Shown here piece after piece: positions 1-64,000 of a stretch of 64,000 nucleotides of DNA; position 1 is the stretch's first letter; each line of letters opens with the position of its first letter. The position numbers and the translations under genes were made by a program. Location of the stretch: NCBI GenBank assembly GCA_963700285.1, contig CAVOXA010000001.1, forward strand, positions 608,001-672,000, in the 5' to 3' direction. Below the pieces are notes generated by a model, which saw only the letters and a program-made list of their open reading frames with translations, was not told the origin of the DNA and did not search any database. This DNA is from an uncultured Chloroflexia bacterium. GTDB taxonomy: Bacteria; Chloroflexota; Anaerolineae; JAAYZQ01.

Positions 1-197
1 GCGCACAGCCCGTCCAGCGGCGTCGACCCGCTCCCGGCCGGATCGCCAAAAGCCAGCAGGTGCACCTCGTGCCGCTGCGCCAGGCCCGCGATCAAATTGT
101 AATTGCGCATCGTCGTTCCCTGGTGGGGGGGGTAAGGGAACTGGGGCGTCAGGATCAAGATCTTTTTCGAGGGAACAGCCACCCGCTCAGCCGCCAT
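1..197 (-). CDS. Glycosyltransferase (GT4-like), N-terminal part, runs off the window edge
   Basis: Manual translation from ATG at 197: MAAERVAVPSKKILILTPQFPYPPHQGTTMRNYNLIAGLAQRHEVHLLAF..., a typical GT-B N-terminus; lies downstream of another GT4 gene. Confidence 0.8.
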   Translation of the reverse strand, partial: MAAERVAVPSKKILILTPQFPYPPHQGTTMRNYNLIAGLAQRHEVHLLAFGDPAGSGSTPLDGLC

Positions 198-252
198 AGC
201 TTCCCCTCATCTCCCGCTCTCCCCCTCTCTCCGTCTCCCACGCTGCCTTGCA

Positions 253-1362
253 CTACTTTTCATACACCTGCCGATAGATCTCCATCGTCTCCCGCGCCGC
301 CCGCTCCCACGAAAAGCGCCCCGCCTGCACCAACCCCTTCTCCCGCATCTGCGTCCGCAGCGCGCTGTCATTCAGCACCCGCCACATCGACACCGTCAGC
401 TCATCCGCGTCGTGCGGATCGATCAACTGCCCCGCGTCCCCCACCACCTCCGGCAGAGAAGCCACGTTCGACGCCACCACCGGCAGCCCGCACGCCATCG
501 CCTCCAGCGGCGGTAGCCCAAACCCCTCGTAAAAAGCCGGATGCGCCAGCATCTCTGCCGCGTTGTAAAGGTAAAGCAGGTCCTCGCTCGACACCCGCCC
601 CACAAAATGCACCCGGTCGTCCAGCTTTAGCTCGTCCACCACCGCAAAAGCATCCTCAAACAGCCAGCCCCTGCCCCCCGCCAGCACCAGCCGCACGTCC
701 TCTTTGTAGCAGGTCACAAGCTGCCACAGCGCCCGCAGCAGCGTCGGCACATTTTTGCGCGGCTCGATGGTGCTCACAAACAGGATATACGGCCCATCCA
801 CCCCATGCCGGTTGCGCACCTGTTCCTGCGCCTCCGCCTTGTCCAGCGGGCAGAAGATAGGGTTCGCCGCCTCGTGCACCACCGTGATCTTTTCCTCAGG
901 TACCCCCAGGTGCTGGATCGTATCCCGCTTTGTGCTCTCCGAGACCGAGATAATATGGTCCGTCCAGCGCACAGCCTGGTCGATATGGCCGTAATACCGC
1001 GCGCTCTCCTTCGTCAAAAAGTGCGGGTACAACAAAAAGGCCAGGTCGTGCACCGTGATCACCGACTTGCACGTCGGGCGGTGGGGGGGGATAAAATCTG
1101 GGCTGTGCAGCACATCCAGCCCCAAACGCATCAGCTCCACATTCAGCGAATACCGCTCCAGCCGGTGGTGGCTCGGCGTCCACAGCGAAACCCGCTTGAA
1201 ATTCGGCCGCTCCAAAATCGTCGTGTCGTCCTTGCGGCTCTGCAAAAGGACATAATCATTCTCGCCGTCAACCTTGGCCAGACCATCCACCAGGTGGAGG
1301 ATATACTGGCCGATCCCCGCTTGGCTGTAATACACCAACCGGGCGTCAATTCCAACACGCAT
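253..1362 (-). CDS. Glycosyltransferase family 4
   Basis: MRVGIDAR start; TVHDL, EPRKN and EGFGLPPLEAMACG motifs. Confidence 0.95.
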   Translation of the reverse strand: MRVGIDARLVYYSQAGIGQYILHLVDGLAKVDGENDYVLLQSRKDDTTILERPNFKRVSLWTPSHHRLERYSLNVELMRLGLDVLHSPDFIPPHRPTCKSVITVHDLAFLLYPHFLTKESARYYGHIDQAVRWTDHIISVSESTKRDTIQHLGVPEEKITVVHEAANPIFCPLDKAEAQEQVRNRHGVDGPYILFVSTIEPRKNVPTLLRALWQLVTCYKEDVRLVLAGGRGWLFEDAFAVVDELKLDDRVHFVGRVSSEDLLYLYNAAEMLAHPAFYEGFGLPPLEAMACGLPVVASNVASLPEVVGDAGQLIDPHDADELTVSMWRVLNDSALRTQMREKGLVQAGRFSWERAARETMEIYRQVYEK

Positions 1363-1451
1363 AGCTGCTCCGCTCTGGGGTGACGTAACAAAACGCCCCC
1401 CCCTTTGGGTGGTTCCAGGTGGAAGGCGTCACTGACCCACTGTCGCCAGCC

Positions 1452-1480
1452 ATCATACCATCATTGCCCAGACCCGTCAA
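1452..1480 (-). promoter_or_regulatory. sigma70-type promoter for the GT4 operon
   Basis: TTGACG-17-TATGAT on the minus strand. Confidence 0.6.
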
Positions 1481-1492
1481 ATCCCAAAGCCG

Positions 1493-2011
1493 CTAGGCAG
1501 CTCCTGCCTGGCAACCATCCCCAGGCAGCCCGCCCCCACGCCTCGGGCGGCGGGAACCCGACAAACAGGCCCGTCTCCCCCTCTCCCCTCTCTCCAACTC
1601 CCGCTCTCGCGCCCGAAAGATCAGCGCGTCCAAAATCTCCATCTTGTGCGCCAGCCCCGCGATCGCCACGTCCATCCCCACGTCGCCCGGCTCCAGCGGG
1701 TGCACGTCCATCGACCGTTCTCGGATGCCCAGGCTGTTGCCCGAGCCCATCCCCACCCCGCCCTGCCGCACGTACTCCTCGGGGCTCACCCGCCTCAGGT
1801 ACTCAAACCCCTCGTTCTCCTCCTTGGCCCGGAACCCGTGCCGCGGCGCCCCCTTCCGGCTCGCATTCCTCGTTCCCGTATGCGACCGGCACAACTGCTC
1901 GTCCGAGCCGTTCATCTCCGTTTGTGTGCGTCGCGTCCCGTTGGCCAGGATCGCCACACAGCGGCGCCTGCCCCTTCCTGACGAACCCATACGACTCCTT
2001 TCTCCGCTCAT
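1493..2011 (-). CDS. Hypothetical protein, degenerate HGGxSTG-like Cys/His N-terminus
   Basis: RRCVA...GTR...LCRSH...RNASRK...HGF pattern; C-terminus may be frameshifted or low-complexity. Confidence 0.45.
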   Translation of the reverse strand: MSGERSRMGSSGRGRRRCVAILANGTRRTQTEMNGSDEQLCRSHTGTRNASRKGAPRHGFRAKEENEGFEYLRRVSPEEYVRQGGVGMGSGNSLGIRERSMDVHPLEPGDVGMDVAIAGLAHKMEILDALIFRARERELERGERGRRACLSGSRRPRRGGGLPGDGCQAGAA

Positions 2012-2091
2012 GAGCTTATCGCCAAAAGTATACCACGAACTCTTGTACGCACCTAGCAAAGTCCGTATGGCAGCCATGCTATGGCCCTATG

Positions 2092-2120
2092 TTGTCATTA
2101 TACAAAATATATGATACAAT
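2092..2120 (+). promoter_or_regulatory. sigma70 promoter for the RHH gene, overlapping a divergent -10 box
   Basis: TTGTCA-17-TACAAT with TGn extension; TATAAT on the minus strand at 2097-2102. Confidence 0.6.
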
Positions 2121-2169
2121 GACGTCTCGATTTCGGATGGCCCCATTCTATCGGAGACAGGCAGGAGAA

Positions 2170-2349
2170 ATGACACAGACCCAGATGGTCAAATACCAGC
2201 TACGTCTCGAACGTGAATTGCTAGAGGAAGCAAAAGCCAAGGCCGCCGGGCAGGACGTCACGGTGGCGCAGGTGTTGCGCTGGTCGCTGCGGCGGTACGT
2301 GCGGGGGGAGATGGAAATGATCCGGGGAAGGGGAGATCACGAGGAATAG
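2170..2349 (+). CDS. Small ribbon-helix-helix (CopG/Arc-like) DNA-binding protein
   Basis: RBS GCAGGAG; KYQLRLERELLEEAKAKA...TVAQVLRWSLRRYV beta-alpha-alpha pattern. Confidence 0.7.
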   Translation: MTQTQMVKYQLRLERELLEEAKAKAAGQDVTVAQVLRWSLRRYVRGEMEMIRGRGDHEE

Positions 2350-2350
2350 A

Positions 2351-2389
2351 AAAAGACCCTTGGGGTTTTCCGAAACCCGAAGGGTCTTG
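2351..2389. terminator. Palindrome / probable bidirectional terminator
   Basis: AAGACCCTT...AAGGGTCTT stem between convergent genes, with an A-run on the left. Confidence 0.6.
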
Positions 2390-2404
2390 GTAGCGGCGAG
2401 TCAG

Positions 2405-3193
2405 TCACACTGTACCCAGGTCCGGCACCTTGCGGTCCCAACACACCTTTCGTGCAAATCGAGGCTTCTTCTCCTGGATCTGACACGGTGGTTGCTCATC
2501 GCAAGAGTCTGGTACCATCCCAGTACACGCAAGTTCAAACCAAGAAGGTTTGATCCGTGCATTGGCGGCCTGAACCCCAATCAGGAGATAGTAGGTGCCT
2601 TTTTGCAGCACCGGGTCCGTTCCTGGTGATGGACAATCTTCAGGCCAGTTCGTCAAAGTCATTGGTGAAGGGATTACCACTCGCAACTCCAAAGGGGCTG
2701 TGCCTTTATTCTTGACCTGTGCTATGTCTAGATACTCAAAATCATCACCACCTTGAATGATGACAGGACTGAAACCAGTACACTTGTCCTGTCTAGCCCA
2801 GAAGAGAGTGAGCGGATCAAATTTCTTCAACCGTTTACCTCGATCAGGCCAAACCCCGAATAGTCTACCGACGCAATCCTTTGCAGGCGTCATACCATAG
2901 TTCCCGATCTTCAGTCGAATGAACCAACTGGGTATATCACTTTGGATGACGGGAGGAGAACATCGGACCTTATCGATGTACAGGACCAGGCGCGGCCTTT
3001 CCAGAAATGGTCTAATCGAAGCAAGATAGGCAACCAAAGTAGCTACAGCCAAACTGAAAACGGCAACGGGATCTTGTCCTGTGCCCACTCCCCAAACTAC
3101 TATGCCTATCACAAGCAAAGGCACAACCACGATGCTGATGATCTGCTCAGCCCACGAACACAAGCATGTCCGTTGTTCCAGAGTTTCTGGCAT
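2405..3193 (-). CDS. Hypothetical membrane protein (2 N-terminal TM helices plus a soluble beta-rich domain)
   Basis: Two hydrophobic segments; GGAGG RBS before MPETLE; visibly lower GC than the flanks. Confidence 0.7.
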   Translation of the reverse strand: MPETLEQRTCLCSWAEQIISIVVVPLLVIGIVVWGVGTGQDPVAVFSLAVATLVAYLASIRPFLERPRLVLYIDKVRCSPPVIQSDIPSWFIRLKIGNYGMTPAKDCVGRLFGVWPDRGKRLKKFDPLTLFWARQDKCTGFSPVIIQGGDDFEYLDIAQVKNKGTAPLELRVVIPSPMTLTNWPEDCPSPGTDPVLQKGTYYLLIGVQAANARIKPSWFELACTGMVPDSCDEQPPCQIQEKKPRFARKVCWDRKVPDLGTV

Positions 3194-3295
3194 CTCTACC
3201 CTCCACCTCCCAGAGCACAATCACTGGATTGTCCAGCGTCCAGTACACGACACGGACAGGCTATAGGCCCTGCCAACCTGGGCAAGCTGCGTCAA

Positions 3296-6200
3296 TCATC
3301 CCGCCCCCTCCACAATCCCAATCTCCTCCGCCGTCAGCTCATACAACTCATACACCAATCGGTCGATCTGCCGGTCCGTAGCCTCAATCTGCCGGTCCAA
3401 CAGCGCCTTGTCTCCCGGCACAGTCGCCACCGCCAGCCTCTTGTGCAGCTCCAGCATGCGTTCGACGAGTGCAACCATCTGGTCGTGTCGGGCGACGTCG
3501 GTCGGGCTGCCAAAGTTGATCATACGGATGGGAAGCTGTTCTATGAACTTGGTCCAGAAGCGCACGTAGCCGCCCCTCAAGGTCGTGCCGATGTGGAGCA
3601 GATATCGAAAGAGAAGAGGCGTATTGACCAAGCCGAGTATGTAGAGCGGAGACACAGAGGTCTCATCCCGTGTCAGAATGCCATAACCGGTCTTGTAGAA
3701 ATGTCCACTATCATCGTAAGTGAATGACGCCCTGTTGTTATAATCAGGGACAACCAGCTTGGGGCGCTGAAATAGAGTCATGCTTTTGGGATAGCCAAAC
3801 GCGAACCAGTTGCTGCCTTTGAATTTGCCTCTCTCACGAGCTGCCAAAGCTCCCTTGTGCTGCCTCAGATAAGAGTAGCTTAGTGGGTACTGGCTCGAAA
3901 GCTCTTGTTCAGAGACAAGGCGGCAGTCATCCTGGCTGATGACGTACGGGCAGATAAGAAAAGCTTGAGCCTCAAGGGGCTCGTATCGCCGAATGTCCTT
4001 TCCGCGCAGGAAAGGCACTACAATACCTGCCTCGATCTTTACCTCATGCCCTGAAGCCTTGCTCGTCCCCACAATGAGATTCTGCTGCAACTGGCAGTTC
4101 TCCAGAACAAAGACCTGATCGGCGCTCGTCTGCGTTCCCACAAAAATATGTGCAAGATCACCAAGGCTGACCGGCATTGCGCTCAGTCGGTGAAGGAGTG
4201 GCTTTTCTGGCCCAACCACAAAATGCCACTCCGGGGAAGTCGCCTCTTGGGCGCTGACTTCCCCGTCAATAGCCTCACCGCTGGACCTCCAGGCATCCAA
4301 GTCCTCTGCCAAGAAAAAGTGGAATTGCTGTTGGCGCTTCCTCTGCAAAAAGAGCAGACAAGTATAGGTGGTCGCGAGGTCAAACACCTGTTGGTCGCCA
4401 AAATGGACGATCTCTGCCAGGTGGCCGCCGTCAGCGATGAGCTTGCGCAGCGGCTCGCCGTACTCTGCCTGGAAGAACTTGTGAGGCAGGATGTACCCCA
4501 TCCGTCCCTGCTCGTTCAGCAGTTGGAGCGCCCTCTCCACAAAAACTACATAGATGTCATAGTTGCCCTTGCTTGCCGCCACATAGCACTGTTTATAGAG
4601 CTCAACCTCCGTCGGCGCCCACTCTTTCATCCTCTGGATTCTGATATACGGCGGATTGCCAATTACACAGTCAAAGCCACCCGCTGCCATTGGCTCGGGA
4701 AACTCGGACTGCCAATCGAAGGGATTGATCCGCCGCACCTCCTCCTGGTCCGGCACAAGCTGCCCCTCAAAATAGTCCCACCCAATCAACGAATTCCCAC
4801 ACTTGATATTCTCTCCCAGATCCGGCAGCGCCCGCTCCCGCCAGAGACTGAGCTGCTGCCCCAGCGTCTCCTCCGTCTCCCCCTCCAGCACCTTCAGCAG
4901 CAGGCTCAGCTTTGTCACCTCCACCGCCTGCCGGTCCAGGTCCACCCCATAGATGTGGTCCAGCAGGATCCGCTTCTTCTCCCCCGTCGTCAGCCGCCAG
5001 TCGCCCGCCCGGCCCCTGGTAGACCGCCGGCTCCTTGCCCGCCGCGTGCTTCGCCGGGTCGTTCGCCTCGTACCAGCTCCGGTAGTGGTCCAGCAGGAAC
5101 TGGTACGCCCCCAGCAGGAACGACCCCGACCCGCACGCCGGGTCCAGCACCCGCAGCGGCGGCTTGCCCCGCGTCCCCCGCAACTGCCGCGGCGACTTGC
5201 CCTCCACCAGCACCCCCACCGTCTGCGCCACGATATAGTCCACGATGTACGAGGGCGTGTAATAGACGCCCCCCGCCTTCTTGACCTCCGGCTTTTCCTC
5301 GACCACGGCCCGGTGCGCGGGCGTCAGCCGGATCACCTTGCCCAGGAACTGCTCGTACACCTGGCCCAGGACCTCCACCGGCAGCACCGAGAACTCGTAT
5401 GGGCTCTGCGGGTAGTACAGGCAGCCCAGGATCGGCTTCAGCACCTTGTCGTCGATGCGTCAGTCCCCGCGTCAGCGTATCCGCCCGAAAGTCAAACAGC
5501 CCCGAGTTGTACTTCTCATCCGCCTGGCGGTACAGATCCCCCATCCGCTCATAGATCCGCCCCCCGTTCGTCAGCGCCAGCAGCCGCCCGTAGGCCTCGA
5601 TCCCCCGGTCCTCCGCCATCCGCAAAAAGATGATCCGGTCGATCGTCCGCTGCACCGCAAAATTCAGCTCCTGCACCGTCAGCGCCGGGTTCCGCAGCGC
5701 CAGGTTCCGCGCCAGCGCATCCCGCCAGCCCTCGATCTCTTTCAGGAACTCGGCGTCCACCTCGCTCGTGCCCCGCTTGCCCTTCGTATCCTCCACGTAG
5801 CGGTCGAACGACCCTTTGAGCACCGATTCCCTGGCGAATACGTCGTATACCTCGTCAAAGTGTTGCAGGTACTCGTCGAAGGTCAGGTACAGGATGCGGG
5901 CGGCCGCCGACTTGTCCGCCGGCTTGGGCCGTATCCGGCAGTCATAGACCGCAAACTCTTCGAAATCGGTCAGAATGCTCAGCGGCAGCTTGGCGCTCCA
6001 CGCGTACCGCCGCAACTGGTACGCCGGACCCACGTCCCCGTGCACCGAGATCGCCGGCTTTTTCGCCTCCACGAAAAACTTGCGCACCCCGCCCACCCGG
6101 AAGCAATAATCCGGCGCCCGCGCCGCACCCGCCACCGTCAGCGCGTCCTCGTGCACCACGTCCTTATACTGCTCCGCGTACCCCTTCACATTCCGCACAT

Positions 6201-6336
6201 CCCAGCCCAGCGCCTCAAAAAACGGGTCAATAAACTCAACCCGCGCCCGAGCCTCCTTATAATCCGGCCGCGTATAAACATCCCGATTACGTTGGAACCG
6301 TTCGACCAAATCCACAACTTGGGAGGGTACACTCAT
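3296..6336 (-). CDS. Type IIG (Eco57I/TaqI-like) fused restriction endonuclease-m6A methyltransferase, ~1010 aa, with 2 frameshifts (~5457, ~5010)
   Basis: N-terminal PD..EAK nuclease (APDYCF..FFVEAKKP), DPACGSGSF motif I, GNPPY motif IV, TaqI_C-like TRD and IDRLVYELYEL tail, spread over three ORF pieces. Confidence 0.9.
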
Positions 6337-6382
6337 CTTTCCATCCTTGCCTGAGCCTTGTGCTATGCTGCGTCGACTTGTC

Positions 6383-7219
6383 TTAGCGGCTCACCAACAC
6401 GACTACTTTGATTTTTTCTCTTGGCCCTGACAGGTCCTGCTCCAGCGCTCTGGGATTGTCGAGCAAATGGTCGGGATCATATACCATGCAGACCAACGTG
6501 TGGAATCCGGGGTATTCCGAGTATCGCTCTATATCGACAATCAATTGGTCCCCAACCTGGTGGTCAAGCAAGTTCTCTCTTGTCATCTTGGCCTCAACAA
6601 TGATGCTCTCCTGCTTCAGTAAGAAGTCCATTCGTGCATTGCTACCGGCATAGGCAGGAGTCCATACCTCCTTGCCGACATTGTCAAACTTCAGCCGGAA
6701 CAGAGCAAGCAGGAGATACTGCAGATCGTATTCATCTTTGATCTGTAAAGGTGGCCTTGCCCTTTCTCTACTTCTCAATTGCCGAGCAAAGATCGGAAAT
6801 CGTCTACAGATGAAAACGACCCGCTCCAACGCGCCTGCGACTTGCTGAGACGGGCCAAGTGCCAAGATCCCGTCAAGAAAACTGAGGATTCTCTGCCTCA
6901 CGTGTTCTGCTTTTTCGTTGTCCACCTGCCAGAGGCGTTGTTGTTCCCCCGCAGATATCGTGAAACCTGGGCCCATGAACATAATGCCGGCCTCACTCGG
7001 TCTGGAGCAGACTGCCTGGAAGTCTGCATAGAAGTCAGGCCAGCCACTACGAATTGTTGGTGTTGCTTTGGCAATCCAAGACTCAATCCTCGTCCAGGTT
7101 TTCTCGGGAAAGGACGGTGTGGACATCTGAGCAAGCTCTTCTCTCAGGAGGGCCAGTCGGCGGACAGGACCTTCGCTGATAGCTACCTTTGGCATTGATG
7201 CAACCGTATTCAGGGGCAC
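6383..7219 (-). CDS. PD-(D/E)xK nuclease, REase_DpnII-MboI-like C-terminal domain
   Basis: DEYDLQYLL...RMDFLL...IVEAK...DQLIVDIERY...VYDP motif set. Confidence 0.75.
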   Translation of the reverse strand: MPLNTVASMPKVAISEGPVRRLALLREELAQMSTPSFPEKTWTRIESWIAKATPTIRSGWPDFYADFQAVCSRPSEAGIMFMGPGFTISAGEQQRLWQVDNEKAEHVRQRILSFLDGILALGPSQQVAGALERVVFICRRFPIFARQLRSRERARPPLQIKDEYDLQYLLLALFRLKFDNVGKEVWTPAYAGSNARMDFLLKQESIIVEAKMTRENLLDHQVGDQLIVDIERYSEYPGFHTLVCMVYDPDHLLDNPRALEQDLSGPREKIKVVVLVSR

Positions 7220-7382
7220 GGATTGGCTCTCAAAATCAAACCAATCATGTAAGAATCCGGCAGTCCTGCTGCCCCGGACTCTATTGATGCCCTAGCTGCG
7301 CCTTGGCGTCCGTGAAGCACGAGGATTGCCGCCTCGAACCACGCAAGAGGTCCGAAGCCTTTTCCCTCGGTGGTCATTTACC

Positions 7383-7411
7383 AGTATACCACCTTCGCTC
7401 GGAAAAAGCAA
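7383..7411 (-). promoter_or_regulatory. sigma70 promoter for the nuclease / R-M unit
   Basis: TTGCTT-17-TATACT with TGn extension. Confidence 0.55.
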
Positions 7412-7784
7412 AGGCCGGTTATGGAAAACCGGCCTACCTGCTCTGGGAATAGGACAGCGGATCAAGAGGATCCACCGGATCAGACGCCACCGATTCGTTG
7501 AATCCTCCAAATTCGTTGTCATATTGCCGGCCGCAAAGAAAGCATTGCTCGCGTCCATTGGATCAAACCCGGCAAAGGCCGAAAAGCAGTACAGGAACGC
7601 CACGATGCGCCCCTGAACATGGCCGGTAGATAGAGACGACAGCAGGCAGCCGAGCGTACGACACCCAGGGCGTCCAGGGCACCCTAGCCCCAGACACGGT
7701 TGAGCGGCCCTGCGCTCGTCACAGCCCGATTCCTATTACCAGTTGCCAGCAGCCTCACCCGCCAAGTTCTAGTCTACATAACAA

Positions 7785-7853
7785 CAGAGACGCGGAGGAC
7801 ACCGAGTCTTTTCAAGCCTTTCTCCGTGTCCTCCGCGTCTCCGCGGTAAACCC
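7785..7853. repeat. REP-like palindrome (CAGAGACGCGGAGGACAC...CTCCGTGTCCTCCGCGTCTCCGCGGTAAA)
   Basis: Imperfect inverted repeat; its right arm recurs at 9448-9479. Confidence 0.7.
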
Positions 7854-7881
7854 CTACCTGCCGGCCGGCGCCTGCTGCCAC

Positions 7882-8442
7882 CTACACCCGCGCCTCCATG
7901 TTCAGCATCTCCTGCTTCATGTGCACCCCGCCCCCAAACCCCGTCAGCCGCCCGTCGTGGCCCACCACCCGGTGGCAGGGCACCACCACCGGCCACGGGT
8001 TCCGCGCCATCGCCTGGCCCACCGCACGCGCCGCCCCCACCGAGCGGCCCGCCTCCCGCGCCACCTGCCCGTACGTCCGCGTCTGGCCCCGTGGGATAGC
8101 CCGCGTGATCGCCCACACCCGCTGCTGAAACGCCGTGCCGATAGACGGGTCCAGCGGTTCCTCAAAGGCCACCGCCTCCCCCTCAAAATAGCGCCGCATC
8201 TTATCCGCCAGCGCCGCCACATCCAGCCCCGCTACAGCCGCTGGTTCGCTGGCTCCTGCCGCCGGCAGCCCGCTCGCAGCCTCCGCCTCCGTCCCCTTGG
8301 GCAGCGTCGTCCCCACCAGCCCCTGCCCCGACCAGGCCAAACCCACCCAGCCAAAAGCCGTCTCCACCAGCGTCGTCCCGACTTCATTCCCGCTGTCTTG
8401 GTTCGTGGTGTGCTCCTGACTTTCGATTGCATCTTCCTTCAT
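7882..8442 (-). CDS. ogt: Methylated-DNA--protein-cysteine methyltransferase
   Basis: GTAFQQRVW, TYGQVA, ARAVG and PCHRVV active site; ATGA overlap with the upstream gene. Confidence 0.95.
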   Translation of the reverse strand: MKEDAIESQEHTTNQDSGNEVGTTLVETAFGWVGLAWSGQGLVGTTLPKGTEAEAASGLPAAGASEPAAVAGLDVAALADKMRRYFEGEAVAFEEPLDPSIGTAFQQRVWAITRAIPRGQTRTYGQVAREAGRSVGAARAVGQAMARNPWPVVVPCHRVVGHDGRLTGFGGGVHMKQEMLNMEARV

Positions 8443-9257
8443 CGCAGCCCTTGCCCGCAGAGCACGCCATTGGCCCACGCCGCCTCGTTGTCCTGCAACG
8501 CCGGCTTGGGTGGCTGGCCATAGTTGATGCTCAGATCGTAGGCTGCCTCGTCATAGATGGTGCCCAAAGCGGAGCCCAGTTCCAGGGAAACATCTTTGTC
8601 AGGGGCCAGCAGCGGCACTGGCAGCACCGGTAGCGGCTCGCGCAGGTCCAGGGGCCAGACCTCTACCTTCCGGCCCCGGTCGTACCGCGTCAGAAAACAG
8701 AAATAGGCGGCCTCCTCGACCCGCGGGCGATCCTTCTCCTCTACCCGGTCCAGCAGCACGGGGCGGCGGCCTGTTCGCAGCAGGTCAATCTCGAGGAGGT
8801 GGGCGGCAGACTCTATCACCAACCATCGCTTCTGCTGGTACTCGGCAAAGCCGTCGCCGTGCTTATTCACAGGAGAAAGGATCTCGATCGAGGTGACGAG
8901 CTGCTCATCTTGGCTGTCGCGGATCTCAACCGAGACCAACCTGATGCGCGGTGGAGCGCGTTGTTCGATGATCAGCGGCAGGAGAGTAGCCGGTGACGCT
9001 GTTGCCGCGTCGACCTCGTAGAGGGCAGCCACCTCACTGACCGGCTTGACCAGGGAAACATCCACATCGGGGTAGAGCACTCGACCCCGCTCCGTGTCAC
9101 CCAGGTCAGCCACGTACCGGGTGGATAGGCGGGCCACGTAGCGCGGGCGCAGTCTGGGCGTTAGCCAGCGGGCAACCTCACCTGCCAGCCGTTGGTGTAC
9201 ATCCGGCCACAGATGTCCTTCCAGCCATGGATCCATCCCCGGAAAAGGCGAAGGCAT
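8439..9257 (-). CDS. DUF4058 family protein (Uma2-like PD-(D/E)xK fold)
   Basis: MPSPFPGMDPWLE N-terminus; IEILSPVNK and LLEIDLLR motifs. Confidence 0.9.
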   Translation of the reverse strand: MPSPFPGMDPWLEGHLWPDVHQRLAGEVARWLTPRLRPRYVARLSTRYVADLGDTERGRVLYPDVDVSLVKPVSEVAALYEVDAATASPATLLPLIIEQRAPPRIRLVSVEIRDSQDEQLVTSIEILSPVNKHGDGFAEYQQKRWLVIESAAHLLEIDLLRTGRRPVLLDRVEEKDRPRVEEAAYFCFLTRYDRGRKVEVWPLDLREPLPVLPVPLLAPDKDVSLELGSALGTIYDEAAYDLSINYGQPPKPALQDNEAAWANGVLCGQGLR

Positions 9258-9432
9258 GAGCCAATCCTCCCACCTGGCTGATACTTGCTAGCCATTCCAT
9301 CATCCGCGGCTCGCACAAACTGCCAACCACTGGCTACTGATTATAGCATGGCTGGCAAGCCACTGCAACCCCGGTAAACCCGTCGCCAAGGCAAATGCAT
9401 TTGGCTCAACACAGGTGCAACGCACCGCAACC

Positions 9433-11097
9433 CTACAAGGGTCTTTCCTCCGTGTCCTCCGTGTCTCCGCGGTAAACCCTCTCCAACGCATCCTCCACCG
9501 TCAGCAGCGCCGGATCGCGGAAGAGCTTGTTGATCTGCGACGCAAACACCAGCGATTCGCTCATCACCTGCCGCGCCGGCCCGTCCACCACCACCTGCCC
9601 GTCGCCCAGCAGGACCACCCGGTCGGCGCACTCGGCCACCAGCTCCACGTCGTGGGTAGCCATGATGATCGTCCGCCCCAGCGCCTTTTCCCGCCGCAGC
9701 ACCGCCGCCAGCGCCGCCTTCTGCCTGTAGTCCAGCCCCCGCGTCGGTTCGTCCAGCAGCAGGATCTGCGGCTCGGCCACCAGGATCGAGGCCAGCGCCA
9801 CCCGCTGCCGCTCGCCCACGCTCAGGTCCCGCGGATAGTGCGACGGCTAACGGAGCTAGGCCCAGGTCCTCCAGCAGGCCATCGTACTCGCCCGGCGGCA
9901 GCCCGTGACCCCGCCGCGTAAAGTCCAGCTCCTCGCGCACCGTGTCGTTGAACAGCAGCGCGTTCGGATTCTGCGGCACATAGCCCACCACCCGGATGAT
10001 CTCCTCAACGGCCGCCTGCCGCGTGTCCATGGCCTGCCGCGAACCGCTGATCCCTGATCTCCACCTGGCCCTGATCCGGTTTGAGCAGGCCCACCAACTG
10101 CTTCAGCAGCGTCGTCTTGCCCGAGCCGTTGCGCCCCATCAGCGCCACAAACTCACCCTGCCGCACGTCCAGCGAAAGCGCATCCAGCGCCGGATGGCCG
10201 TTGTAGGAAAAGCCCAAGCCATGAACCGACACAGACACAGGGAACGGGCCATCCGCCATCGCCGCTCCGGCCTTGGCGCCCTGTTTATCGACCCTTGGCG
10301 CCTGCCTGGCAAACCGGCGGCCCTCCTTGATGGTCAGCGGCAGGGGCGACCAGTCCAGCGCCTTGGCCAGCGTGATCAGCGGCGGCGTCAGATCCACCTG
10401 TCCCAGCACCGCGCGCGGCTCATCCAGCAGGAGCGGCTCGCCCGCCGCCGGGCAGGTAGAGGATCCGGTCCACGTACTGCACCACCCGCTCCAGGCGATG
10501 CTCCGACAGGATGACGGTCAGCCCCAGGTCCTGGTTCAGCTTGACCAGCGTGTCCAGCACCTCCTCGGCCGCCTGCGGATCGAGCTGCGAGGTCGGCTCG
10601 TCCAGCACCAGCACCTGGGGCTGCAGCGTCATCACCGCCGCGATGGCCACCCGCTGGCGCTCGCCGCCCGACAGGGTGTTGACCGACCGCCGCCGCAGGT
10701 GGGCGATGTTGAGCTGGTCCAGCACCTCCTCCACCCGCTTGCGCATGACCATCGGATCCAGGCCCTGGTTCTCCAGGGCAAAGGCCAGTTCGTCCTCGAC
10801 CTTGTCCACCACGAACTGGGCCTCAGGGTCCTGCAGGACAAAACCCACCAGGTCGGCCATGCCCCGCGGCCCCAGGGCCACCGGATCGCGACCGTCCACC
10901 CGCACCTGCCCGGCGACCGTCCCCCCGTAGAAATGGGGCACCAGCCCGTTGAGGCAGCGCAGCAGCGTGGACTTGCCCGCCCCCGAAGGCCCCATCACCA
11001 GCAGGAACTCACCCTCCTCGATCTCGAGGGTCAGGTCCCGCAGGATGGGTGACTCGGCATTTGGATAGTGATAGGTCAACTGCTCGAATTGGATCAT
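9433..11097 (-). CDS. ECF transporter fused double ATPase (EcfAA'), several frameshifts
   Basis: Two Walker A motifs ([18 protein letters not shown]), LSGGERQR, two LDEPT Walker B motifs, and QDPEAQ/QNPNAL Q-loops across four ORF pieces. Confidence 0.9.
9448..9479. repeat. Second (half) copy of the 7822-7853 repeat
   Basis: CTCCGTGTCCTCCGTGTCTCCGCGGTAAACCC, one mismatch to the first copy; overlaps the 3' end of the ECF ATPase. Confidence 0.75.
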
Positions 11098-12183
11098 GGG
11101 TTTTGCTCCATTTTGCCCACCGGCTCCTCCACAAGCTGGGCTCCCTGTTTTGCAGGCTGTGGCGCCAGGATAGCGGGCAGGACGAGCAGCAATAGCGCCG
11201 CCCCCACCAACGGATTAAAGGGGGGCAGCAGTGAATTGGGTGGATAAGGCACGTAGATCAGCGTCTCTGGGACCATCGACCTGGCGGCCAGGACCACGGC
11301 CAGCACAACGGCGCTGGCCACGACCACCGCCGTGTCGCGGCCATACCACCTGGGACGGCGGTAGCGCGTCCGGTGCACCCGCTTCCCCTGCAGCCCAAAG
11401 ACAGCCGCCAGCCCGGCAACTCCCAGTCCGGCCAGCAACCAGCCCCACAGCCGCTGCTCCGAGTAATAGGTGACGACGAACAGCCCGGCCAGCACAGCCA
11501 GCAGCGCCGCCAGCGTGCCCACCTGCGCGTAAACAGCCTGCCGGCGGGACATCGGCTTCACCGCGCTGCCAAAGCCCCGGGCCTCCATCGTCTCGGCCAG
11601 TTGGATGGCCCGTTCCAGGCCATTGGCCAGCAGCGGCATGACCAGGGGCAGCAGGTCGCGGATGCCCCGGAAGCGATGGCCCCGGATGCGCTGCGCCTGG
11701 CGGATCTCGCGGGCGCTGAGGACCATCTGCGGCACAAAGGTGATGGCAATCGAGATGATGACGCCCGCCTGAAACAGGAAGGCCGGGCGTGGCGCGCAGT
11801 AGCTGGTAGTGGTCCACCACCGAATTGAAGGCGGCAAAAACGACCAGAATGGTAAACAGGGCCAGGCCGCTGACTGCCCCGGCGATGATCGCCTCCAGCG
11901 TGATCGGCCCGCCGATGATGGGCCAGCTCGCCGGCAGCCGGAACAGGATGATCTGCCCGATGTGGATCGACAGGGCGTTGAAGGGGATGGCCAGGGCAAA
12001 GAAAAAGAACCCGATCTTCGACAAAGCCGCCCCAACTGCTGCCCATGGGTGACGTCGGCCCAGGGTGGCATAGACGATCCAGGCTGCGCCCAGCACCAGC
12101 ACCGAGTACAGTGGGTTGCGCAGGGTAAAGGCTGGCACCGCTGCGGCGACAAGCCAGGCTACCCAGGCCCAGGTGTGAAACAT
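11094..12183 (-). CDS. ECF transporter transmembrane component T, frameshift ~11790
   Basis: Multi-TM protein with AQRIRG and AETMEARGF conserved Arg motifs. Confidence 0.9.
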
Positions 12184-12274
12184 GGCGGAGCTCAAGTCTC
12201 CAGGGACAGGCCATGATGCTTGATGTAAAATGGGCAGATCCCCAATATCCGGTAACCAGTCTGTACTCCCTTTC

Positions 12275-13132
12275 TCACCTGCGCCGGAGCCACACGATGG
12301 CGCCGGCGGCGGCCAGACCAAGGATCATGAGACCAAAGGGCCAGTAGCCTGCCAGACCCTGGCCGCTGGTCGGGGTTGGTGCTGGGGTAGCGGTGGGCGG
12401 CGGGGCCGTAGCTTGGCTAGTTGGCGATGGGCTAGCCGCTGCCACTGCGTTGCCCTTGAGCAGCGTTGGAGTGGGCGGTGCAGTGGCTGTGTTCACGTCT
12501 GTTGCCAACATCATCGCAGCGCCCGCAGCGGTTGGGGTGACGGTAGGCGCAGGCAGTGCAGTCGGAAGTGGCTCGGGCGTCACGCTGGGTACCGGAGTTG
12601 GCGGCACGCAGATGGCCTCAAAGCCCAACTCGGTGGCGGGCGGCGTATGCCCATCGCCCCACACCCAGGCATCGACTGAGCCTGCTTTTACCTTGTGCAT
12701 GGCAGCGCCCAAAGCCGAGTAGGTCCAATCGCCCTCGCCCGGCTCCCTGTAAAAATAGTTCCAGTAGGTGCACTCGCCGCCGCCCATGCACTGGCAGAAG
12801 CAGGGCTCGGCCGGATGGTTGCAACCCACCTCCTCGATCTGGCAGACAATGAGCCCCATGCCGCTGGCTGGATCGATGATCATAGTCCAGCCCCGAACGG
12901 GCCAGCAGCTCCGCGCCGCTTATCGCATTCGCCTCAAGATCCACACACCGGGTTCCACGCGCCCGTCATCCAACTGCACGACGATGCCTGCACGGCCAGG
13001 CTCATCGGCCAAGGCCCCGGTCGCAGGCACAGCGCTGAGAAGACACAGGACCAGTAGCCCACATAGACCTCGAAGGCCGCGACCCAGGGCTCTGTTGGAA
13101 GCCTCCGATGTCTTTGTCCGGCTAGACCTCAT
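12275..13132 (-). CDS. Surface-anchored protein with a Cys-rich DUF4430/SCO2322-like domain, Pro/Thr linker and C-terminal TM+RRR; frameshifted
   Basis: Signal peptide, CQIEEVGC..CFCQC..YWNYF..W.YS.LGA..W.WG motif, PT-rich stalk, TM-RRR tail. Confidence 0.7.
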
Positions 13133-13174
13133 GCCCGCATGATACCTCGACGATTCTTGGGTATGGTGACAGGG

Positions 13175-14277
13175 CTACCGTCTGCGGCTCAGGACGTAGC
13201 CACCCCCGGCCACGATCGCGCCGCCCACGAGAAGAACCAGAGCCAGGTTGATCCCTGCACCGCCAGTCTCGAGGCACGGTGCTGGGAGTTGCCCCGGCTG
13301 CTTCACCCACGTCCATCGTGGCGAAGGGGAATGCCTTGCCGGCCACCGCTGGCAGCGCCTGCACGGTGGCCAGCAGGTTGTCGTCGGGCACGGCCGCCTG
13401 CCAGGCAAAGGCGCCGCTCTCGTTCTGGAGGGCTTCCAGGGCGGCCAGCGGGTGCACTGCCCTCGGCCGTGGTCCAGTCGGCTCCGGCCGGGTCCTGGCC
13501 CGCAGCGATGATGGCCTGGATGGTGACCGCCGTCGAGTTGGCGTCGGTGTCGGTGCCATAGTCGGACGGGTTCTGGTAGGGCCAGCCACCATCTTCGTTC
13601 TGGATGCTCTTGATAGTAGGCCAGGGCACTGCGTCACCGCCTCGCCGTCGGCGCCTGCGCCGGCGGCGACGAGGGCCTGCACGGCAAAGGCGGTGGTGTT
13701 GGTGTCGCCAGCGCGTCTCGGCTGTGCCATCCCAGGCCCAGGCGCCATTCTCCTGCTGGGCGGCCTTGATATAGTCCACGGCCGCTGCCGGGATGGGCCG
13801 CTGCGGCGCTGGCCAGGGCCAGGACGGCCAGGCGTGTGGCCGACAAAGGTGTCCACTTCGCCACCGATCCTGCCGTCGGCGCCGACCATGCCCTCCAGCT
13901 TGGCCACCGAGTCGACTCCGCCGAAGGTGCGGGGATTCTCGCCGGCAGCGATGGCGGCCAGGATCAGCTTGGCCAGGTCGCCGCCGGTGGCTCGCCGACG
14001 AGGCGTTGGCCGCCAGGTAGGTCAGCGGCGTGTTGCCGCCCTGGTCAAAGGCGGCCGGATCGCCGCCGGCAGCGACGATGGCCAGCACGGCGTCGGCGGT
14101 GGAGCCGACGGCGCTGTCCGGGCTAAAGCCGCTGCCAAAGCCGCCATCGGCGTTCTGTTGGGTCTTGAGATAGTCCAGGGCGGCATCGGTGTCACCGGCC
14201 GCCAGAGACAGGCGGGTAGCGCGGTGGCCAGCAGAGCCACCAGCACGATGGTCAGTGATGACGGTTCGATTTCCCAT
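13175..14277 (-). CDS. Prenyltransferase/squalene-oxidase (alpha/alpha barrel) repeat surface protein with a sortase-like tail; multiple frameshifts
   Basis: Repeats YLKTQQNADGGFG, QQENGAW, IQNEDGGW, LQNESGAF; frame-joined VP-ETGG followed by TM and RRR. Confidence 0.8.
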
Positions 14278-14341
14278 TCTTTGCTCCTTGTTCATGAACA
14301 ATAAACGCCCCGACCTTTCGGTCAGGGCTATGGCCTTCCAT

Positions 14342-14372
14342 ACAAAACCCCTTGCCTTTCGACAAGGGGTGG
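14342..14372 (-). terminator. Intrinsic terminator (riboswitch expression platform)
   Basis: ACCCCTTGTC-GAAA-GGCAAGGGGT followed by TTTGT on the minus strand. Confidence 0.65.
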
Positions 14373-14427
14373 TTCATGGCTTGTAGGCCATGCGCCTACC
14401 CCCTTTCCGCGAAGGTTCGCAGTGCGC

Positions 14428-14582
14428 GACCGTGGCGGGTGTCCTGGCTTGAGCAGGGCGCATTGGCCAATGGGCTGCTCTTACAGTTGCGGGACAGCGC
14501 CGGACTCTGCGTGCAGTGCACGCACCACCGGCTTTCCCCCTTGGGCCCCGTGCATCCGGGCAACGGGGCACCACGATCAGCA
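14428..14582 (-). promoter_or_regulatory. Cobalamin riboswitch
   Basis: Minus strand GGTGCC...AAGGGGGAAAGCCGGTG...AGTCCGGCGCTGTCCCGCAACTGTAA...AAGCCAGGACACCCGCC (B12 box); upstream TTGACA-18-TATACT at 14603-14632. Confidence 0.93.
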
Positions 14583-14635
14583 ATATTCAGTTGTCAGACC
14601 GCAGTATAGCACACCTGATGGGCGAATGTCAAACC

Positions 14636-15256
14636 TCACGCCAGGCCGCGCACCTCGTGCTCCAGCCGCTCGAAAAATAGGCGACCATGAAGGCGTGGCG
14701 CTCCTCGGCCAGCTGCCGGGCGCTGGCTGTGAGCAGCCGATCCTTGATCCTGACCAGCTTGAGATGATATTCGTGGACCGGCGTGTGCTCGTGGCGCGTG
14801 CCCTGGTTCTCCTGGTAGCCGGGCGGCACCTCGGCCCACAGGCGCTGGCCCTCGTGCCCGCCAAAGGCAAAGGCCCGAGCCACGCCGATGGCGCCGATGG
14901 CGTCCAGCTTGTCGGCGTCGTGGAGGACCTTGGCCTCCAGCGTCTGGGGCACGGGACCGCCGCGGAAGCGGTGGGCGGCGATGGCGTGGGCCACGGCCTC
15001 GACCTTTTCCGGCGGCTGGCCGGCCAGCAGTCTGGCGGGCGATCTCGGCGCCGGCCTGGGCATGGTCCGTCGCCATGCGGTCACCGTGGCCCCGGGCCAC
15101 GTCGTGGAGCAGGGCTGCCGTGCGCACGATCTCCAGGTCGGCGCCCTCGGCCTGGGCCAGGCGCTCGGCCAGGGCCAGCACGCGCAGGACGTGGTCAAAA
15201 TCGTGGATGGCATCGGCGCCCTCGTAGTACTGGCGAGCTTTTTCAAGGTCGATCAT
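14636..15256 (-). CDS. HD-domain phosphohydrolase, frameshifted
   Basis: HDFDHVLRV, ALLHDV, HRFR and DADKLDAIGAIG motifs split over two frames. Confidence 0.9.
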   Translation of the reverse strand: MIDLEKARQYYEGADAIHDFDHVLRVLALAERLAQAEGADLEIVRTAALLHDVARGHGDRMATDHAQAGAEIARQTAGRPAAGKGRGRGPRHRRPPLPRRSRAPDAGGQGPPRRRQAGRHRRHRRGSGLCLWRARGPAPVGRGAARLPGEPGHAPRAHAGPRISSQAGQDQGSAAHSQRPAAGRGAPRLHGRLFFERLEHEVRGLA

Positions 15257-15513
15257 GTTCGTCTCCTGGTGGTGGTCAGCAGCAAGGCGCATTATACCAC
15301 AATGCGCCTTGTAGCCTATCTCTTTGGGTAGTGATACCATATCTGGCCTATCCTTCGCTGCCATCGTTTCCGCTGGAACCGCTGCTTCCGACGGGAATCC
15401 TAACGGCGAGGGCACACGCCGGGACAGTGATACAGTGAGACAGTTCATGTGAGTTTGCCATACTTTGCGTGCCAGCGCTGGATCTCCTCCCCAAGATGTG
15501 GTATAATTGGGAC

Positions 15514-16392
15514 ATGTCATCACTCGACGAAAGGGATGTTCCCGTGGGTAGACGATCTGCTCTCCGTTGGTTGCTCGTGGCAGTGGTCTTGGTACTGCTG
15601 CTGGTCGCATCCTACCTGCTTTCTCTCTACCTGGTCCCAACTCCGCAGATCGCCATCATCCGTATCGAAGGCGATATCTGGGGGGACTATACAACCTACC
15701 TCAGCCAAGCACTGGAGCAGGCGGGCAACGATCCGGCGGTCCATGCTGTGGTTCTGGATATTGCCAGCCCTGGGGGGGAGGTCACGGCCAGCGAGGGATT
15801 GTACTTTGACGTCCTGAGGCTGCGGGAGCGGATGCCGGTCATAGTTTCCATCAACGAACTTGCCGCCAGCGGCGCCTATTATGTAGCCGCTGCCGCGGAT
15901 CAGATCTACGCCAAACCTGCCTCAGAGGTGGGCAACATCGGAGTGATCTCTTTGCTGCCCGAGTCGGATCTGGTGGATGAGAAATTGCTCACCACCGGTC
16001 CCTTCAAGCTTTCTGGCGGGCCTCAGGTCACCTATGTCCGCCAGATGGACATGCTCAAGGATACCTTTCTCGCCGCCATCCTTGCCCAGCGTTCGGAACG
16101 GCTCACGGTTGGGCCCGAGATCCTGTCCCGGGGGGAGCTGTATCTTGGCCTCCAGGCGCGGCAGATGGGTCTCATCGACGAACTCGGCTCACAGGCGGAT
16201 GCCATCGACGCGGCGGCCCGAATGGCACGAGTCCGCCACTACGATGTCGTGGATCGCACCCCCGAGCTTCCCGAGGATTTCGGCATGTTTAATTTCAGAC
16301 TGCAGCGTGGCTCGACTGCCAGGACTCTGTCCGCGGTTCCCAAGGGTCTTCCGCCTGGATTCTACTTCCGCTATGTGTCCCTTCCCCAGTAG
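15514..16392 (+). CDS. sppA: S49 family (SppA-like) serine peptidase
   Basis: SPGG, AASGAYYVA and VGNIGV motifs; N-terminal TM; TATAAT 6 nt before the ATG (probably leaderless). Confidence 0.88.
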   Translation: MSSLDERDVPVGRRSALRWLLVAVVLVLLLVASYLLSLYLVPTPQIAIIRIEGDIWGDYTTYLSQALEQAGNDPAVHAVVLDIASPGGEVTASEGLYFDVLRLRERMPVIVSINELAASGAYYVAAAADQIYAKPASEVGNIGVISLLPESDLVDEKLLTTGPFKLSGGPQVTYVRQMDMLKDTFLAAILAQRSERLTVGPEILSRGELYLGLQARQMGLIDELGSQADAIDAAARMARVRHYDVVDRTPELPEDFGMFNFRLQRGSTARTLSAVPKGLPPGFYFRYVSLPQ

Positions 16393-16418
16393 CTGGCCAT
16401 GCCAATGAGGATCGAAAC

Positions 16419-18746
16419 GTGCTGAAAAAATCCCTGCTTGTTTTAGTGGGTCTTGTCGTGCTGGTTCTGCCTCTGGCCCTCCGCTGGCTCTACTTCCATG
16501 AAGGACAGTACCAGGCGGGTCCGGTTCCCCGCCCCGACCATAGCCAGATCAACGCCGCGACGCCAGATTTGGTGTCCTTCACAGACACGCTGACCGCATC
16601 GGAGCCGGGAACGATCCTGGTGGATCTGGCCCACAACAATCGCGTGGAGATGGCAGAGCTAAACGTTCTGCAAGCCCGTCTGGTGGCTCGTGGCCAGAAG
16701 TTGGACCCAGTCATAGCGTTCGAGAATTCCTCTGATCTGGCTGAGAAGCTGCGCTATGCCAAGGCACTGGCGGTAATCTCACCTGGCAGGAGCTGGACCT
16801 CTACTGAGATCCAGCAGGTGCAGGACTTTGTGGCCAAGGGAGGGCGGCTGCTACTGGTAGCCGATCCAACACGCTTTGACGTCATCCTCGATAAGGAGGG
16901 AGGGCTGGTCGGTCTTGATAGCGACGTGATCCACATCAATGACCTGGCGGCCCGGTTCGGACTGGTCTTCCAGTCGGATTATTTGTACAATACCGTCGAA
17001 AACGAGGGCAACTTTCGCAACATCCGGCTGACAGAGTTCAAGGGCCACGAACTGACCCAGGGCCTCGACCAAGTCGTTTTCTATGCGGTCCATTCCATCG
17101 AGTCTGAGGAGCCGGCCCTGATCAGTGCCAGTGGCGATACTCGTTCCAGCAACACCGAAAGGACCGGGGAATTAGCTGTGGCCACCCTGGCAGCCGGCGA
17201 GAAGGTGCTGGCCGTAGGTGACCTGACCTTTATGACGGAGCCACACAACGACGCCTACGACAATGACCAATTCATCGCCAATGTCGCTGACTTTCTCAGT
17301 GGCGCTCAGCGGGAATACGATCTGGCTGATTTCCCCTTCTTCTTTGGCGACCAGGTCCACCTGGTCATTGCCGGTGACCCCTTGTTGGACGGCGAGTTAC
17401 TTGCCAGCGGCAGCGCGCTGCAGTCCCTTCTTGAGGCCGCCGGCAAGGAACTGATCATCCGCGAGTCGGAGGATGAGGAAGTCGATACCCTCTTCTTGGG
17501 ACTGTATGAAACCGCGGATGAGGTGGAACCATATCTGACCAAGGCCCAGGTAACACTGCTCATTACTGCCACCGATGCCTTGGAGTTGGAGGATGTGCCT
17601 GGAGCAAGCCCTCCTACGCTGACCCCGGCGAACCCCCTGACCAGGACACAGGAAGTGACCCGTACGTTGGAGATCACGTTGACGCCTCCGGCTGTAGTGC
17701 CGCCCGTGACCGGGATCACGGCGACCAAGCAACTCACACCCACAACTGGCGGCAGGCTCAAAGTTGGGTCCATGGGAGAGCTGGCATCAAGTGGGACTAC
17801 CCTGTTCCTGGTTCAGGACGAGGGGCAACGCCACGTGATGACTATCCTGGCCGAAACAGATACGGGTCTGAACAACGCTGTCACGCGTCTGGCCGAGGGT
17901 GACCTCTACGGTTGCCTGCTTCAAAGGGTAGAGCAGTCCCAGCCAGCATGGCTAGCCCTGTGTCCGGAGGACGAGGGTGACCCCGGGAGAAGGGAGGCTG
18001 GCGAACGGGAACAGAGACCAGAAGCCCGCGTACCATCACCTGCGCCACCGGAGATTGAGCCGGTCCAACCCGTGACCGATACGCTGGTTCCGGAAGAACC
18101 GAGCGGCGAACCCGAGGGTGGATCAGAAGGGAGCATACTCATCGTGTCCCTGGACGATGGCCAGGGCCGCTATGAGGGTAGGACGGGCGCTGAGGACTAT
18201 GCTGCCATCCTGCAGAACCACTACGACGTCACCATCTGGAGCAAGTCCGAGGATCCCCCCCTGGACACCTCCAAGCTCCCCGGCTTTGATCTGATCATCT
18301 GGACGGGGGGGGACTTTGAGGACGCGCTTGGCGATGTCGATAGCGAGTTGCTCTTTCTCGTGGTGCTCAACGGAACGCCGGTGCTTGTATCGGGCGCCTA
18401 CGTTGGAGAGGGCACCGCGCAGTCGATCCAGCGTGATATCCAGGTCAAGGTTGCCGATCACCCTCTCGCCCAGGGATTCCAGCCCGGAGAAGTAATCAGC
18501 TTTGTGTCTCTGCCTTCCGGCGTGGAATACGAGATTGACCTGCAGGACAGCGCGGGCAGGGAAGGCGAGGTGGTCTTTGTCCGTGGCCCGGATAGCGAGG
18601 ATACCGGTTCATCATCGATATGGGTGGTGAAGGATGGGGCCACGGATGTGCAGATTGTGTTCATTGGCTTTCCAATCTACCTGCTGCCCGAAGAGATCAG
18701 AAGCCAGTTGGTTCTGAATGCGGTGACCTGGATGTTGAGTCCCTGA
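16419..18746 (+). CDS. Large membrane-anchored exported protein with GATase-like (GldG/DUF4350-type) domains
   Basis: N-terminal TM; ILVDLAHNN, FVAKGGRLLL and YDNDQFIANVADFL motifs; second similar domain at the C-terminus. Confidence 0.7.
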   Translation: MLKKSLLVLVGLVVLVLPLALRWLYFHEGQYQAGPVPRPDHSQINAATPDLVSFTDTLTASEPGTILVDLAHNNRVEMAELNVLQARLVARGQKLDPVIAFENSSDLAEKLRYAKALAVISPGRSWTSTEIQQVQDFVAKGGRLLLVADPTRFDVILDKEGGLVGLDSDVIHINDLAARFGLVFQSDYLYNTVENEGNFRNIRLTEFKGHELTQGLDQVVFYAVHSIESEEPALISASGDTRSSNTERTGELAVATLAAGEKVLAVGDLTFMTEPHNDAYDNDQFIANVADFLSGAQREYDLADFPFFFGDQVHLVIAGDPLLDGELLASGSALQSLLEAAGKELIIRESEDEEVDTLFLGLYETADEVEPYLTKAQVTLLITATDALELEDVPGASPPTLTPANPLTRTQEVTRTLEITLTPPAVVPPVTGITATKQLTPTTGGRLKVGSMGELASSGTTLFLVQDEGQRHVMTILAETDTGLNNAVTRLAEGDLYGCLLQRVEQSQPAWLALCPEDEGDPGRREAGEREQRPEARVPSPAPPEIEPVQPVTDTLVPEEPSGEPEGGSEGSILIVSLDDGQGRYEGRTGAEDYAAILQNHYDVTIWSKSEDPPLDTSKLPGFDLIIWTGGDFEDALGDVDSELLFLVVLNGTPVLVSGAYVGEGTAQSIQRDIQVKVADHPLAQGFQPGEVISFVSLPSGVEYEIDLQDSAGREGEVVFVRGPDSEDTGSSSIWVVKDGATDVQIVFIGFPIYLLPEEIRSQLVLNAVTWMLSP

Positions 18747-18922
18747 CCTTGGCATTGACGTAAGCTCGGTTAAAATCCGTGGACACACAAATCTTAAGAT
18801 TCGAGGGCAGAGCAGGCAAATTGGACACTAAATGTTGGGTTTCTGTTGCTATCGCCCCCTAGATGTGGACAGGCCCTCCGTTTGCACGAGCAGCTATCTG
18901 CCTTGAAATGCCGGAAACGGGC

Positions 18923-18951
18923 TTGCGCGGAATTCACTTCTCTGATACAAT
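18923..18951 (+). promoter_or_regulatory. Candidate dnaA promoter
   Basis: TTGCGC-17-TACAAT with TGn extension. Confidence 0.5.
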
Positions 18952-19248
18952 AGCTCTCGACCGTAGAACAGGTAGTAGGGGAACTAGCCTCGCTGGTAGG
19001 TTCCAGCGGGTTGCCTCCGGGGCGTTTTCGGTACAAGACCCTGCGCAGGTCACACCTGCCGGATGCTGAGAACGCTGCCCCAATTACAGCCTCTGCCTCT
19101 TTGAAGCGAAGCGATACCCAATACTCGGCAAGTCCGAGACTGTGAGCTGTCAGAAACTGTTGGTACAGGTCTCTGGTGCCGCGCGGTTCTTGGTGCGATG
19201 CCGTCCGCCTGCGCATGCAACGGAGCTAAACAACGGAACGAGGGATCT

Positions 19249-20658
19249 GTGGGGTCAACACAAAAGTCTAGCCAGGCATCAGGCTGCTCGCTGGAAACTG
19301 CCCAGAAGTTGTGGCGGGCTGCCTTGGGCGAACTCCAGCTACAGATGACACGTGCGACCTTTGACACTTGGTTGCGAGGCAGCCGTGTGATCTCTTGCGA
19401 GGGCGATATCTTTACTGTGTACGTGCGTCACGCCTATGCTGTAGCCTGGCTTCAGAATCGCCTGCTACCTCTCATCAGACGAACGCTGCGACGGCACGCC
19501 GGCCCAGACGTGGAAGTGGTCTTTACAGACCGCGCTCCGGATTCGGAGGAGAACCTGGTTCTGGTACCTGAGACGCTACCTGAGGAAGAGGTTCCTGCCC
19601 AGGCCAGAAATCCGGTTCGGACCAATGGACGGCCTTCGGGCGTTCTGAATCCCGCCTATACCTTTGATACTTTTGTCGTCGGAACGAGCAATCGACTGGC
19701 GCATGCAGCCAGCATGGCTGTAGCTGAAAACCCTGCTCACGCCTACAATCCGCTGTTCATCTATGGTGGGGTAGGCCTGGGAAAGACACACCTGCTCCAT
19801 GCTCTGGGGCACGCTGCCCAGCAACGAGGCCTCCAGGTCCTCTACGTTTCTTCCGAGTGGTTCACCAATGACTTGATCAATGCAATCCGCTCACAAAAGA
19901 CTGGTACGTTTCGGGAAAAGTACCGCAACGGTGACGTGCTGTTGGTGGATGATATTCAGTTCATTGTTGGCAAGGAGGCGACGCAAGAAGAGTTCTTCCA
20001 CACTTTCAACACGCTCCATGGCGCCGGTAAGCAGGTTGTGGTCTCCTGTGACAGGCCGCCCAAGGCACTGGTTGCCCTGGAGGATCGTCTCCGCTCGCGC
20101 TTCAGTTGGGGCCTGATTGCTGATGTGCAGCCGCCTGATCTCGAGACTCGGATCGCCATCCTTAGGGACAAGGCGGAGAGCCATTCGGTACGGATGCCTG
20201 AAGAGGTTCTGGCTTACATTGCCCGCAAGATCCCTAGTAACGTCCGCGAACTGGAGGGTGCGCTGACTCGCGTTCGGGCCCATGCCCAACTTATGCGCGC
20301 GCCTATAACCCTTGATACAGCCCGCACCGTCCTGGACGGCATCCTGGCCTACTCGGCAGACCTGTCGCCAGATCTGATTCTCTCCGCCGTGGCCCGGTAC
20401 TACAAGCTCTCGGAGGAGCAACTTGTGGGCCGCAGCCGGGCTCGGCTTGTGTCGGTCCCGAGACAGCTTGCAATGTATCTCATCCGCGAGGAAACCGACT
20501 CTTCACTGCCCCAAATTGGGCAGCTTTTAGGCGGGCGAGACCATTCCACCATCATGCATGGTTGTTCAAAGATCAGTACCCAGATCGAGATGGATGAGGG
20601 TCTGCGCCGTGACTGGCTGGCCATCAAGGAGGGGTTGATTAGCGGGCGTCCCCACTAG
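19249..20658 (+). CDS. dnaA: Chromosomal replication initiator DnaA (start uncertain, GTG at 19249)
   Basis: YTFDTFVVG, NPLFIYGGVGLGKTHL, DDIQF, NVRELEGAL and GGRDHST motifs. Confidence 0.96.
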   Translation: MGSTQKSSQASGCSLETAQKLWRAALGELQLQMTRATFDTWLRGSRVISCEGDIFTVYVRHAYAVAWLQNRLLPLIRRTLRRHAGPDVEVVFTDRAPDSEENLVLVPETLPEEEVPAQARNPVRTNGRPSGVLNPAYTFDTFVVGTSNRLAHAASMAVAENPAHAYNPLFIYGGVGLGKTHLLHALGHAAQQRGLQVLYVSSEWFTNDLINAIRSQKTGTFREKYRNGDVLLVDDIQFIVGKEATQEEFFHTFNTLHGAGKQVVVSCDRPPKALVALEDRLRSRFSWGLIADVQPPDLETRIAILRDKAESHSVRMPEEVLAYIARKIPSNVRELEGALTRVRAHAQLMRAPITLDTARTVLDGILAYSADLSPDLILSAVARYYKLSEEQLVGRSRARLVSVPRQLAMYLIREETDSSLPQIGQLLGGRDHSTIMHGCSKISTQIEMDEGLRRDWLAIKEGLISGRPH

Positions 20659-20709
20659 TCCTCCGCCGGATAGGTCGGAGGCAACGCGGGCCGCAACTTG
20701 CACAGAATG

Positions 20710-20743
20710 AGAAAGACCCTGCCGATTTCGGCAGGGTCTTTTC
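20710..20743. terminator. Bidirectional terminator between dnaA and valS
   Basis: AAAGACCCTGCCG-ATTT-CGGCAGGGTCTTTT. Confidence 0.85.
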
Positions 20744-20748
20744 GTCAA

Positions 20749-23505
20749 CTACTCCTCTAGGGCCAGCAGTCGAGCCTCCAGCCGCGCCCGGCGCTCCTGC
20801 TTCTCAGCCAGAACGTCCTGTTGCTGCTGGATCACGTGCGGCGGCGCTTTGGAAGTGAATCCCTCGTTTGACAGTTTGGCTTGGGCGCGCTGGATCTCCT
20901 GGTCCGTCTCGGCCAGGGCCTTGCGCAAGCGGGTGGTCTCCTGCTCCAGATTAACCAGACCGGCCAGCGGCAGATAGGCCTCCACGCCCTGGGGTGCCAC
21001 CAGCGTCACTGCTTTCTGCGGCTTCTCTTCTAGTGCCCCGGTCAAGGTCAGATGGTTGTCGTCCACCTTGGCCAAGAAAGCCAGCAGTTCCCGCTGGTCC
21101 TCCAACATCCCCAGCTTCTCCCCGGCAGCAATGATTGCCGGCACACGCTTGCCGGGAGTCACGTTGAACTCGGCTCGAGCATTGCGTATCTGCCGGATCA
21201 GATCCATAAGTAGCTCCATGTCACTTTCGGCCTCGACATCAATCTGGACCACGGACTCGGGCCAGCGACAGATCATCAAGGCATCCTCCCAGGTGGAGTC
21301 GCCAGAAGGCCAGGCGGCCCTCAGATGCTGCCAGATCTCCTCTGTGACAAAGGGCATGTACGGATGCAACAAGCGCAGCGCCTGGTCCAAGACCATCACA
21401 AGCGTAGCCTGAGCTGTGGCCCGCGCCGCCAGATCCTGCCCGTAAAGCCGGATCTTGCAGGCCTCGATGTACCAGTCACAGAACTCGCTCCATAGAAAGT
21501 CGTTAATCCGCCTTCCTGCTTCGCCATACTGAAATGAATCAAAAAGTTCCGTCACATCGTTGATGAGGCGGTTCAAGCGGCTGACTATCCAGCGGTCGGC
21601 CAGCGACAGCTCGGTGTAGGGTCCGCCTGAGGTGAACTCCTCCAAGTTGGTGACCACAAACCGAGCAGCGTTCCAGATCTTGTTCGCAAAGTTGCGCGCG
21701 CCCTCCAGCCTGCGCGGATCTAGGTTCATGTCACTGCCAGGCGCCGAGCTGGTTAGCAGCGTGTAGCGCAGCGCGTCGGCACCGATCCGATCGATGATGA
21801 CCAGCGGATCGTACTCGTCAATGTTCTCCATCGACTTGCTGATCTTGCGGCCGTGTTCATTTCTGACGAGGCCATGGAGATAAACCGTCTCGTATGGGCT
21901 CTTGCCTGTCATCTCGACACCAAGCATCATCTCGCGGGCAACCCAGAAGAAGAGGATGTCGTACCCAGTCTCGCGCATGTCGTTTGGGTAGAAGCGGCGC
22001 ATGTCTGCAGTATCCTCGGGCCAGCCCAGCGTACTAAAGGGCCACAAACCGGAGCTAAACCAGGTGTCCAGCACGTCGGGATCGCGGCGGATGTTTTCAC
22101 TGCCGCACTGAGCGCATTCGTCGGGATCGGCCATCTCGGTGAACTCGTCCCCACAATCGTCGCAGTACCACACCGGAATCTGGTGTCCCCACCAGAGTTG
22201 GCGGCTGATGCACCATGGCCGGATGTTCTCCATCCAATGAAAAAAACGGCGCTCCTCTCGCTCGGGGATGATGGTCGTCTCGCCCCGGCGCACGGCTTTC
22301 ACTGCCGCCTCAGCCAGTGGTTTCACGTTCAGAAACCACTGTGTGCTGATGCGCGGTTCGATGACTGTGTCGCATCGCTGGCAGTGGGCCACGGCGTGGT
22401 GATAGGGCTCGATTTTGAGCAGCAGTCCTTCTGCCTCAAAGTCACGCACGATAGCTTCGCGGGCCTGGTAGCGGTCCATCCCTTCGTAGGGTCCAGCCAG
22501 CTCGTTCATCACGGCCGTGTTATCAAGTACCGTGGGTGCATCTAGATTGTGGCGAAGTCCCATCTCATAGTCATTGGGATCGTGGGCGGGTGTGACCTTG
22601 ACTGCCCCGGTGCCGAATTCGGGATCGACCAACTCGTCGGTGATGATGGGGATGTGCCGGTTGATGGCTGGTAGGACTGCCATCCTACCCACCAGCCCTC
22701 CGAATCGCTCGTGGGCCTCGTGGGTGGCCACAGCCGTGTCGCCCAGGATCGTCTCTGGGCGAGTGGTGGCCATTTCGATGAATTCGGACGCCCCCTCGGC
22801 CCAGCGCCCGCTACCCCAGGCATGCCGGGGTCCTTCCCACTCGTCGTCGAGCAGGGGATAGCGGATGGTCCATAGTTGGGTGTCGTGTTCTTCAGCGATC
22901 GCCTCCAGGTCAGAGATGGCGGTCTCGCAGCGCGGGCACCAGTTCACCAGGTAAGCTCCCCGGGTGATCAATCCCTTCTTGTACAGCCGGACAAATGCGG
23001 TTCGCACAGCGTGGCTTAACCCATTGTCCATGGTGAAACGGTCTCGATCCCAGTCACAGCTGATGCCCAGGCGCTTGTGCTGTTCGGTGATGCGAGCGAG
23101 GTAGACCTCCTTCCACTCCCATACCTTTTCCACAAACTTGTCGCGGCCCAGGTCAAAACGGGTGAGGCCTTCTTTGCGCAGCTCCCGCTCGACCACATTC
23201 TGGGTAGCAATGCCGGCATGGTCGGAACCGGGCAAGAACAGTGTCTCGCGTCCCTTCATCCGGTAGTAGCGGGTCATCAGATCCTCGACTGCGGCCGTCA
23301 TGGCATGTCCCAGGTGCAAGGCACCCGTCACGTTGGGCGGGGGCATGGTGATACACCACGCCGGCCCATCCGAGTCCGCTAGTCCGTTCTCTACCGACGT
23401 CTCCGGCTTAAAGTAACCCTGTGACTCCCACCACGCATACAGGCGTTTCTCCGTCGTATGGGGGTCGTACATTTTGGCCATCTCTCGCTTCTGCTTGTCA
23501 CTCAT
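20749..23505 (-). CDS. valS: Valine--tRNA ligase
   Basis: PPPNVTGALHLGHA, TTRPET, WCISRQLWWGH, DTWFSS, KISKS (KMSKS variant), C-terminal coiled coil. Confidence 0.98.
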   Translation of the reverse strand: MSDKQKREMAKMYDPHTTEKRLYAWWESQGYFKPETSVENGLADSDGPAWCITMPPPNVTGALHLGHAMTAAVEDLMTRYYRMKGRETLFLPGSDHAGIATQNVVERELRKEGLTRFDLGRDKFVEKVWEWKEVYLARITEQHKRLGISCDWDRDRFTMDNGLSHAVRTAFVRLYKKGLITRGAYLVNWCPRCETAISDLEAIAEEHDTQLWTIRYPLLDDEWEGPRHAWGSGRWAEGASEFIEMATTRPETILGDTAVATHEAHERFGGLVGRMAVLPAINRHIPIITDELVDPEFGTGAVKVTPAHDPNDYEMGLRHNLDAPTVLDNTAVMNELAGPYEGMDRYQAREAIVRDFEAEGLLLKIEPYHHAVAHCQRCDTVIEPRISTQWFLNVKPLAEAAVKAVRRGETTIIPEREERRFFHWMENIRPWCISRQLWWGHQIPVWYCDDCGDEFTEMADPDECAQCGSENIRRDPDVLDTWFSSGLWPFSTLGWPEDTADMRRFYPNDMRETGYDILFFWVAREMMLGVEMTGKSPYETVYLHGLVRNEHGRKISKSMENIDEYDPLVIIDRIGADALRYTLLTSSAPGSDMNLDPRRLEGARNFANKIWNAARFVVTNLEEFTSGGPYTELSLADRWIVSRLNRLINDVTELFDSFQYGEAGRRINDFLWSEFCDWYIEACKIRLYGQDLAARATAQATLVMVLDQALRLLHPYMPFVTEEIWQHLRAAWPSGDSTWEDALMICRWPESVVQIDVEAESDMELLMDLIRQIRNARAEFNVTPGKRVPAIIAAGEKLGMLEDQRELLAFLAKVDDNHLTLTGALEEKPQKAVTLVAPQGVEAYLPLAGLVNLEQETTRLRKALAETDQEIQRAQAKLSNEGFTSKAPPHVIQQQQDVLAEKQERRARLEARLLALEE

Positions 23506-23544
23506 TTTCGGCCGCATCTCCTCGCATTGTTGGCTGTCTTCACA

Positions 23545-23930
23545 CAAAAACCCCTTTCATCCACAAGGACGAAAGGGGCATCTCCCGCGTTACCACCCTG
23601 TTTGGCAGAAAGCTGCTAGTATCCAGCTATCAGCACGCCTTGAAGCCCATCGCCTCTTTGAGCAAACAAGAACTGATAGCCGGGTGCCGTACGCTCTTCA
23701 CCCACTCTGTCGCGATAACGGGCGAACCCGGACTGGCCTACAGCTGCTCTGGAAAGCTTACAATCAGCAGTTCTCGGTCAGCCAACTCCCAGGCGACCTT
23801 CAGCGGATGGCTGCTGTGGGGGGCTTGCAGCCGCTGACCCCCCTCTCTGCCGGACGGCATTCCGATGCTCGCAGGCACCCCGTACCTGTTCTCCAGGGCC
23901 CGTCCGCCTACTCCTCCTGTTCACTGTCAG
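23545..23930 (-). promoter_or_regulatory. T-box riboswitch (Val)
   Basis: AGGGTGGTAACGCG T-box (23586-23599), terminator with U-run, AGAGA and GCTG stem I motifs, specifier GAAG-GUC-GCC (Val codon at 23795-23797). Confidence 0.92.
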
Positions 23931-23976
23931 TGCATTATGACGGGCGGGCACGCATGGCCCGCCGAATGGTGCGATT

Positions 23977-24039
23977 ATTATACCCGACTTTCACATGCCT
24001 GTCAAGTAGTTTGACAGATGCCTGGCGTTGGAGTATAAT
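23977..24039. promoter_or_regulatory. Back-to-back consensus sigma70 promoters (valS leader and secDF)
   Basis: TTGACA-17-TATAAT on both strands (minus 24005-23977; plus 24011-24039). Confidence 0.85.
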
Positions 24040-24113
24040 CACTTCGTTTGCGTACCGCAGGTCTCGCATCCGGGAAAGGCATCACCAATGTTGGGAGGAA
24101 TAGCGAACGGGAT

Positions 24114-25730
24114 ATGAAAAAGAGAAATACTATCCTGCTGATCATCATACTCATCCTGGGCCTCATTGTGCTGTACATCGATCTGTCGAATCGCAGTCTG
24201 ATCTTTGAGTTGGGCCCGATCTCGGTGGATCAGGATTTCACGATCAAGCAGGGACTGGACCTGCAGGGCGGGTTGCAGGTCCTCCTGGAGGCGGACCTGC
24301 CTCCTGGCACAGATCCCGAACCCGGTTCGCTGGATGTCTCAGCTCAGATTATCGGGAACCGGGTCAATGCGTTGGGTGTTGTCGAGCCTTTGGTGCAGAC
24401 TCAGGGCAGCCGTCGAATCATCATCGAGTTGCCGGGTGTCAAAGATCCAGAGCAGGCCGTCGCTACTATCAAGGAGACCGGCTTGCTGGAGTTCATCGAC
24501 GCGGGCGACTTTTTCGTCCCACCTGGTACTGCAGTCCAGACCACCTATCCGCTTTTGGAATCAGAGGGGGCCAGGACTGAGTTTGTGGAGGCCGGGTTGG
24601 AGGGCGTGGTTCCTCCTGACAGCCCGATCACAGGGACGCAGCAGATCACGCCTTCCCAGGAGACCAAGCAGCCATCAACGGAAGTGGATGCGCCTGCGGG
24701 ACCGGCGATTACGGACCGGGTTTTTGCTACTGTCCTCACGGGCGCCCATCTCAAAGCCGCCGCGGTACAACGCGATGAGCAGACAGGCCAGTTCCTGATC
24801 GCCTTTGAACTCAGCGATGAGGGTGGGCGTATCTTTGATGACTATACCGGGCGCAATATCAACAAGATCCTATCCATTGTCCTGGACAAGGAGATCATTT
24901 CCAGCCCTGTGATCCAGTCCCGGATCCCCGACGGCCGGGGCGTCATTCAGGGGGACTTTACTCCAGAGGAGGCGCAGAACTTGGTGGTCCAGCTCAGGTA
25001 TGGCGCCCTCCCTGTGCCGCTGCGCGTGGAGGCCACCCGCGCCATTGGCCCCACCCTGGGGCAGGACTCTGTGCGAAAGAGCCTTCAGGCTGGGGCAGTA
25101 GGCCTCTCCATCGTCCTGCTATTCATGTTGATCTATTACCGCTTGCCTGGGTTCTTGGCTGACTTGGCTCTGATCCTGTATGGTCTGCTCAACTTGGCGG
25201 TCTACAAGGTTGGCTGGCCGGTCCTGCTGCTCATCAGTCTTGTCCTGTTCATTAGTTATATTCTCGACCGTAAGGATGTCTGGCCATTAGCCCTTGGTGG
25301 CATCTTGCTGTTGGCAACCCTTGGCCTCGCTGCTGCTGGCTTCACGGGGGTGACGCTGACCCTGCCCGCAGTTACTGGCTTTATCCTGTCCACCGGCATG
25401 GCGGTTGACGCCAACATTCTCGTCTTTGAGCGGATGAAGGAGGAGCTGCGTGCCGGACGCAGCCTGAACTCGGCAATAGAAGCTGGGTTCAGCCGCGCCT
25501 GGACATCCATCCGCGACTCTAATATCTCGACCCTGATAACCTGCGTCATCCTCTTTTATTTTGGTTCAACTTTCGGTGCAGGAGCAGTGAGGGGTTTTGC
25601 AGTCACCCTGGCACTGGGTGTGGTCATCAATCTGTTTACCGCTATCATTGTCACCCGGACTCTGATGCGTTTTGTCTTTGACACATGGGGCGAGAAACTG
25701 CAGGACGCCAAATCCTTGATGGGCACGTGA
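24114..25730 (+). CDS. secD: Protein translocase subunit SecD
   Basis: GLDLQGG, LRYGALP, GPTLG and GMAVDANILVFER motifs. Confidence 0.97.
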   Translation: MKKRNTILLIIILILGLIVLYIDLSNRSLIFELGPISVDQDFTIKQGLDLQGGLQVLLEADLPPGTDPEPGSLDVSAQIIGNRVNALGVVEPLVQTQGSRRIIIELPGVKDPEQAVATIKETGLLEFIDAGDFFVPPGTAVQTTYPLLESEGARTEFVEAGLEGVVPPDSPITGTQQITPSQETKQPSTEVDAPAGPAITDRVFATVLTGAHLKAAAVQRDEQTGQFLIAFELSDEGGRIFDDYTGRNINKILSIVLDKEIISSPVIQSRIPDGRGVIQGDFTPEEAQNLVVQLRYGALPVPLRVEATRAIGPTLGQDSVRKSLQAGAVGLSIVLLFMLIYYRLPGFLADLALILYGLLNLAVYKVGWPVLLLISLVLFISYILDRKDVWPLALGGILLLATLGLAAAGFTGVTLTLPAVTGFILSTGMAVDANILVFERMKEELRAGRSLNSAIEAGFSRAWTSIRDSNISTLITCVILFYFGSTFGAGAVRGFAVTLALGVVINLFTAIIVTRTLMRFVFDTWGEKLQDAKSLMGT

Positions 25731-25796
25731 CCAGGCCAGGCCTTTTGACCAAGGGCCTATGGTCCGCTTTGGTACAGGCAAAGGGGAGGATTATCG

Positions 25797-26720
25797 ATGT
25801 TCAACATCGTTGAGAAACGACAGTGGTATTTCTTACTATCGGCGCTGATCATCTTGCCGGGGCTGGTGGCCATGATCTATTCGATCGTGACCTATGGTTC
25901 GCCCATCAGATTAGGCATCGACTTTACCGGGGGCGCCCTGGTAGAGCTTCGCTTCCAGCAGCCTGTGCAGCCGGCCCAGGTGCGCCAGGTCTTTGTGGAA
26001 CACGGCTTTCTGGGTATTACGGTGCAGACGACCGTGGATGAGCAGACGATCCTGATACGCACCAAGCCCACGGACACGGAGACCATGGAGCCGATTCTGG
26101 ACGAGCTGCGCGCGGGTTATGGTGAGGTGGAGCTCTTGCGTTTCGAATCGGTGGGACCGGCTGTGGGTGCCGAGGTGACCCGTGCGGCAGGCATTGCTGT
26201 GGCAGTCGCTGCTCTATTTATCCTGGGCTATATTGTCTTTGCTTTCCGCAATGTGCCCAACGCTTTCCGCTATGGTGCCTGCGCCATTGCGGCCATGCTC
26301 CACGACATTCTGGTTACGGTGGGGCTCTTTTCCATCGCCGGACTGGTGCTGGGTTGGGAAGCGGATGCTCTCTTTCTGACTGCGCTCCTGACCGTGATTG
26401 GCTTCAGTGTTCAGGATACCATTGTTGTGTTCGACCGCATCCGTGAGAACATTACCAGGCGCCGGGGCGAGTCGTTTGAAACTATTGCCAACCGCAGTCT
26501 CCTGGAGACCTTGCACCGCTCCCTGGCCACCCAGCTAAATGCGATTTTCGTGCTGGTTGCTCTCTTGCTTCTGGGCGGGGCCACGACCCAGCAGTTTGTG
26601 GCCATCCTGTTGGTTGGCCTGATCTCGGGCACCTACTCTTCCATCTTTACGGCGGTACCCTTGCTCGTCACTTGGGAGACTGGGGAGGTACGTGGCCATC
26701 CTGTCGAGGCTACTGCCTGA
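25797..26720 (+). CDS. secF: Protein translocase subunit SecF
   Basis: GIDFTGG, DTIVVFDRIRE and GTYSS motifs. Confidence 0.97.
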   Translation: MFNIVEKRQWYFLLSALIILPGLVAMIYSIVTYGSPIRLGIDFTGGALVELRFQQPVQPAQVRQVFVEHGFLGITVQTTVDEQTILIRTKPTDTETMEPILDELRAGYGEVELLRFESVGPAVGAEVTRAAGIAVAVAALFILGYIVFAFRNVPNAFRYGACAIAAMLHDILVTVGLFSIAGLVLGWEADALFLTALLTVIGFSVQDTIVVFDRIRENITRRRGESFETIANRSLLETLHRSLATQLNAIFVLVALLLLGGATTQQFVAILLVGLISGTYSSIFTAVPLLVTWETGEVRGHPVEATA

Positions 26721-26726
26721 GCCAAG

Positions 26727-27491
26727 ATGACCGGAGCACCGATCTCGGATCGCCCGCTCAATTACGCGCACCGTGGCGCTAGCCACGATGCGCCAGGCAA
26801 CACGCTGGCAGCCTTTCTTCTGGCGGCTGAGCTGGGCGCCGATGGCATCGAGCTCGATGTACATCTCTCAAAAGATGGCGAAGCTGTGGTCATCCATGAC
26901 TTTTCACTGGAGGCCACGACGGATGGTCAGGGTCGTGTCCGGGATCATACCCTGGCAGATCTGCGGAAACTGGACGCCGGAAGCTGGTTCGATGTAGCCT
27001 ATGCTGGCCAGCGCATCCCCACCTTGCAGGAGGTTGTCGATACCGTCGGCCACCGCTTGCTGATCAATGTCGAACTCAAAACCAAGAACCTGCGCGACGA
27101 GGGTCTGGCTGCCGAAGTGGTGCGCATCGTCGAGGATAGCAACCTGTCGGACCGGGTCGTCATTTCCTCCTTTAACCCCATCGCGTTGCGCTGGGTGAGG
27201 AAAGCCAATCCTACGATCCCTTTGGGGCTTCTTTACGACGCTGATCAGACTCTGCTCCTGCGCCAGGCGTGGCTTCGCCACATTGTGCAGCCCGAGGCTC
27301 TGCACCCCCATCACTCACTGGTGGACAGCAAGTACGTGCGCTGGGCCAGGGCAAGGGGCTATCGGCTCCACGTCTGGACCGCAGACGACCCGGGCGTCAT
27401 GCGAGAATTGATCCAGTACGGTGTCGACATCATTATCACCAACCGGCCTGACCGGCTGGGAGAAGTCTTGAGGACAGAGCGGGGAGGGTGA
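26727..27491 (+). CDS. Glycerophosphodiester phosphodiesterase
   Basis: AHRG, IELDV, HD, ELK and IITNRP motifs. Confidence 0.93.
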   Translation: MTGAPISDRPLNYAHRGASHDAPGNTLAAFLLAAELGADGIELDVHLSKDGEAVVIHDFSLEATTDGQGRVRDHTLADLRKLDAGSWFDVAYAGQRIPTLQEVVDTVGHRLLINVELKTKNLRDEGLAAEVVRIVEDSNLSDRVVISSFNPIALRWVRKANPTIPLGLLYDADQTLLLRQAWLRHIVQPEALHPHHSLVDSKYVRWARARGYRLHVWTADDPGVMRELIQYGVDIIITNRPDRLGEVLRTERGG

Positions 27492-27494
27492 CCG

Positions 27495-27695
27495 ATGCCC
27501 CAAGATGTGCAAGTAGACGACCTGGTACGGCTGCGCAAGCCCCATCCGTGTGGCAGCTACGAGTGGCTTGTCGTGCGCATCGGCGCTGATATCGGCCTAA
27601 AGTGCCAGGTTTGTGGCCGGCGAGTGCTTTTGGACCGCCGCAACTTTAATAAACGTGTCAAGAAAGTGATTCATCGCTTGGGTGGCGAGGGCTAA
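27495..27695 (+). CDS. DUF951 family protein
   Basis: [23 protein letters not shown]. Confidence 0.9.
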
Positions 27696-27759
27696 TACAT
27701 AGGAGATTTGGTGGCCCCAAGAACCACCATGTCTCTCTCCTTGATCACAGAACTCGACG

Positions 27760-28341
27760 CTACGAGACAAAGTAGGCCAGTGCCAACCGCACTCGCTCCT
27801 CCAGTGGCATCGACTCACGAGGCAGGGTGCCGATGGCACCCTGCGCCTCGGCTACGCTGTAGCCCAATCCTGTCAGCGCGGCGATGAGGTCGACGTCAGC
27901 GCCGGAGATGGCAGGGGTAGGTTCACCCCCGATTACCTCAGCTCCCATCTTGTCTTTGAGGGTAAAAACCAGTTTCTTGGCTGTCTTGGGCCCAATACCC
28001 GGCACCCGGGCCAGAAGAGCTATGTCTTCCTGGGCGATGGCTGCGCGCAGGCGGTCGGGGGGTAGTGTGGAGAGGATGGCCAATGCCACCTTCGGTCCAA
28101 TACCCGACACGCCCAACAGCGTGCGGAACAGGCCCAGTTCATCCTCTGTTCCGCAGCCGTAGAGGGTCAGCTCGTTCTCCCGGACGTGAAGATGGGTGAA
28201 CAGGGTTACGTCCTGCCCCGGCCTGCCCAGGGTGTCCAGATGATTCTTTGGAACAAAAACCTGAAAGCCTACTCCGCCGACTTGAATGACGACAGCTTCC
28301 TGGCCAACCATGGCAATGGTACCTTGGAGATTTGCGATCAT
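27760..28341 (-). CDS. ruvA: Holliday junction branch migration protein RuvA
   Basis: GVG, HVRE and two HhH motifs (GIGPK); C-terminal ALTGLGY. Confidence 0.96.
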   Translation of the reverse strand: MIANLQGTIAMVGQEAVVIQVGGVGFQVFVPKNHLDTLGRPGQDVTLFTHLHVRENELTLYGCGTEDELGLFRTLLGVSGIGPKVALAILSTLPPDRLRAAIAQEDIALLARVPGIGPKTAKKLVFTLKDKMGAEVIGGEPTPAISGADVDLIAALTGLGYSVAEAQGAIGTLPRESMPLEERVRLALAYFVS

Positions 28342-28345
28342 CGAT

Positions 28346-28843
28346 CTAGGCCGCCCCAGCAAGAAGAGCCTTCATGTGCGCCGAGTGGATATGGCACACA
28401 GCCACGGCCACGGCATCGGCGGCATCGTCGGGCTGGGGTACATGGTCTAGGCCGAGCAGCATTCGCACCATCTCCTGCACCTGCCGTTTGTCCGCCCCGC
28501 CATAGCCGGCGACAGCTTGTTTGATCTCCAACGGCTTGTATTCGTGAATCGACAGTCCTGCATCGGCCAAGGCCAGCAGGGTGACCCCTCGGGCGTGGCC
28601 CACTGACAGCGCTGTACGCGCGTTGCGGCTGAAGAACAGCTCCTCGACCGCGGCTGTCTGGGGTTGGTGCTGGGTGACAACGTCCCGCAGGCCCTGATAG
28701 ATAGTCTGCAACCTCTCTGGCAGCGGCTGTCCTGCGGGCGTGGTGATGACGCCATAGTCCACCAGGGCCAACCCTGCTTGATCCTCACGCACTAGCCCAA
28801 AGCCGGTGATGGCTGTGCCGGGGTCGATCCCCAGAACCAGCAC
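28346..28843 (-). CDS. ruvC: Crossover junction endodeoxyribonuclease RuvC
   Basis: LGIDPG, EELFF, ARGV and DDAADA motifs. Confidence 0.97.
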   Translation of the reverse strand: MLVLGIDPGTAITGFGLVREDQAGLALVDYGVITTPAGQPLPERLQTIYQGLRDVVTQHQPQTAAVEELFFSRNARTALSVGHARGVTLLALADAGLSIHEYKPLEIKQAVAGYGGADKRQVQEMVRMLLGLDHVPQPDDAADAVAVAVCHIHSAHMKALLAGAA

Positions 28844-29598
28844 TATGCCTGCGCCTCGTACGCAGCCATCAGCTCGTCCGAGATGTCCAGGTTTGAGAAT
28901 ACCTGCTGGACGTCCTCCAAATCTTCCAGCGTGGTGATCAGGTTCATGTTCTGAAAGGTTTGCTTTTGGTCGAGCTTGATGGTGGTCTTGGGCATCATGG
29001 TGACCTCTGCCGATTCCAAATTGAGACCGTGCTCTGTCAGGCCATCTCTCACCATTTGAAAGTCGGTAGCCTCGGAAAAGATCTCTACCAAATCCTCGCC
29101 AAAAGTGACATCGTCAGCGCCGCTTTCCACGGCCATATCAAAGACCTCGTCCGGGTCCAGATCGTCGGGGGCAACGGTAAAGTAGCCCCTGGGTTCGAAC
29201 TGCCAGGCCACACAGCCTGATTCGCCCAGGCTGCCGCCCAGCTTGTTGAACCAGCGCCGGATATCGGCCACGGCCCGGTTGCGATTGTCGGTGACCACCA
29301 GCATTAGCAGCGCGACGCCGTGCGGCCCATAGCCTTCGTAGGTGACCTCCTCCAGGATCGCGCCCTTTTCCAGTCCAGCCCCCCGGCGGATTGCCCGGTC
29401 GATGTTGTCCTTTGGCATGTTGGCTGCCTTGGCCTTGTCCATCACCAGCCGCAGCTTAAAGTTAGCTTCGATGTCTGGCCCGCCTTCTCGGGCGGCGAGG
29501 GATAGTTCCTTGCCTAGCTTGGTAAAGATCTGTCCTCTTTTGGCATCGGTTGCCGCCTTTTTCCGCTTGATCGTAGACCACTTGGAGTGCCCGCTCAA
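28843..29598 (-). CDS. yebC: YebC/PmpR family protein
   Basis: MSGHSKWSTIK, YEGYG and TDNRNR motifs; canonical position upstream of ruvC. Confidence 0.96.
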   Translation of the reverse strand: MSGHSKWSTIKRKKAATDAKRGQIFTKLGKELSLAAREGGPDIEANFKLRLVMDKAKAANMPKDNIDRAIRRGAGLEKGAILEEVTYEGYGPHGVALLMLVVTDNRNRAVADIRRWFNKLGGSLGESGCVAWQFEPRGYFTVAPDDLDPDEVFDMAVESGADDVTFGEDLVEIFSEATDFQMVRDGLTEHGLNLESAEVTMMPKTTIKLDQKQTFQNMNLITTLEDLEDVQQVFSNLDISDELMAAYEAQA

Positions 29599-29636
29599 AT
29601 GTACCTCCTACCTTTTTCCGCTAGCGAGCGGCATGC

Positions 29637-30308
29637 TCATGCCCGCTTGCCGCCTTTTAGTCTGCCTTGAAGTGCTTGAAGCCCGTCCCAGTCGCCGGAA
29701 GCGGCCAGGCTGGCTTGTTCGGGCCAGGTGTCGGGATGGGCTATCCGGAGCAACCGGGGATCGCTCTCTTCCAGAATCTGCCGCAGTTGGGCTGGATCGC
29801 TATCAGCCAATTGGACGTAGGTCAAGATCCCGCCTGCCTGAAGCACGTTTGCGATCTTGGGGCCGATCCCCTCAATGCGTTTCAGGTCATCTGGTTTGGC
29901 CGGGGCGGCAGGTTCCTCAGCCGCTGCCTCCATCTCTTCAGCCTCTGCTGCCATCTCTGCCGCAGGTTCTTCCACATTCACCTCATCCGCACGCGTTCCG
30001 AGTTCCGCGGCCGATGCTGCCACGGCGACTTTTTCCACAGGTGTTCCTTTCTTGATCTCAAGCGTTTCTTCCTCACTTATAGGTATAGGTGCCTCCACCT
30101 TGGCCTCTACGAGCGGCTGCTCAGGCTCAACCTCTAGACGTGGTGGCTCCGGCTCGATGGTGGGTGGTTGGGCCTTGATCTCGATGGCCTGCACGGTCGT
30201 CTCCTCCTCGCGCTGCCCCCATAGTTGCCATAACCACCATACCAGCAGTCCCAATCCCGCGACCGCCAGACTCAAAGCTACAAGTGCCATAAAAATTGGT
30301 CCTACCAT
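29637..30308 (-). CDS. Membrane-anchored helix-hairpin-helix (DUF4332-like) protein
   Basis: N-terminal TM, acidic linker, DDLKRIEGIGPK. Confidence 0.8.
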   Translation of the reverse strand: MVGPIFMALVALSLAVAGLGLLVWWLWQLWGQREEETTVQAIEIKAQPPTIEPEPPRLEVEPEQPLVEAKVEAPIPISEEETLEIKKGTPVEKVAVAASAAELGTRADEVNVEEPAAEMAAEAEEMEAAAEEPAAPAKPDDLKRIEGIGPKIANVLQAGGILTYVQLADSDPAQLRQILEESDPRLLRIAHPDTWPEQASLAASGDWDGLQALQGRLKGGKRA

Positions 30309-30444
30309 GGTTGTCTCCTCCTTTTCGTTGTGATTGTTTTTGGTTTGATCTAGCCTCACCTTGTTACTCCCTTCTTAATGTGCTAGAAGGCGCCCAGCCC
30401 CGGTCCGTAGCATCGCAGGATAGAGCACTGTGCCGATTAGCTGT

Positions 30445-32694
30445 TTACTTTGGTGCTACGCCTGGCAGGCGTTCCTCAATCTCCTCAAAATCAACTTGAC
30501 GGCCGATGAGCACCTCGCGCCCGCGCCCGGCTCCCTCATCCGGGCCGACGACGTCCTGTTCTTCCATTTGGTCCATCAGTCGGGCGGCACGTGGAAAACC
30601 AATCCGCAGTTGCCTCTGGATGAAGGAGGTCGACACCCGGTCCCTCCCCTCGATCAGAGCGATGGCTTCCGCCAGCTTGCCATCAAGCTGAGCGTCTGCC
30701 TCAGCTCCTGTCCAGGGTGAGAATAGTGGCGCCTGTTCCTCAACGGGTTCCTGGCCTCTCCAAAAGTCGGTCAGGCGCTGGATCTCGATATCCGAGACGA
30801 AACAGCCCTGAAGCCGGACGGGTGCTGCTTGCGAGGGTGACATAAACAGCATGTCGCCCCGGCCCAAGAGGTTCTCTGCGCCCCCCTGGTCGAGGATCAC
30901 GCGAGAGTCAATCTGACTGGTGACGGCAAAACTGATACGGGCCGGAAAGTTGGCCTTGATTAGGCCGGTCACGACATCCACACTGGGCCGCTGCGTGGCA
31001 ACCACCAGATGAATGCCCGTTGCCCGTCCCATCTGAGCTACGCGACAGAGGTGGCGTTCCACCTCGTCGGGGGCGGACATCATGAGGTCAGCTAGCTCGT
31101 CAATAAAGACGACCAAGTAAGGCAGCGGCTCTTCGTTCTTGCGGCGACTCATTCGCCGGTTGTACTCCTCCAGGTTCCGAACGCCAACCTTGTTGAATAT
31201 CTTGTAGCGACCGTCCATCTGGCGGGTGACCCAGGATAGCGCGCCTACTACTTGTTCAATGTCAATCACCACTGGAGCTAGCAGGTGAGGAATGCCGTTG
31301 TAGCCTGTCAGCTCGACCATTTTTGGGTCAACCATCAACATCTTGAGATCGCTTGGCGTGTTTCTGCACAGCAGGCAGCTGATGATGGTGTTTACGCAGA
31401 CGCTCTTACCCGACCCCGTGGCGCCAGCGATGAGCAGGTGGGGCATGAGGCCCAGATCCACCCCAACTGGGCTGCCAGAGACATCCTCGCCGAGAGCGAT
31501 GGCCAGTCCAGAATCGATGCGCTTGAACCCGGGCGACTCCATGATGGCGCGTAGGGATACCAACGAGACTACCTCGTTGGGCACCTCCAGGCCAACCACG
31601 GGCCGTCCCGGTACCGGTGCTTCGATGCGGATGGGTGATGCGGCCAGGGCCAAGGCCAGGTCGTTGGACAGGGCGGCGATTTTGCTTACCCGTACCCGAG
31701 TACGCTGTACTTCTCCGCCAGCAACCCGTCGTTCTGTGTAACCCGGGTCCAAGCCGTATTGGGTGATGGCGGGGCCCTGGTTCACTTCGACGACCCGGAC
31801 GGGAACCCCAAAGCTCTCCAGCGTGTCCTCAATGATCCGCGACTTGCGACGTGCGTCGGTGTCTCCATAGGCCCTGGGTGAGGCCGGATCTAGAAGTTCC
31901 AGTGAGGGAAGGTTTCCCGGCTGAGAGCGAGGCCCTGCCTGCTTTCTCCTGCCGGTTCTCTTGGACGTGCGCCTTCGTGTCTTGGCTTGTGCCCCGACCT
32001 CGGATGGATCCGGCTCCTGTTCCCACCAAGGTACCTCCTCTGGCTCAGGCGCCACGGCGGCGCCCTGCCGCGCGATCCGCCAGCGGCTGAAAGAGGCCGA
32101 GGTCAGCCGGTACTGGCGCTGGATCCAATACCACAGATCGTCCCAGGACACGGGCAGTACCAAAAAGAGGGCGAAGAGCAACCCCGTCCACAGGACAAGC
32201 GCGCCAATCAGTATGCCCAGCCCCTCTAGCAGAAGCACTGCCAGCGCCCAGCCCACGTGACCCCCGGCCCGGCCGTGTTGTGCCGCCTCCAGAGATGCCT
32301 CGACACCCGAGCGAAGGACCAGCGGCATGTGGCTGGCTGCCAGGGTGACCAGGAACAGCAGTTCTAGGCCGATGGCGGCTCCTATGTCAAAAGGCACATG
32401 GTCGCGCATGTCCTGCCATAGCAGGTAGATTCCCGCCAACGCAAGTCCTAGGGCCACCAGATAGGCACCCCAGCCAAAGAGCCGCTGCAAAGTTGTCGCC
32501 CACCAGCCCAGGATGGCACCTGACGAAACTCCAGCTAAACTGAGCAGGGTCAGAACAGCCACGATAAGCAGCACCAGGCCAATGGCCTCGCGCTGTATCG
32601 GTCCCAACTGGAGTTGCTCACCTGGCCATGCCGCCTGTAGCCGCTGCCCAATGGATGGTTTCTTTCTGGCGTTCCTTTTGCTTTTGCTGCTCAC
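30445..32694 (-). CDS. ftsK: DNA translocase FtsK/SpoIIIE
   Basis: N-terminal TMs, PHLLIAGATGSGKS, IDELAD, ATQRP, gamma-domain RAARL. Confidence 0.96.
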   Translation of the reverse strand: MSSKSKRNARKKPSIGQRLQAAWPGEQLQLGPIQREAIGLVLLIVAVLTLLSLAGVSSGAILGWWATTLQRLFGWGAYLVALGLALAGIYLLWQDMRDHVPFDIGAAIGLELLFLVTLAASHMPLVLRSGVEASLEAAQHGRAGGHVGWALAVLLLEGLGILIGALVLWTGLLFALFLVLPVSWDDLWYWIQRQYRLTSASFSRWRIARQGAAVAPEPEEVPWWEQEPDPSEVGAQAKTRRRTSKRTGRRKQAGPRSQPGNLPSLELLDPASPRAYGDTDARRKSRIIEDTLESFGVPVRVVEVNQGPAITQYGLDPGYTERRVAGGEVQRTRVRVSKIAALSNDLALALAASPIRIEAPVPGRPVVGLEVPNEVVSLVSLRAIMESPGFKRIDSGLAIALGEDVSGSPVGVDLGLMPHLLIAGATGSGKSVCVNTIISCLLCRNTPSDLKMLMVDPKMVELTGYNGIPHLLAPVVIDIEQVVGALSWVTRQMDGRYKIFNKVGVRNLEEYNRRMSRRKNEEPLPYLVVFIDELADLMMSAPDEVERHLCRVAQMGRATGIHLVVATQRPSVDVVTGLIKANFPARISFAVTSQIDSRVILDQGGAENLLGRGDMLFMSPSQAAPVRLQGCFVSDIEIQRLTDFWRGQEPVEEQAPLFSPWTGAEADAQLDGKLAEAIALIEGRDRVSTSFIQRQLRIGFPRAARLMDQMEEQDVVGPDEGAGRGREVLIGRQVDFEEIEERLPGVAPK

Positions 32695-32704
32695 GGTTTG
32701 ATTC

Positions 32705-33805
32705 TCAAGTTGACATTCCCGGTTCGCTGCTGTGCACCTGGCGGAGGCTCAAACCTATTCGATGCTTGGCTGTATCGACATTCAGTACCCGTACCTGGAT
32801 CACATCCCCTTCGCGGACGACGTTTCTGGGATGCATAAAACTCCCTTCCGCCAATTCTGAGATGTGGACGAGTCCTTCAAGTCCCTCTTCAAGGCGGACA
32901 AATGCACCAAAGCTCACCACGTTGGTGACGATTCCCTCGACCAGTTGGCCTGCCCAGTACCGAGTTTCTACCTGAGTCCAGGGATCTGGGCGCAACCGTT
33001 TCACGCTCAGGGCAACTCGGCCTTGATCGGGATGCACGCCCATCACCTGAACCTCAATGTCTTGGCTGGCATGCAGCACATCGCCTGGATGGCGGACCCG
33101 TTCCCACGAAATCTCAGAGATATGCACCAGGCCCTCGACACCCCCAAGGTCCACAAAAGCGCCAAATGTAGTCAGGTTGGTTACAATACCCTGGCATACA
33201 TCCCCTGGCTGTAGTCTGTGCAGGATGCCCGAGGGCGAGCCTGTCTGCTGGGTAGCTGCCCGCTCAGAGAAAATCAGTTGATTCTGAATCGGATCCACTT
33301 CAATGAGACACGCTGTCAGTGACTGGCCGATGCGTCCAGTAAGCTCTGATACCCGGTCGTGGTGCCCGTGCGGTCGTGTCACCTCCTTCAGATGAGAAGC
33401 AGGTACAAATCCCTTCAGGCCGTTCCACTCTACCAGAAGGCCACCTCGATTGGCACCGCAGATGCTCAGGTTGAACACGTCACCTCGTTCCAGGGCCAGG
33501 TGTGCGGCCTGCCACTGGTCCTCCTGGTTTTCGTCCAGTATGGACCCTGTACTATCGCTTCCCATCCCTGACATGATACCCAGGGAGCCAAAGATCTCCT
33601 GGGACTCTGCTGGGGGTACAGCCCATGCCGCGATCTCGCCTTGCTCCAATAGTACGCGCCAATAGTCCTCGTCAAGTACTGTCCACCAACTGTGGTCGTC
33701 TGCTGGTGCCTGCCGCAGTTCCAAACTCTCCTCCAAGCCTCTCTGCTTTCGGTTTTCTCTGTGACCCGCTCCTACTGGCTCTTTGTACCCAGTCTCAGAC
33801 ACCAC
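32705..33805 (-). CDS. S1 RNA-binding domain protein (3 S1 domains, RpsA paralog-like)
   Basis: GFVPAS and two FGAFV..GLVHISE repeats. Confidence 0.9.
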   Translation of the reverse strand: MVSETGYKEPVGAGHRENRKQRGLEESLELRQAPADDHSWWTVLDEDYWRVLLEQGEIAAWAVPPAESQEIFGSLGIMSGMGSDSTGSILDENQEDQWQAAHLALERGDVFNLSICGANRGGLLVEWNGLKGFVPASHLKEVTRPHGHHDRVSELTGRIGQSLTACLIEVDPIQNQLIFSERAATQQTGSPSGILHRLQPGDVCQGIVTNLTTFGAFVDLGGVEGLVHISEISWERVRHPGDVLHASQDIEVQVMGVHPDQGRVALSVKRLRPDPWTQVETRYWAGQLVEGIVTNVVSFGAFVRLEEGLEGLVHISELAEGSFMHPRNVVREGDVIQVRVLNVDTAKHRIGLSLRQVHSSEPGMST

Positions 33806-33835
33806 ACAAAGGAATGTGATATGATTATAGGATAC

Positions 33836-35806
33836 TCAAACTGGATTGTCAAGGTGGTTTTCCTGTACCACGACGTCAGGCCTGCCATCGCCATTCGGCG
33901 GAGGCGAGTTTCCATTCTGCTCCAGATCGGTCAGGACTCTGGCGACTTCGGTGATCGCGACACGCTGTTTCCGATACAGGTCTGACTCGCTCATGGCCAG
34001 GCGGTTGGCGACGTCCCTCACTCTCAGTCCCCGGATAAACTTGAACTCCAGGATGTTGTATAATATCCAGTCCGTGGTCGTCATCTGGCGCTCTCCCTCG
34101 GGCCGCAAGAGTTCAATGGCCTCGTGCAGAACGCTGCGAAGGGCATGTGTCGGAGGCCCACCCTGATCCTGGAGGGTGGAGCGCACGATACGAAGACCCA
34201 GCAAAGGACTCTCTGTTAGCTTTGGGCCGCCCCAATAGTGGCTCAAGGCATCCTTGACCCACTGCTGAAACTCGGGTGCATAGACGGGGCTGTCGGAAAT
34301 GATTTGCATGGGCGGCGCCCCGGCGTAGCGGGTGGCACCCCGCCATCGATGCAAACGTTCGATGTCAGGCACGATGTGACGCAGTGTATCGAACACGCTT
34401 TCCTGAAGGTAGCGATCCTCCAGAGCTTCCTGCGCTCGCCTGATGAGATGTGAAGCAACCTCCTGTTCCGAATCGGTGAGGTCAGGCTCTGGCCCCGGGG
34501 CCTCTACGCCCATCACTCCGAGGAGCATGTCGCTGCTCTGGCTGTGGAGCGGTACCAGCCAGAACTCGTTGCCAAGTGCAAAGTGGTTGCCCTCTTCCCG
34601 GTTACCGATGGACATGGCCACACTGGTCAGATCCCGACTCTCTAAGAAGCTGTCGACTCGATTTCTTTCCCCACAATGTGCTTCCAACCGGTGTTGCCCG
34701 CCAGCTAACACGGCGACAAAGCCGGTCCGGACCTGCAATAGATCGCAGAGGGCGGCCAACGTGTTCTCCAGAAAGGACTGTAGATCCCCAGTCGTGAGCA
34801 GCCGCCGGTCCAAAGTCTGTATCCAGGCAATCTCTTCTCGATCTTGGCGATAAATAATGCGATCGATGAATGGTTTGAACAAGTTGATGGCCAGCTGCAA
34901 AAGAACGACCACGCCAACTACTGCAAAGATGAGAACGGTGTCCCGTGGCAACCCAAGGATCTGCTGGACTTTGGGCACGGCCAACATGGTAAAGATCACC
35001 ACAGCGCCAACAAATGGACCGCGCAGCAGATAGTGGATGAGGCTGTGTTTGATCACTCGATCAGGCGTGAGGGCGCCAAAGTAGGCGACGCTGTATGCCA
35101 TGAGCACGATCATCAACAGCACGCCGATGTTACCGACCAGAAGCAGCGTCAAGAAGGCGCTAGGCGGCAGTGAAGCAGGCATGCTGGTGAGCAAAAGATA
35201 AGGAAAGACCCCCAAGGCGGGAGCTACAAAGGCAAGGCCCAGATAAGTCATACGCCGTCGCGATGCCCGGGTCAGGCAGCGGCGCCGGGCACGAAGGATA
35301 TTGGCCGCACCCCAAGCCACGGTTACAAAGAAATAGAGGGCAAAGACCCAGAACAGCGGTCCGGCAGTAAGATGGGAGGCGCGAGGCAAGTAGATGCCGT
35401 CGGCAACCAATAGATCGGTAAAGAAGACCAGCCCCAGGAAGCCAATACCCGCAGCATAGCTGAGCCCCGCGGCGATCCTTTGCCAGCGCGTCCGAACGTG
35501 AGTGGTACGCAGTAGGGCCACAGAGAAGTCGAGATAGGCAGCTGGCACGAGGGCGATGCCTATCCATTGAAACCTGAGCCAGCGGACAGCGTCCTCCTGA
35601 GCATCGACTCCATAAAGCGCCACATCACCGATGTATACAATCAGGACAAAGGCAAGGAGGGCACAGAAGGCCCGGGCCACGGGGCTTCGGAAGTTGTGGG
35701 TTAGAAGATAGATCAGTAGCGAAAAAGACGTGAGAACGATCGTGGCCGAGAGAACCTGGTTGGCCAGGGTCAGACTCCCGGTCATCAACGCTGTGATGAC
35801 TGACAT
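33836..35806 (-). CDS. HisKA_7TM-type membrane sensor without a kinase domain; C-terminal HTH-like region
   Basis: About 9 TMs, GAF-like middle, tail VRDVANRLAMSESDLYRKQR; no H-box or HATPase motifs. Confidence 0.75.
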   Translation of the reverse strand: MSVITALMTGSLTLANQVLSATIVLTSFSLLIYLLTHNFRSPVARAFCALLAFVLIVYIGDVALYGVDAQEDAVRWLRFQWIGIALVPAAYLDFSVALLRTTHVRTRWQRIAAGLSYAAGIGFLGLVFFTDLLVADGIYLPRASHLTAGPLFWVFALYFFVTVAWGAANILRARRRCLTRASRRRMTYLGLAFVAPALGVFPYLLLTSMPASLPPSAFLTLLLVGNIGVLLMIVLMAYSVAYFGALTPDRVIKHSLIHYLLRGPFVGAVVIFTMLAVPKVQQILGLPRDTVLIFAVVGVVVLLQLAINLFKPFIDRIIYRQDREEIAWIQTLDRRLLTTGDLQSFLENTLAALCDLLQVRTGFVAVLAGGQHRLEAHCGERNRVDSFLESRDLTSVAMSIGNREEGNHFALGNEFWLVPLHSQSSDMLLGVMGVEAPGPEPDLTDSEQEVASHLIRRAQEALEDRYLQESVFDTLRHIVPDIERLHRWRGATRYAGAPPMQIISDSPVYAPEFQQWVKDALSHYWGGPKLTESPLLGLRIVRSTLQDQGGPPTHALRSVLHEAIELLRPEGERQMTTTDWILYNILEFKFIRGLRVRDVANRLAMSESDLYRKQRVAITEVARVLTDLEQNGNSPPPNGDGRPDVVVQENHLDNPV

Positions 35807-35952
35807 AGAGAATCAACCCCACAGAGCCCGAAATATACAGCAGACCACGCTACTGCCTCTCATCACGTCACCCAATAAAGCCCCGTCCGTTCCCAAAAGC
35901 CCGTCGCGGTGTGCATGCTGTCGCCCTGCCGCCAAGGCCACCGCGAGTACCG

Positions 35953-36483
35953 TTAGCGAATCGGCTGCACGAAGAACAGGGCGATGTCCTGGTTCGGATA
36001 GTAGTGATCATTGAAGCCGCAGAAACGGAAACCCAGTTTCTGGTATAGACTCAGGGCTGGAAAGTTCTTGGTCGTCGCCTCGAGCAACACGGTCTTCAGA
36101 CCTTGTTCCCTGGCCCACTGGCGGGCTTGACCCACTAGCGCCGCACCGATCTTCCGACGCCGATACCCCCTGTCCACAGCCAGATTGACCACCTTGCCCG
36201 ATCCAAGCCACGGCTGGGCGATTACATCGACATAACCCCTTACCTCACCATCTACCTCGGCGACAAAGAACCCCTCTCCGCGCTGCCAATCTTCCACCAG
36301 TTGCTCGACGTCACGAGGGTACTGGATCTGCATCCGGCGGGGTAGGCGCACGATATCGAAAGCCACACTCACCCTGAGCTGTGACCTTTGGTCCTGCATC
36401 TGCCAAACGTGGTCAGTCTCGCAGCTGGGATCCAGCGAAAGGCAAGCATTCAGATCGGCCAAGGTAGCTGGGCGGATGTCCAT
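35953..36483 (-). CDS. GNAT N-acetyltransferase
   Basis: LAVDRGYRRRKIG and N.PAL.LYQKLGF motifs. Confidence 0.92.
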   Translation of the reverse strand: MDIRPATLADLNACLSLDPSCETDHVWQMQDQRSQLRVSVAFDIVRLPRRMQIQYPRDVEQLVEDWQRGEGFFVAEVDGEVRGYVDVIAQPWLGSGKVVNLAVDRGYRRRKIGAALVGQARQWAREQGLKTVLLEATTKNFPALSLYQKLGFRFCGFNDHYYPNQDIALFFVQPIR

Positions 36484-36901
36484 CGATTCTGAGACCCCGT
36501 GCTTTGTCCGAACCCAGGTTCACATGTTGCTTTCCCATGTTGGACAAGGTTCCAAATCTAACCTGATTGTACCATTCTCAGCCGGAAAAGGCAAGCGCCT
36601 GGAAGCAGGAAGAGCAAGCAGCCCGTAGAACGTACCCCCTTGCAGCCCTATGAATGACCTACCCGACCGGAACTGCTTTGCACTCAGGTATAGGCTGGGG
36701 GACGGGGGCTGGTTGTACTCCGAGGGTGTGCATTCGGGGTCTGGTTCAGTAAGAGGTTCTTGTGGCTACCGCCTGCACCCCTATTCCAGTGCCCAGAACA
36801 CAAGTCCGGAGACCTTGATTTGGCAAAATCCTCCGCCTCTGGTATAATCGATCTATCCAATTAGGAATGATGGGTATGGGGAAGGCGATGGTTTCTAGCT
36901 G

Positions 36902-38173
36902 ATGGCAACAAAGACAACGATTCAAGCTGTAAAGGGAACCCGAGATTTTTACCCGGAGGCGATGGCCTTTCGAAACTGGCTCCACGACAAAGTGCGGGCT
37001 ACCTCCAAACGCTTCGGCTACCAGGAATGGGAGGCTCCAATCCTGGAGCGCCTAGATCTCTATGCGGCCAAGAGCGGTGAGGAACTGGTCAAGGAACAGT
37101 CCTTTGTCCTAACCGACCGGGGCGGTGATCAGCTAGCCTTACGCCCCGAACTGACCCCTTCCCTGGCGCGGTTGGTAGCCCAGCGGCAGGCAAGCCTGAT
37201 ACTGCCGGCGCGGTGGTTCTCTTTCGGCCCTTTCTGGCGCTATGAACGGCCCCAACGAGGCCGAACCCGTGAGTTCTTCCAGTGGAATATCGACATCTTG
37301 GGCGCCGAAACCCCTGCCGCCGACGGCGAAATCGTGGCCATCGGCGCCGAGTTCCTGCGCAGCCTGGGCTTGAGCGCCAGCGAAGTGGGCATCCACGTCA
37401 ACAGCCGGCGGCTGATGGAGCAGCAACTGGCTCGAATCGGCGTGGTGGACGAGCAGCGTGTAGACGTCTTTCGCTTGATCGACCGTCGTGATCGCCTCTC
37501 CCCAGATAAGTGGACCGAGTGGGCTCTGGACGCTGGTCTGTCAGAGAGCCAGTTGGCGGCTCTTAGCGACCTGTTGGCCAACGCTGACCTGTGGCAGGAA
37601 TCGGACGAGCTGCGCCAGGTCTTTGCCACAGCGGAGGCCTTTGGTGTGGCTGAGTACCTCACCTACGATGCGAGCATCGTGCGCGGGCTGGACTACTATA
37701 CTGGCCCGGTCTTTGAGGCCTACGATCGGGAGCGCAGGTTCCGCGCCATCTTTGGTGGCGGCCGTTACGACAACTTGGTGGCTGACGTCGGGGGCGACCG
37801 CATCACAGGCGTCGGTTTTGCCATGGGCGACGTAATCATCGAGTTGCTTTTGGAGCGAGTGGGCAAGTGTCCAGATCTTCCCGCTTCGCCCAGCCAGGTG
37901 CTGGTCACCCTCTTTGATGCCGATCTGTACTCCCAGACGCTGGCCTTCGCCGGACGGCTGCGCCGAGCGGGGGTCAATGCCGAACAGGTCCTGGAGCCCG
38001 CCCGCCTGGGCAAGCAGATCCGCCTTGCTGACCGCAAGGGCATTCCCTGTGTCGCCATCCTGGGGCCTGACGAACTGGAAGCCGGCCAAGTGGTGCTCAA
38101 GAACCTCTTGACAGGTGAGCAGCAGTCATGCTCGGAAGGGGAAGCTATCGAGCTGCTTCGATCGGGCCGCTAG
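36902..38173 (+). CDS. hisS: Histidine--tRNA ligase
   Basis: KGTRD, LRPELT, RYERPQRGR.REF, RGLDYYTG and GGRYD motifs. Confidence 0.98.
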   Translation: MATKTTIQAVKGTRDFYPEAMAFRNWLHDKVRATSKRFGYQEWEAPILERLDLYAAKSGEELVKEQSFVLTDRGGDQLALRPELTPSLARLVAQRQASLILPARWFSFGPFWRYERPQRGRTREFFQWNIDILGAETPAADGEIVAIGAEFLRSLGLSASEVGIHVNSRRLMEQQLARIGVVDEQRVDVFRLIDRRDRLSPDKWTEWALDAGLSESQLAALSDLLANADLWQESDELRQVFATAEAFGVAEYLTYDASIVRGLDYYTGPVFEAYDRERRFRAIFGGGRYDNLVADVGGDRITGVGFAMGDVIIELLLERVGKCPDLPASPSQVLVTLFDADLYSQTLAFAGRLRRAGVNAEQVLEPARLGKQIRLADRKGIPCVAILGPDELEAGQVVLKNLLTGEQQSCSEGEAIELLRSGR

Positions 38174-38287
38174 CATCAAGCCCCGGTCTGTTTCAACGGC
38201 TCGGACGCCAAATAAGGTTGCCCTGAGCCCTGAACAACCTTCAATGTTGAGCTTGACAAACATCCGAAAATAGGGTATGATAGACCT

Positions 38288-38573
38288 ACCTGATGTACCG
38301 CTAGGATTCTAAGGGACATCACTTTGATGTTGCTTTTGCCTTGTTCATAGGGCTTGCTCCTGGTCTCCAAGTGGGGAATCTGGTACGTAGTGGGTTGCGC
38401 TGATTCTAGGCCGCTCACGAACAGTTGTGCTTGCGGGGCAGAGATGCTCCGCCCAACGTAGGTCTGTTCGGACAGGAGGGCGTGGTCGAAAGGGTTGGGG
38501 GGGCCCTTCGGCTAGTAGTAGTGTCAACCTGAACCGACAGATAGGGGTGACGCCGCCCGGTGTCACCCCTTTT
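38288..38573 (+). ncRNA. Candidate structured non-coding RNA, family unassigned
   Basis: Promoter TTGACA-17-TATGAT (38253-38281), serial hairpins, terminator AGGGGTGAC..GTCACCCCTTTT, no credible ORF. Confidence 0.55.
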
Positions 38574-38576
38574 ACG

Positions 38577-38605
38577 TTGTATTTTGCCCGTGTTTCTGGT
38601 ATAAT
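38577..38605 (+). promoter_or_regulatory. Promoter for the HerA-like ATPase
   Basis: TTGTAT-17-TATAAT with TGn extension. Confidence 0.6.
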
Positions 38606-38824
38606 CTGCAAGCTGCAGGTTGCTGGCAGTAGCTTGCAGCCCGCAGCCTGCCATTCAGAGTTCATGCCCGATCCTTGAACGTGTGGTTACTGCCCGGAAA
38701 TGGGTAGTCATGATCTATGTTGAGCACGGGCTCCGCTGGACTTGCTACCGAACCCAATCATGAACGCGCGTGCTGTGGCGGATTATCCCGGATAAACAAA
38801 GCAGGAGAGGAGACGAACCCGAAC

Positions 38825-41365
38825 ATGGACCCAGTGGAAGAGCGACTAGCAAGCTTTTATTTGGGACAGGTGCACGACCTGGTGCAGAATGAGACCCTCG
38901 ATCAAGTTGTGGACTATGATGCTCGCGACTTGACAACCCACGCCGTCTGCCTTGGCATGACCGGCAGTGGTAAAACGGGTCTGGGCGTGATCCTGCTGGA
39001 AGAGGCCGCCCTTGACGGCGTTCCATCTTTGGTCATCGATCCCAAGGGCGACATGACCAACTTGCTCCTGACCTTTCCCGACCTATTGACCGAAGATTTT
39101 CAACCCTGGATCAACCCCGACGACGCCCGGCGCAAGGACATGGATCAGGAGAGCTATGCGGCCAGCATGGCCAATCTCTGGCGCAAGGGGCTGGCTGAGA
39201 CGGGACAGGGCCCGGAGCGCATCCGCCGCCTCAAAGAGTCCGCGGATTTTGCCATCTATACGCCTGGCAGCAGCGCCGGCCGGCAGGTAAGCATCCTCCA
39301 CACGCTCAAAGCCCCTGACCTTTCCTGGGACATCGATTCGGAACTGCTGCGGGACAAGATTGAGAGCGTCGTCTCGGCTCTGTTGGGCCTGATTGGCATC
39401 GAGGCCGACCCGGTGCGCAGCCGCGAGCACATCCTGTTGTCCAACATCTTTGAAAACGCCTGGCGCGCTGGCGAGGACCTCGACCTGGCGCAACTGATCG
39501 TGCGCGTCCAGAAGCCGCCCTTCTCCCAGCTTGGCGTGTTTCCCGTGGATACCTTTTTCCCGGAGAAGGACCGCATGGAACTTGCTATGTTGCTCAACGG
39601 CCTGATGGCCTCCCCGGCCTTTGCCGATTGGATCCAGGGCCAGCCCCTGGACATTGATGGACTGCTGCATGGTACTTTGGGCAAGCCGCAGGTCAGTGTC
39701 TTGTACATCGCCCACCTCTCGGAGCCGGAGAAGCAGTTCTTTGTCACCCTGCTCCTGGAGCAGGTGGTGAGCTGGATGCGGGCCCAGAGCGGGACCACTA
39801 GCCTGCGGGCTCTGGTCTACATGGACGAGATGTTCGGCTACCTGCCGCCCCATCCCGACAACCCGCCTACCAAGAAACCGCTGCTCACCCTGCTCAAGCA
39901 GGCGCGCGCCTTTGGCCTGGGTCTGATCCTGGCCACCCAGAACCCGGTTGACCTGGACTACAAGGCCCTGTCCAATGCGGGGACCTGGTTTATCGGCCGT
40001 ATGCAGGCCGATCGCGACAAGCAGCGCCTGCTGGACGGGCTGGAGGGTGTGCAAGTGGGCAAGGGCGGCACCAGCCGCGCTGAGTTTGACCGCATGATCT
40101 CGGCCGTTCAATCGCGGGTGTTCCTGCTGCACAACGTCCACGAAGACGAACCAGTGGTATTCCACACCCGCTGGGCCATGAGCTACCTGCGCGGCCCGCT
40201 CACGCGTACCCAGATCCAGCAGCTCGTAGCTCAGCAGGCTGTGGCCCCGGCTGCTGCCGCGGCACAGCCCGCTGCACCCCGAACTCAAGCTTCTTCCATG
40301 TACGTTGCGCCGCCCCCGGCGCCACCGCCCGAGCCGGTGATCCCCTATGGCCAGGTGCCGCCCCAACTGCCCTCAGGTGTCACACAGGTATATCTCCCGG
40401 CGCGGGTTTCCTTTGAGGATGCCTTGGACAAGCTGGCCCGCGAGCAGCGCTGGTCAGCGCGTTCAGCGCAGGATGCCGAGGGATACCTGGTCTACGAACC
40501 CAATCTGGTGGGACTGGCCACACTCCGCTTCCCGCACACCAGGAGTCGCCAGACCGCATCCCGGGAAGTTGCCTACCTGCTGCCCGCGGAGGCTGATCTC
40601 GGTGGTCTGGACTGGTCGCGGGGCCAGGTGGTATTGGATATCAGTGACCTGGAGCGGAATGCAGAACCGGATGCTTATTTTGCCGAGCTGCCCGCCGATC
40701 TGGGCGGCCTCCGCAGTCTCAGTTCCTTCCAGAAAGACTTTGCCGACTATTTGTATCACAATTCGTCCATCGCGCTATTGTACAACCCCAAGCTCAGTCT
40801 CTATTCCAAGCTGGATGAGTCCGATGAGCAGTTTCAGATGCGATGCCGCCAGGCTGCCGAGAAGGCGCGTGATGCCGAGATCAAACGGCTCGAGGCCAAG
40901 TACGAGAGCAAGTTGGATACCTTGGAAAACCGGCTGGAGCGCGAGGAACGTGAACTGGAGGAGGATAAGGTCGAGCACAGCGCCCGCAAGCAGGAGGAAT
41001 TGTTGTCGGGTGCCGAATCGCTCTTTGGCATGTTCTCAGGACGCAAGTCATCGCAGCGTCTCTCCTCGGCCAGCCGCCGGCGACGCATGACCCGCCAGGC
41101 CAGAGCGGAGATCAAGGAATCAGAAGAAGCCATTGAGGAGCTGGAGAAGGAGATCGAGGAATTGGAGGCTGAGGCCAGGGGCGAGGTGGAAGAGGTCACC
41201 GCCCGATGGCAGACCTATCTCGAGGAAATGCAAGAAGAGGAGGTCCGGCCACGCCGCACTGATGTGCAGGTCAACGTCTTTGCCCTGGCCTGGCTGCCCC
41301 GCTGGGAGGTAGAGGTTGCAGGCCAAACTCTGACTGTCCCGGCCTTTGAAGCGGAGCCGGTATAG
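38825..41365 (+). CDS. HerA/DUF87-DUF853-like P-loop ATPase with a C-terminal coiled coil
   Basis: THAVCLGMTGSGKT, IDPKGD, YMDE, KQARAFG, ATQNP motifs. Confidence 0.85.
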   Translation: MDPVEERLASFYLGQVHDLVQNETLDQVVDYDARDLTTHAVCLGMTGSGKTGLGVILLEEAALDGVPSLVIDPKGDMTNLLLTFPDLLTEDFQPWINPDDARRKDMDQESYAASMANLWRKGLAETGQGPERIRRLKESADFAIYTPGSSAGRQVSILHTLKAPDLSWDIDSELLRDKIESVVSALLGLIGIEADPVRSREHILLSNIFENAWRAGEDLDLAQLIVRVQKPPFSQLGVFPVDTFFPEKDRMELAMLLNGLMASPAFADWIQGQPLDIDGLLHGTLGKPQVSVLYIAHLSEPEKQFFVTLLLEQVVSWMRAQSGTTSLRALVYMDEMFGYLPPHPDNPPTKKPLLTLLKQARAFGLGLILATQNPVDLDYKALSNAGTWFIGRMQADRDKQRLLDGLEGVQVGKGGTSRAEFDRMISAVQSRVFLLHNVHEDEPVVFHTRWAMSYLRGPLTRTQIQQLVAQQAVAPAAAAAQPAAPRTQASSMYVAPPPAPPPEPVIPYGQVPPQLPSGVTQVYLPARVSFEDALDKLAREQRWSARSAQDAEGYLVYEPNLVGLATLRFPHTRSRQTASREVAYLLPAEADLGGLDWSRGQVVLDISDLERNAEPDAYFAELPADLGGLRSLSSFQKDFADYLYHNSSIALLYNPKLSLYSKLDESDEQFQMRCRQAAEKARDAEIKRLEAKYESKLDTLENRLEREERELEEDKVEHSARKQEELLSGAESLFGMFSGRKSSQRLSSASRRRRMTRQARAEIKESEEAIEELEKEIEELEAEARGEVEEVTARWQTYLEEMQEEEVRPRRTDVQVNVFALAWLPRWEVEVAGQTLTVPAFEAEPV

Positions 41366-41553
41366 CCGGTTGCCCCGAGGTGCCAGTCATGGAGGCTGGA
41401 ACAACAGCGTAATCGCGAGCGACAATCGGTCAGGTCACTGCGAGTGTACCATGGCGTAAGATACCACAAGGGCAGGGACCTGGATGCCCGCGATGAAGGG
41501 CATAGACCTTTCCACCGGATATCAAACCAACAAGAAGGAGAACCAAACAAACC

Positions 41554-42540
41554 ATGCACTATCGTGAACTGGGACGTACCGGCTGGCAGGTTTCCGAGAT
41601 CAGCTTTGGCGCTTGGGCGATCGGCGGCAGTTGGGGCGCAACCGACGACGCCGAGTCGCTGGCTGCCCTGCACCAGGCGCTGGACCTGGGCGTCAATTTT
41701 ATCGATACGGCTGATGGTTATGGCAATGGCCGCAGCGAAAAGCTGATCGGCCAGGTGTTGCGCGAACGCAAGAGCGAACGCATATACGTGGCTACCAAGG
41801 CCGGACGGCGGTTGTCGCCCCACGTGGCCGAGGGCTACAACCGCGAGAACCTGACCGCCTTTGTCGAGCGCAGCCTGAGCAATCTGGGCGTGGAGACCCT
41901 GGATCTGCTTCAATTGCACTGCCCGCCCACCCAGGTCTTTTACGAGCCCGAGGTTTTTGGCGTGCTCGATGATCTTATGGCCGCAGGCAAGCTCCGGCAC
42001 TATGGCGTCAGCGTCGAAAAGGTAGAGGAGGCGCTCAAGGCCATCGAGTACCCCAGCGTCAAAACGGTGCAGATAATCTTTAACATGTTCCGCCACCGTC
42101 CGGCTGATCGCTTCTTCGCTCAGGCCAAGGAGCAGGGGATCGGCATTCTGGCCCGTGTGCCCCTGGCCAGCGGTCTGCTGACCGGCAAAATGCGGGCCGA
42201 CACGGCCTTCGAAGAGGACGACCACCGCTACTTCAACCGCCACGGCCAGTCCTTCGACGTCGGCGAGACCTTCGCTGGCGTGCCTTACGAGGTGGGTCTG
42301 GAGGCCGTTGAGGAGCTGCGGCCCCTGGTACCGGAGGGTGCCACTATGGCCCAGATGGCCTTGCGCTGGATCCTGATGTTCGACGCCGTTAGCTGCGCGA
42401 TCCCCGGCGCCAAGCGCCCGCAGCAGGCCGTTGAAAACATCGCTGCCAGCGACCTGCCGCCCCTGAGCAACGAGACCATGGCCGCCGTGGACGACATCTA
42501 CGATCGTCTGATCCGACCCTACGTCCACCAGCGCTGGTAG
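41554..42540 (+). CDS. Aldo/keto reductase
   Basis: FIDTADGYG, ATKAG, LQLH and IPGAK motifs. Confidence 0.95.
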   Translation: MHYRELGRTGWQVSEISFGAWAIGGSWGATDDAESLAALHQALDLGVNFIDTADGYGNGRSEKLIGQVLRERKSERIYVATKAGRRLSPHVAEGYNRENLTAFVERSLSNLGVETLDLLQLHCPPTQVFYEPEVFGVLDDLMAAGKLRHYGVSVEKVEEALKAIEYPSVKTVQIIFNMFRHRPADRFFAQAKEQGIGILARVPLASGLLTGKMRADTAFEEDDHRYFNRHGQSFDVGETFAGVPYEVGLEAVEELRPLVPEGATMAQMALRWILMFDAVSCAIPGAKRPQQAVENIAASDLPPLSNETMAAVDDIYDRLIRPYVHQRW

Positions 42541-42654
42541 GCTGCTCTGTCCCCTGAAGCACCGGGGCACTCCAAACTCAGAGAGGAGCGAGACATCCCC
42601 TGATGCTGAGCGGGGCCACTGGCATGAAGGCGTGCTCGCTCCTCGATCTGAGAG

Positions 42655-43583
42655 TCATCCCACATCCACCGGGGAGCGAGACACCCCCCCGGCGTAGACC
42701 ACGCCCCCGCTCTCCGCCAGGGCATAGACGTTGCTGCTGGCATTGGGGTCCCAGGCCGTGACCAGGCCCGTGCCGGCGTCCAGGGCGGCGATATAGTTGC
42801 GCGCCTGGCCGCCGATGGTGGTGAAACTCCCCCCGGCGTAGACCACGCCCCCGCTCTCCGCCAGGGCCTGGATGATGCTGTTGGCATTGGGGTCCCAGGC
42901 CGTGGCCAGCCCCGTGCCGCCGTCCAGGGCGGCGATGTAGTTGCGCGCCTGGCCGCCGATGGTGGTGAAAGCCCCCCCCGCGTAGACCGTGCCCCCGCTC
43001 ACCGCCAGGGCAAGGACGGGGCCGCTGGCGCTGGGGTCCCAGGCCGTGGCCAGCCCCGTGCCGGCGTCCAGGGCGGCGACGTAGTTGCGCCCCTGCCCGC
43101 CGATGGTGGTGAGCCCGCTCCCGCGTAGACCGTGCCCCCGCTCACTGCCAGGGCAAAAACTCCGTCATCGGCATTGGGGTCCCAGGCCGGGTCCACCGTA
43201 TAGTCGGGCAGGATGTGGGCGATGTTGTTGCGGGCCAGCCCGCCCACGTGGCTGAAGCTGCCGCCGATGTACCAGCCCCCGCTGCCATCGGGCACAACGA
43301 CATCGACCTCCGAGCTGGCGAATCCGGCGACGACTTTGGGGTACGTGGCTAGCGGGGAACCGCTGCCGCTGTCCAGGGGCACACCCGGGCCGGTGTTGGG
43401 CCCGACATAGTCAAAGTCTCCGCCAATATAGAGGGTGTTGCCCGAGACCAGCGTGGCAGAGACCAAGCCATCGGTGCCCCACAGGTCGGGCCGGATCGGC
43501 TCGTCGGCTTGGGCCGGCAGGGCCGACGCCAGAAACGCCAGCAGGACCAAGAAGCTGATGAACGTGCTCGCTCGCTGTGCCAT
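42655..43583 (-). pseudogene. Secreted beta-propeller repeat protein, frameshifted and C-terminally truncated
   Basis: Signal peptide; 48-aa repeats VYAGG.FTTIGGQARNYIAALD..WDPNA that break off mid-repeat at ~42690. Confidence 0.75.
42690..43190. repeat. About 3.5 tandem copies of a 144-bp coding repeat
   Basis: TAGACC(A/G)..CCCCCGCTC recurs at about 42695, 42839, 42983 and 43126. Confidence 0.85.
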
Positions 43584-43769
43584 TGTACCGCTCCTTTGTG
43601 ATGCGGCTCCGTTGAGGCAGCCTGGAACCGAGTTCAAGCAGGGATGCGCGGGTCGCTCCATGCAGGCGAGGGTCTGTCCCTCCTCCTCCCGCCGGCATGA
43701 GCCGGTTGGCCCAGCGCCAAAGAGTATATCATAGATCCTGCCGCGCGTCAATTGCGGGGGAAAAGCTTC

Positions 43770-44313
43770 AGGAAAGCGCGATGAAGCATGCCCTGAGCGA
43801 AGCCGAAGGGCGCGCACTACGAACAAGCCCCGCCCAGCACGCAACCGTTCGTAGCCGGCGATTTATCTCCATGTCCACAACTCCCTCGCTCCCACCATTC
43901 CTCGGCTCCTCCCACAGGGCTGATGTAGGACAAACACTGACAGGCATGCGAGCCCTTCGCCTACAACGGGATCAGACTACCACCGATAGACTTGAGCATA
44001 CCAAAGGTGTACAATCTTGAGTACTGGAAAAGCTCAAGGTCTACTAATGACACCGATCCTGTCACTGCGAGGCCCGCCGTTTGGGCCGAGGCACCGCCAC
44101 GAGACCTCGCAGTGACAGTCTCCACTTGTGTAGTTGGGGATTGCTTCACTCCGGCAAAAAGCGCCTCCGCTCGCAATGACGAGGTCAGGTGTCATTCCAT
44201 TTAGAGTGGCGCCCCGCGCCATGGAACACTCGCGAGGACAGGGCCGGACAAAGTTCGCAACCTAAAAGTTTATGAATACTACTTGAGGAGGGTACTATGT
44301 TCAAAAAGACTAG
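43770..44313 (+). repeat. Duplicate copy of the leader and first codons of the CSLREA gene
   Basis: 43850-44047 matches 46706-46903; 44198-44313 matches 48491-48606 (1 mismatch seen), including the RBS and ATG TTC AAA AAG ACT AG. Confidence 0.95.
44044..44201. mobile_element. 158-bp non-autonomous palindromic element (MITE-like) at the IS110 insertion site
   Basis: Sub-terminal IR AATGACACC (44046-54) / GGTGTCATT (44188-96); internal GTCACTGCGAG/CTCGCAATGAC REP-like arms; same flanks as the IS110. Confidence 0.7.
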
Positions 44314-44524
44314 TACAACCTCTTCAAAGAGATTTTGATATAATCGGATAGAGCCGCTTGAGCTTATTGCGAGCGTCAATGGACGTGAACTGCCAATTCA
44401 CAGTTGCTTGCTGCCCATTGCGTATTGCTTCCCAGGCGGCAATCTCGCGGCACAACGTATCTTCGTCGGGGATACGGTCCGCCAGGCATTGTTCGCACAA
44501 GACGCCAATCTCTATCTCGACCAT
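44313..44524 (-). mobile_element. IS630 family 3' remnant inserted at TA in codons 5-6 of the duplicated gene
   Basis: MVEIEIGVL..QCL..RI...W...RN.....VNWQFT..DAR.KLKRLYP C-terminus; ends at CTAG. Confidence 0.85.
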
Positions 44525-45781
44525 TGTAGTGACCCCCAAAAACTGGACAGGTGCGATAGTTAATGTACAATCAGTCCAGGAAAGGGGAAACCGAATGGCA
44601 AAGCGACGAAACTTCAAGCCGGAGTTCAAAGCCCGCCTCGTGCTCGAAGAGCTGACCGGCGCCAAGACCATGGCCGAGATCTGCCGGGAGCACCAACTGA
44701 GCGCGCCCGTCTTCTCTCGCTGGAAAGCCGAGTTCCTGAAACGGGCACCCGAGATCTTTGCGACGGAACCGAGCCGCGGCGACGAGCAGCAGCGTATCGC
44801 CGAGCTGGAACGGATGGTCGGGCGATTGACGATGGAGCTGGAAGCGGCAAAAAAAGCCTCGAGCATCTTGACCTCTCACTTGAGCGGAAACGGCAGGTGA
44901 TCCACATGCTGGCCGACGACTATTCTGTGAGCCTGCTGTGCGAGCTGCTCGGGTGTCCCAGGAGCAGCTACTACTACCAACCCAAGCTGCAAGACGAGAC
45001 CGAGGTCAAGAGCGCTATCGAGGATGTGGCGATCGAATGGCCGACCTACGGCTACCGCCGAGTCACCAAACAACTGCATCGCAACGGACGGGACGTCAAC
45101 CACAAACGGGTGCAGCGTCTGATGCGTGAGATGGGACTGCAGGTCAAAACCAAGCGAAAAGCCCGGAAAACGACCAATAGCGAGCACGATTTCCCACGCT
45201 ATCCGAACCTGGTCCAGGACATGGAGATCGTGCTACCCCGATCAGGTCTGGGTGTCCGACATCACCTACATCCGCTTGCGCGACGAGTTCGTGTACCTGG
45301 CCGTGATCATGGACGTGTTCACGCGCAGCATTCGTGGCTGGCACCTGGGACGCAGCCTCGACCAGACGTTGACCCTGATCGCCCTGGACCGCGCGCTGGC
45401 CGGCCACGCACCAGAGATTCACCACTCGGACCAGGGTATCCAGTACGCGGCCACAGCCTACATCCAGATGCTTCGAGCCGCTCGGCGCCGAGATCAGCAT
45501 GGCCGAGATCGGCGAGGCCTGGCAGAACGGCTACGCCGAGCGGCTCATCCGCACGATCAAAGAGGAGGAGGTTGACCTGTCGGAGTACGAGTGCTATACT
45601 GATGCTGTCTCCCAGCTGGGCCGATTCCTGAACGACGTCTACATGCACAAGCGGATCCACTCCTCGCTGGGCTATCTCACGCCAGCCGAGTTCGAGGAAC
45701 AGTGGCGCCGTGGGCGTGAGCAGCCTCTCGATGTTAACTAAAAACGGCTCCAAAAGTGTCCAGTTTCATGGGGTCACCGCA
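44525..45781 (+). mobile_element. IS3 family element (orfA 44595-44900, orfB to 45741)
   Basis: TIRs TGTAGTGACCCC..AACTGGACA / TGTCCAGTTT..GGGGTCACCGCA; A7G slippery site; DITY, HHSDQG and ER..RTIKEE motifs; two extra indels; no target duplication. Confidence 0.93.
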
Positions 45782-46576
45782 GTGCCCACCAGATGCACAC
45801 GGTGCGGCGTTGGAGGAAAGACCACTACGAGCAATGGCGCTACCACTGGGTGGTGCAGGTGCCAATCCGCGCGGGAGCCAAGGCGGTGCGAGTCAACTGG
45901 TGTGAAGTGACCGTTGTTCGCGAAGACAGCGGTGAGCAGGTCTATTACAATACCTGGATCACCAGTCATGATCTGAACACCAAGACCATCGAGGAAGTGG
46001 CGGATGCCGGGCGTACCCGCTGGAAGGTGGAGAACGAGGGATTCAATGTGCTCAAGAACCAAGGCTATCAGTTCGAGCACAACTTTGGCCACGGTCACCA
46101 GCACCTGTCGACGGTGTTACTGACGATGTTGTTTCTGGCTTTTCTCTTCCACACCGTGCTACATCTGACCAGTCGACTGTACGAGGCGCTTCGACAGGCC
46201 ATCGGCGCGCGGCGCGAGTTCTTCAACGACCTGCGTGCGCTGACCTGCTACCTCTACTTCCCCGGTTGGGACGAGATGCTGACCTTCATGGCCATCAAAC
46301 AAGAAGTGGCACTGAGCTGACCTAGTTCTCCTCGCCATCGTTTTGCCTTGGCGGTGCTGCTCCTCAAGCAGGCCACGACTTGAGGGCCGATATCCCCTGC
46401 TGGCTGCACTCTTACTCGCCTAGGCATCTTCGCTGCTCGGCTCCCTCGCCTCCTGCGGCGACCCACCTCGACTCCGCTTCGCCAGCTTACGGCAACGCCA
46501 TCTGCCATCCAAGTCGCCGGGACTACGCCTCGGTTCCCGTGTCAAACTCTCTACTCACCTAAAATAAGAATTGCTG
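45782..46576 (+). mobile_element. 3' remnant of an ISNCY/IS4-like transposase with its right end
   Basis: RWKVENEGFNVLKNQGYQFEHNFGHG motif (ORF ends 46320); end sequence AAAATAAGAATTGCTG. Confidence 0.8.
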
Positions 46577-46594
46577 TCACAAAGCCACTATGGC

Positions 46595-46623
46595 TTGACA
46601 AGGTGCAACGGTTATGGTATAAT
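46595..46623 (+). promoter_or_regulatory. Consensus sigma70 promoter
   Basis: TTGACA-17-TATAAT with TGn extension. Confidence 0.75.
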
Positions 46624-46899
46624 GTAAAGTGTAAAAGGTGGACAGCGCCTCAGAAAGCGCGTGAATCGCGCGCTACGAACAGGCCCCACCCAGAGCGCAA
46701 CTGTCCGTAGCCGGCGATTTATCTCCATGTCCACAACTCCCTCGCTCCCACCATTCCTCGGCTCCTCCCACAGGGCTGATGTAGGACAAACACTGACAGG
46801 CATGCGAGCCCTTCGCCTACAACGGGATCAGACTACCACCGATAGACTTGAGCATACCAAAGGTGTACAATCTTGAGTACTGGAAAAGCTCAAGGTCTA

Positions 46900-48303
46900 C
46901 TAAGAAACCGTGGTTGAAGGTGCATGGTTGGGTATCAATTCGAATCCCATGGCAGCCGCCTTGCGCTTGAGGCTACGTACAACTCGATCGCGATACTGCT
47001 GTTCATAGTAGGAGACGCCAGGATCAGTGTAGGCCGTGCGGTTCTTTAACATGAAGTAGACAATCCGCGCAAGTTTGTGAGCAGTAGCTGTGAGGGCTTT
47101 GGCCGGACCCTGCCTCGCCTTCATGCGGCGGTAGAATGCGCCAACTGCACACTGGCTTCGGCTCAGGCTCTGAGCAGCCAGCCTGAATGCCAGATTGGCT
47201 CTGTTCTTGGTCTTCTTGGTGCGCCTGCGCAGTACCTTTCCGCCTGACGTATCGTTGTGGGGAGATAGACCTAGCCAAGAAGTGAAGTGCTTTACAGTGG
47301 GCCAAGCACTCACATCTGTGCCAATCTCGGTGATGATCGACTGGGCCGTCAGGGCATCAATGCCATCAATGGCAGTCAGGTCTACACCCACGACCTGATA
47401 GAGCGAAGCTGCTAGGTCAAAGTGGGCTTGGTTCTTGCGCGGCTTGCCCCTCTTTGGCTTAGGTGGCGGAGAAACCAGATCCTCTGGATCGGAGGGAGCC
47501 ATAGCAGCGTACATTGCCTCCATCTCTGTGTCACACTCCTGAAGCTGTTGCTGGTAGAAGTCGTATTGAGCCACCGCCTGCTTTAGGACAAACACGTGTT
47601 CCTGCTTGTAGTTGCCGTCCAGAGCCTTGGCAATCTGTTCTTCACTCTTGGCACAGCCTGGCTGTCGAAGCTCAGCCAGCTGGTGAGGGTCTCGCTCTCC
47701 AGCCACAATGGCGCGGATGATGCTCAGACCTGTCACACCGGTGATATCAGTGACAACCTGGCTTAGCTTCACATTCATCAGCTGCATGGCTTTCTGCATG
47801 TGCTGGATATGGGCAGAACGATACCGAATCAAGTTGTCCCGATGTCTGGCCAGCGCTCGTAGAGCGCATATCTCTTCAGGGGGCCGGAACGAGGCACGCA
47901 ACAGACCGTATGTGTGCAACTGCTGAATCCACTGAGAATCGTGGATGTCTGACTTCCGCCCAGGCACGTTCTTGACATGGCGGGCATTGACCAGGTAGAC
48001 TTCAAAGCCTCGGGCCTCGAGGATCTCGAAAACTGGGATCCAATAGATGCCTGTGGATTCCATCGCTACTGTGTCAATCTTGCAGGCCGTCAACCAGTCG
48101 GCTAACTCGTGCAAGTCAACAGTGAAGGTGGGAAAGACCCGCACCCGGTGTTCGTCCCGGCCACCTGGGACACAAGCGTAGATGTCCTCTGGATGAATAT
48201 CTAGTCCAGCAGCATTGAGATTAATCTGCTCCAGGACATCAAAGTCCGGAGCCTTCACAGCCGATTTCCTGCGTTTGGCCATTTTGGGGTGACTCCTACT
48301 CAT
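46900..48303 (-). CDS. IS110 DEDD recombinase/transposase
   Basis: GLDIH, MESTGIYW, RKSD..D motifs; C-terminal SWLGLSP...SGG serine motif; A.TATAHKLAR. Confidence 0.96.
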   Translation of the reverse strand: MSRSHPKMAKRRKSAVKAPDFDVLEQINLNAAGLDIHPEDIYACVPGGRDEHRVRVFPTFTVDLHELADWLTACKIDTVAMESTGIYWIPVFEILEARGFEVYLVNARHVKNVPGRKSDIHDSQWIQQLHTYGLLRASFRPPEEICALRALARHRDNLIRYRSAHIQHMQKAMQLMNVKLSQVVTDITGVTGLSIIRAIVAGERDPHQLAELRQPGCAKSEEQIAKALDGNYKQEHVFVLKQAVAQYDFYQQQLQECDTEMEAMYAAMAPSDPEDLVSPPPKPKRGKPRKNQAHFDLAASLYQVVGVDLTAIDGIDALTAQSIITEIGTDVSAWPTVKHFTSWLGLSPHNDTSGGKVLRRRTKKTKNRANLAFRLAAQSLSRSQCAVGAFYRRMKARQGPAKALTATAHKLARIVYFMLKNRTAYTDPGVSYYEQQYRDRVVRSLKRKAAAMGFELIPNHAPSTTVS

Positions 48304-48310
48304 AGATTAG

Positions 48311-48456
48311 GTGTTCAGACCCGACTATCCATCGCCAACGTAGGCTACTAAACGGGGTCCAAAGGCCACCAATGATCAAGCCACCGATAGTCGGAACCAC
48401 ACTCGCGAACGGGCACTTGCGCACCATTGCCTCGACGGTCTTTGCTGTCTGAACAC
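48311..48456 (-). ncRNA. Putative IS110 bridge RNA
   Basis: TATAAT just upstream; closing stem GTGTTCAGAC/GTCTGAACAC and inner stem CCGACTATC/GATAGTCGG enclosing two loop-rich arms. Confidence 0.6.
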
Positions 48457-48589
48457 TGTATTATACACTGAAGCGCAAGTAGGTTTCTTACATTTAGAGT
48501 GGCGCCCCGCGCCATGGAACACTCGCGAGGACAGGGCCGGACAAAGTTCGAAACCTAAAAGTTTATGAATACTACTTGAGGAGGGTACT

Positions 48590-50386
48590 ATGTTCAAAAA
48601 GACTAGGAAATTCCACGCTCATTTGGTATTGATTCTTGTCCTGCTGGGCAGCGCGCTGATCGTCACACCTGCGCACGCGGCAACAATCACGGTCAACGTT
48701 TTCACCGATGAGGATACCGACAACACAAACTGCTCTCTGCGTGAAGCTATAATTGCCGCGAATACAAACGCGGTATACAGGGGGTGTTCAGCCGGAGCTG
48801 GCTCAGATGATATCACCCTTCCTGCAGGGACGTTCACGCTCACATTGGGCAAGCAACTGCCTGTCGTAACCTCCTCCATGACGATCAACGGCAACAGCAG
48901 AACGGACACCTTCGTCCAGGCTTCAACCTGTGATCCTGTTACCCTGCCAGGTGGTTGTACTCCTGCCACCTACCGCGTCTTGGAAGTGGGCGGTGGGGGA
49001 TCCCTAACGATCAACAATCTGACCATACGACATGGGAACTGTCCGAACAGTCTTCTCTGCACCATCTCATCGGGAGATCAAGACAGCAACAAGGGCAAGG
49101 GCGGCGGCATCTTTAACAGTGGAATTCTGATGCTGAGTAACAGCACCATGTCAAGAAACAAAGCCACGAACGACGGTGGCGGCATCTACCTGTATCAAGG
49201 CTCCCTATCCATCACGGACACCGATATCGTGGACAACGCTGCTGGCACAGGCGGCGGCGGCGCCGCCAGCAGCGGCTCTGGCACGATAAACGTCATGAAC
49301 AGCGTTTTCGGGAGAAACACCGCGGGCAACGGTGGCGGCATCTCCACCAGTGGAGGCACGCTGAACGTGATGGGCAGTACTTTCGCGAATAACTCCGCTT
49401 CTGGTGGTGACGGCGGCGGCATCAACAGCGGTGGAACATTGACCGTGGATAAGAGTTCCATCCATGACAACACCGCTGGCAACAGGGGCGGCGGCATCGG
49501 GTCAACCGGTGGAGGTCCCAACAGCGTGACGAACAGCACCATCTCTTCCAACACCGCTTCCAGTAAAGGCGGCGGCATCTTTAACTATGACGACCTGAAC
49601 GTGACGAACAGCACGCTCACGGGCAACTCTGCTGCTGCCGGTGGCGGCTTTTACAGCGACCCCTATCAGCACGAGAACGATACCAAATACGCCGTAGTAA
49701 CCCTGAAGAACACCATCCTGGCCAATAGCACCAGTGGTGGCGATTGCTACAATTACGTGAATGGTCCAGAAAAACCAATTACCGGCAACAATAACCTCAT
49801 TGAAACAGAAGGGATCTCTCCTTGTGGAACGACTGCTCCCATAACCAACACTGATCCGAATCTGGGTACACTGACCGGTTCACCAGCTTTCTACCCCCTC
49901 AACGCTGGTTCGCCCGCCATTGATGCAGGCGATGATGCCACTTGTGCAGCGCAGCCCGTGAGTAATACTTCGCAGAATGGAGTCACCCGTCCACAAGGCT
50001 TGCATTGTGATATTGGCGCGTATGAAAAAACTCTGTCGGGGACCATCACCGTGAAAAAGCTGACGGTTCCTGCCGGGTCGGACCAAGCATTCGCCTTCAC
50101 GGGGGCCATCACGGCTCAGCTCAAGCATGGACAGAGCGCGACGGAGACGGTGGAGCCGGGCAGCTACAGCGTATCGGAGACGGTGCCAACGGGCTGGCAA
50201 TTGACGTCGATCCAGTGCGACGACAGCGATAGTGCGGGGGATGCGAGCACCGGCGAGGTCATCTTCCGTGTCCTGGCAGGAGAGGACGTGACCTGCACGT
50301 TTACGAACACGCAGGGCGGGGTCAAGCCGGACCATATGATCTATCTGCCCATGATGCACCAAGGCCCCAAGCCCAAACCAGAGTAG
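48590..50386 (+). CDS. CSLREA-domain secreted beta-helix protein with choice-of-anchor Q and a C-terminal Ig-like domain
   Basis: Signal peptide, CSLREAI, GGGI repeats, SPAIDAG..CDIGAYE, terminal IYLPMM. Confidence 0.9.
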   Translation: MFKKTRKFHAHLVLILVLLGSALIVTPAHAATITVNVFTDEDTDNTNCSLREAIIAANTNAVYRGCSAGAGSDDITLPAGTFTLTLGKQLPVVTSSMTINGNSRTDTFVQASTCDPVTLPGGCTPATYRVLEVGGGGSLTINNLTIRHGNCPNSLLCTISSGDQDSNKGKGGGIFNSGILMLSNSTMSRNKATNDGGGIYLYQGSLSITDTDIVDNAAGTGGGGAASSGSGTINVMNSVFGRNTAGNGGGISTSGGTLNVMGSTFANNSASGGDGGGINSGGTLTVDKSSIHDNTAGNRGGGIGSTGGGPNSVTNSTISSNTASSKGGGIFNYDDLNVTNSTLTGNSAAAGGGFYSDPYQHENDTKYAVVTLKNTILANSTSGGDCYNYVNGPEKPITGNNNLIETEGISPCGTTAPITNTDPNLGTLTGSPAFYPLNAGSPAIDAGDDATCAAQPVSNTSQNGVTRPQGLHCDIGAYEKTLSGTITVKKLTVPAGSDQAFAFTGAITAQLKHGQSATETVEPGSYSVSETVPTGWQLTSIQCDDSDSAGDASTGEVIFRVLAGEDVTCTFTNTQGGVKPDHMIYLPMMHQGPKPKPE

Positions 50387-50391
50387 CAGCT

Positions 50392-50444
50392 CAGGACTGG
50401 CAGACCCGGGACTCCATCCCGACCGAGGTCTGCCAGTCCTTTTC
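50392..50444 (+). terminator. Intrinsic terminator
   Basis: AGGACTGGCAGACC...GGTCTGCCAGTCCTTTT. Confidence 0.8.
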
Positions 50445-50664
50445 GCGTGATACCTGTACCCATTTCGCTCGTGCGGGACGACAGACTCCACCGAGCTCAG
50501 TCGAGCCCTCCAGCGTCGGTGGCAGCAAATCGCGTGCTGTGGCCTGCCAAGAGCTTTCGACGGGGGGTGTTGCCGGGGGGTGCCCTCCCGGACCAGTTGT
50601 GGAGCAAGGTATCCCCCGATGCTAAACGGGCTCCGCTCGCATGCTGGCTCCTGATGGCCAGAAG

Positions 50665-51798
50665 TCATTCGATCCAACAACTACCGGACTCACCCAGTCC
50701 GCCCTTTACCCGGACGCGGCCGGGCAGAAACTGGTTCACCACCCAGACGCTGGTCAGCAGGTGCTGGGTCACCGCCTCAGTTGTGAATTGCGACGGTCCG
50801 CTGGCCAGTGCAAGGGGCAGCACCAGTTGATCCGCCAGGTAACCGTCCACAGCGGCATCGCCCTGCAGGTAGGCCAACAGGTCCCGCGCTGCCTCCTCAG
50901 CCACCTGCTCCGCTGGCTTGCCCAGCTCCCCCAAGGATGTGAACCCGGCCGCAGCGTTCTCCGATTCGGCCCACAGGAATACCACCGTGCCCTGCCCCTT
51001 GGAGGGCGAGTCCACGACCTCAATGCGGGCGTTCACGCCATTCGCGCGCAGCGCCTGGAGTACCGCTTGCTCCTGCCGTACCCGGATGTGTTTGGGCAGA
51101 TTGCTGCTGGCCGACAGGCCCCGCACTCGCAACAAGTCTCCCCGCTGGCGCAAGTCCAGGCCGGACAGGCGAGTAGCCGCCGCGGCGCTGCCCTCCTTTG
51201 CCGCGTGTTGCGTGTTGCCTATTGTGTGGTGCGCGACGCCATCAGCCTGTAGCATGGAACTCGCCGCGCCCTCCACCGTCCCCTGGATGGCGCCGCCGCC
51301 CTGTGGGTACCAGCCCCACTTCTGGATGTTCACCTTGGCCCGGATCCCTACGCGCGCCAGAACCGGCAGGTACACGCGCTTCAGATAGTCGAAAGGTGGA
51401 CTCCAGGCCACGTGGGTACCGCCCCGGAGCGTCAGATTTGAAACACCCTCGGCCAAGGCCAGGGGCAGCAGTACCGTCTGCAGGATGAGGCTCACTGAGC
51501 CGGCGCTGCCCCCTTTGGCCGCCTGGGCCACGTCAAAGGTGTAGGTGCCCGCCTGCGGCGTTGAGCCTGGCACAAAGGTCACCGTCTGCGCGTTCAGCCT
51601 GGCTCCCTCCAGGCGGGCCCCGCACACCTTGGCCGCCGCCCGTACGCTTGTTAGATGTTGGGGCGCCAACCCCGGCTTACGCCGCCCGGCCCGGATGTGC
51701 TCAATGCGCACTGGCTGGCCGGTGATCGCTGCCATGGCCAGGCTGGTACGCAGCACCTGGCCGCCGCCTTCCCCGTACGAACCGTCAATGGTGAGCAT
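50665..51798 (-). CDS. rtcA: RNA 3'-terminal phosphate cyclase
   Basis: IDGSYGEGGGQVLR, GLAPQHL, GGTHV and YPQGGG motifs; ADQL motif preceded by Y rather than the usual His. Confidence 0.92.
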   Translation of the reverse strand: MLTIDGSYGEGGGQVLRTSLAMAAITGQPVRIEHIRAGRRKPGLAPQHLTSVRAAAKVCGARLEGARLNAQTVTFVPGSTPQAGTYTFDVAQAAKGGSAGSVSLILQTVLLPLALAEGVSNLTLRGGTHVAWSPPFDYLKRVYLPVLARVGIRAKVNIQKWGWYPQGGGAIQGTVEGAASSMLQADGVAHHTIGNTQHAAKEGSAAAATRLSGLDLRQRGDLLRVRGLSASSNLPKHIRVRQEQAVLQALRANGVNARIEVVDSPSKGQGTVVFLWAESENAAAGFTSLGELGKPAEQVAEEAARDLLAYLQGDAAVDGYLADQLVLPLALASGPSQFTTEAVTQHLLTSVWVVNQFLPGRVRVKGGLGESGSCWIE

Positions 51799-51944
51799 CT
51801 GGTTCCCCTCCTACTAGAGAGCGCCGGATCGACGTCGCTGGCTTGGGGACCCAGGCCAGTGTAGTTCTCAAGGGAGCCTCCTCCTGTTAGGACGCCCCTG
51901 GTGGTCCCGCTGCCAGGGCACTGAACAAGTTCAGGACTTCCAGG

Positions 51945-52979
51945 CTAGCCTGCTGGGCGGGGATGATGGCGTGGGTTGACGCCCAGACCCGAGCCGCCGG
52001 GCAGGATCAAGCGTCCATTCTCTACCCGCACCCCGGCAAAGGGATCGTCACTGATGAGCAGCGTGCCATCCAGGTCGGCCCAATCGACCAGCGGCGCCAG
52101 GTGGGCCGCTGCGGTGATGCCTACTGAGGTTTCCACCATGCAGCCTAGCATTACCTGCAGGTCGTGTGCCCGGGCCACAGCGATCATACGCTGTGCTTCG
52201 CGCAATCCGCCCGCCTTCTGTACCTTGATGTTAACCCCATCTACGCAGCCTGCCAGGCGGGGGATGTCGCGTGCCGTGCGCACAGGCTCGTCGGCAAAGA
52301 CTGGCAGCGGCGAGGCTTGGCGTACCTGGCGCATGCCCTCCAGGTCCTCCTCGGGCAGCGGTTGTTCGATCCATTCCAGACCCAGGTCGGCCAGGGCCGG
52401 GATGAGCTGGAGCGCCTGGTCAGCGGTCCAGGCGCAGTTGGCGTCGGCCACCAGGCGGGCGTCGCTCACGTCCCGCACGGCTCGCACCAGGGCCAGGCTG
52501 CGATCACCATCGCTGTCTAGCTTGAGCTTCAGGATCGGGAAGCCGGCGGCCTCGCGGGCCTTGGCCTGTACCTCCTCTACTGTCCCCAGACCGATGGTCA
52601 GTGACGTAACCGGCACCCGCTGCGGGTTCAGGCCCAGGAGCCGGTACAGCGGCGTGCCCAGCTTTTTGCCAACCAGATCGTGCAAGGCCATGTCCACGGC
52701 CGCCCTACCCGCTTGGGAGCCTGGCGGTAGGGCGGAGAGCAGGTCCTCCAGCAGGAAGGAATCGTTGCTTGGGGGCCAGCGCTGAGCGAGTGCCTCCAAG
52801 TATGCCACAACGGTGGCCTGGGTCTCATGGTGCTGGCGGACGGGTGCGGCTTCTCCCAGACCCTCGTGCTCGCCGTCGCCAATGCGAACGAGCACGTTAT
52901 GCCGCACTTTGCTGCTGCCGTGCGCAATGCGGAATGGTGTCTTGAGCGTCAGCGTGATCCGTTTATATCGCAGGTACAT
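51945..52979 (-). CDS. Dipeptide (L-Ala-D/L-Glu) epimerase, enolase superfamily
   Basis: KLK, DAN, EQP, DE, K and DLDG motifs. Confidence 0.93.
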   Translation of the reverse strand: MYLRYKRITLTLKTPFRIAHGSSKVRHNVLVRIGDGEHEGLGEAAPVRQHHETQATVVAYLEALAQRWPPSNDSFLLEDLLSALPPGSQAGRAAVDMALHDLVGKKLGTPLYRLLGLNPQRVPVTSLTIGLGTVEEVQAKAREAAGFPILKLKLDSDGDRSLALVRAVRDVSDARLVADANCAWTADQALQLIPALADLGLEWIEQPLPEEDLEGMRQVRQASPLPVFADEPVRTARDIPRLAGCVDGVNIKVQKAGGLREAQRMIAVARAHDLQVMLGCMVETSVGITAAAHLAPLVDWADLDGTLLISDDPFAGVRVENGRLILPGGSGLGVNPRHHPRPAG

Positions 52980-53220
52980 GTTCTCTATCCTTAGGTACTA
53001 GTCCTACCGGTTTCTCTCTATCTGCGAGGCAAAGTAGGTAGGCCCGCTATAGCCGTTCTGACCTTGTTGAACCTCTATGCAGCGATGATCTCCAGCGCCG
53101 AATCCATCCCGGCCGGTGGGCCAGGAAGGCCGGCTGACCCCAATTGGCCCGGGAATCGTTTTCAATAGGCAGGACAGGGTGATCGACAGCCCAGGCCGCA
53201 GGGGAATGCATGGGAAGCTG

Positions 53221-53574
53221 TCACAACCCAAGGCGCGAGCGCTGGACGGTCGATTTGTCGCCTTGAGTGCTCTCGCCGGTCAAACCCGGAACCTGAAGCA
53301 CAACATGATGGTAGTCGGTTGAGCTTGAGACAAATGTGTGCGCTTCGCCCGGTTCCACGATGACCAGGTCCCCGGCTGATAGCGCGATGCTCTGCCGCTC
53401 CACTCTGATCTCTGCCGTGCCGCGCACGACCAAGTAGATCTCGGTAATCTGAGCATGGACGTGGGGTTCGTCGATTCCCTTGTTCGCGAACCCGATGGAG
53501 ACACTGAGGTCAGAATTCCAAGGACCGGCGTACCATCCTTTGCCATCAGATAGATTCGCCTGCTTGAATCGCAT
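53221..53574 (-). CDS. Cupin domain protein
   Basis: H.H...E.Y.V..G and GD....PGEAH motifs. Confidence 0.88.
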   Translation of the reverse strand: MRFKQANLSDGKGWYAGPWNSDLSVSIGFANKGIDEPHVHAQITEIYLVVRGTAEIRVERQSIALSAGDLVIVEPGEAHTFVSSSTDYHHVVLQVPGLTGESTQGDKSTVQRSRLGL

Positions 53575-53670
53575 CCGGTGCTCTCCCAGTTCCTGTTTGG
53601 AGATGAAGAAGGTGGCGACCGCGGGCTCCGCCGATCAAGGGCGCCAGGTGTACAGGTTGGCCTGTTTGCC

Positions 53671-53946
53671 TCAACGCCAGAATTGCCACCAGGCGCCTTT
53701 GGTTTGCGCGCCTTTGTCCTGGTCGCGTGCCTGATGGCGCTCGTCATCCTCCGGCGCCAGCGCATCCAGCCACCGCCAGTCGAGTTCCTCTGGACCGAGC
53801 GCACCAGCGGGAGGTCGTACGGCAATGTTGGTCAGATTTGCCCCACAAGCCGGGCAATGGGGCCTGCTTGCAGGCCAGGTTCCACCACAGGAGACGCAGG
53901 TTTTCACTGTTTCCGATTCGGCTGTCGCCGAGTTCTCACTGCACAT
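53671..53946 (-). CDS. Small zinc-ribbon protein with a WWQFWR tail
   Basis: CVSCG...CPACG; GGAGG RBS. Confidence 0.6.
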   Translation of the reverse strand: MCSENSATAESETVKTCVSCGGTWPASRPHCPACGANLTNIAVRPPAGALGPEELDWRWLDALAPEDDERHQARDQDKGAQTKGAWWQFWR

Positions 53947-54143
53947 CAGTCCACTCCCCCTCCAGCAGTGCGGCAGACAAAGTCTCATGCCCAGCACTGC
54001 AGGCTGTTTTGACCATTGAATTATGCCACAACTGGCCAAGCACGTCAATCCCTGCCAAGTCCTCATGTGATTTTAATCATGAATACTATTCACTTTTTCA
54101 CTAAAATATGATATACTCCTGCTGAGCTTGTCAACAGAAGGAT

Positions 54144-55076
54144 GTGACCATGAACCCAGCAAACGATACCTCTCGGTTCACCCCAATTACCGCCATTCTG
54201 GCCGCAGTATTGGCCTTGGGCTCGCTGGTGAGCTATCTGTTCTGGCCCGATGTGTTGCAGGCTGGGGGAGTGGACTTTTACCTGGGTATTCTGCACCATA
54301 CAACCCTTTTCCGCTTTACCTATCTCGCTTTTGCACTCTCGGCCCTGGCTGCTTCGGTCCTGGTTCTGGCCATGTGGGATCTGCTGCGCTGGCTCAGCTT
54401 GCTAGGTGTTGTGGGCTACTCGGTGATTGCTCTGCACTTTTTTGCCTACCAGAACGAGGTCGTCCGGATCGCAGAGGCATACACAGACCAGGCCGGATCT
54501 TATGAGGCGTACGGCATCTATCTCGGTCCGACGTCATCAGGCCAGCTGTTGGTTGCGCTCTTTCCACCTGAATCAGCAGGTGAATCCGGTTTCGAGAAGG
54601 GTGCAGTATTGACAGCGGTTAACGGTCGGGCGATCTCCCGTGGCAGCACGCTGCAGGAGGTTTGGGATGGCAGTGAGGTCACGGTTACTCTGCGGGATGC
54701 AGATGGCGCGCAGCGAGAGGTGGTACTGGATTCCGGGCCGCAGTCGTATTGGAACCTTGACGCCCAGCAGGCTATCAGCGCCGTTGGCGAGCCAGCCCTT
54801 GACCGCAACTTCATGTTTGGCTTTGGCCTCGTCGGGCTGTGGCTTGTCGCGATCAACTGGCTGGCTTGGCGCTGGGATGCTTACCCTCGGATCTTGGCTC
54901 TGATCGGTGTCGGTGCCGGGCTGGCCTATTGGGCCTTTGCGGCGGGCAATCAGTTTGGCGTCGGGGTACTTGGCCAGGCTGGACCGTTAGTTGGCCTGGT
55001 ACTGCTGCCAGCGTGGCTGGTGTGGACGGGCATGGTCCTTCGTAGGCTCGGACCAGCAGCTGCAGAGTCTCAATAA
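54144..55076 (+). CDS. Multi-pass membrane protein (DUF4386-like) with an inserted PDZ-like domain
   Basis: 3+3 TMs around YGIYLG...ESAGESGFEKGAVLTAVNG...VTVTL. Confidence 0.7.
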   Translation: MTMNPANDTSRFTPITAILAAVLALGSLVSYLFWPDVLQAGGVDFYLGILHHTTLFRFTYLAFALSALAASVLVLAMWDLLRWLSLLGVVGYSVIALHFFAYQNEVVRIAEAYTDQAGSYEAYGIYLGPTSSGQLLVALFPPESAGESGFEKGAVLTAVNGRAISRGSTLQEVWDGSEVTVTLRDADGAQREVVLDSGPQSYWNLDAQQAISAVGEPALDRNFMFGFGLVGLWLVAINWLAWRWDAYPRILALIGVGAGLAYWAFAAGNQFGVGVLGQAGPLVGLVLLPAWLVWTGMVLRRLGPAAAESQ

Positions 55077-58000
55077 GGCTCCACCACGAGATCATCCCAG
55101 TACTTGCTGCCCGAAGAGTAGCTCCACAACCCGACGCGGCCATTCAGCAGCCGGCCACTATCCTTGTACCAGGCGTGCACCTGCCAGTCAGCGGGCTCTT
55201 CCGTACCCTCCGGCCATACCTTGGCTCGAACTTGTGTCCGCGATCCCGCGTCCTCCACTTCTAGTACGAACCAGTACCATAGGTTCGGCTCCGGCTTGAT
55301 CCCCGTATCAACATCTCCTTCGAGGATCACTGTACCATGAGGGTGTGGCGCAAGGTGGAAAGACGTGTCGCCATACCGCCGCAGCCGGTAATAGATATCC
55401 CGGTCCGCGTACTGGCTGTAAGCTGTCACCCCCAGGCCGCTTGCTGTGGACGTCATCAGCATCCGGCCCCGGAAGCGGAGGTCAGACCAATCCTCACTGC
55501 CCGCTCCGACATAGTGCGAGTGGATGTTCTTCTGCGTCGATTGGGTACCGAATGCCTTGTTCCCTTCGAGGTCGTATACCTTGAACAGGCGGTTGTCCTG
55601 CTGCATACTATTCCCGGCCTTTGTGTCGTACCAGCCGGCCGGATCAGCCGCCTCTGCATAGCCCTCAAAGTCCACCGCATAGAGCCAGGGTACCTGCTCA
55701 AAGGTCGCTGTAACGGCCGCATCGCCGGAAATCTCAATTGTGGCTGGATTCGAGAGACCAGACAGGGCTCCGCTCCAGCCGGTAAAAACCCACCCTCCAT
55801 CGGCTATCGCTTCGACCTGTACAGCGTCTCCGAAATAATAGCCTGCCTTCTGGGGCGTCACCGTCACCCGCCCTCCGCCGACGACAGTGGGAGTCAGTGT
55901 GTATTCTTTCATCACAAAGACAGCCAGCACTGCCTTGTCGCCATCCATGCCAACGGTAGCTGGGCTGTCGCTTCCCCCCAGGTCGCCATCCCAGTGGTCA
56001 AAGCGCCAGCCTTCTTTCCCTTCCGCTGCCAGCGTGACTTTTTCATCCAGTCTGTAGACAGCCTTGTCCGGTTGCTTGGAGACCGACCCCTCGCCCTCTG
56101 TGTCTATCGACAGGGAATACATGCCTTCGCTGAACGCTGCTGCTACCCTCTTGTCTCCATCCATGGTGATGCTGATGGAGCTCTCGGAGCCTGTTGCATC
56201 TCCGCTCCAGCCGGCAAAGTGCCAGCCGGCGCCAGCCAGTGCTGACAGTTCAACTTTCTCGCCATGGCCATAGGTCTCTTTCTCCGGCGAAACCTCTACG
56301 GCACCGTCCCCGGTCACCTCCACCCTCAATGTGTATGTTTCCTCGACAAAGACGGCCTCCACAATCTTATCCCCGTCCATGGTCACGGTCCCGGGGTTCT
56401 CGCTGCCAGATAGGTCGCCACCCCACCTCTCAAAACGCCAGCCAGGCTCCCCAGTCGCTGTGAGGGTCACTTCCTGACCATCCGCATACTGCGCCTGCTC
56501 CGGCGCTACACCCACAGCGCCCCGGCTCAACCCCTTGACCTCGAGGTCCCAGTACTGTATCGGTGTCACTGGGTGTGCCAGCAGATCATCCCAGTACTTG
56601 CTGCCCGAGGAGTAGCTCCACACGCCAATCCGGCCATGTGTCAGCCGGCCGCTGCCGCCGTGCCGGGCATTCACTTGCCAGTCCTCTGGCTCGGGAGTAC
56701 CCTCCGGCCAAACCTTGGCCCGGATCTCTGTCTGTGTTCCTGTGTTCCCTATCTCAATCAGGAACCAGTACCATACGTCTGGCCGCGGCTTGACCCCCGT
56801 ATCGGTATCCCCATCCAGGGCCACCGAGCTGTGGGGGTGCGAGGCCAGATGGAATGCCGTGCCGTCATGCCGTCGCAAGCGGTAGTAGACGTCCTCGTCC
56901 GCATACTTGCTGTAGAATGTTACCCCCACTCCGCTGTCCTGCGACGTAATCATCATCCTGCCCATGTAGCGAAAGCTTGACCATCCTTCGCTGCCCGCCT
57001 CTACATAGTGGGAGTGGATGTTGCTTTGCTCTGATTGGGTGCCAAAGGCCCGGGTCTCTCCAAGGTCGTAGACCTGGAACAGACCATCGTCCTGGACTGT
57101 GCTGTTGTCTGCCTGGGTGTCGTACCAGCCATCGGGATCCGAACCGGGTTCATATCCTTCAAAGTCCTCCTCGTACGAGACCGCGCTCTGGACAAAGATG
57201 GCCTCCACACTCATGTCGCCCGTGATTTTCAGGGCTTCCGGGCTTGCATGACCGAAGAGATTGCCCCTCCAGCGGCCCAGGGTGAAACCTGGTTCCGGTC
57301 GGGCTGTCAACTGGAGTTGTGTCCCCCAAGTGTATCCACTACCGCCGCAGTTGGGCGGTTGGCTGGTTTCTACCGAACCGGAGTCACTGGGCTCAACGCT
57401 CAAGGATAGCGTGTAACAGCCGGGGCCAAAGTTTGCTGTGACGGACCGGTCTCTGACCATCTCCAGGGACCAGGTTCCATCGCCGTTGTCCGTCAAGTCG
57501 TCAGAGTCGGCGCCGCTCCAGTTCTCAAAGACCCAGCCCTTTGCCGGCAAGGGGCTGAGTCGTACTACCTCACCTTCGGCGTAGGCAGCAGAGTTGGCTT
57601 CCCTGTCCACGGTTCCCTGGCCCACAGTGTCGATAGCCAGCGCGTAGACGTCACCCACCGGGCGGACTTGCACATCGCCAAAGGTCACATCGGTTTGATG
57701 GGCCAGCAGCAAGAAGCTTCCAGTTTGCGGATCGTTCAGCGCCTCCTGGCCCTTCAGGTCCCAACCCGAGGGCTCGGGCTCGTCTGCTCGCCACATTTTC
57801 AGCCGGTAGAAGCCGCCTTTTCCTGGCTTGGTCTCGACGCGCATTTTCAGGACATAGGGCACATTGAGCTCGAGTTTCTTGCTGTTTGTGCTATCCAAGA
57901 GCCTCTTGTGATTGCCATAAATGTGAAATCTCTTGCCGCCGGAATCATACCACCGGTACCAGCCCAGAGCGCCCAGGGGATACCAGCCGCTCTTGGGCTG

Positions 58001-58789
58001 CCAGCCCGAGACCGGATTGTCGGTGTGCCCCTTCCAGCGCATCAGGATCCCCACGCCGGGTGACCCGGAGGACCCGCGGCTGTGAACAGTGACCGGTACT
58101 GTGACCTCATAGTCGGACCAGATCATATCGCCGATTGCCACCAGCCGATCATATCCCCGTATCTTGGTGCGGATCCCCTCCGGCGTCAGCTCCCACAACC
58201 CATCCACCACCTGCGCCACCTGTTGGATATCCGAGATTTCGCTCCAATCGATGGCATAGCGCACCGGCCAGACGTTGTCAGGCTCGTATTGAAGTGTCAC
58301 TGTCTGGGCAGACTGGTTGCCCTGAGTATCTTGAGCGACAATCACAACTTTATTTATGCCTGGATAGAGGTTGTTGCGGTTAAGCTCGATGTTGAAATCG
58401 CCCTTGGAGGCCAGCCTGCGGCCATCAGGGCCGACGGAGAGGGATTGTTGCGCGTCGCCATTTAGCGAGTACTTGAGAGACTTGACCCCGTTGTCGTCCG
58501 AAACGCGGCCCAGAATGCTGATCCGCCGTTGGGGGTCGCCCAGGTGGCCAAATACTTGGCTGGAGCCATACCAGACGTTGATCAGTGGCGGCACACCTGC
58601 GGCAGAGGTCTGGCTGTCGCCCGGCGCGGGACCGTCGGCGACGGCCTCGGATTCCAAAGGTTCGGTCATCTCAAACAAGAAGCCCGTCCCGCCATCCGCC
58701 AGTGTTACAGAAAGGCGGGGAGTGAGAAGCGCCAGTGTGCCTAGAACGGCAAGGATCCAGGCGACGGGTTTGGGTTTCCGCTGCTTCAT
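55070..58789 (-). CDS. Large secreted protein with ConA-like/lectin-like domains and InlB B-type repeats
   Basis: Signal peptide; repeated G..V.L.A...GW.F..W.G units; ~200-aa domain duplicated (DFEGY...GSKYWDDL). Confidence 0.85.
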   Translation of the reverse strand: MKQRKPKPVAWILAVLGTLALLTPRLSVTLADGGTGFLFEMTEPLESEAVADGPAPGDSQTSAAGVPPLINVWYGSSQVFGHLGDPQRRISILGRVSDDNGVKSLKYSLNGDAQQSLSVGPDGRRLASKGDFNIELNRNNLYPGINKVVIVAQDTQGNQSAQTVTLQYEPDNVWPVRYAIDWSEISDIQQVAQVVDGLWELTPEGIRTKIRGYDRLVAIGDMIWSDYEVTVPVTVHSRGSSGSPGVGILMRWKGHTDNPVSGWQPKSGWYPLGALGWYRWYDSGGKRFHIYGNHKRLLDSTNSKKLELNVPYVLKMRVETKPGKGGFYRLKMWRADEPEPSGWDLKGQEALNDPQTGSFLLLAHQTDVTFGDVQVRPVGDVYALAIDTVGQGTVDREANSAAYAEGEVVRLSPLPAKGWVFENWSGADSDDLTDNGDGTWSLEMVRDRSVTANFGPGCYTLSLSVEPSDSGSVETSQPPNCGGSGYTWGTQLQLTARPEPGFTLGRWRGNLFGHASPEALKITGDMSVEAIFVQSAVSYEEDFEGYEPGSDPDGWYDTQADNSTVQDDGLFQVYDLGETRAFGTQSEQSNIHSHYVEAGSEGWSSFRYMGRMMITSQDSGVGVTFYSKYADEDVYYRLRRHDGTAFHLASHPHSSVALDGDTDTGVKPRPDVWYWFLIEIGNTGTQTEIRAKVWPEGTPEPEDWQVNARHGGSGRLTHGRIGVWSYSSGSKYWDDLLAHPVTPIQYWDLEVKGLSRGAVGVAPEQAQYADGQEVTLTATGEPGWRFERWGGDLSGSENPGTVTMDGDKIVEAVFVEETYTLRVEVTGDGAVEVSPEKETYGHGEKVELSALAGAGWHFAGWSGDATGSESSISITMDGDKRVAAAFSEGMYSLSIDTEGEGSVSKQPDKAVYRLDEKVTLAAEGKEGWRFDHWDGDLGGSDSPATVGMDGDKAVLAVFVMKEYTLTPTVVGGGRVTVTPQKAGYYFGDAVQVEAIADGGWVFTGWSGALSGLSNPATIEISGDAAVTATFEQVPWLYAVDFEGYAEAADPAGWYDTKAGNSMQQDNRLFKVYDLEGNKAFGTQSTQKNIHSHYVGAGSEDWSDLRFRGRMLMTSTASGLGVTAYSQYADRDIYYRLRRYGDTSFHLAPHPHGTVILEGDVDTGIKPEPNLWYWFVLEVEDAGSRTQVRAKVWPEGTEEPADWQVHAWYKDSGRLLNGRVGLWSYSSGSKYWDDLVVEPY

Positions 58790-58892
58790 TGAATTTGCCT
58801 CAATACGAGTGAGATGCGTTGATTCCGGGAGCCATTGTACCATCATCGCTGGGAGAAGGCAAGGGCGAAGGGGTCATGCAGGGGGTAAACCG

Positions 58893-58936
58893 AATGGGCC
58901 GCCAGCCCCTGCAATTGCAAGGGCTGGTGGCCCATC
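58893..58936. terminator. Hairpin downstream of carD
   Basis: ATGGGCCGCCAGCCC...GGGCTGGTGGCCCAT. Confidence 0.6.
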
Positions 58937-59023
58937 TTATGCTAGGCAACCTGGTTCCGGCTAGCGGATTCTAGGATTCGCCCAGGCCTGCTTGCCCAGA
59001 ACTCTCACATCCTATCGTTGCTC

Positions 59024-59527
59024 TTACTCCAGAATCCCCGCGACGGCAGCCGTCATCGTAGCCGCGATCAGCTCGCTCGCATCAGAGACGTCGTCGCCGG
59101 ATACCAGGGCCATCTCGGCCGCCAGCATTCCCTGTCCTTGTTTGAGGAGATCTGAGTCCCTCTTTGTGAGGTGGGCGCGGTCTCGGTGCCAGGTCAGATC
59201 GCGCACTACCTTGGCTACCTGCATCACCTTGCCCGTGCTCAGTTTCTCTCCTACTTGCTCCTGGCGCTCCTTAAAGTCGTCGGGCAATCGGCGGGGTTTG
59301 CTCCGCAGCGTGTTCAGTACCTGGGGGAGCCTGGATGGAAGCATGGCAGGCCTCAGCCCCAGTTCATCGACTCTGTGGACCGGGATCTGAAGGATCAGGG
59401 CCTGGTCCGGTATGTCGATCACATAGTAGCGCTTGATCCCATCCAGTAGTTCTTTGCGCTCAATGCTTGCCACCCGCCCCGGTCCATGGTGCGGATGTAC
59501 CACCCTATCACCTACCGAGTACTTCAT
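59024..59527 (-). CDS. carD: CarD family transcription factor
   Basis: YSVGDRVVHPHHGPG N-terminal domain followed by a helical C-terminus. Confidence 0.92.
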   Translation of the reverse strand: MKYSVGDRVVHPHHGPGRVASIERKELLDGIKRYYVIDIPDQALILQIPVHRVDELGLRPAMLPSRLPQVLNTLRSKPRRLPDDFKERQEQVGEKLSTGKVMQVAKVVRDLTWHRDRAHLTKRDSDLLKQGQGMLAAEMALVSGDDVSDASELIAATMTAAVAGILE

Positions 59528-59593
59528 GGCTTTCCCTCCTCTGGGCTCGTCCCAATATGCTCAACGCTCCGATCCCATGCCCGCTTTCGGGTC

Positions 59594-59809
59594 CTACTGA
59601 TATCTATTCAGGCGGCTCTCCATCTTTCCTTTGCGGTTTCGCTCTCGCCGTTTCGCTTTGCGCAGGGCGATGCGTCTCCGTTCACTGCTCGACATAAAGA
59701 AGCGCTTCTTCCTTACGTCGCTCATCACCCGTTCATTCTGGATCTTTTTTCCGAAACGTCTAAGCAGTTGTTCTTGCGACTCGTTCGTCCTCAATTCGAC
59801 GGTTGCCAA
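59594..59809 (-). CDS. rpsU: 30S ribosomal protein S21
   Basis: NES.EQLLRRF.KK...RFF...SERRR, basic tail. Confidence 0.88.
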   Translation of the reverse strand: MATVELRTNESQEQLLRRFGKKIQNERVMSDVRKKRFFMSSSERRRIALRKAKRRERNRKGKMESRLNRYQ

Positions 59810-59895
59810 TTGACTAGCCTCCAGCTATGAATGAACATCCGAACCCGCTCTCATAGATGCCAAAGACCGAGTTCCCGAATACCGAATCTACCAAT

Positions 59896-60909
59896 CTACA
59901 GCGACCGAAAGCTCACCAACTTTTGGTGCTGCTCATCCCACAGGTTCATGCGCAACGAGTCCAAGCTTTTCCAAAAGGTGAGTGGCTGGACCGCCTGCAT
60001 GGCCGGGATCTCGTCGTAGCACGGTTGCAGATGATAGTTGGGAATGCGCGGTCGAAGGTGGTGGATGTGGTGCAGACCGATGTTTCCTGTGAACCACTGC
60101 AGTACCCTGGGCAGTTTGTAGTAGGAGCTGCCCTCCAGAGCTGCCTTGGTGGCGTCCCATTTGCCGTCGCGGGCCCAATACACGCCTTCGTATTGGTGCT
60201 GAACGTAAAAGAGCCAGATGCCCAGGGCTCCCCCGATGAGTATGATGGGCAGTTGGATCAAGGCGTAGGTATCCAATCCGATGGTCAGGCTGGCCAGTAC
60301 GATGATGGCCAGAATCGCCAGGTCCGTGATCAGCACACTATTGCGCTCTCGCGGCTTGGCTCCCTTCTGGGGAAAACGTTGAGCAATCAGAAAAGAGGCC
60401 GCTGGCCCCACGCCAAACAGGATCACGGGGTTCCTGTACACGCGATAGGCGATCCGCGTTCGCCGGGGAGCTGTCCGGTACTCCTCGACCGTCATGGTCC
60501 ACACGTCGCCGACCCCGCGCCGGTCCAGATTGCCGGCTGTGGCATGGTGCAGGGCGTGGGCACGGCGCCAACTATGGTAGGGTGTGAAGGTCAGGACGCC
60601 GGTGACATAACCCAATGCCGTGTTGGCCTTTGACGAGGCGAAAAAGGAACCATGGCCGGCGTCGTGGAAAAAGATAAAGATGCGGGCCAGCAACGTAGAG
60701 GCCAGGACGGCCAGGGCCAGGGTGACCCAGTAGGGCGACCCAGATTCGGCGGTGTAGATCATGAGAATCCAGAGGCCGAAGTAGGGTACAAAGGTGTTCA
60801 CCAGTTGCCAGAGCGCCTTGCGGTGATTCGGCTTCGCGAACCGGATGATATCCTGATACCAGGCTGGCTTGGGTGCACGTGGCTTGGTAGCATTTGAGTC
60901 CTCGGTCAC
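59896..60909 (-). CDS. Membrane fatty acid desaturase
   Basis: His boxes HDAGH, HALHH and HHIHH; AGGAGG RBS before GTG. Confidence 0.95.
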   Translation of the reverse strand: MTEDSNATKPRAPKPAWYQDIIRFAKPNHRKALWQLVNTFVPYFGLWILMIYTAESGSPYWVTLALAVLASTLLARIFIFFHDAGHGSFFASSKANTALGYVTGVLTFTPYHSWRRAHALHHATAGNLDRRGVGDVWTMTVEEYRTAPRRTRIAYRVYRNPVILFGVGPAASFLIAQRFPQKGAKPRERNSVLITDLAILAIIVLASLTIGLDTYALIQLPIILIGGALGIWLFYVQHQYEGVYWARDGKWDATKAALEGSSYYKLPRVLQWFTGNIGLHHIHHLRPRIPNYHLQPCYDEIPAMQAVQPLTFWKSLDSLRMNLWDEQHQKLVSFRSL

Positions 60910-61056
60910 GTCGTACCTCCTGGAAATGGCGCCCAATTCTGACGATTGGGGTGGCTGGTAGTTGTCCTGGCTCGGCCCGCGTACCAGGATGAACCAAGAT
61001 ACTGTTTGGGCTGAGCATAGTCAGGGGGTACTGACCGCGTACCCCCTGACTCCCAC

Positions 61057-61926
61057 TTATGGTATATCGGAGAAGGCTGCCAGCGGTGCATAGGCCACCC
61101 CCACCATGCTCGGGCCCGTGTGGGCGCCCAGCACGAGAGACATCGAACCAGATGATAACCAAGTACAATCGAAACGCTGATCCACAAGATCTCGGAGCAT
61201 TTCTGCACCTTCGGGGTTCTGGGCGTGAAGCACCTGGACGCGCATGGCGCTGCCTTGCGCGTGCTGCTTGACCATGTGCTGGACTAGGCCCTCGACGGCG
61301 GCCTTAAAAGAACGCACTTGGCCAAGCTGCACGTAGGTTCCATTCACCTTCTCGACTCCGATCAAGGGTTTGAGGTTGAGCACCGAAGCGATCAATCCTT
61401 TCATGTGGCTGATACGCCCGCCGTGGATCAGATACTTGAGTTCCTTCAATGTATAGGCGCTGTCGCTGGCCGCGCCGATGCGCTCCATCAGTGCCAGAAT
61501 CTGCTCCATGCTCCAACCGGACTTTGCGGCCCGAGCAGCCGCTTCCACCTGCCAGCCGGACGCCGCGGACAAGGTCTTGGTATCGACGAGGGTAACGGTC
61601 GCGTCTGGTGCCAGTTGCGCTCCCGCTTGCGCCGAGTTGAACGTTCCGCTTAGCCCCGAAGTCATATGGATGGACAGGATATCCGGGTCGGCAGCCGCCA
61701 GGCGTTGGTAGACCTCGGCGAAATCCCCTGGTGATGGCTGCGAGGTGATAGGCAGGCTGTCGGTCGCTGCCAGCAAACTGTAGAACTCGTCCGGTTGGAT
61801 GTCCACGCCTTCACGATACGATTGGCCATCCAGAGTAACCACAAGGGGCACGGTGTGGATGCCCAAATTGGACTTGGTCTCCTGGGGTAAAATCAGGTCG
61901 ACGCCACTGTCGGTCACGATCTGCAT
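61057..61926 (-). CDS. DegV/FakB fatty-acid-binding protein
   Basis: IVTDS, TSQPS, LSGT, GGRI and HTGP motifs. Confidence 0.95.
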   Translation of the reverse strand: MQIVTDSGVDLILPQETKSNLGIHTVPLVVTLDGQSYREGVDIQPDEFYSLLAATDSLPITSQPSPGDFAEVYQRLAAADPDILSIHMTSGLSGTFNSAQAGAQLAPDATVTLVDTKTLSAASGWQVEAAARAAKSGWSMEQILALMERIGAASDSAYTLKELKYLIHGGRISHMKGLIASVLNLKPLIGVEKVNGTYVQLGQVRSFKAAVEGLVQHMVKQHAQGSAMRVQVLHAQNPEGAEMLRDLVDQRFDCTWLSSGSMSLVLGAHTGPSMVGVAYAPLAAFSDIP

Positions 61927-62001
61927 TATTGCGCTCCATGCCGAGCCCGCCAAGGGCTCGAAGTTCATGTTTCAAGATGCTGTGCGATAGCTGGTGTGCG
62001 G

Positions 62002-63657
62002 TCACACCTCTGTCAGCGCTACCGTCACCACCGGGTTGCGCTTGGTCTCCCGGTAGAAAAGGCTGGACAGAGCTCGCTCGACCTTTGCCTCCACTTGTGC
62101 TGGTGCGGTTCCCCGCTTGCCTGACGCGGCGGTGGAGACGATTTTTCCGGCCTGGGATAGTAGATCCTGCGCATCTGGGGTATAGACAAATCCACTCGTG
62201 ATGATGCGAGGCTGTCCCACTGTCTTCCCTGCTTGCCGATCGTAGAGGATTATGGCTGTCACAAATCCCCCCTGGGCCAACTCATCCCGTTGGCGCATTA
62301 CCGTCGGCCCTACCTCACCTACCCGCGAACCGTCCACAAAGACATAGTCGCCAGGAATCCGGTCTTCGATCTTTATTGTCTGCCCATCAAAGGTCAATGG
62401 GTAGCCGTTCTCGACGACGGCAATGTCCGTCTTGGCGATGCCTAGTTCATGGGCCAACTTGGCATGTGCTACCAGATGGCGAAGCTCGCCGTGGATGGGC
62501 ACAAAGAAACGCGGGCGCAGCATCTCGATTAGCTGCTTCAGATCTTCCCGACTGCCGTGGCCCGAGACATGCGCCTGGGCTTGGGGGCCATAGATCACGT
62601 CCGCACCCGCCTGAAAGAGCCGGTTGATGACGGCGTAGGTTGTCTCCTCATTGCCAGGGATGGTGTGCGAAGAGAGCAAAACCGTATCGCCTTCCTGGAT
62701 GCTCAGGGATCGGTGGGTATCGGTGGCCAGGCGGTTTAGGACCGCCAGGGGTTCTCCCTGGGAGCCTGTGGCCATGATTACGACCTGCTCGGGCGGCTGC
62801 CTGTCGATCTCGTCCAGGCCGATGAGCATGCCGGGCGGGATTCGAAGATAGCCCAGTTCGCGGGCCATTTGGGTATTCTCTACCATGCTCCGGCCGGCGA
62901 TGGCAATCTTGCGACCCTGCCGCTGCGCTACGTTTACCACCTGCTGGACGCGCGAAATCAGTGATGAGAAAGTGGCAATGATCACCCGGCCTGTCGCTTC
63001 CTGCATAATCTGACCCAAGGCACCATCCAGCGCCGCCTCGGAAGGTGTGGCCCCCGGCTGGTTGGCATTGGTGCTGTCTGAAAGCAGCGCCAGTACGCCG
63101 CGGCCACTGAACTCGGCCAGCTTGGCACTGTCGGTGGGCCAGCCATCTACCGGGGTGGGATCGAACTTGAAATCACCGCTGTGCACGATCAAGCCTGCCG
63201 GCGTCGTGATGCCCAGCCCGACAGAATCGGGAATGGAATGGCAGACGTGATAGGGCTCGATGGTAAAGGGCCCGATATTGACAATGTCGCCGGCGGCATA
63301 GGTATGGAGCTTGGTCTGCTCCAGTAGCCCTTCTCGCCGGAGCTTGATCTCGATCAAGCCGCGGGTCAGGCGGGTAGCGTATACCGGCACATCGAATTCC
63401 TGTAAGAAATGGGGTAGGGCACCGATGTGATCCAGGTGCCCGTGGGTGATGAGGACAGCGCGCAGGCGGTCCTTTCTTTCGCGCAGGTATTCCCAGTCGG
63501 GGATGATATAGTCAACACCCAACATATTGGCTTCCGGGAACATCATACCCGCGTCGATGACGATGATGTTGCGGCCATACTCAATACTTACCATGTTCTT
63601 GCCCACTTCTCCCAGGCCGCCGAGGGGCAAGATGCGTACTTCTTTACTCAGTTTCAT
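62002..63657 (-). CDS. rnj: Ribonuclease J
   Basis: GGLGEVGKN, THGHLDHIG, HSIPD, HVSGH and HGE motifs. Confidence 0.96.
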   Translation of the reverse strand: MKLSKEVRILPLGGLGEVGKNMVSIEYGRNIIVIDAGMMFPEANMLGVDYIIPDWEYLRERKDRLRAVLITHGHLDHIGALPHFLQEFDVPVYATRLTRGLIEIKLRREGLLEQTKLHTYAAGDIVNIGPFTIEPYHVCHSIPDSVGLGITTPAGLIVHSGDFKFDPTPVDGWPTDSAKLAEFSGRGVLALLSDSTNANQPGATPSEAALDGALGQIMQEATGRVIIATFSSLISRVQQVVNVAQRQGRKIAIAGRSMVENTQMARELGYLRIPPGMLIGLDEIDRQPPEQVVIMATGSQGEPLAVLNRLATDTHRSLSIQEGDTVLLSSHTIPGNEETTYAVINRLFQAGADVIYGPQAQAHVSGHGSREDLKQLIEMLRPRFFVPIHGELRHLVAHAKLAHELGIAKTDIAVVENGYPLTFDGQTIKIEDRIPGDYVFVDGSRVGEVGPTVMRQRDELAQGGFVTAIILYDRQAGKTVGQPRIITSGFVYTPDAQDLLSQAGKIVSTAASGKRGTAPAQVEAKVERALSSLFYRETKRNPVVTVALTEV

Positions 63658-63706
63658 TCTCCTAAATCGTTCGTTCTGTTGTTCTGTGAATCGGGTTCAC
63701 AGAGAA

Positions 63707-63737
63707 GCGCGGACCGGATGGAAGCCGGTCCGCGCTC
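63707..63737. terminator. GC-rich hairpin between the RRM gene and rnj
   Basis: AGCGCGGACCGG...CCGGTCCGCGCT. Confidence 0.55.
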
Positions 63738-63818
63738 CAGCGTGCTAGCTTGTGAGTTTCCCGCTAACCATAGATAGCGCTCCGTCTCGTTGTGGATCAA
63801 TACGAGCAGGTGCCATTC

Positions 63819-64000
63819 CTACCAACGAGGGCGACCCCGGTCACTCTGTCCCTGGTCGCGCTTTGGCTTGGCGTTGTCCACCTTGAGTTCTCTGCCGTCA
63901 ACCTGCTTGCCGTTCACGCTAGTCTTGGCCTCCTGGGCGGCTTCCTCAGTCGTCATCTCGACAAAGGCAAAGCCCCTGGATCGGCCTGAATAGCGATCGG
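63819..64000 (-). CDS. RRM RNA-binding protein, C-terminal part (starts outside the window)
   Basis: Manual translation DRYSGRSRGFAFVEM...VDGRELKVDNAKPK...RPRW*; RNP-1 motif RGFAFVEM. Confidence 0.92.
   Translation of the reverse strand, partial: DRYSGRSRGFAFVEMTTEEAAQEAKTSVNGKQVDGRELKVDNAKPKRDQGQSDRGRPRW

Follow-up and report, generated by a model that had tools for sequence, protein, structure and literature searches.

A structured RNA gene, absent from Rfam and restricted to one order of uncultured Anaerolineae

The locus at 38253-38573 on the forward strand of the analysed window (the whole stretch of 64,000 nt, G000:C1:608001-672000) is a gene for a folded RNA, absent from Rfam and restricted to one order of uncultured Anaerolineae. 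It is an undescribed member of the dual-function, or 3'-domain, kind of sRNA, with a putative mechanism of action. The gene is bounded by its promoter and terminator, the conserved portion being a folded RNA module of about 140 nt; this module is likely trans-acting and Hfq-independent, and its invariant G6 loop would pair with a C-rich site of a partner RNA. A probability of about 0.45 is assigned to this explanation as a whole. Its parts differ in strength: a functional RNA that does not depend on a peptide is very probable, its action in trans is probable, and for action by base pairing of the G loop, as opposed to protein or ribosome binding, the chances are slightly below even. The selected RNA module needs neither the peptide encoded upstream of it in many relatives, nor a fixed neighbour, nor Hfq; the selected function would reside in the RNA domain.

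The transcription unit

A sigma70-type promoter (TTGACA-17-TATGAT, score 11/12), found at 38253..38281 (+), bears out the near-consensus promoter of the original prediction. One such site is found, against 0.5 expected in shuffles, and promoter-like sites scoring at least 11/12 number 511 in the whole 7-Mb genome. A promoter scoring 10-12/12 is located 20-310 nt 5' of the conserved core in 63 of the 66 full-core loci; for two of the other three, no upstream sequence is present. The predicted primary transcript, whose start is inferred from the -10 box, spans ~287 nt, 38287..38573 (+). It ends with a terminator hairpin at 38543..38573 (+), as strong as had been claimed: a 12-bp stem (38543-38570), with a GCCC loop, is followed by U4. 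A TGTACC-like word occurs near the transcript start (38294-38300) and again at 38423-38432, just before the first conserved hairpin (P0), and recurs in many loci (L113, L020).

Six of 14 listed metatranscriptome runs, chosen for holding this region, were compared, and contigs on the unit are present in five. X2 features a contig at 38318-38466 with one difference, its only contig within 19.9 kb, and X3 one at 38313-38472 with none; the contigs from X5, X6 and X9 (38371-38525/38539) come from a relative, with 13-14 differences. X4 holds an exact piece of hisS and nothing on the RNA, while X3 also holds near-exact pieces at 46660-47132. The aligned contig parts all stay inside 38313-38571; one X3 contig, from a relative, continues beyond 38571 and the terminator into unrelated sequence. 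The contigs are unstranded, with depths of 3-6, and X5 and X6 may belong to one campaign: together, these data are a weak positive indication for expression of the unit.

Conserved fold of the 3' part

Conservation is confined to the 3' ~140 nt, composed of hairpin P0, an 8-nt linker, a bulged rod carrying a G loop, and a terminator conserved in sequence. Folding z-scores are -3.5 for the whole 291 nt and -1.6 without the terminator; by halves, the 5' 146 nt score -1.34 (17/200 shuffles) and the 3' 141 nt -4.8.

P0 (38433..38452, +) is an 8-bp hairpin with a variable loop. A stem of this type, at least 6 bp long and ending 7-10 nt (mostly 8) 5' of the core, is present in 46 of the 56 distinct loci, against a mean of 2.9 and a maximum of 7 in shuffles, and its arms, GCGGGGCA and TGCTCCGC, vary in concert among loci. 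In L018 P0 is absent, and the start lies 20 nt ahead of the core. The single-stranded linker (38453..38460, +) keeps a fixed spacing of 8 nt; it is a putative processing site, which P0 and linker together may mark.

The core (38461-38573) measures 112-114 nt in all 56 distinct loci, with leaders of 20-310 nt. Its rod (38461..38542, +; z -3.42), with the terminator directly 3' of it, is composed of an 18-bp lower helix, an asymmetric internal loop at 38515-38522, upper helices of 6 and 5 bp, and a 7-nt apical loop, (A/U)GGGGGG, at 38496..38502 (+). This loop, a putative recognition site closed by an invariant U-G pair, is W+G6 in 47 of 49 distinct cores; in the remaining two it is one G shorter, and no other substitutions are found. 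Also invariant are the helix base GGUC/GAU, one CG/CG pair, the extended loop U(A/U)GGGGGGG and, in the terminator, the 5' arm AGGGGUGA with its GCCC loop, and CCGCCCGG. AGGGGUGA and CCGCCCGG were part of the pattern used for the metagenome search, yet both were already invariant in the 22 loci found by BLAST, chosen without this motif.

In these 22 BLAST-found sequences, 97% of the cells pair and two-sided changes occur in 14 of 41 pairs, a level reached by none of 500 shuffles; RNAalifold independently gives the identical fold. In the alignment of 56 distinct rows, which was fitted to the covariance model and leans toward it, two-sided changes affect 17 of 41 pairs. On a tree of 49 cores, about 13 compensatory events fall on the proposed pairs, compared to a null mean of 0.9 and maximum of 5.5 (10,000 draws). 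G-U cells outnumber A-C cells by 167 to 5, which fixes the fold on the + strand. Alignment A3 leaves out four loci cut by contig ends (L090, L112, L017, L021).

The fold of serial hairpins originally proposed over ~285 nt is not supported, constraint being limited to the 3' ~140 nt. All of the named arms are present, and comparison supports two of the pairings, GCGGGGCA/TGCTCCGC (P0) and the arm GGTCG..GGGT/GCCC..CGGCT. The 5' hairpins GACATC/GATGTT and GAATC/GATTC fall in a drifting stretch, which folds no better than shuffles (z -1.34); the bases assigned to a CTGT-TCGG-ACAG hairpin pair long-range, within the covarying rod, instead; and the suggested 5'-3' pairing CCTACCTG/CAGATAGG is absent from the MFE structure and clashes with the supported fold.

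Distribution of the RNA

With BLASTN, the 3' part was recovered from 22 of 22 other family members and from none of 38 genomes outside the family. The covariance model R1 matches in 23 of 23 sampled genomes of the order, two matches being cut by contig ends; with the covariation and the lack of an Rfam match and of an antiterminator, this sustains the stand-alone, novel structured ncRNA originally predicted. The RNA is essentially single copy. G012, a MAG with 6% contamination, carries two divergent copies, one with the ORF and before the ATPase gene (L005), the other without ORF and in a different context (L024), by paralogy or contamination.

Among 150 genomes of the class, R1 gave strong matches in three family members and weak ones in three others. 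The weak matches (30-32 bits, other families) are plain terminators, located 3' of an ABC-ATPase-like gene (L030) and of what, from the translation, is presumably an rpsI-like gene (L029, L031); no true match to the core was thus obtained in the 147 other-family genomes of the class, nor any match in 150 genomes of the phylum. These whole-genome searches used strict filters, with about 23 candidates scored per genome, which a very divergent homologue could escape. With filters off, a synteny search of 26 GNAT and 26 DUF87-ATPase loci of other families found the core in none (best scores 18.0 and 16.6 bits).

An exact 21-mer retrieved 23 loci among 185,579 GTDB genomes, all from MAGs labelled Anaerolineae, Anaerolineaceae, Chloroflexia or Chloroflexota. 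The metagenome pattern gave 50 loci: 44 with a full core, two truncated and four (L087, L102, L104, L111) matching the pattern by chance, with zero score against the model. No locus was found in viral contigs or phages.

At the gathering cut-off, Rfam 15 reports nothing at 38253-38573 in a scan of the whole window; at E<=10, the locus and 12 homologous loci give only chance miRNA and snoRNA scores, below 15 bits. The Rfam comparison proposed with the original prediction thus returns no family for the locus. Literature searches, covering titles and the openings of abstracts, retrieved neither such an RNA nor any small regulatory RNA for this group, and the main texts of PMC8632094 and PMC11109978, whose supplements may list genomes and motifs, contain no mention of Chloroflexi or Anaerolineae.

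A decayed small-protein gene in the 5' half

Many leaders encode a protein of 37-42 aa, preceded by an SD sequence and composed of one hydrophobic helix and a polar tail. In the window, a decayed copy of this gene, for a 41-aa single-pass membrane protein, occupies 38311..38412 (+): an SD-like AAGGGA is present, the homologous frame has no start codon, the frame is offset near the start, and two in-frame stops follow (38401, 38407). For the protein profile, 38326-38412 is the best match of the genome (E 0.0037); the nucleotide profile of the ORF scores the remnant at E 2.6e-8. The description of the transcript as ORF-less is right for intact ORFs only, since a conserved 41-aa ORF survives in decayed form at 38326-38412. 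A conserved small ORF, which had been named as grounds for refuting the ncRNA, does exist in relatives; the ORF is dispensable and the RNA is not, which changes the claim and leaves it alive.

Compared to a genome of the same genus, 26 of 129 nt are mismatched in the 5' stretch, 1 of 50 in P0, and 1 of 112 in the core. Promoter and RNA outlast the ORF: of the 56 distinct loci, 19 have it intact (including L005, where it spans an N gap), 14 as a broken remnant and 23 in no detectable form, and the core is kept in the 37 loci without an intact ORF. For 22 GTDB loci, the numbers of intact, remnant and missing ORFs are 5, 6 and 11. Where the ORF is intact, it lies with its SD on the same transcript as the RNA, and a pooled dN/dS of ~0.13 over 11 intact 41-codon copies (a rough value, as pS is 0.71) indicates purifying selection.

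On a tree of 37 downstream ATPases and four outgroups, the intact state requires nine changes, four of them forced by starred branches, a count that gives no direction; the state is unclustered (57 of 500 shuffles reach so low a count), and intact copies alternate with broken ones even between very close relatives. Most simply, this is read as many losses of an ancestral ORF. Deletions between the TGTACC-like words could explain the short ORF-free leaders.

The peptide defines a new family of 41-aa membrane proteins, with 80 clusters and no match at cut-off in Pfam or NCBIfam; LapA_dom, YtxH and MTLN give weak, generic TM-anchor scores, all below cut-off. In 300 genomes of the class, profile matches outside the family are TM segments of long ORFs. 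HMMER, run on 1.84 billion representatives, gave ten matches, eight from the same family and two from low-complexity repeats, and a search for longer forms gave a single match, an N-extended call.

Comparison with known RNAs

6S RNA is a rod of ~180 nt, with a large two-sided central bubble. The RNA described here resembles it in its long irregular hairpin, its strong promoter and, in this genome, its location 3' of hisS, but its rod measures 82 nt, with an internal loop of 1 x 8-9 nt and no large central bubble, in a 113-nt core without RF00013 match. The suggestion of a divergent 6S is not supported: the canonical 6S of the genome is located at C1:933069-933248 (82.7 bits, the only RF00013 match at E<=10), and hisS lies upstream in just 9 of 23 GTDB records. 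The reported absence of tmRNA, RNase P and SRP signatures was confirmed at the locus, and no tRNA or tmRNA was found within the window. A large SRP RNA (173 bits, on C10), a tmRNA (on C1) and an RNase P-like RNA lie elsewhere in the genome, as does 6S, so that the locus does not stand in for a housekeeping RNA that the genome lacks. The RNase P-like RNA (G000:C1:600312-600786, -) spans 475 nt and scores 72.8 bits (cut-off 100), suggesting large insertions.

6C RNA (RF01066) is a hairpin RNA with a homopolymer loop, conserved throughout its lineage. From 6C, and from sRNAs with C-rich loops such as RoxS/RsaE and CcsR, the present RNA differs in that its loop is G6, not C6, the strand of the G loop being fixed by the G-U polarity; a CcsR1 match on L018, at 18 bits far short of cut-off, falls on the opposite strand. 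Sponges of the CsrB/RsmZ type carry conserved GGA motifs in their loops. Here the GGA motifs are in stems, where compensatory changes alter them, and PF02599 is missing from G000; a sponge of this type was rejected.

The closest likeness, of organization only, is to SgrS and its peptide SgrT. According to PMC2760806 and PMC12612679, SgrS features a small ORF at the 5' side (43 aa, versus 41 here) and its RNA function at the 3' side, before the terminator, and some homologues drop the ORF and keep the RNA part; in Y. pestis sgrT is missing and the 3' pairing region is kept (PMC2760806). By analogy, the full-length form of the present RNA would be a dual-function RNA, with a small protein and a 3' RNA domain. 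No sequence relation to SgrS is found (no Rfam match), the peptide belongs to a family of its own and is predicted to form one TM helix, and ORF loss is here frequent and recurrent. SgrS, according to the same sources (PMC2760806, PMC12612679), needs Hfq, whereas the RNA described here is a long covarying rod, mostly found without Hfq.

Possible modes of action

The G6 loop would be the recognition site. RosA of Bacillus subtilis, as described in PMC8216469, uses single-stranded G-rich stretches to pair with C-rich sRNAs; these stretches number three, and RoxS and FsrA are its known partners, whereas the present RNA has a single G loop, in a hairpin. Pairing with a C-rich RNA is favoured because the loop admits no G-to-A change and because RosA is a precedent. 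The search for such a partner yielded none: an unpaired C5-C6 loop is missing from all 39 promoter-terminator units in G000, the predicted starts of 5,446 roughly called genes show no enrichment of C6 nearby, 6C RNA has no match in the genome, and a set of 758 C-loop hairpins was uninformative. The minD leader, the one candidate compared among genomes, was discarded as partner, a run of C5 or longer being present in just 2 of 23 genomes. Against pairing, the conserved single-stranded part is just 7 nt, a short seed, and the rigid rod of fixed length, with its invariant helix junction and terminator, resembles an RNA recognized by a protein or by structure more than it does a typical pairing sRNA.

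Hfq (PF17209) is found in 2 of the 23 genomes of the order (G000 and G001; the MAGs are 71-95% complete). An Hfq-dependent sRNA was therefore rejected, Hfq being confined to the genus of G000 and not present wherever the RNA is. The Hfq of G000 (73 aa, above the Pfam cut-off; L221:4437-4658, G000:C10:62448-62621, -) is encoded between an IS110 transposase gene and a gene which, from its translation, is SMC/SbcC-like; above cut-off, Hfq occurs in 4 of 301 genomes of the class, and within the order in this genus only. RNase Y is present in G000.

Binding of a protein or of the ribosome is the main rival to G-C pairing. The RNA could serve in trans as decoy or scaffold: a protein would bind the rod and the G loop; alternatively, the SD-like loop, or else the AGGGGUGAY arm of the terminator, would dock on the anti-SD tail of 16S rRNA, sequestering or protecting the 30S subunit. 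Such a role fits with the fixed length and geometry, the invariant junction, the strong conserved promoter, and a presence throughout the order like that of a housekeeping RNA. Computed energies are also compatible with it: the loop binds the 16S tail of the genome with -9.8 to -10.4 kcal/mol, compared to -10.5 for a consensus SD, and the AGGGGUGAY arm with -10.9 to -11.8 kcal/mol. However, GGAGG, the better SD, appears in no loop among 49 cores, the SD-like arm is buried inside the terminator stem, and, of the usual candidate protein partners, CsrA, ProQ and Ro60 gave no match in G000 (89% complete), and the distribution of Hfq is patchy. This second reading is accordingly held unlikely, though the least so among the alternatives.

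Clearly less credible is a self-contained tertiary fold or oligomer, in which the G6 loop would form a kissing contact with CCGCCC at the terminator loop, either intramolecularly, the internal loop acting as a kink, or intermolecularly, or in which quartets would form from G loops. Both loops are invariant, 5 of 6 positions can pair between them (-10.8 to -11.3 kcal/mol), and helix lengths are fixed; yet the G-G mismatch is never corrected, the terminator loop offers just 4 nt unless two C-G pairs open, and the invariant columns yield no readable covariation.

A cis element is equally improbable, be it a leader attenuating or insulating the downstream DUF87/HerA-like ATPase gene (38825..41365, +; likely start 38825) or a mere 3' stabilizer of the small-protein mRNA. 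The ATPase gene does follow in 19 of 22 GTDB loci, and in L015, L016 and L018 it starts ~30-60 nt past the terminator, with no separate promoter detected. In the other 16 of these 19 loci, however, a promoter scoring at least 8/12 precedes it; in the window this is TTGTAT-17-TATAAT, with an extended -10 TG, at 38577..38605 (+), just past the terminator, where the original prediction had placed it. Moreover, L020 and L023 have a convergent gene downstream and L024 a different one, and L110 and L122 have the start of an aldo-keto-reductase-like gene; the RNA outlasts the loss of the ORF; and, in other families, 26 of 26 ATPase loci lack the RNA. No antiterminator competes, since folds barred from forming the terminator are 19.8-25.9 kcal/mol less stable in 63 of 63 loci, by thermodynamics only. 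The case made against a riboswitch leader is therefore upheld: neither a constant, co-oriented, promoterless downstream gene nor an antiterminator fold is found.

The upstream side is not constant either. hisS (36902..38173, +), outside the unit, is the upstream neighbour in 9 of 23 GTDB records, a divergent GNAT gene in three and neither in six, five being too short. In the window, a GNAT gene is clustered at 30445-36483 (-) with genes for an FtsK-like protein (from the translation), a protein with three S1 domains and a HisKA_7TM protein; this GNAT has homologues in 116 of 151 genomes of the class, and in some relatives it faces the promoter of the RNA directly.

A type I toxin-antitoxin system, with the hydrophobic peptide as toxin under control of the structured 3' end, can be dismissed as most improbable: the small single-helix peptide with its charged tail, often lost, would suit it, but no conserved antisense promoter is found (best 9/12, in 2 of 56 loci), the locus occurs once, on the chromosome, and viral contigs contain no copy, the sense strand carries the fold, and the structure is fully conserved after deletion of the ORF.

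Other elements in the window and genome

A T-box leader at 23562-23933 (-), with its own 12/12 promoter and terminator, scores 57 bits (E 7.8e-12) and was missed by the standard scan because this is below the Rfam gathering score of 93. A cobalamin riboswitch is located at 14417-14590 (-; 71.4 bits), and fragmented ORFs with IS-type transposase-like translations at 44324-46320. Three related promoter-terminator units of ~72 nt, sharing the same 5' end, were seen at G000:C1:672491 (-), which falls just outside the window, C5:10 (+) and C10:1924724 (+); they look like a small multicopy family of sRNAs or antitoxins.

Implications

The presence of the RNA in every sampled genome of the order, together with a near-consensus promoter, indicates a core function in these sediment bacteria. 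A G loop, mostly in genomes without Hfq, mirrors the C-rich loops common among sRNAs, and offers a single mutable site. It is doubtful, though somewhat less so than for the tertiary or cis readings, that this is a new kind of housekeeping RNA shared by the whole order, a rod of fixed length that arose from an mRNA and docks with its G6 loop on a dedicated protein or on the anti-SD tail of the ribosome.

A 2025 review suggests that dual-function RNAs may derive from mRNAs with a regulatory UTR or 3' part, and leaves as an open question how they originate from mRNAs and which function gets lost (PMC12612679). The 56 loci bear on this question: the protein function decays repeatedly, the RNA stays. 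If the origin from an mRNA is true, an RNA would be seen emerging with every stage alive among relatives: an intact peptide gene, a lost start codon, a frameshift, an internal deletion and, finally, a promoter 20 nt from the core.
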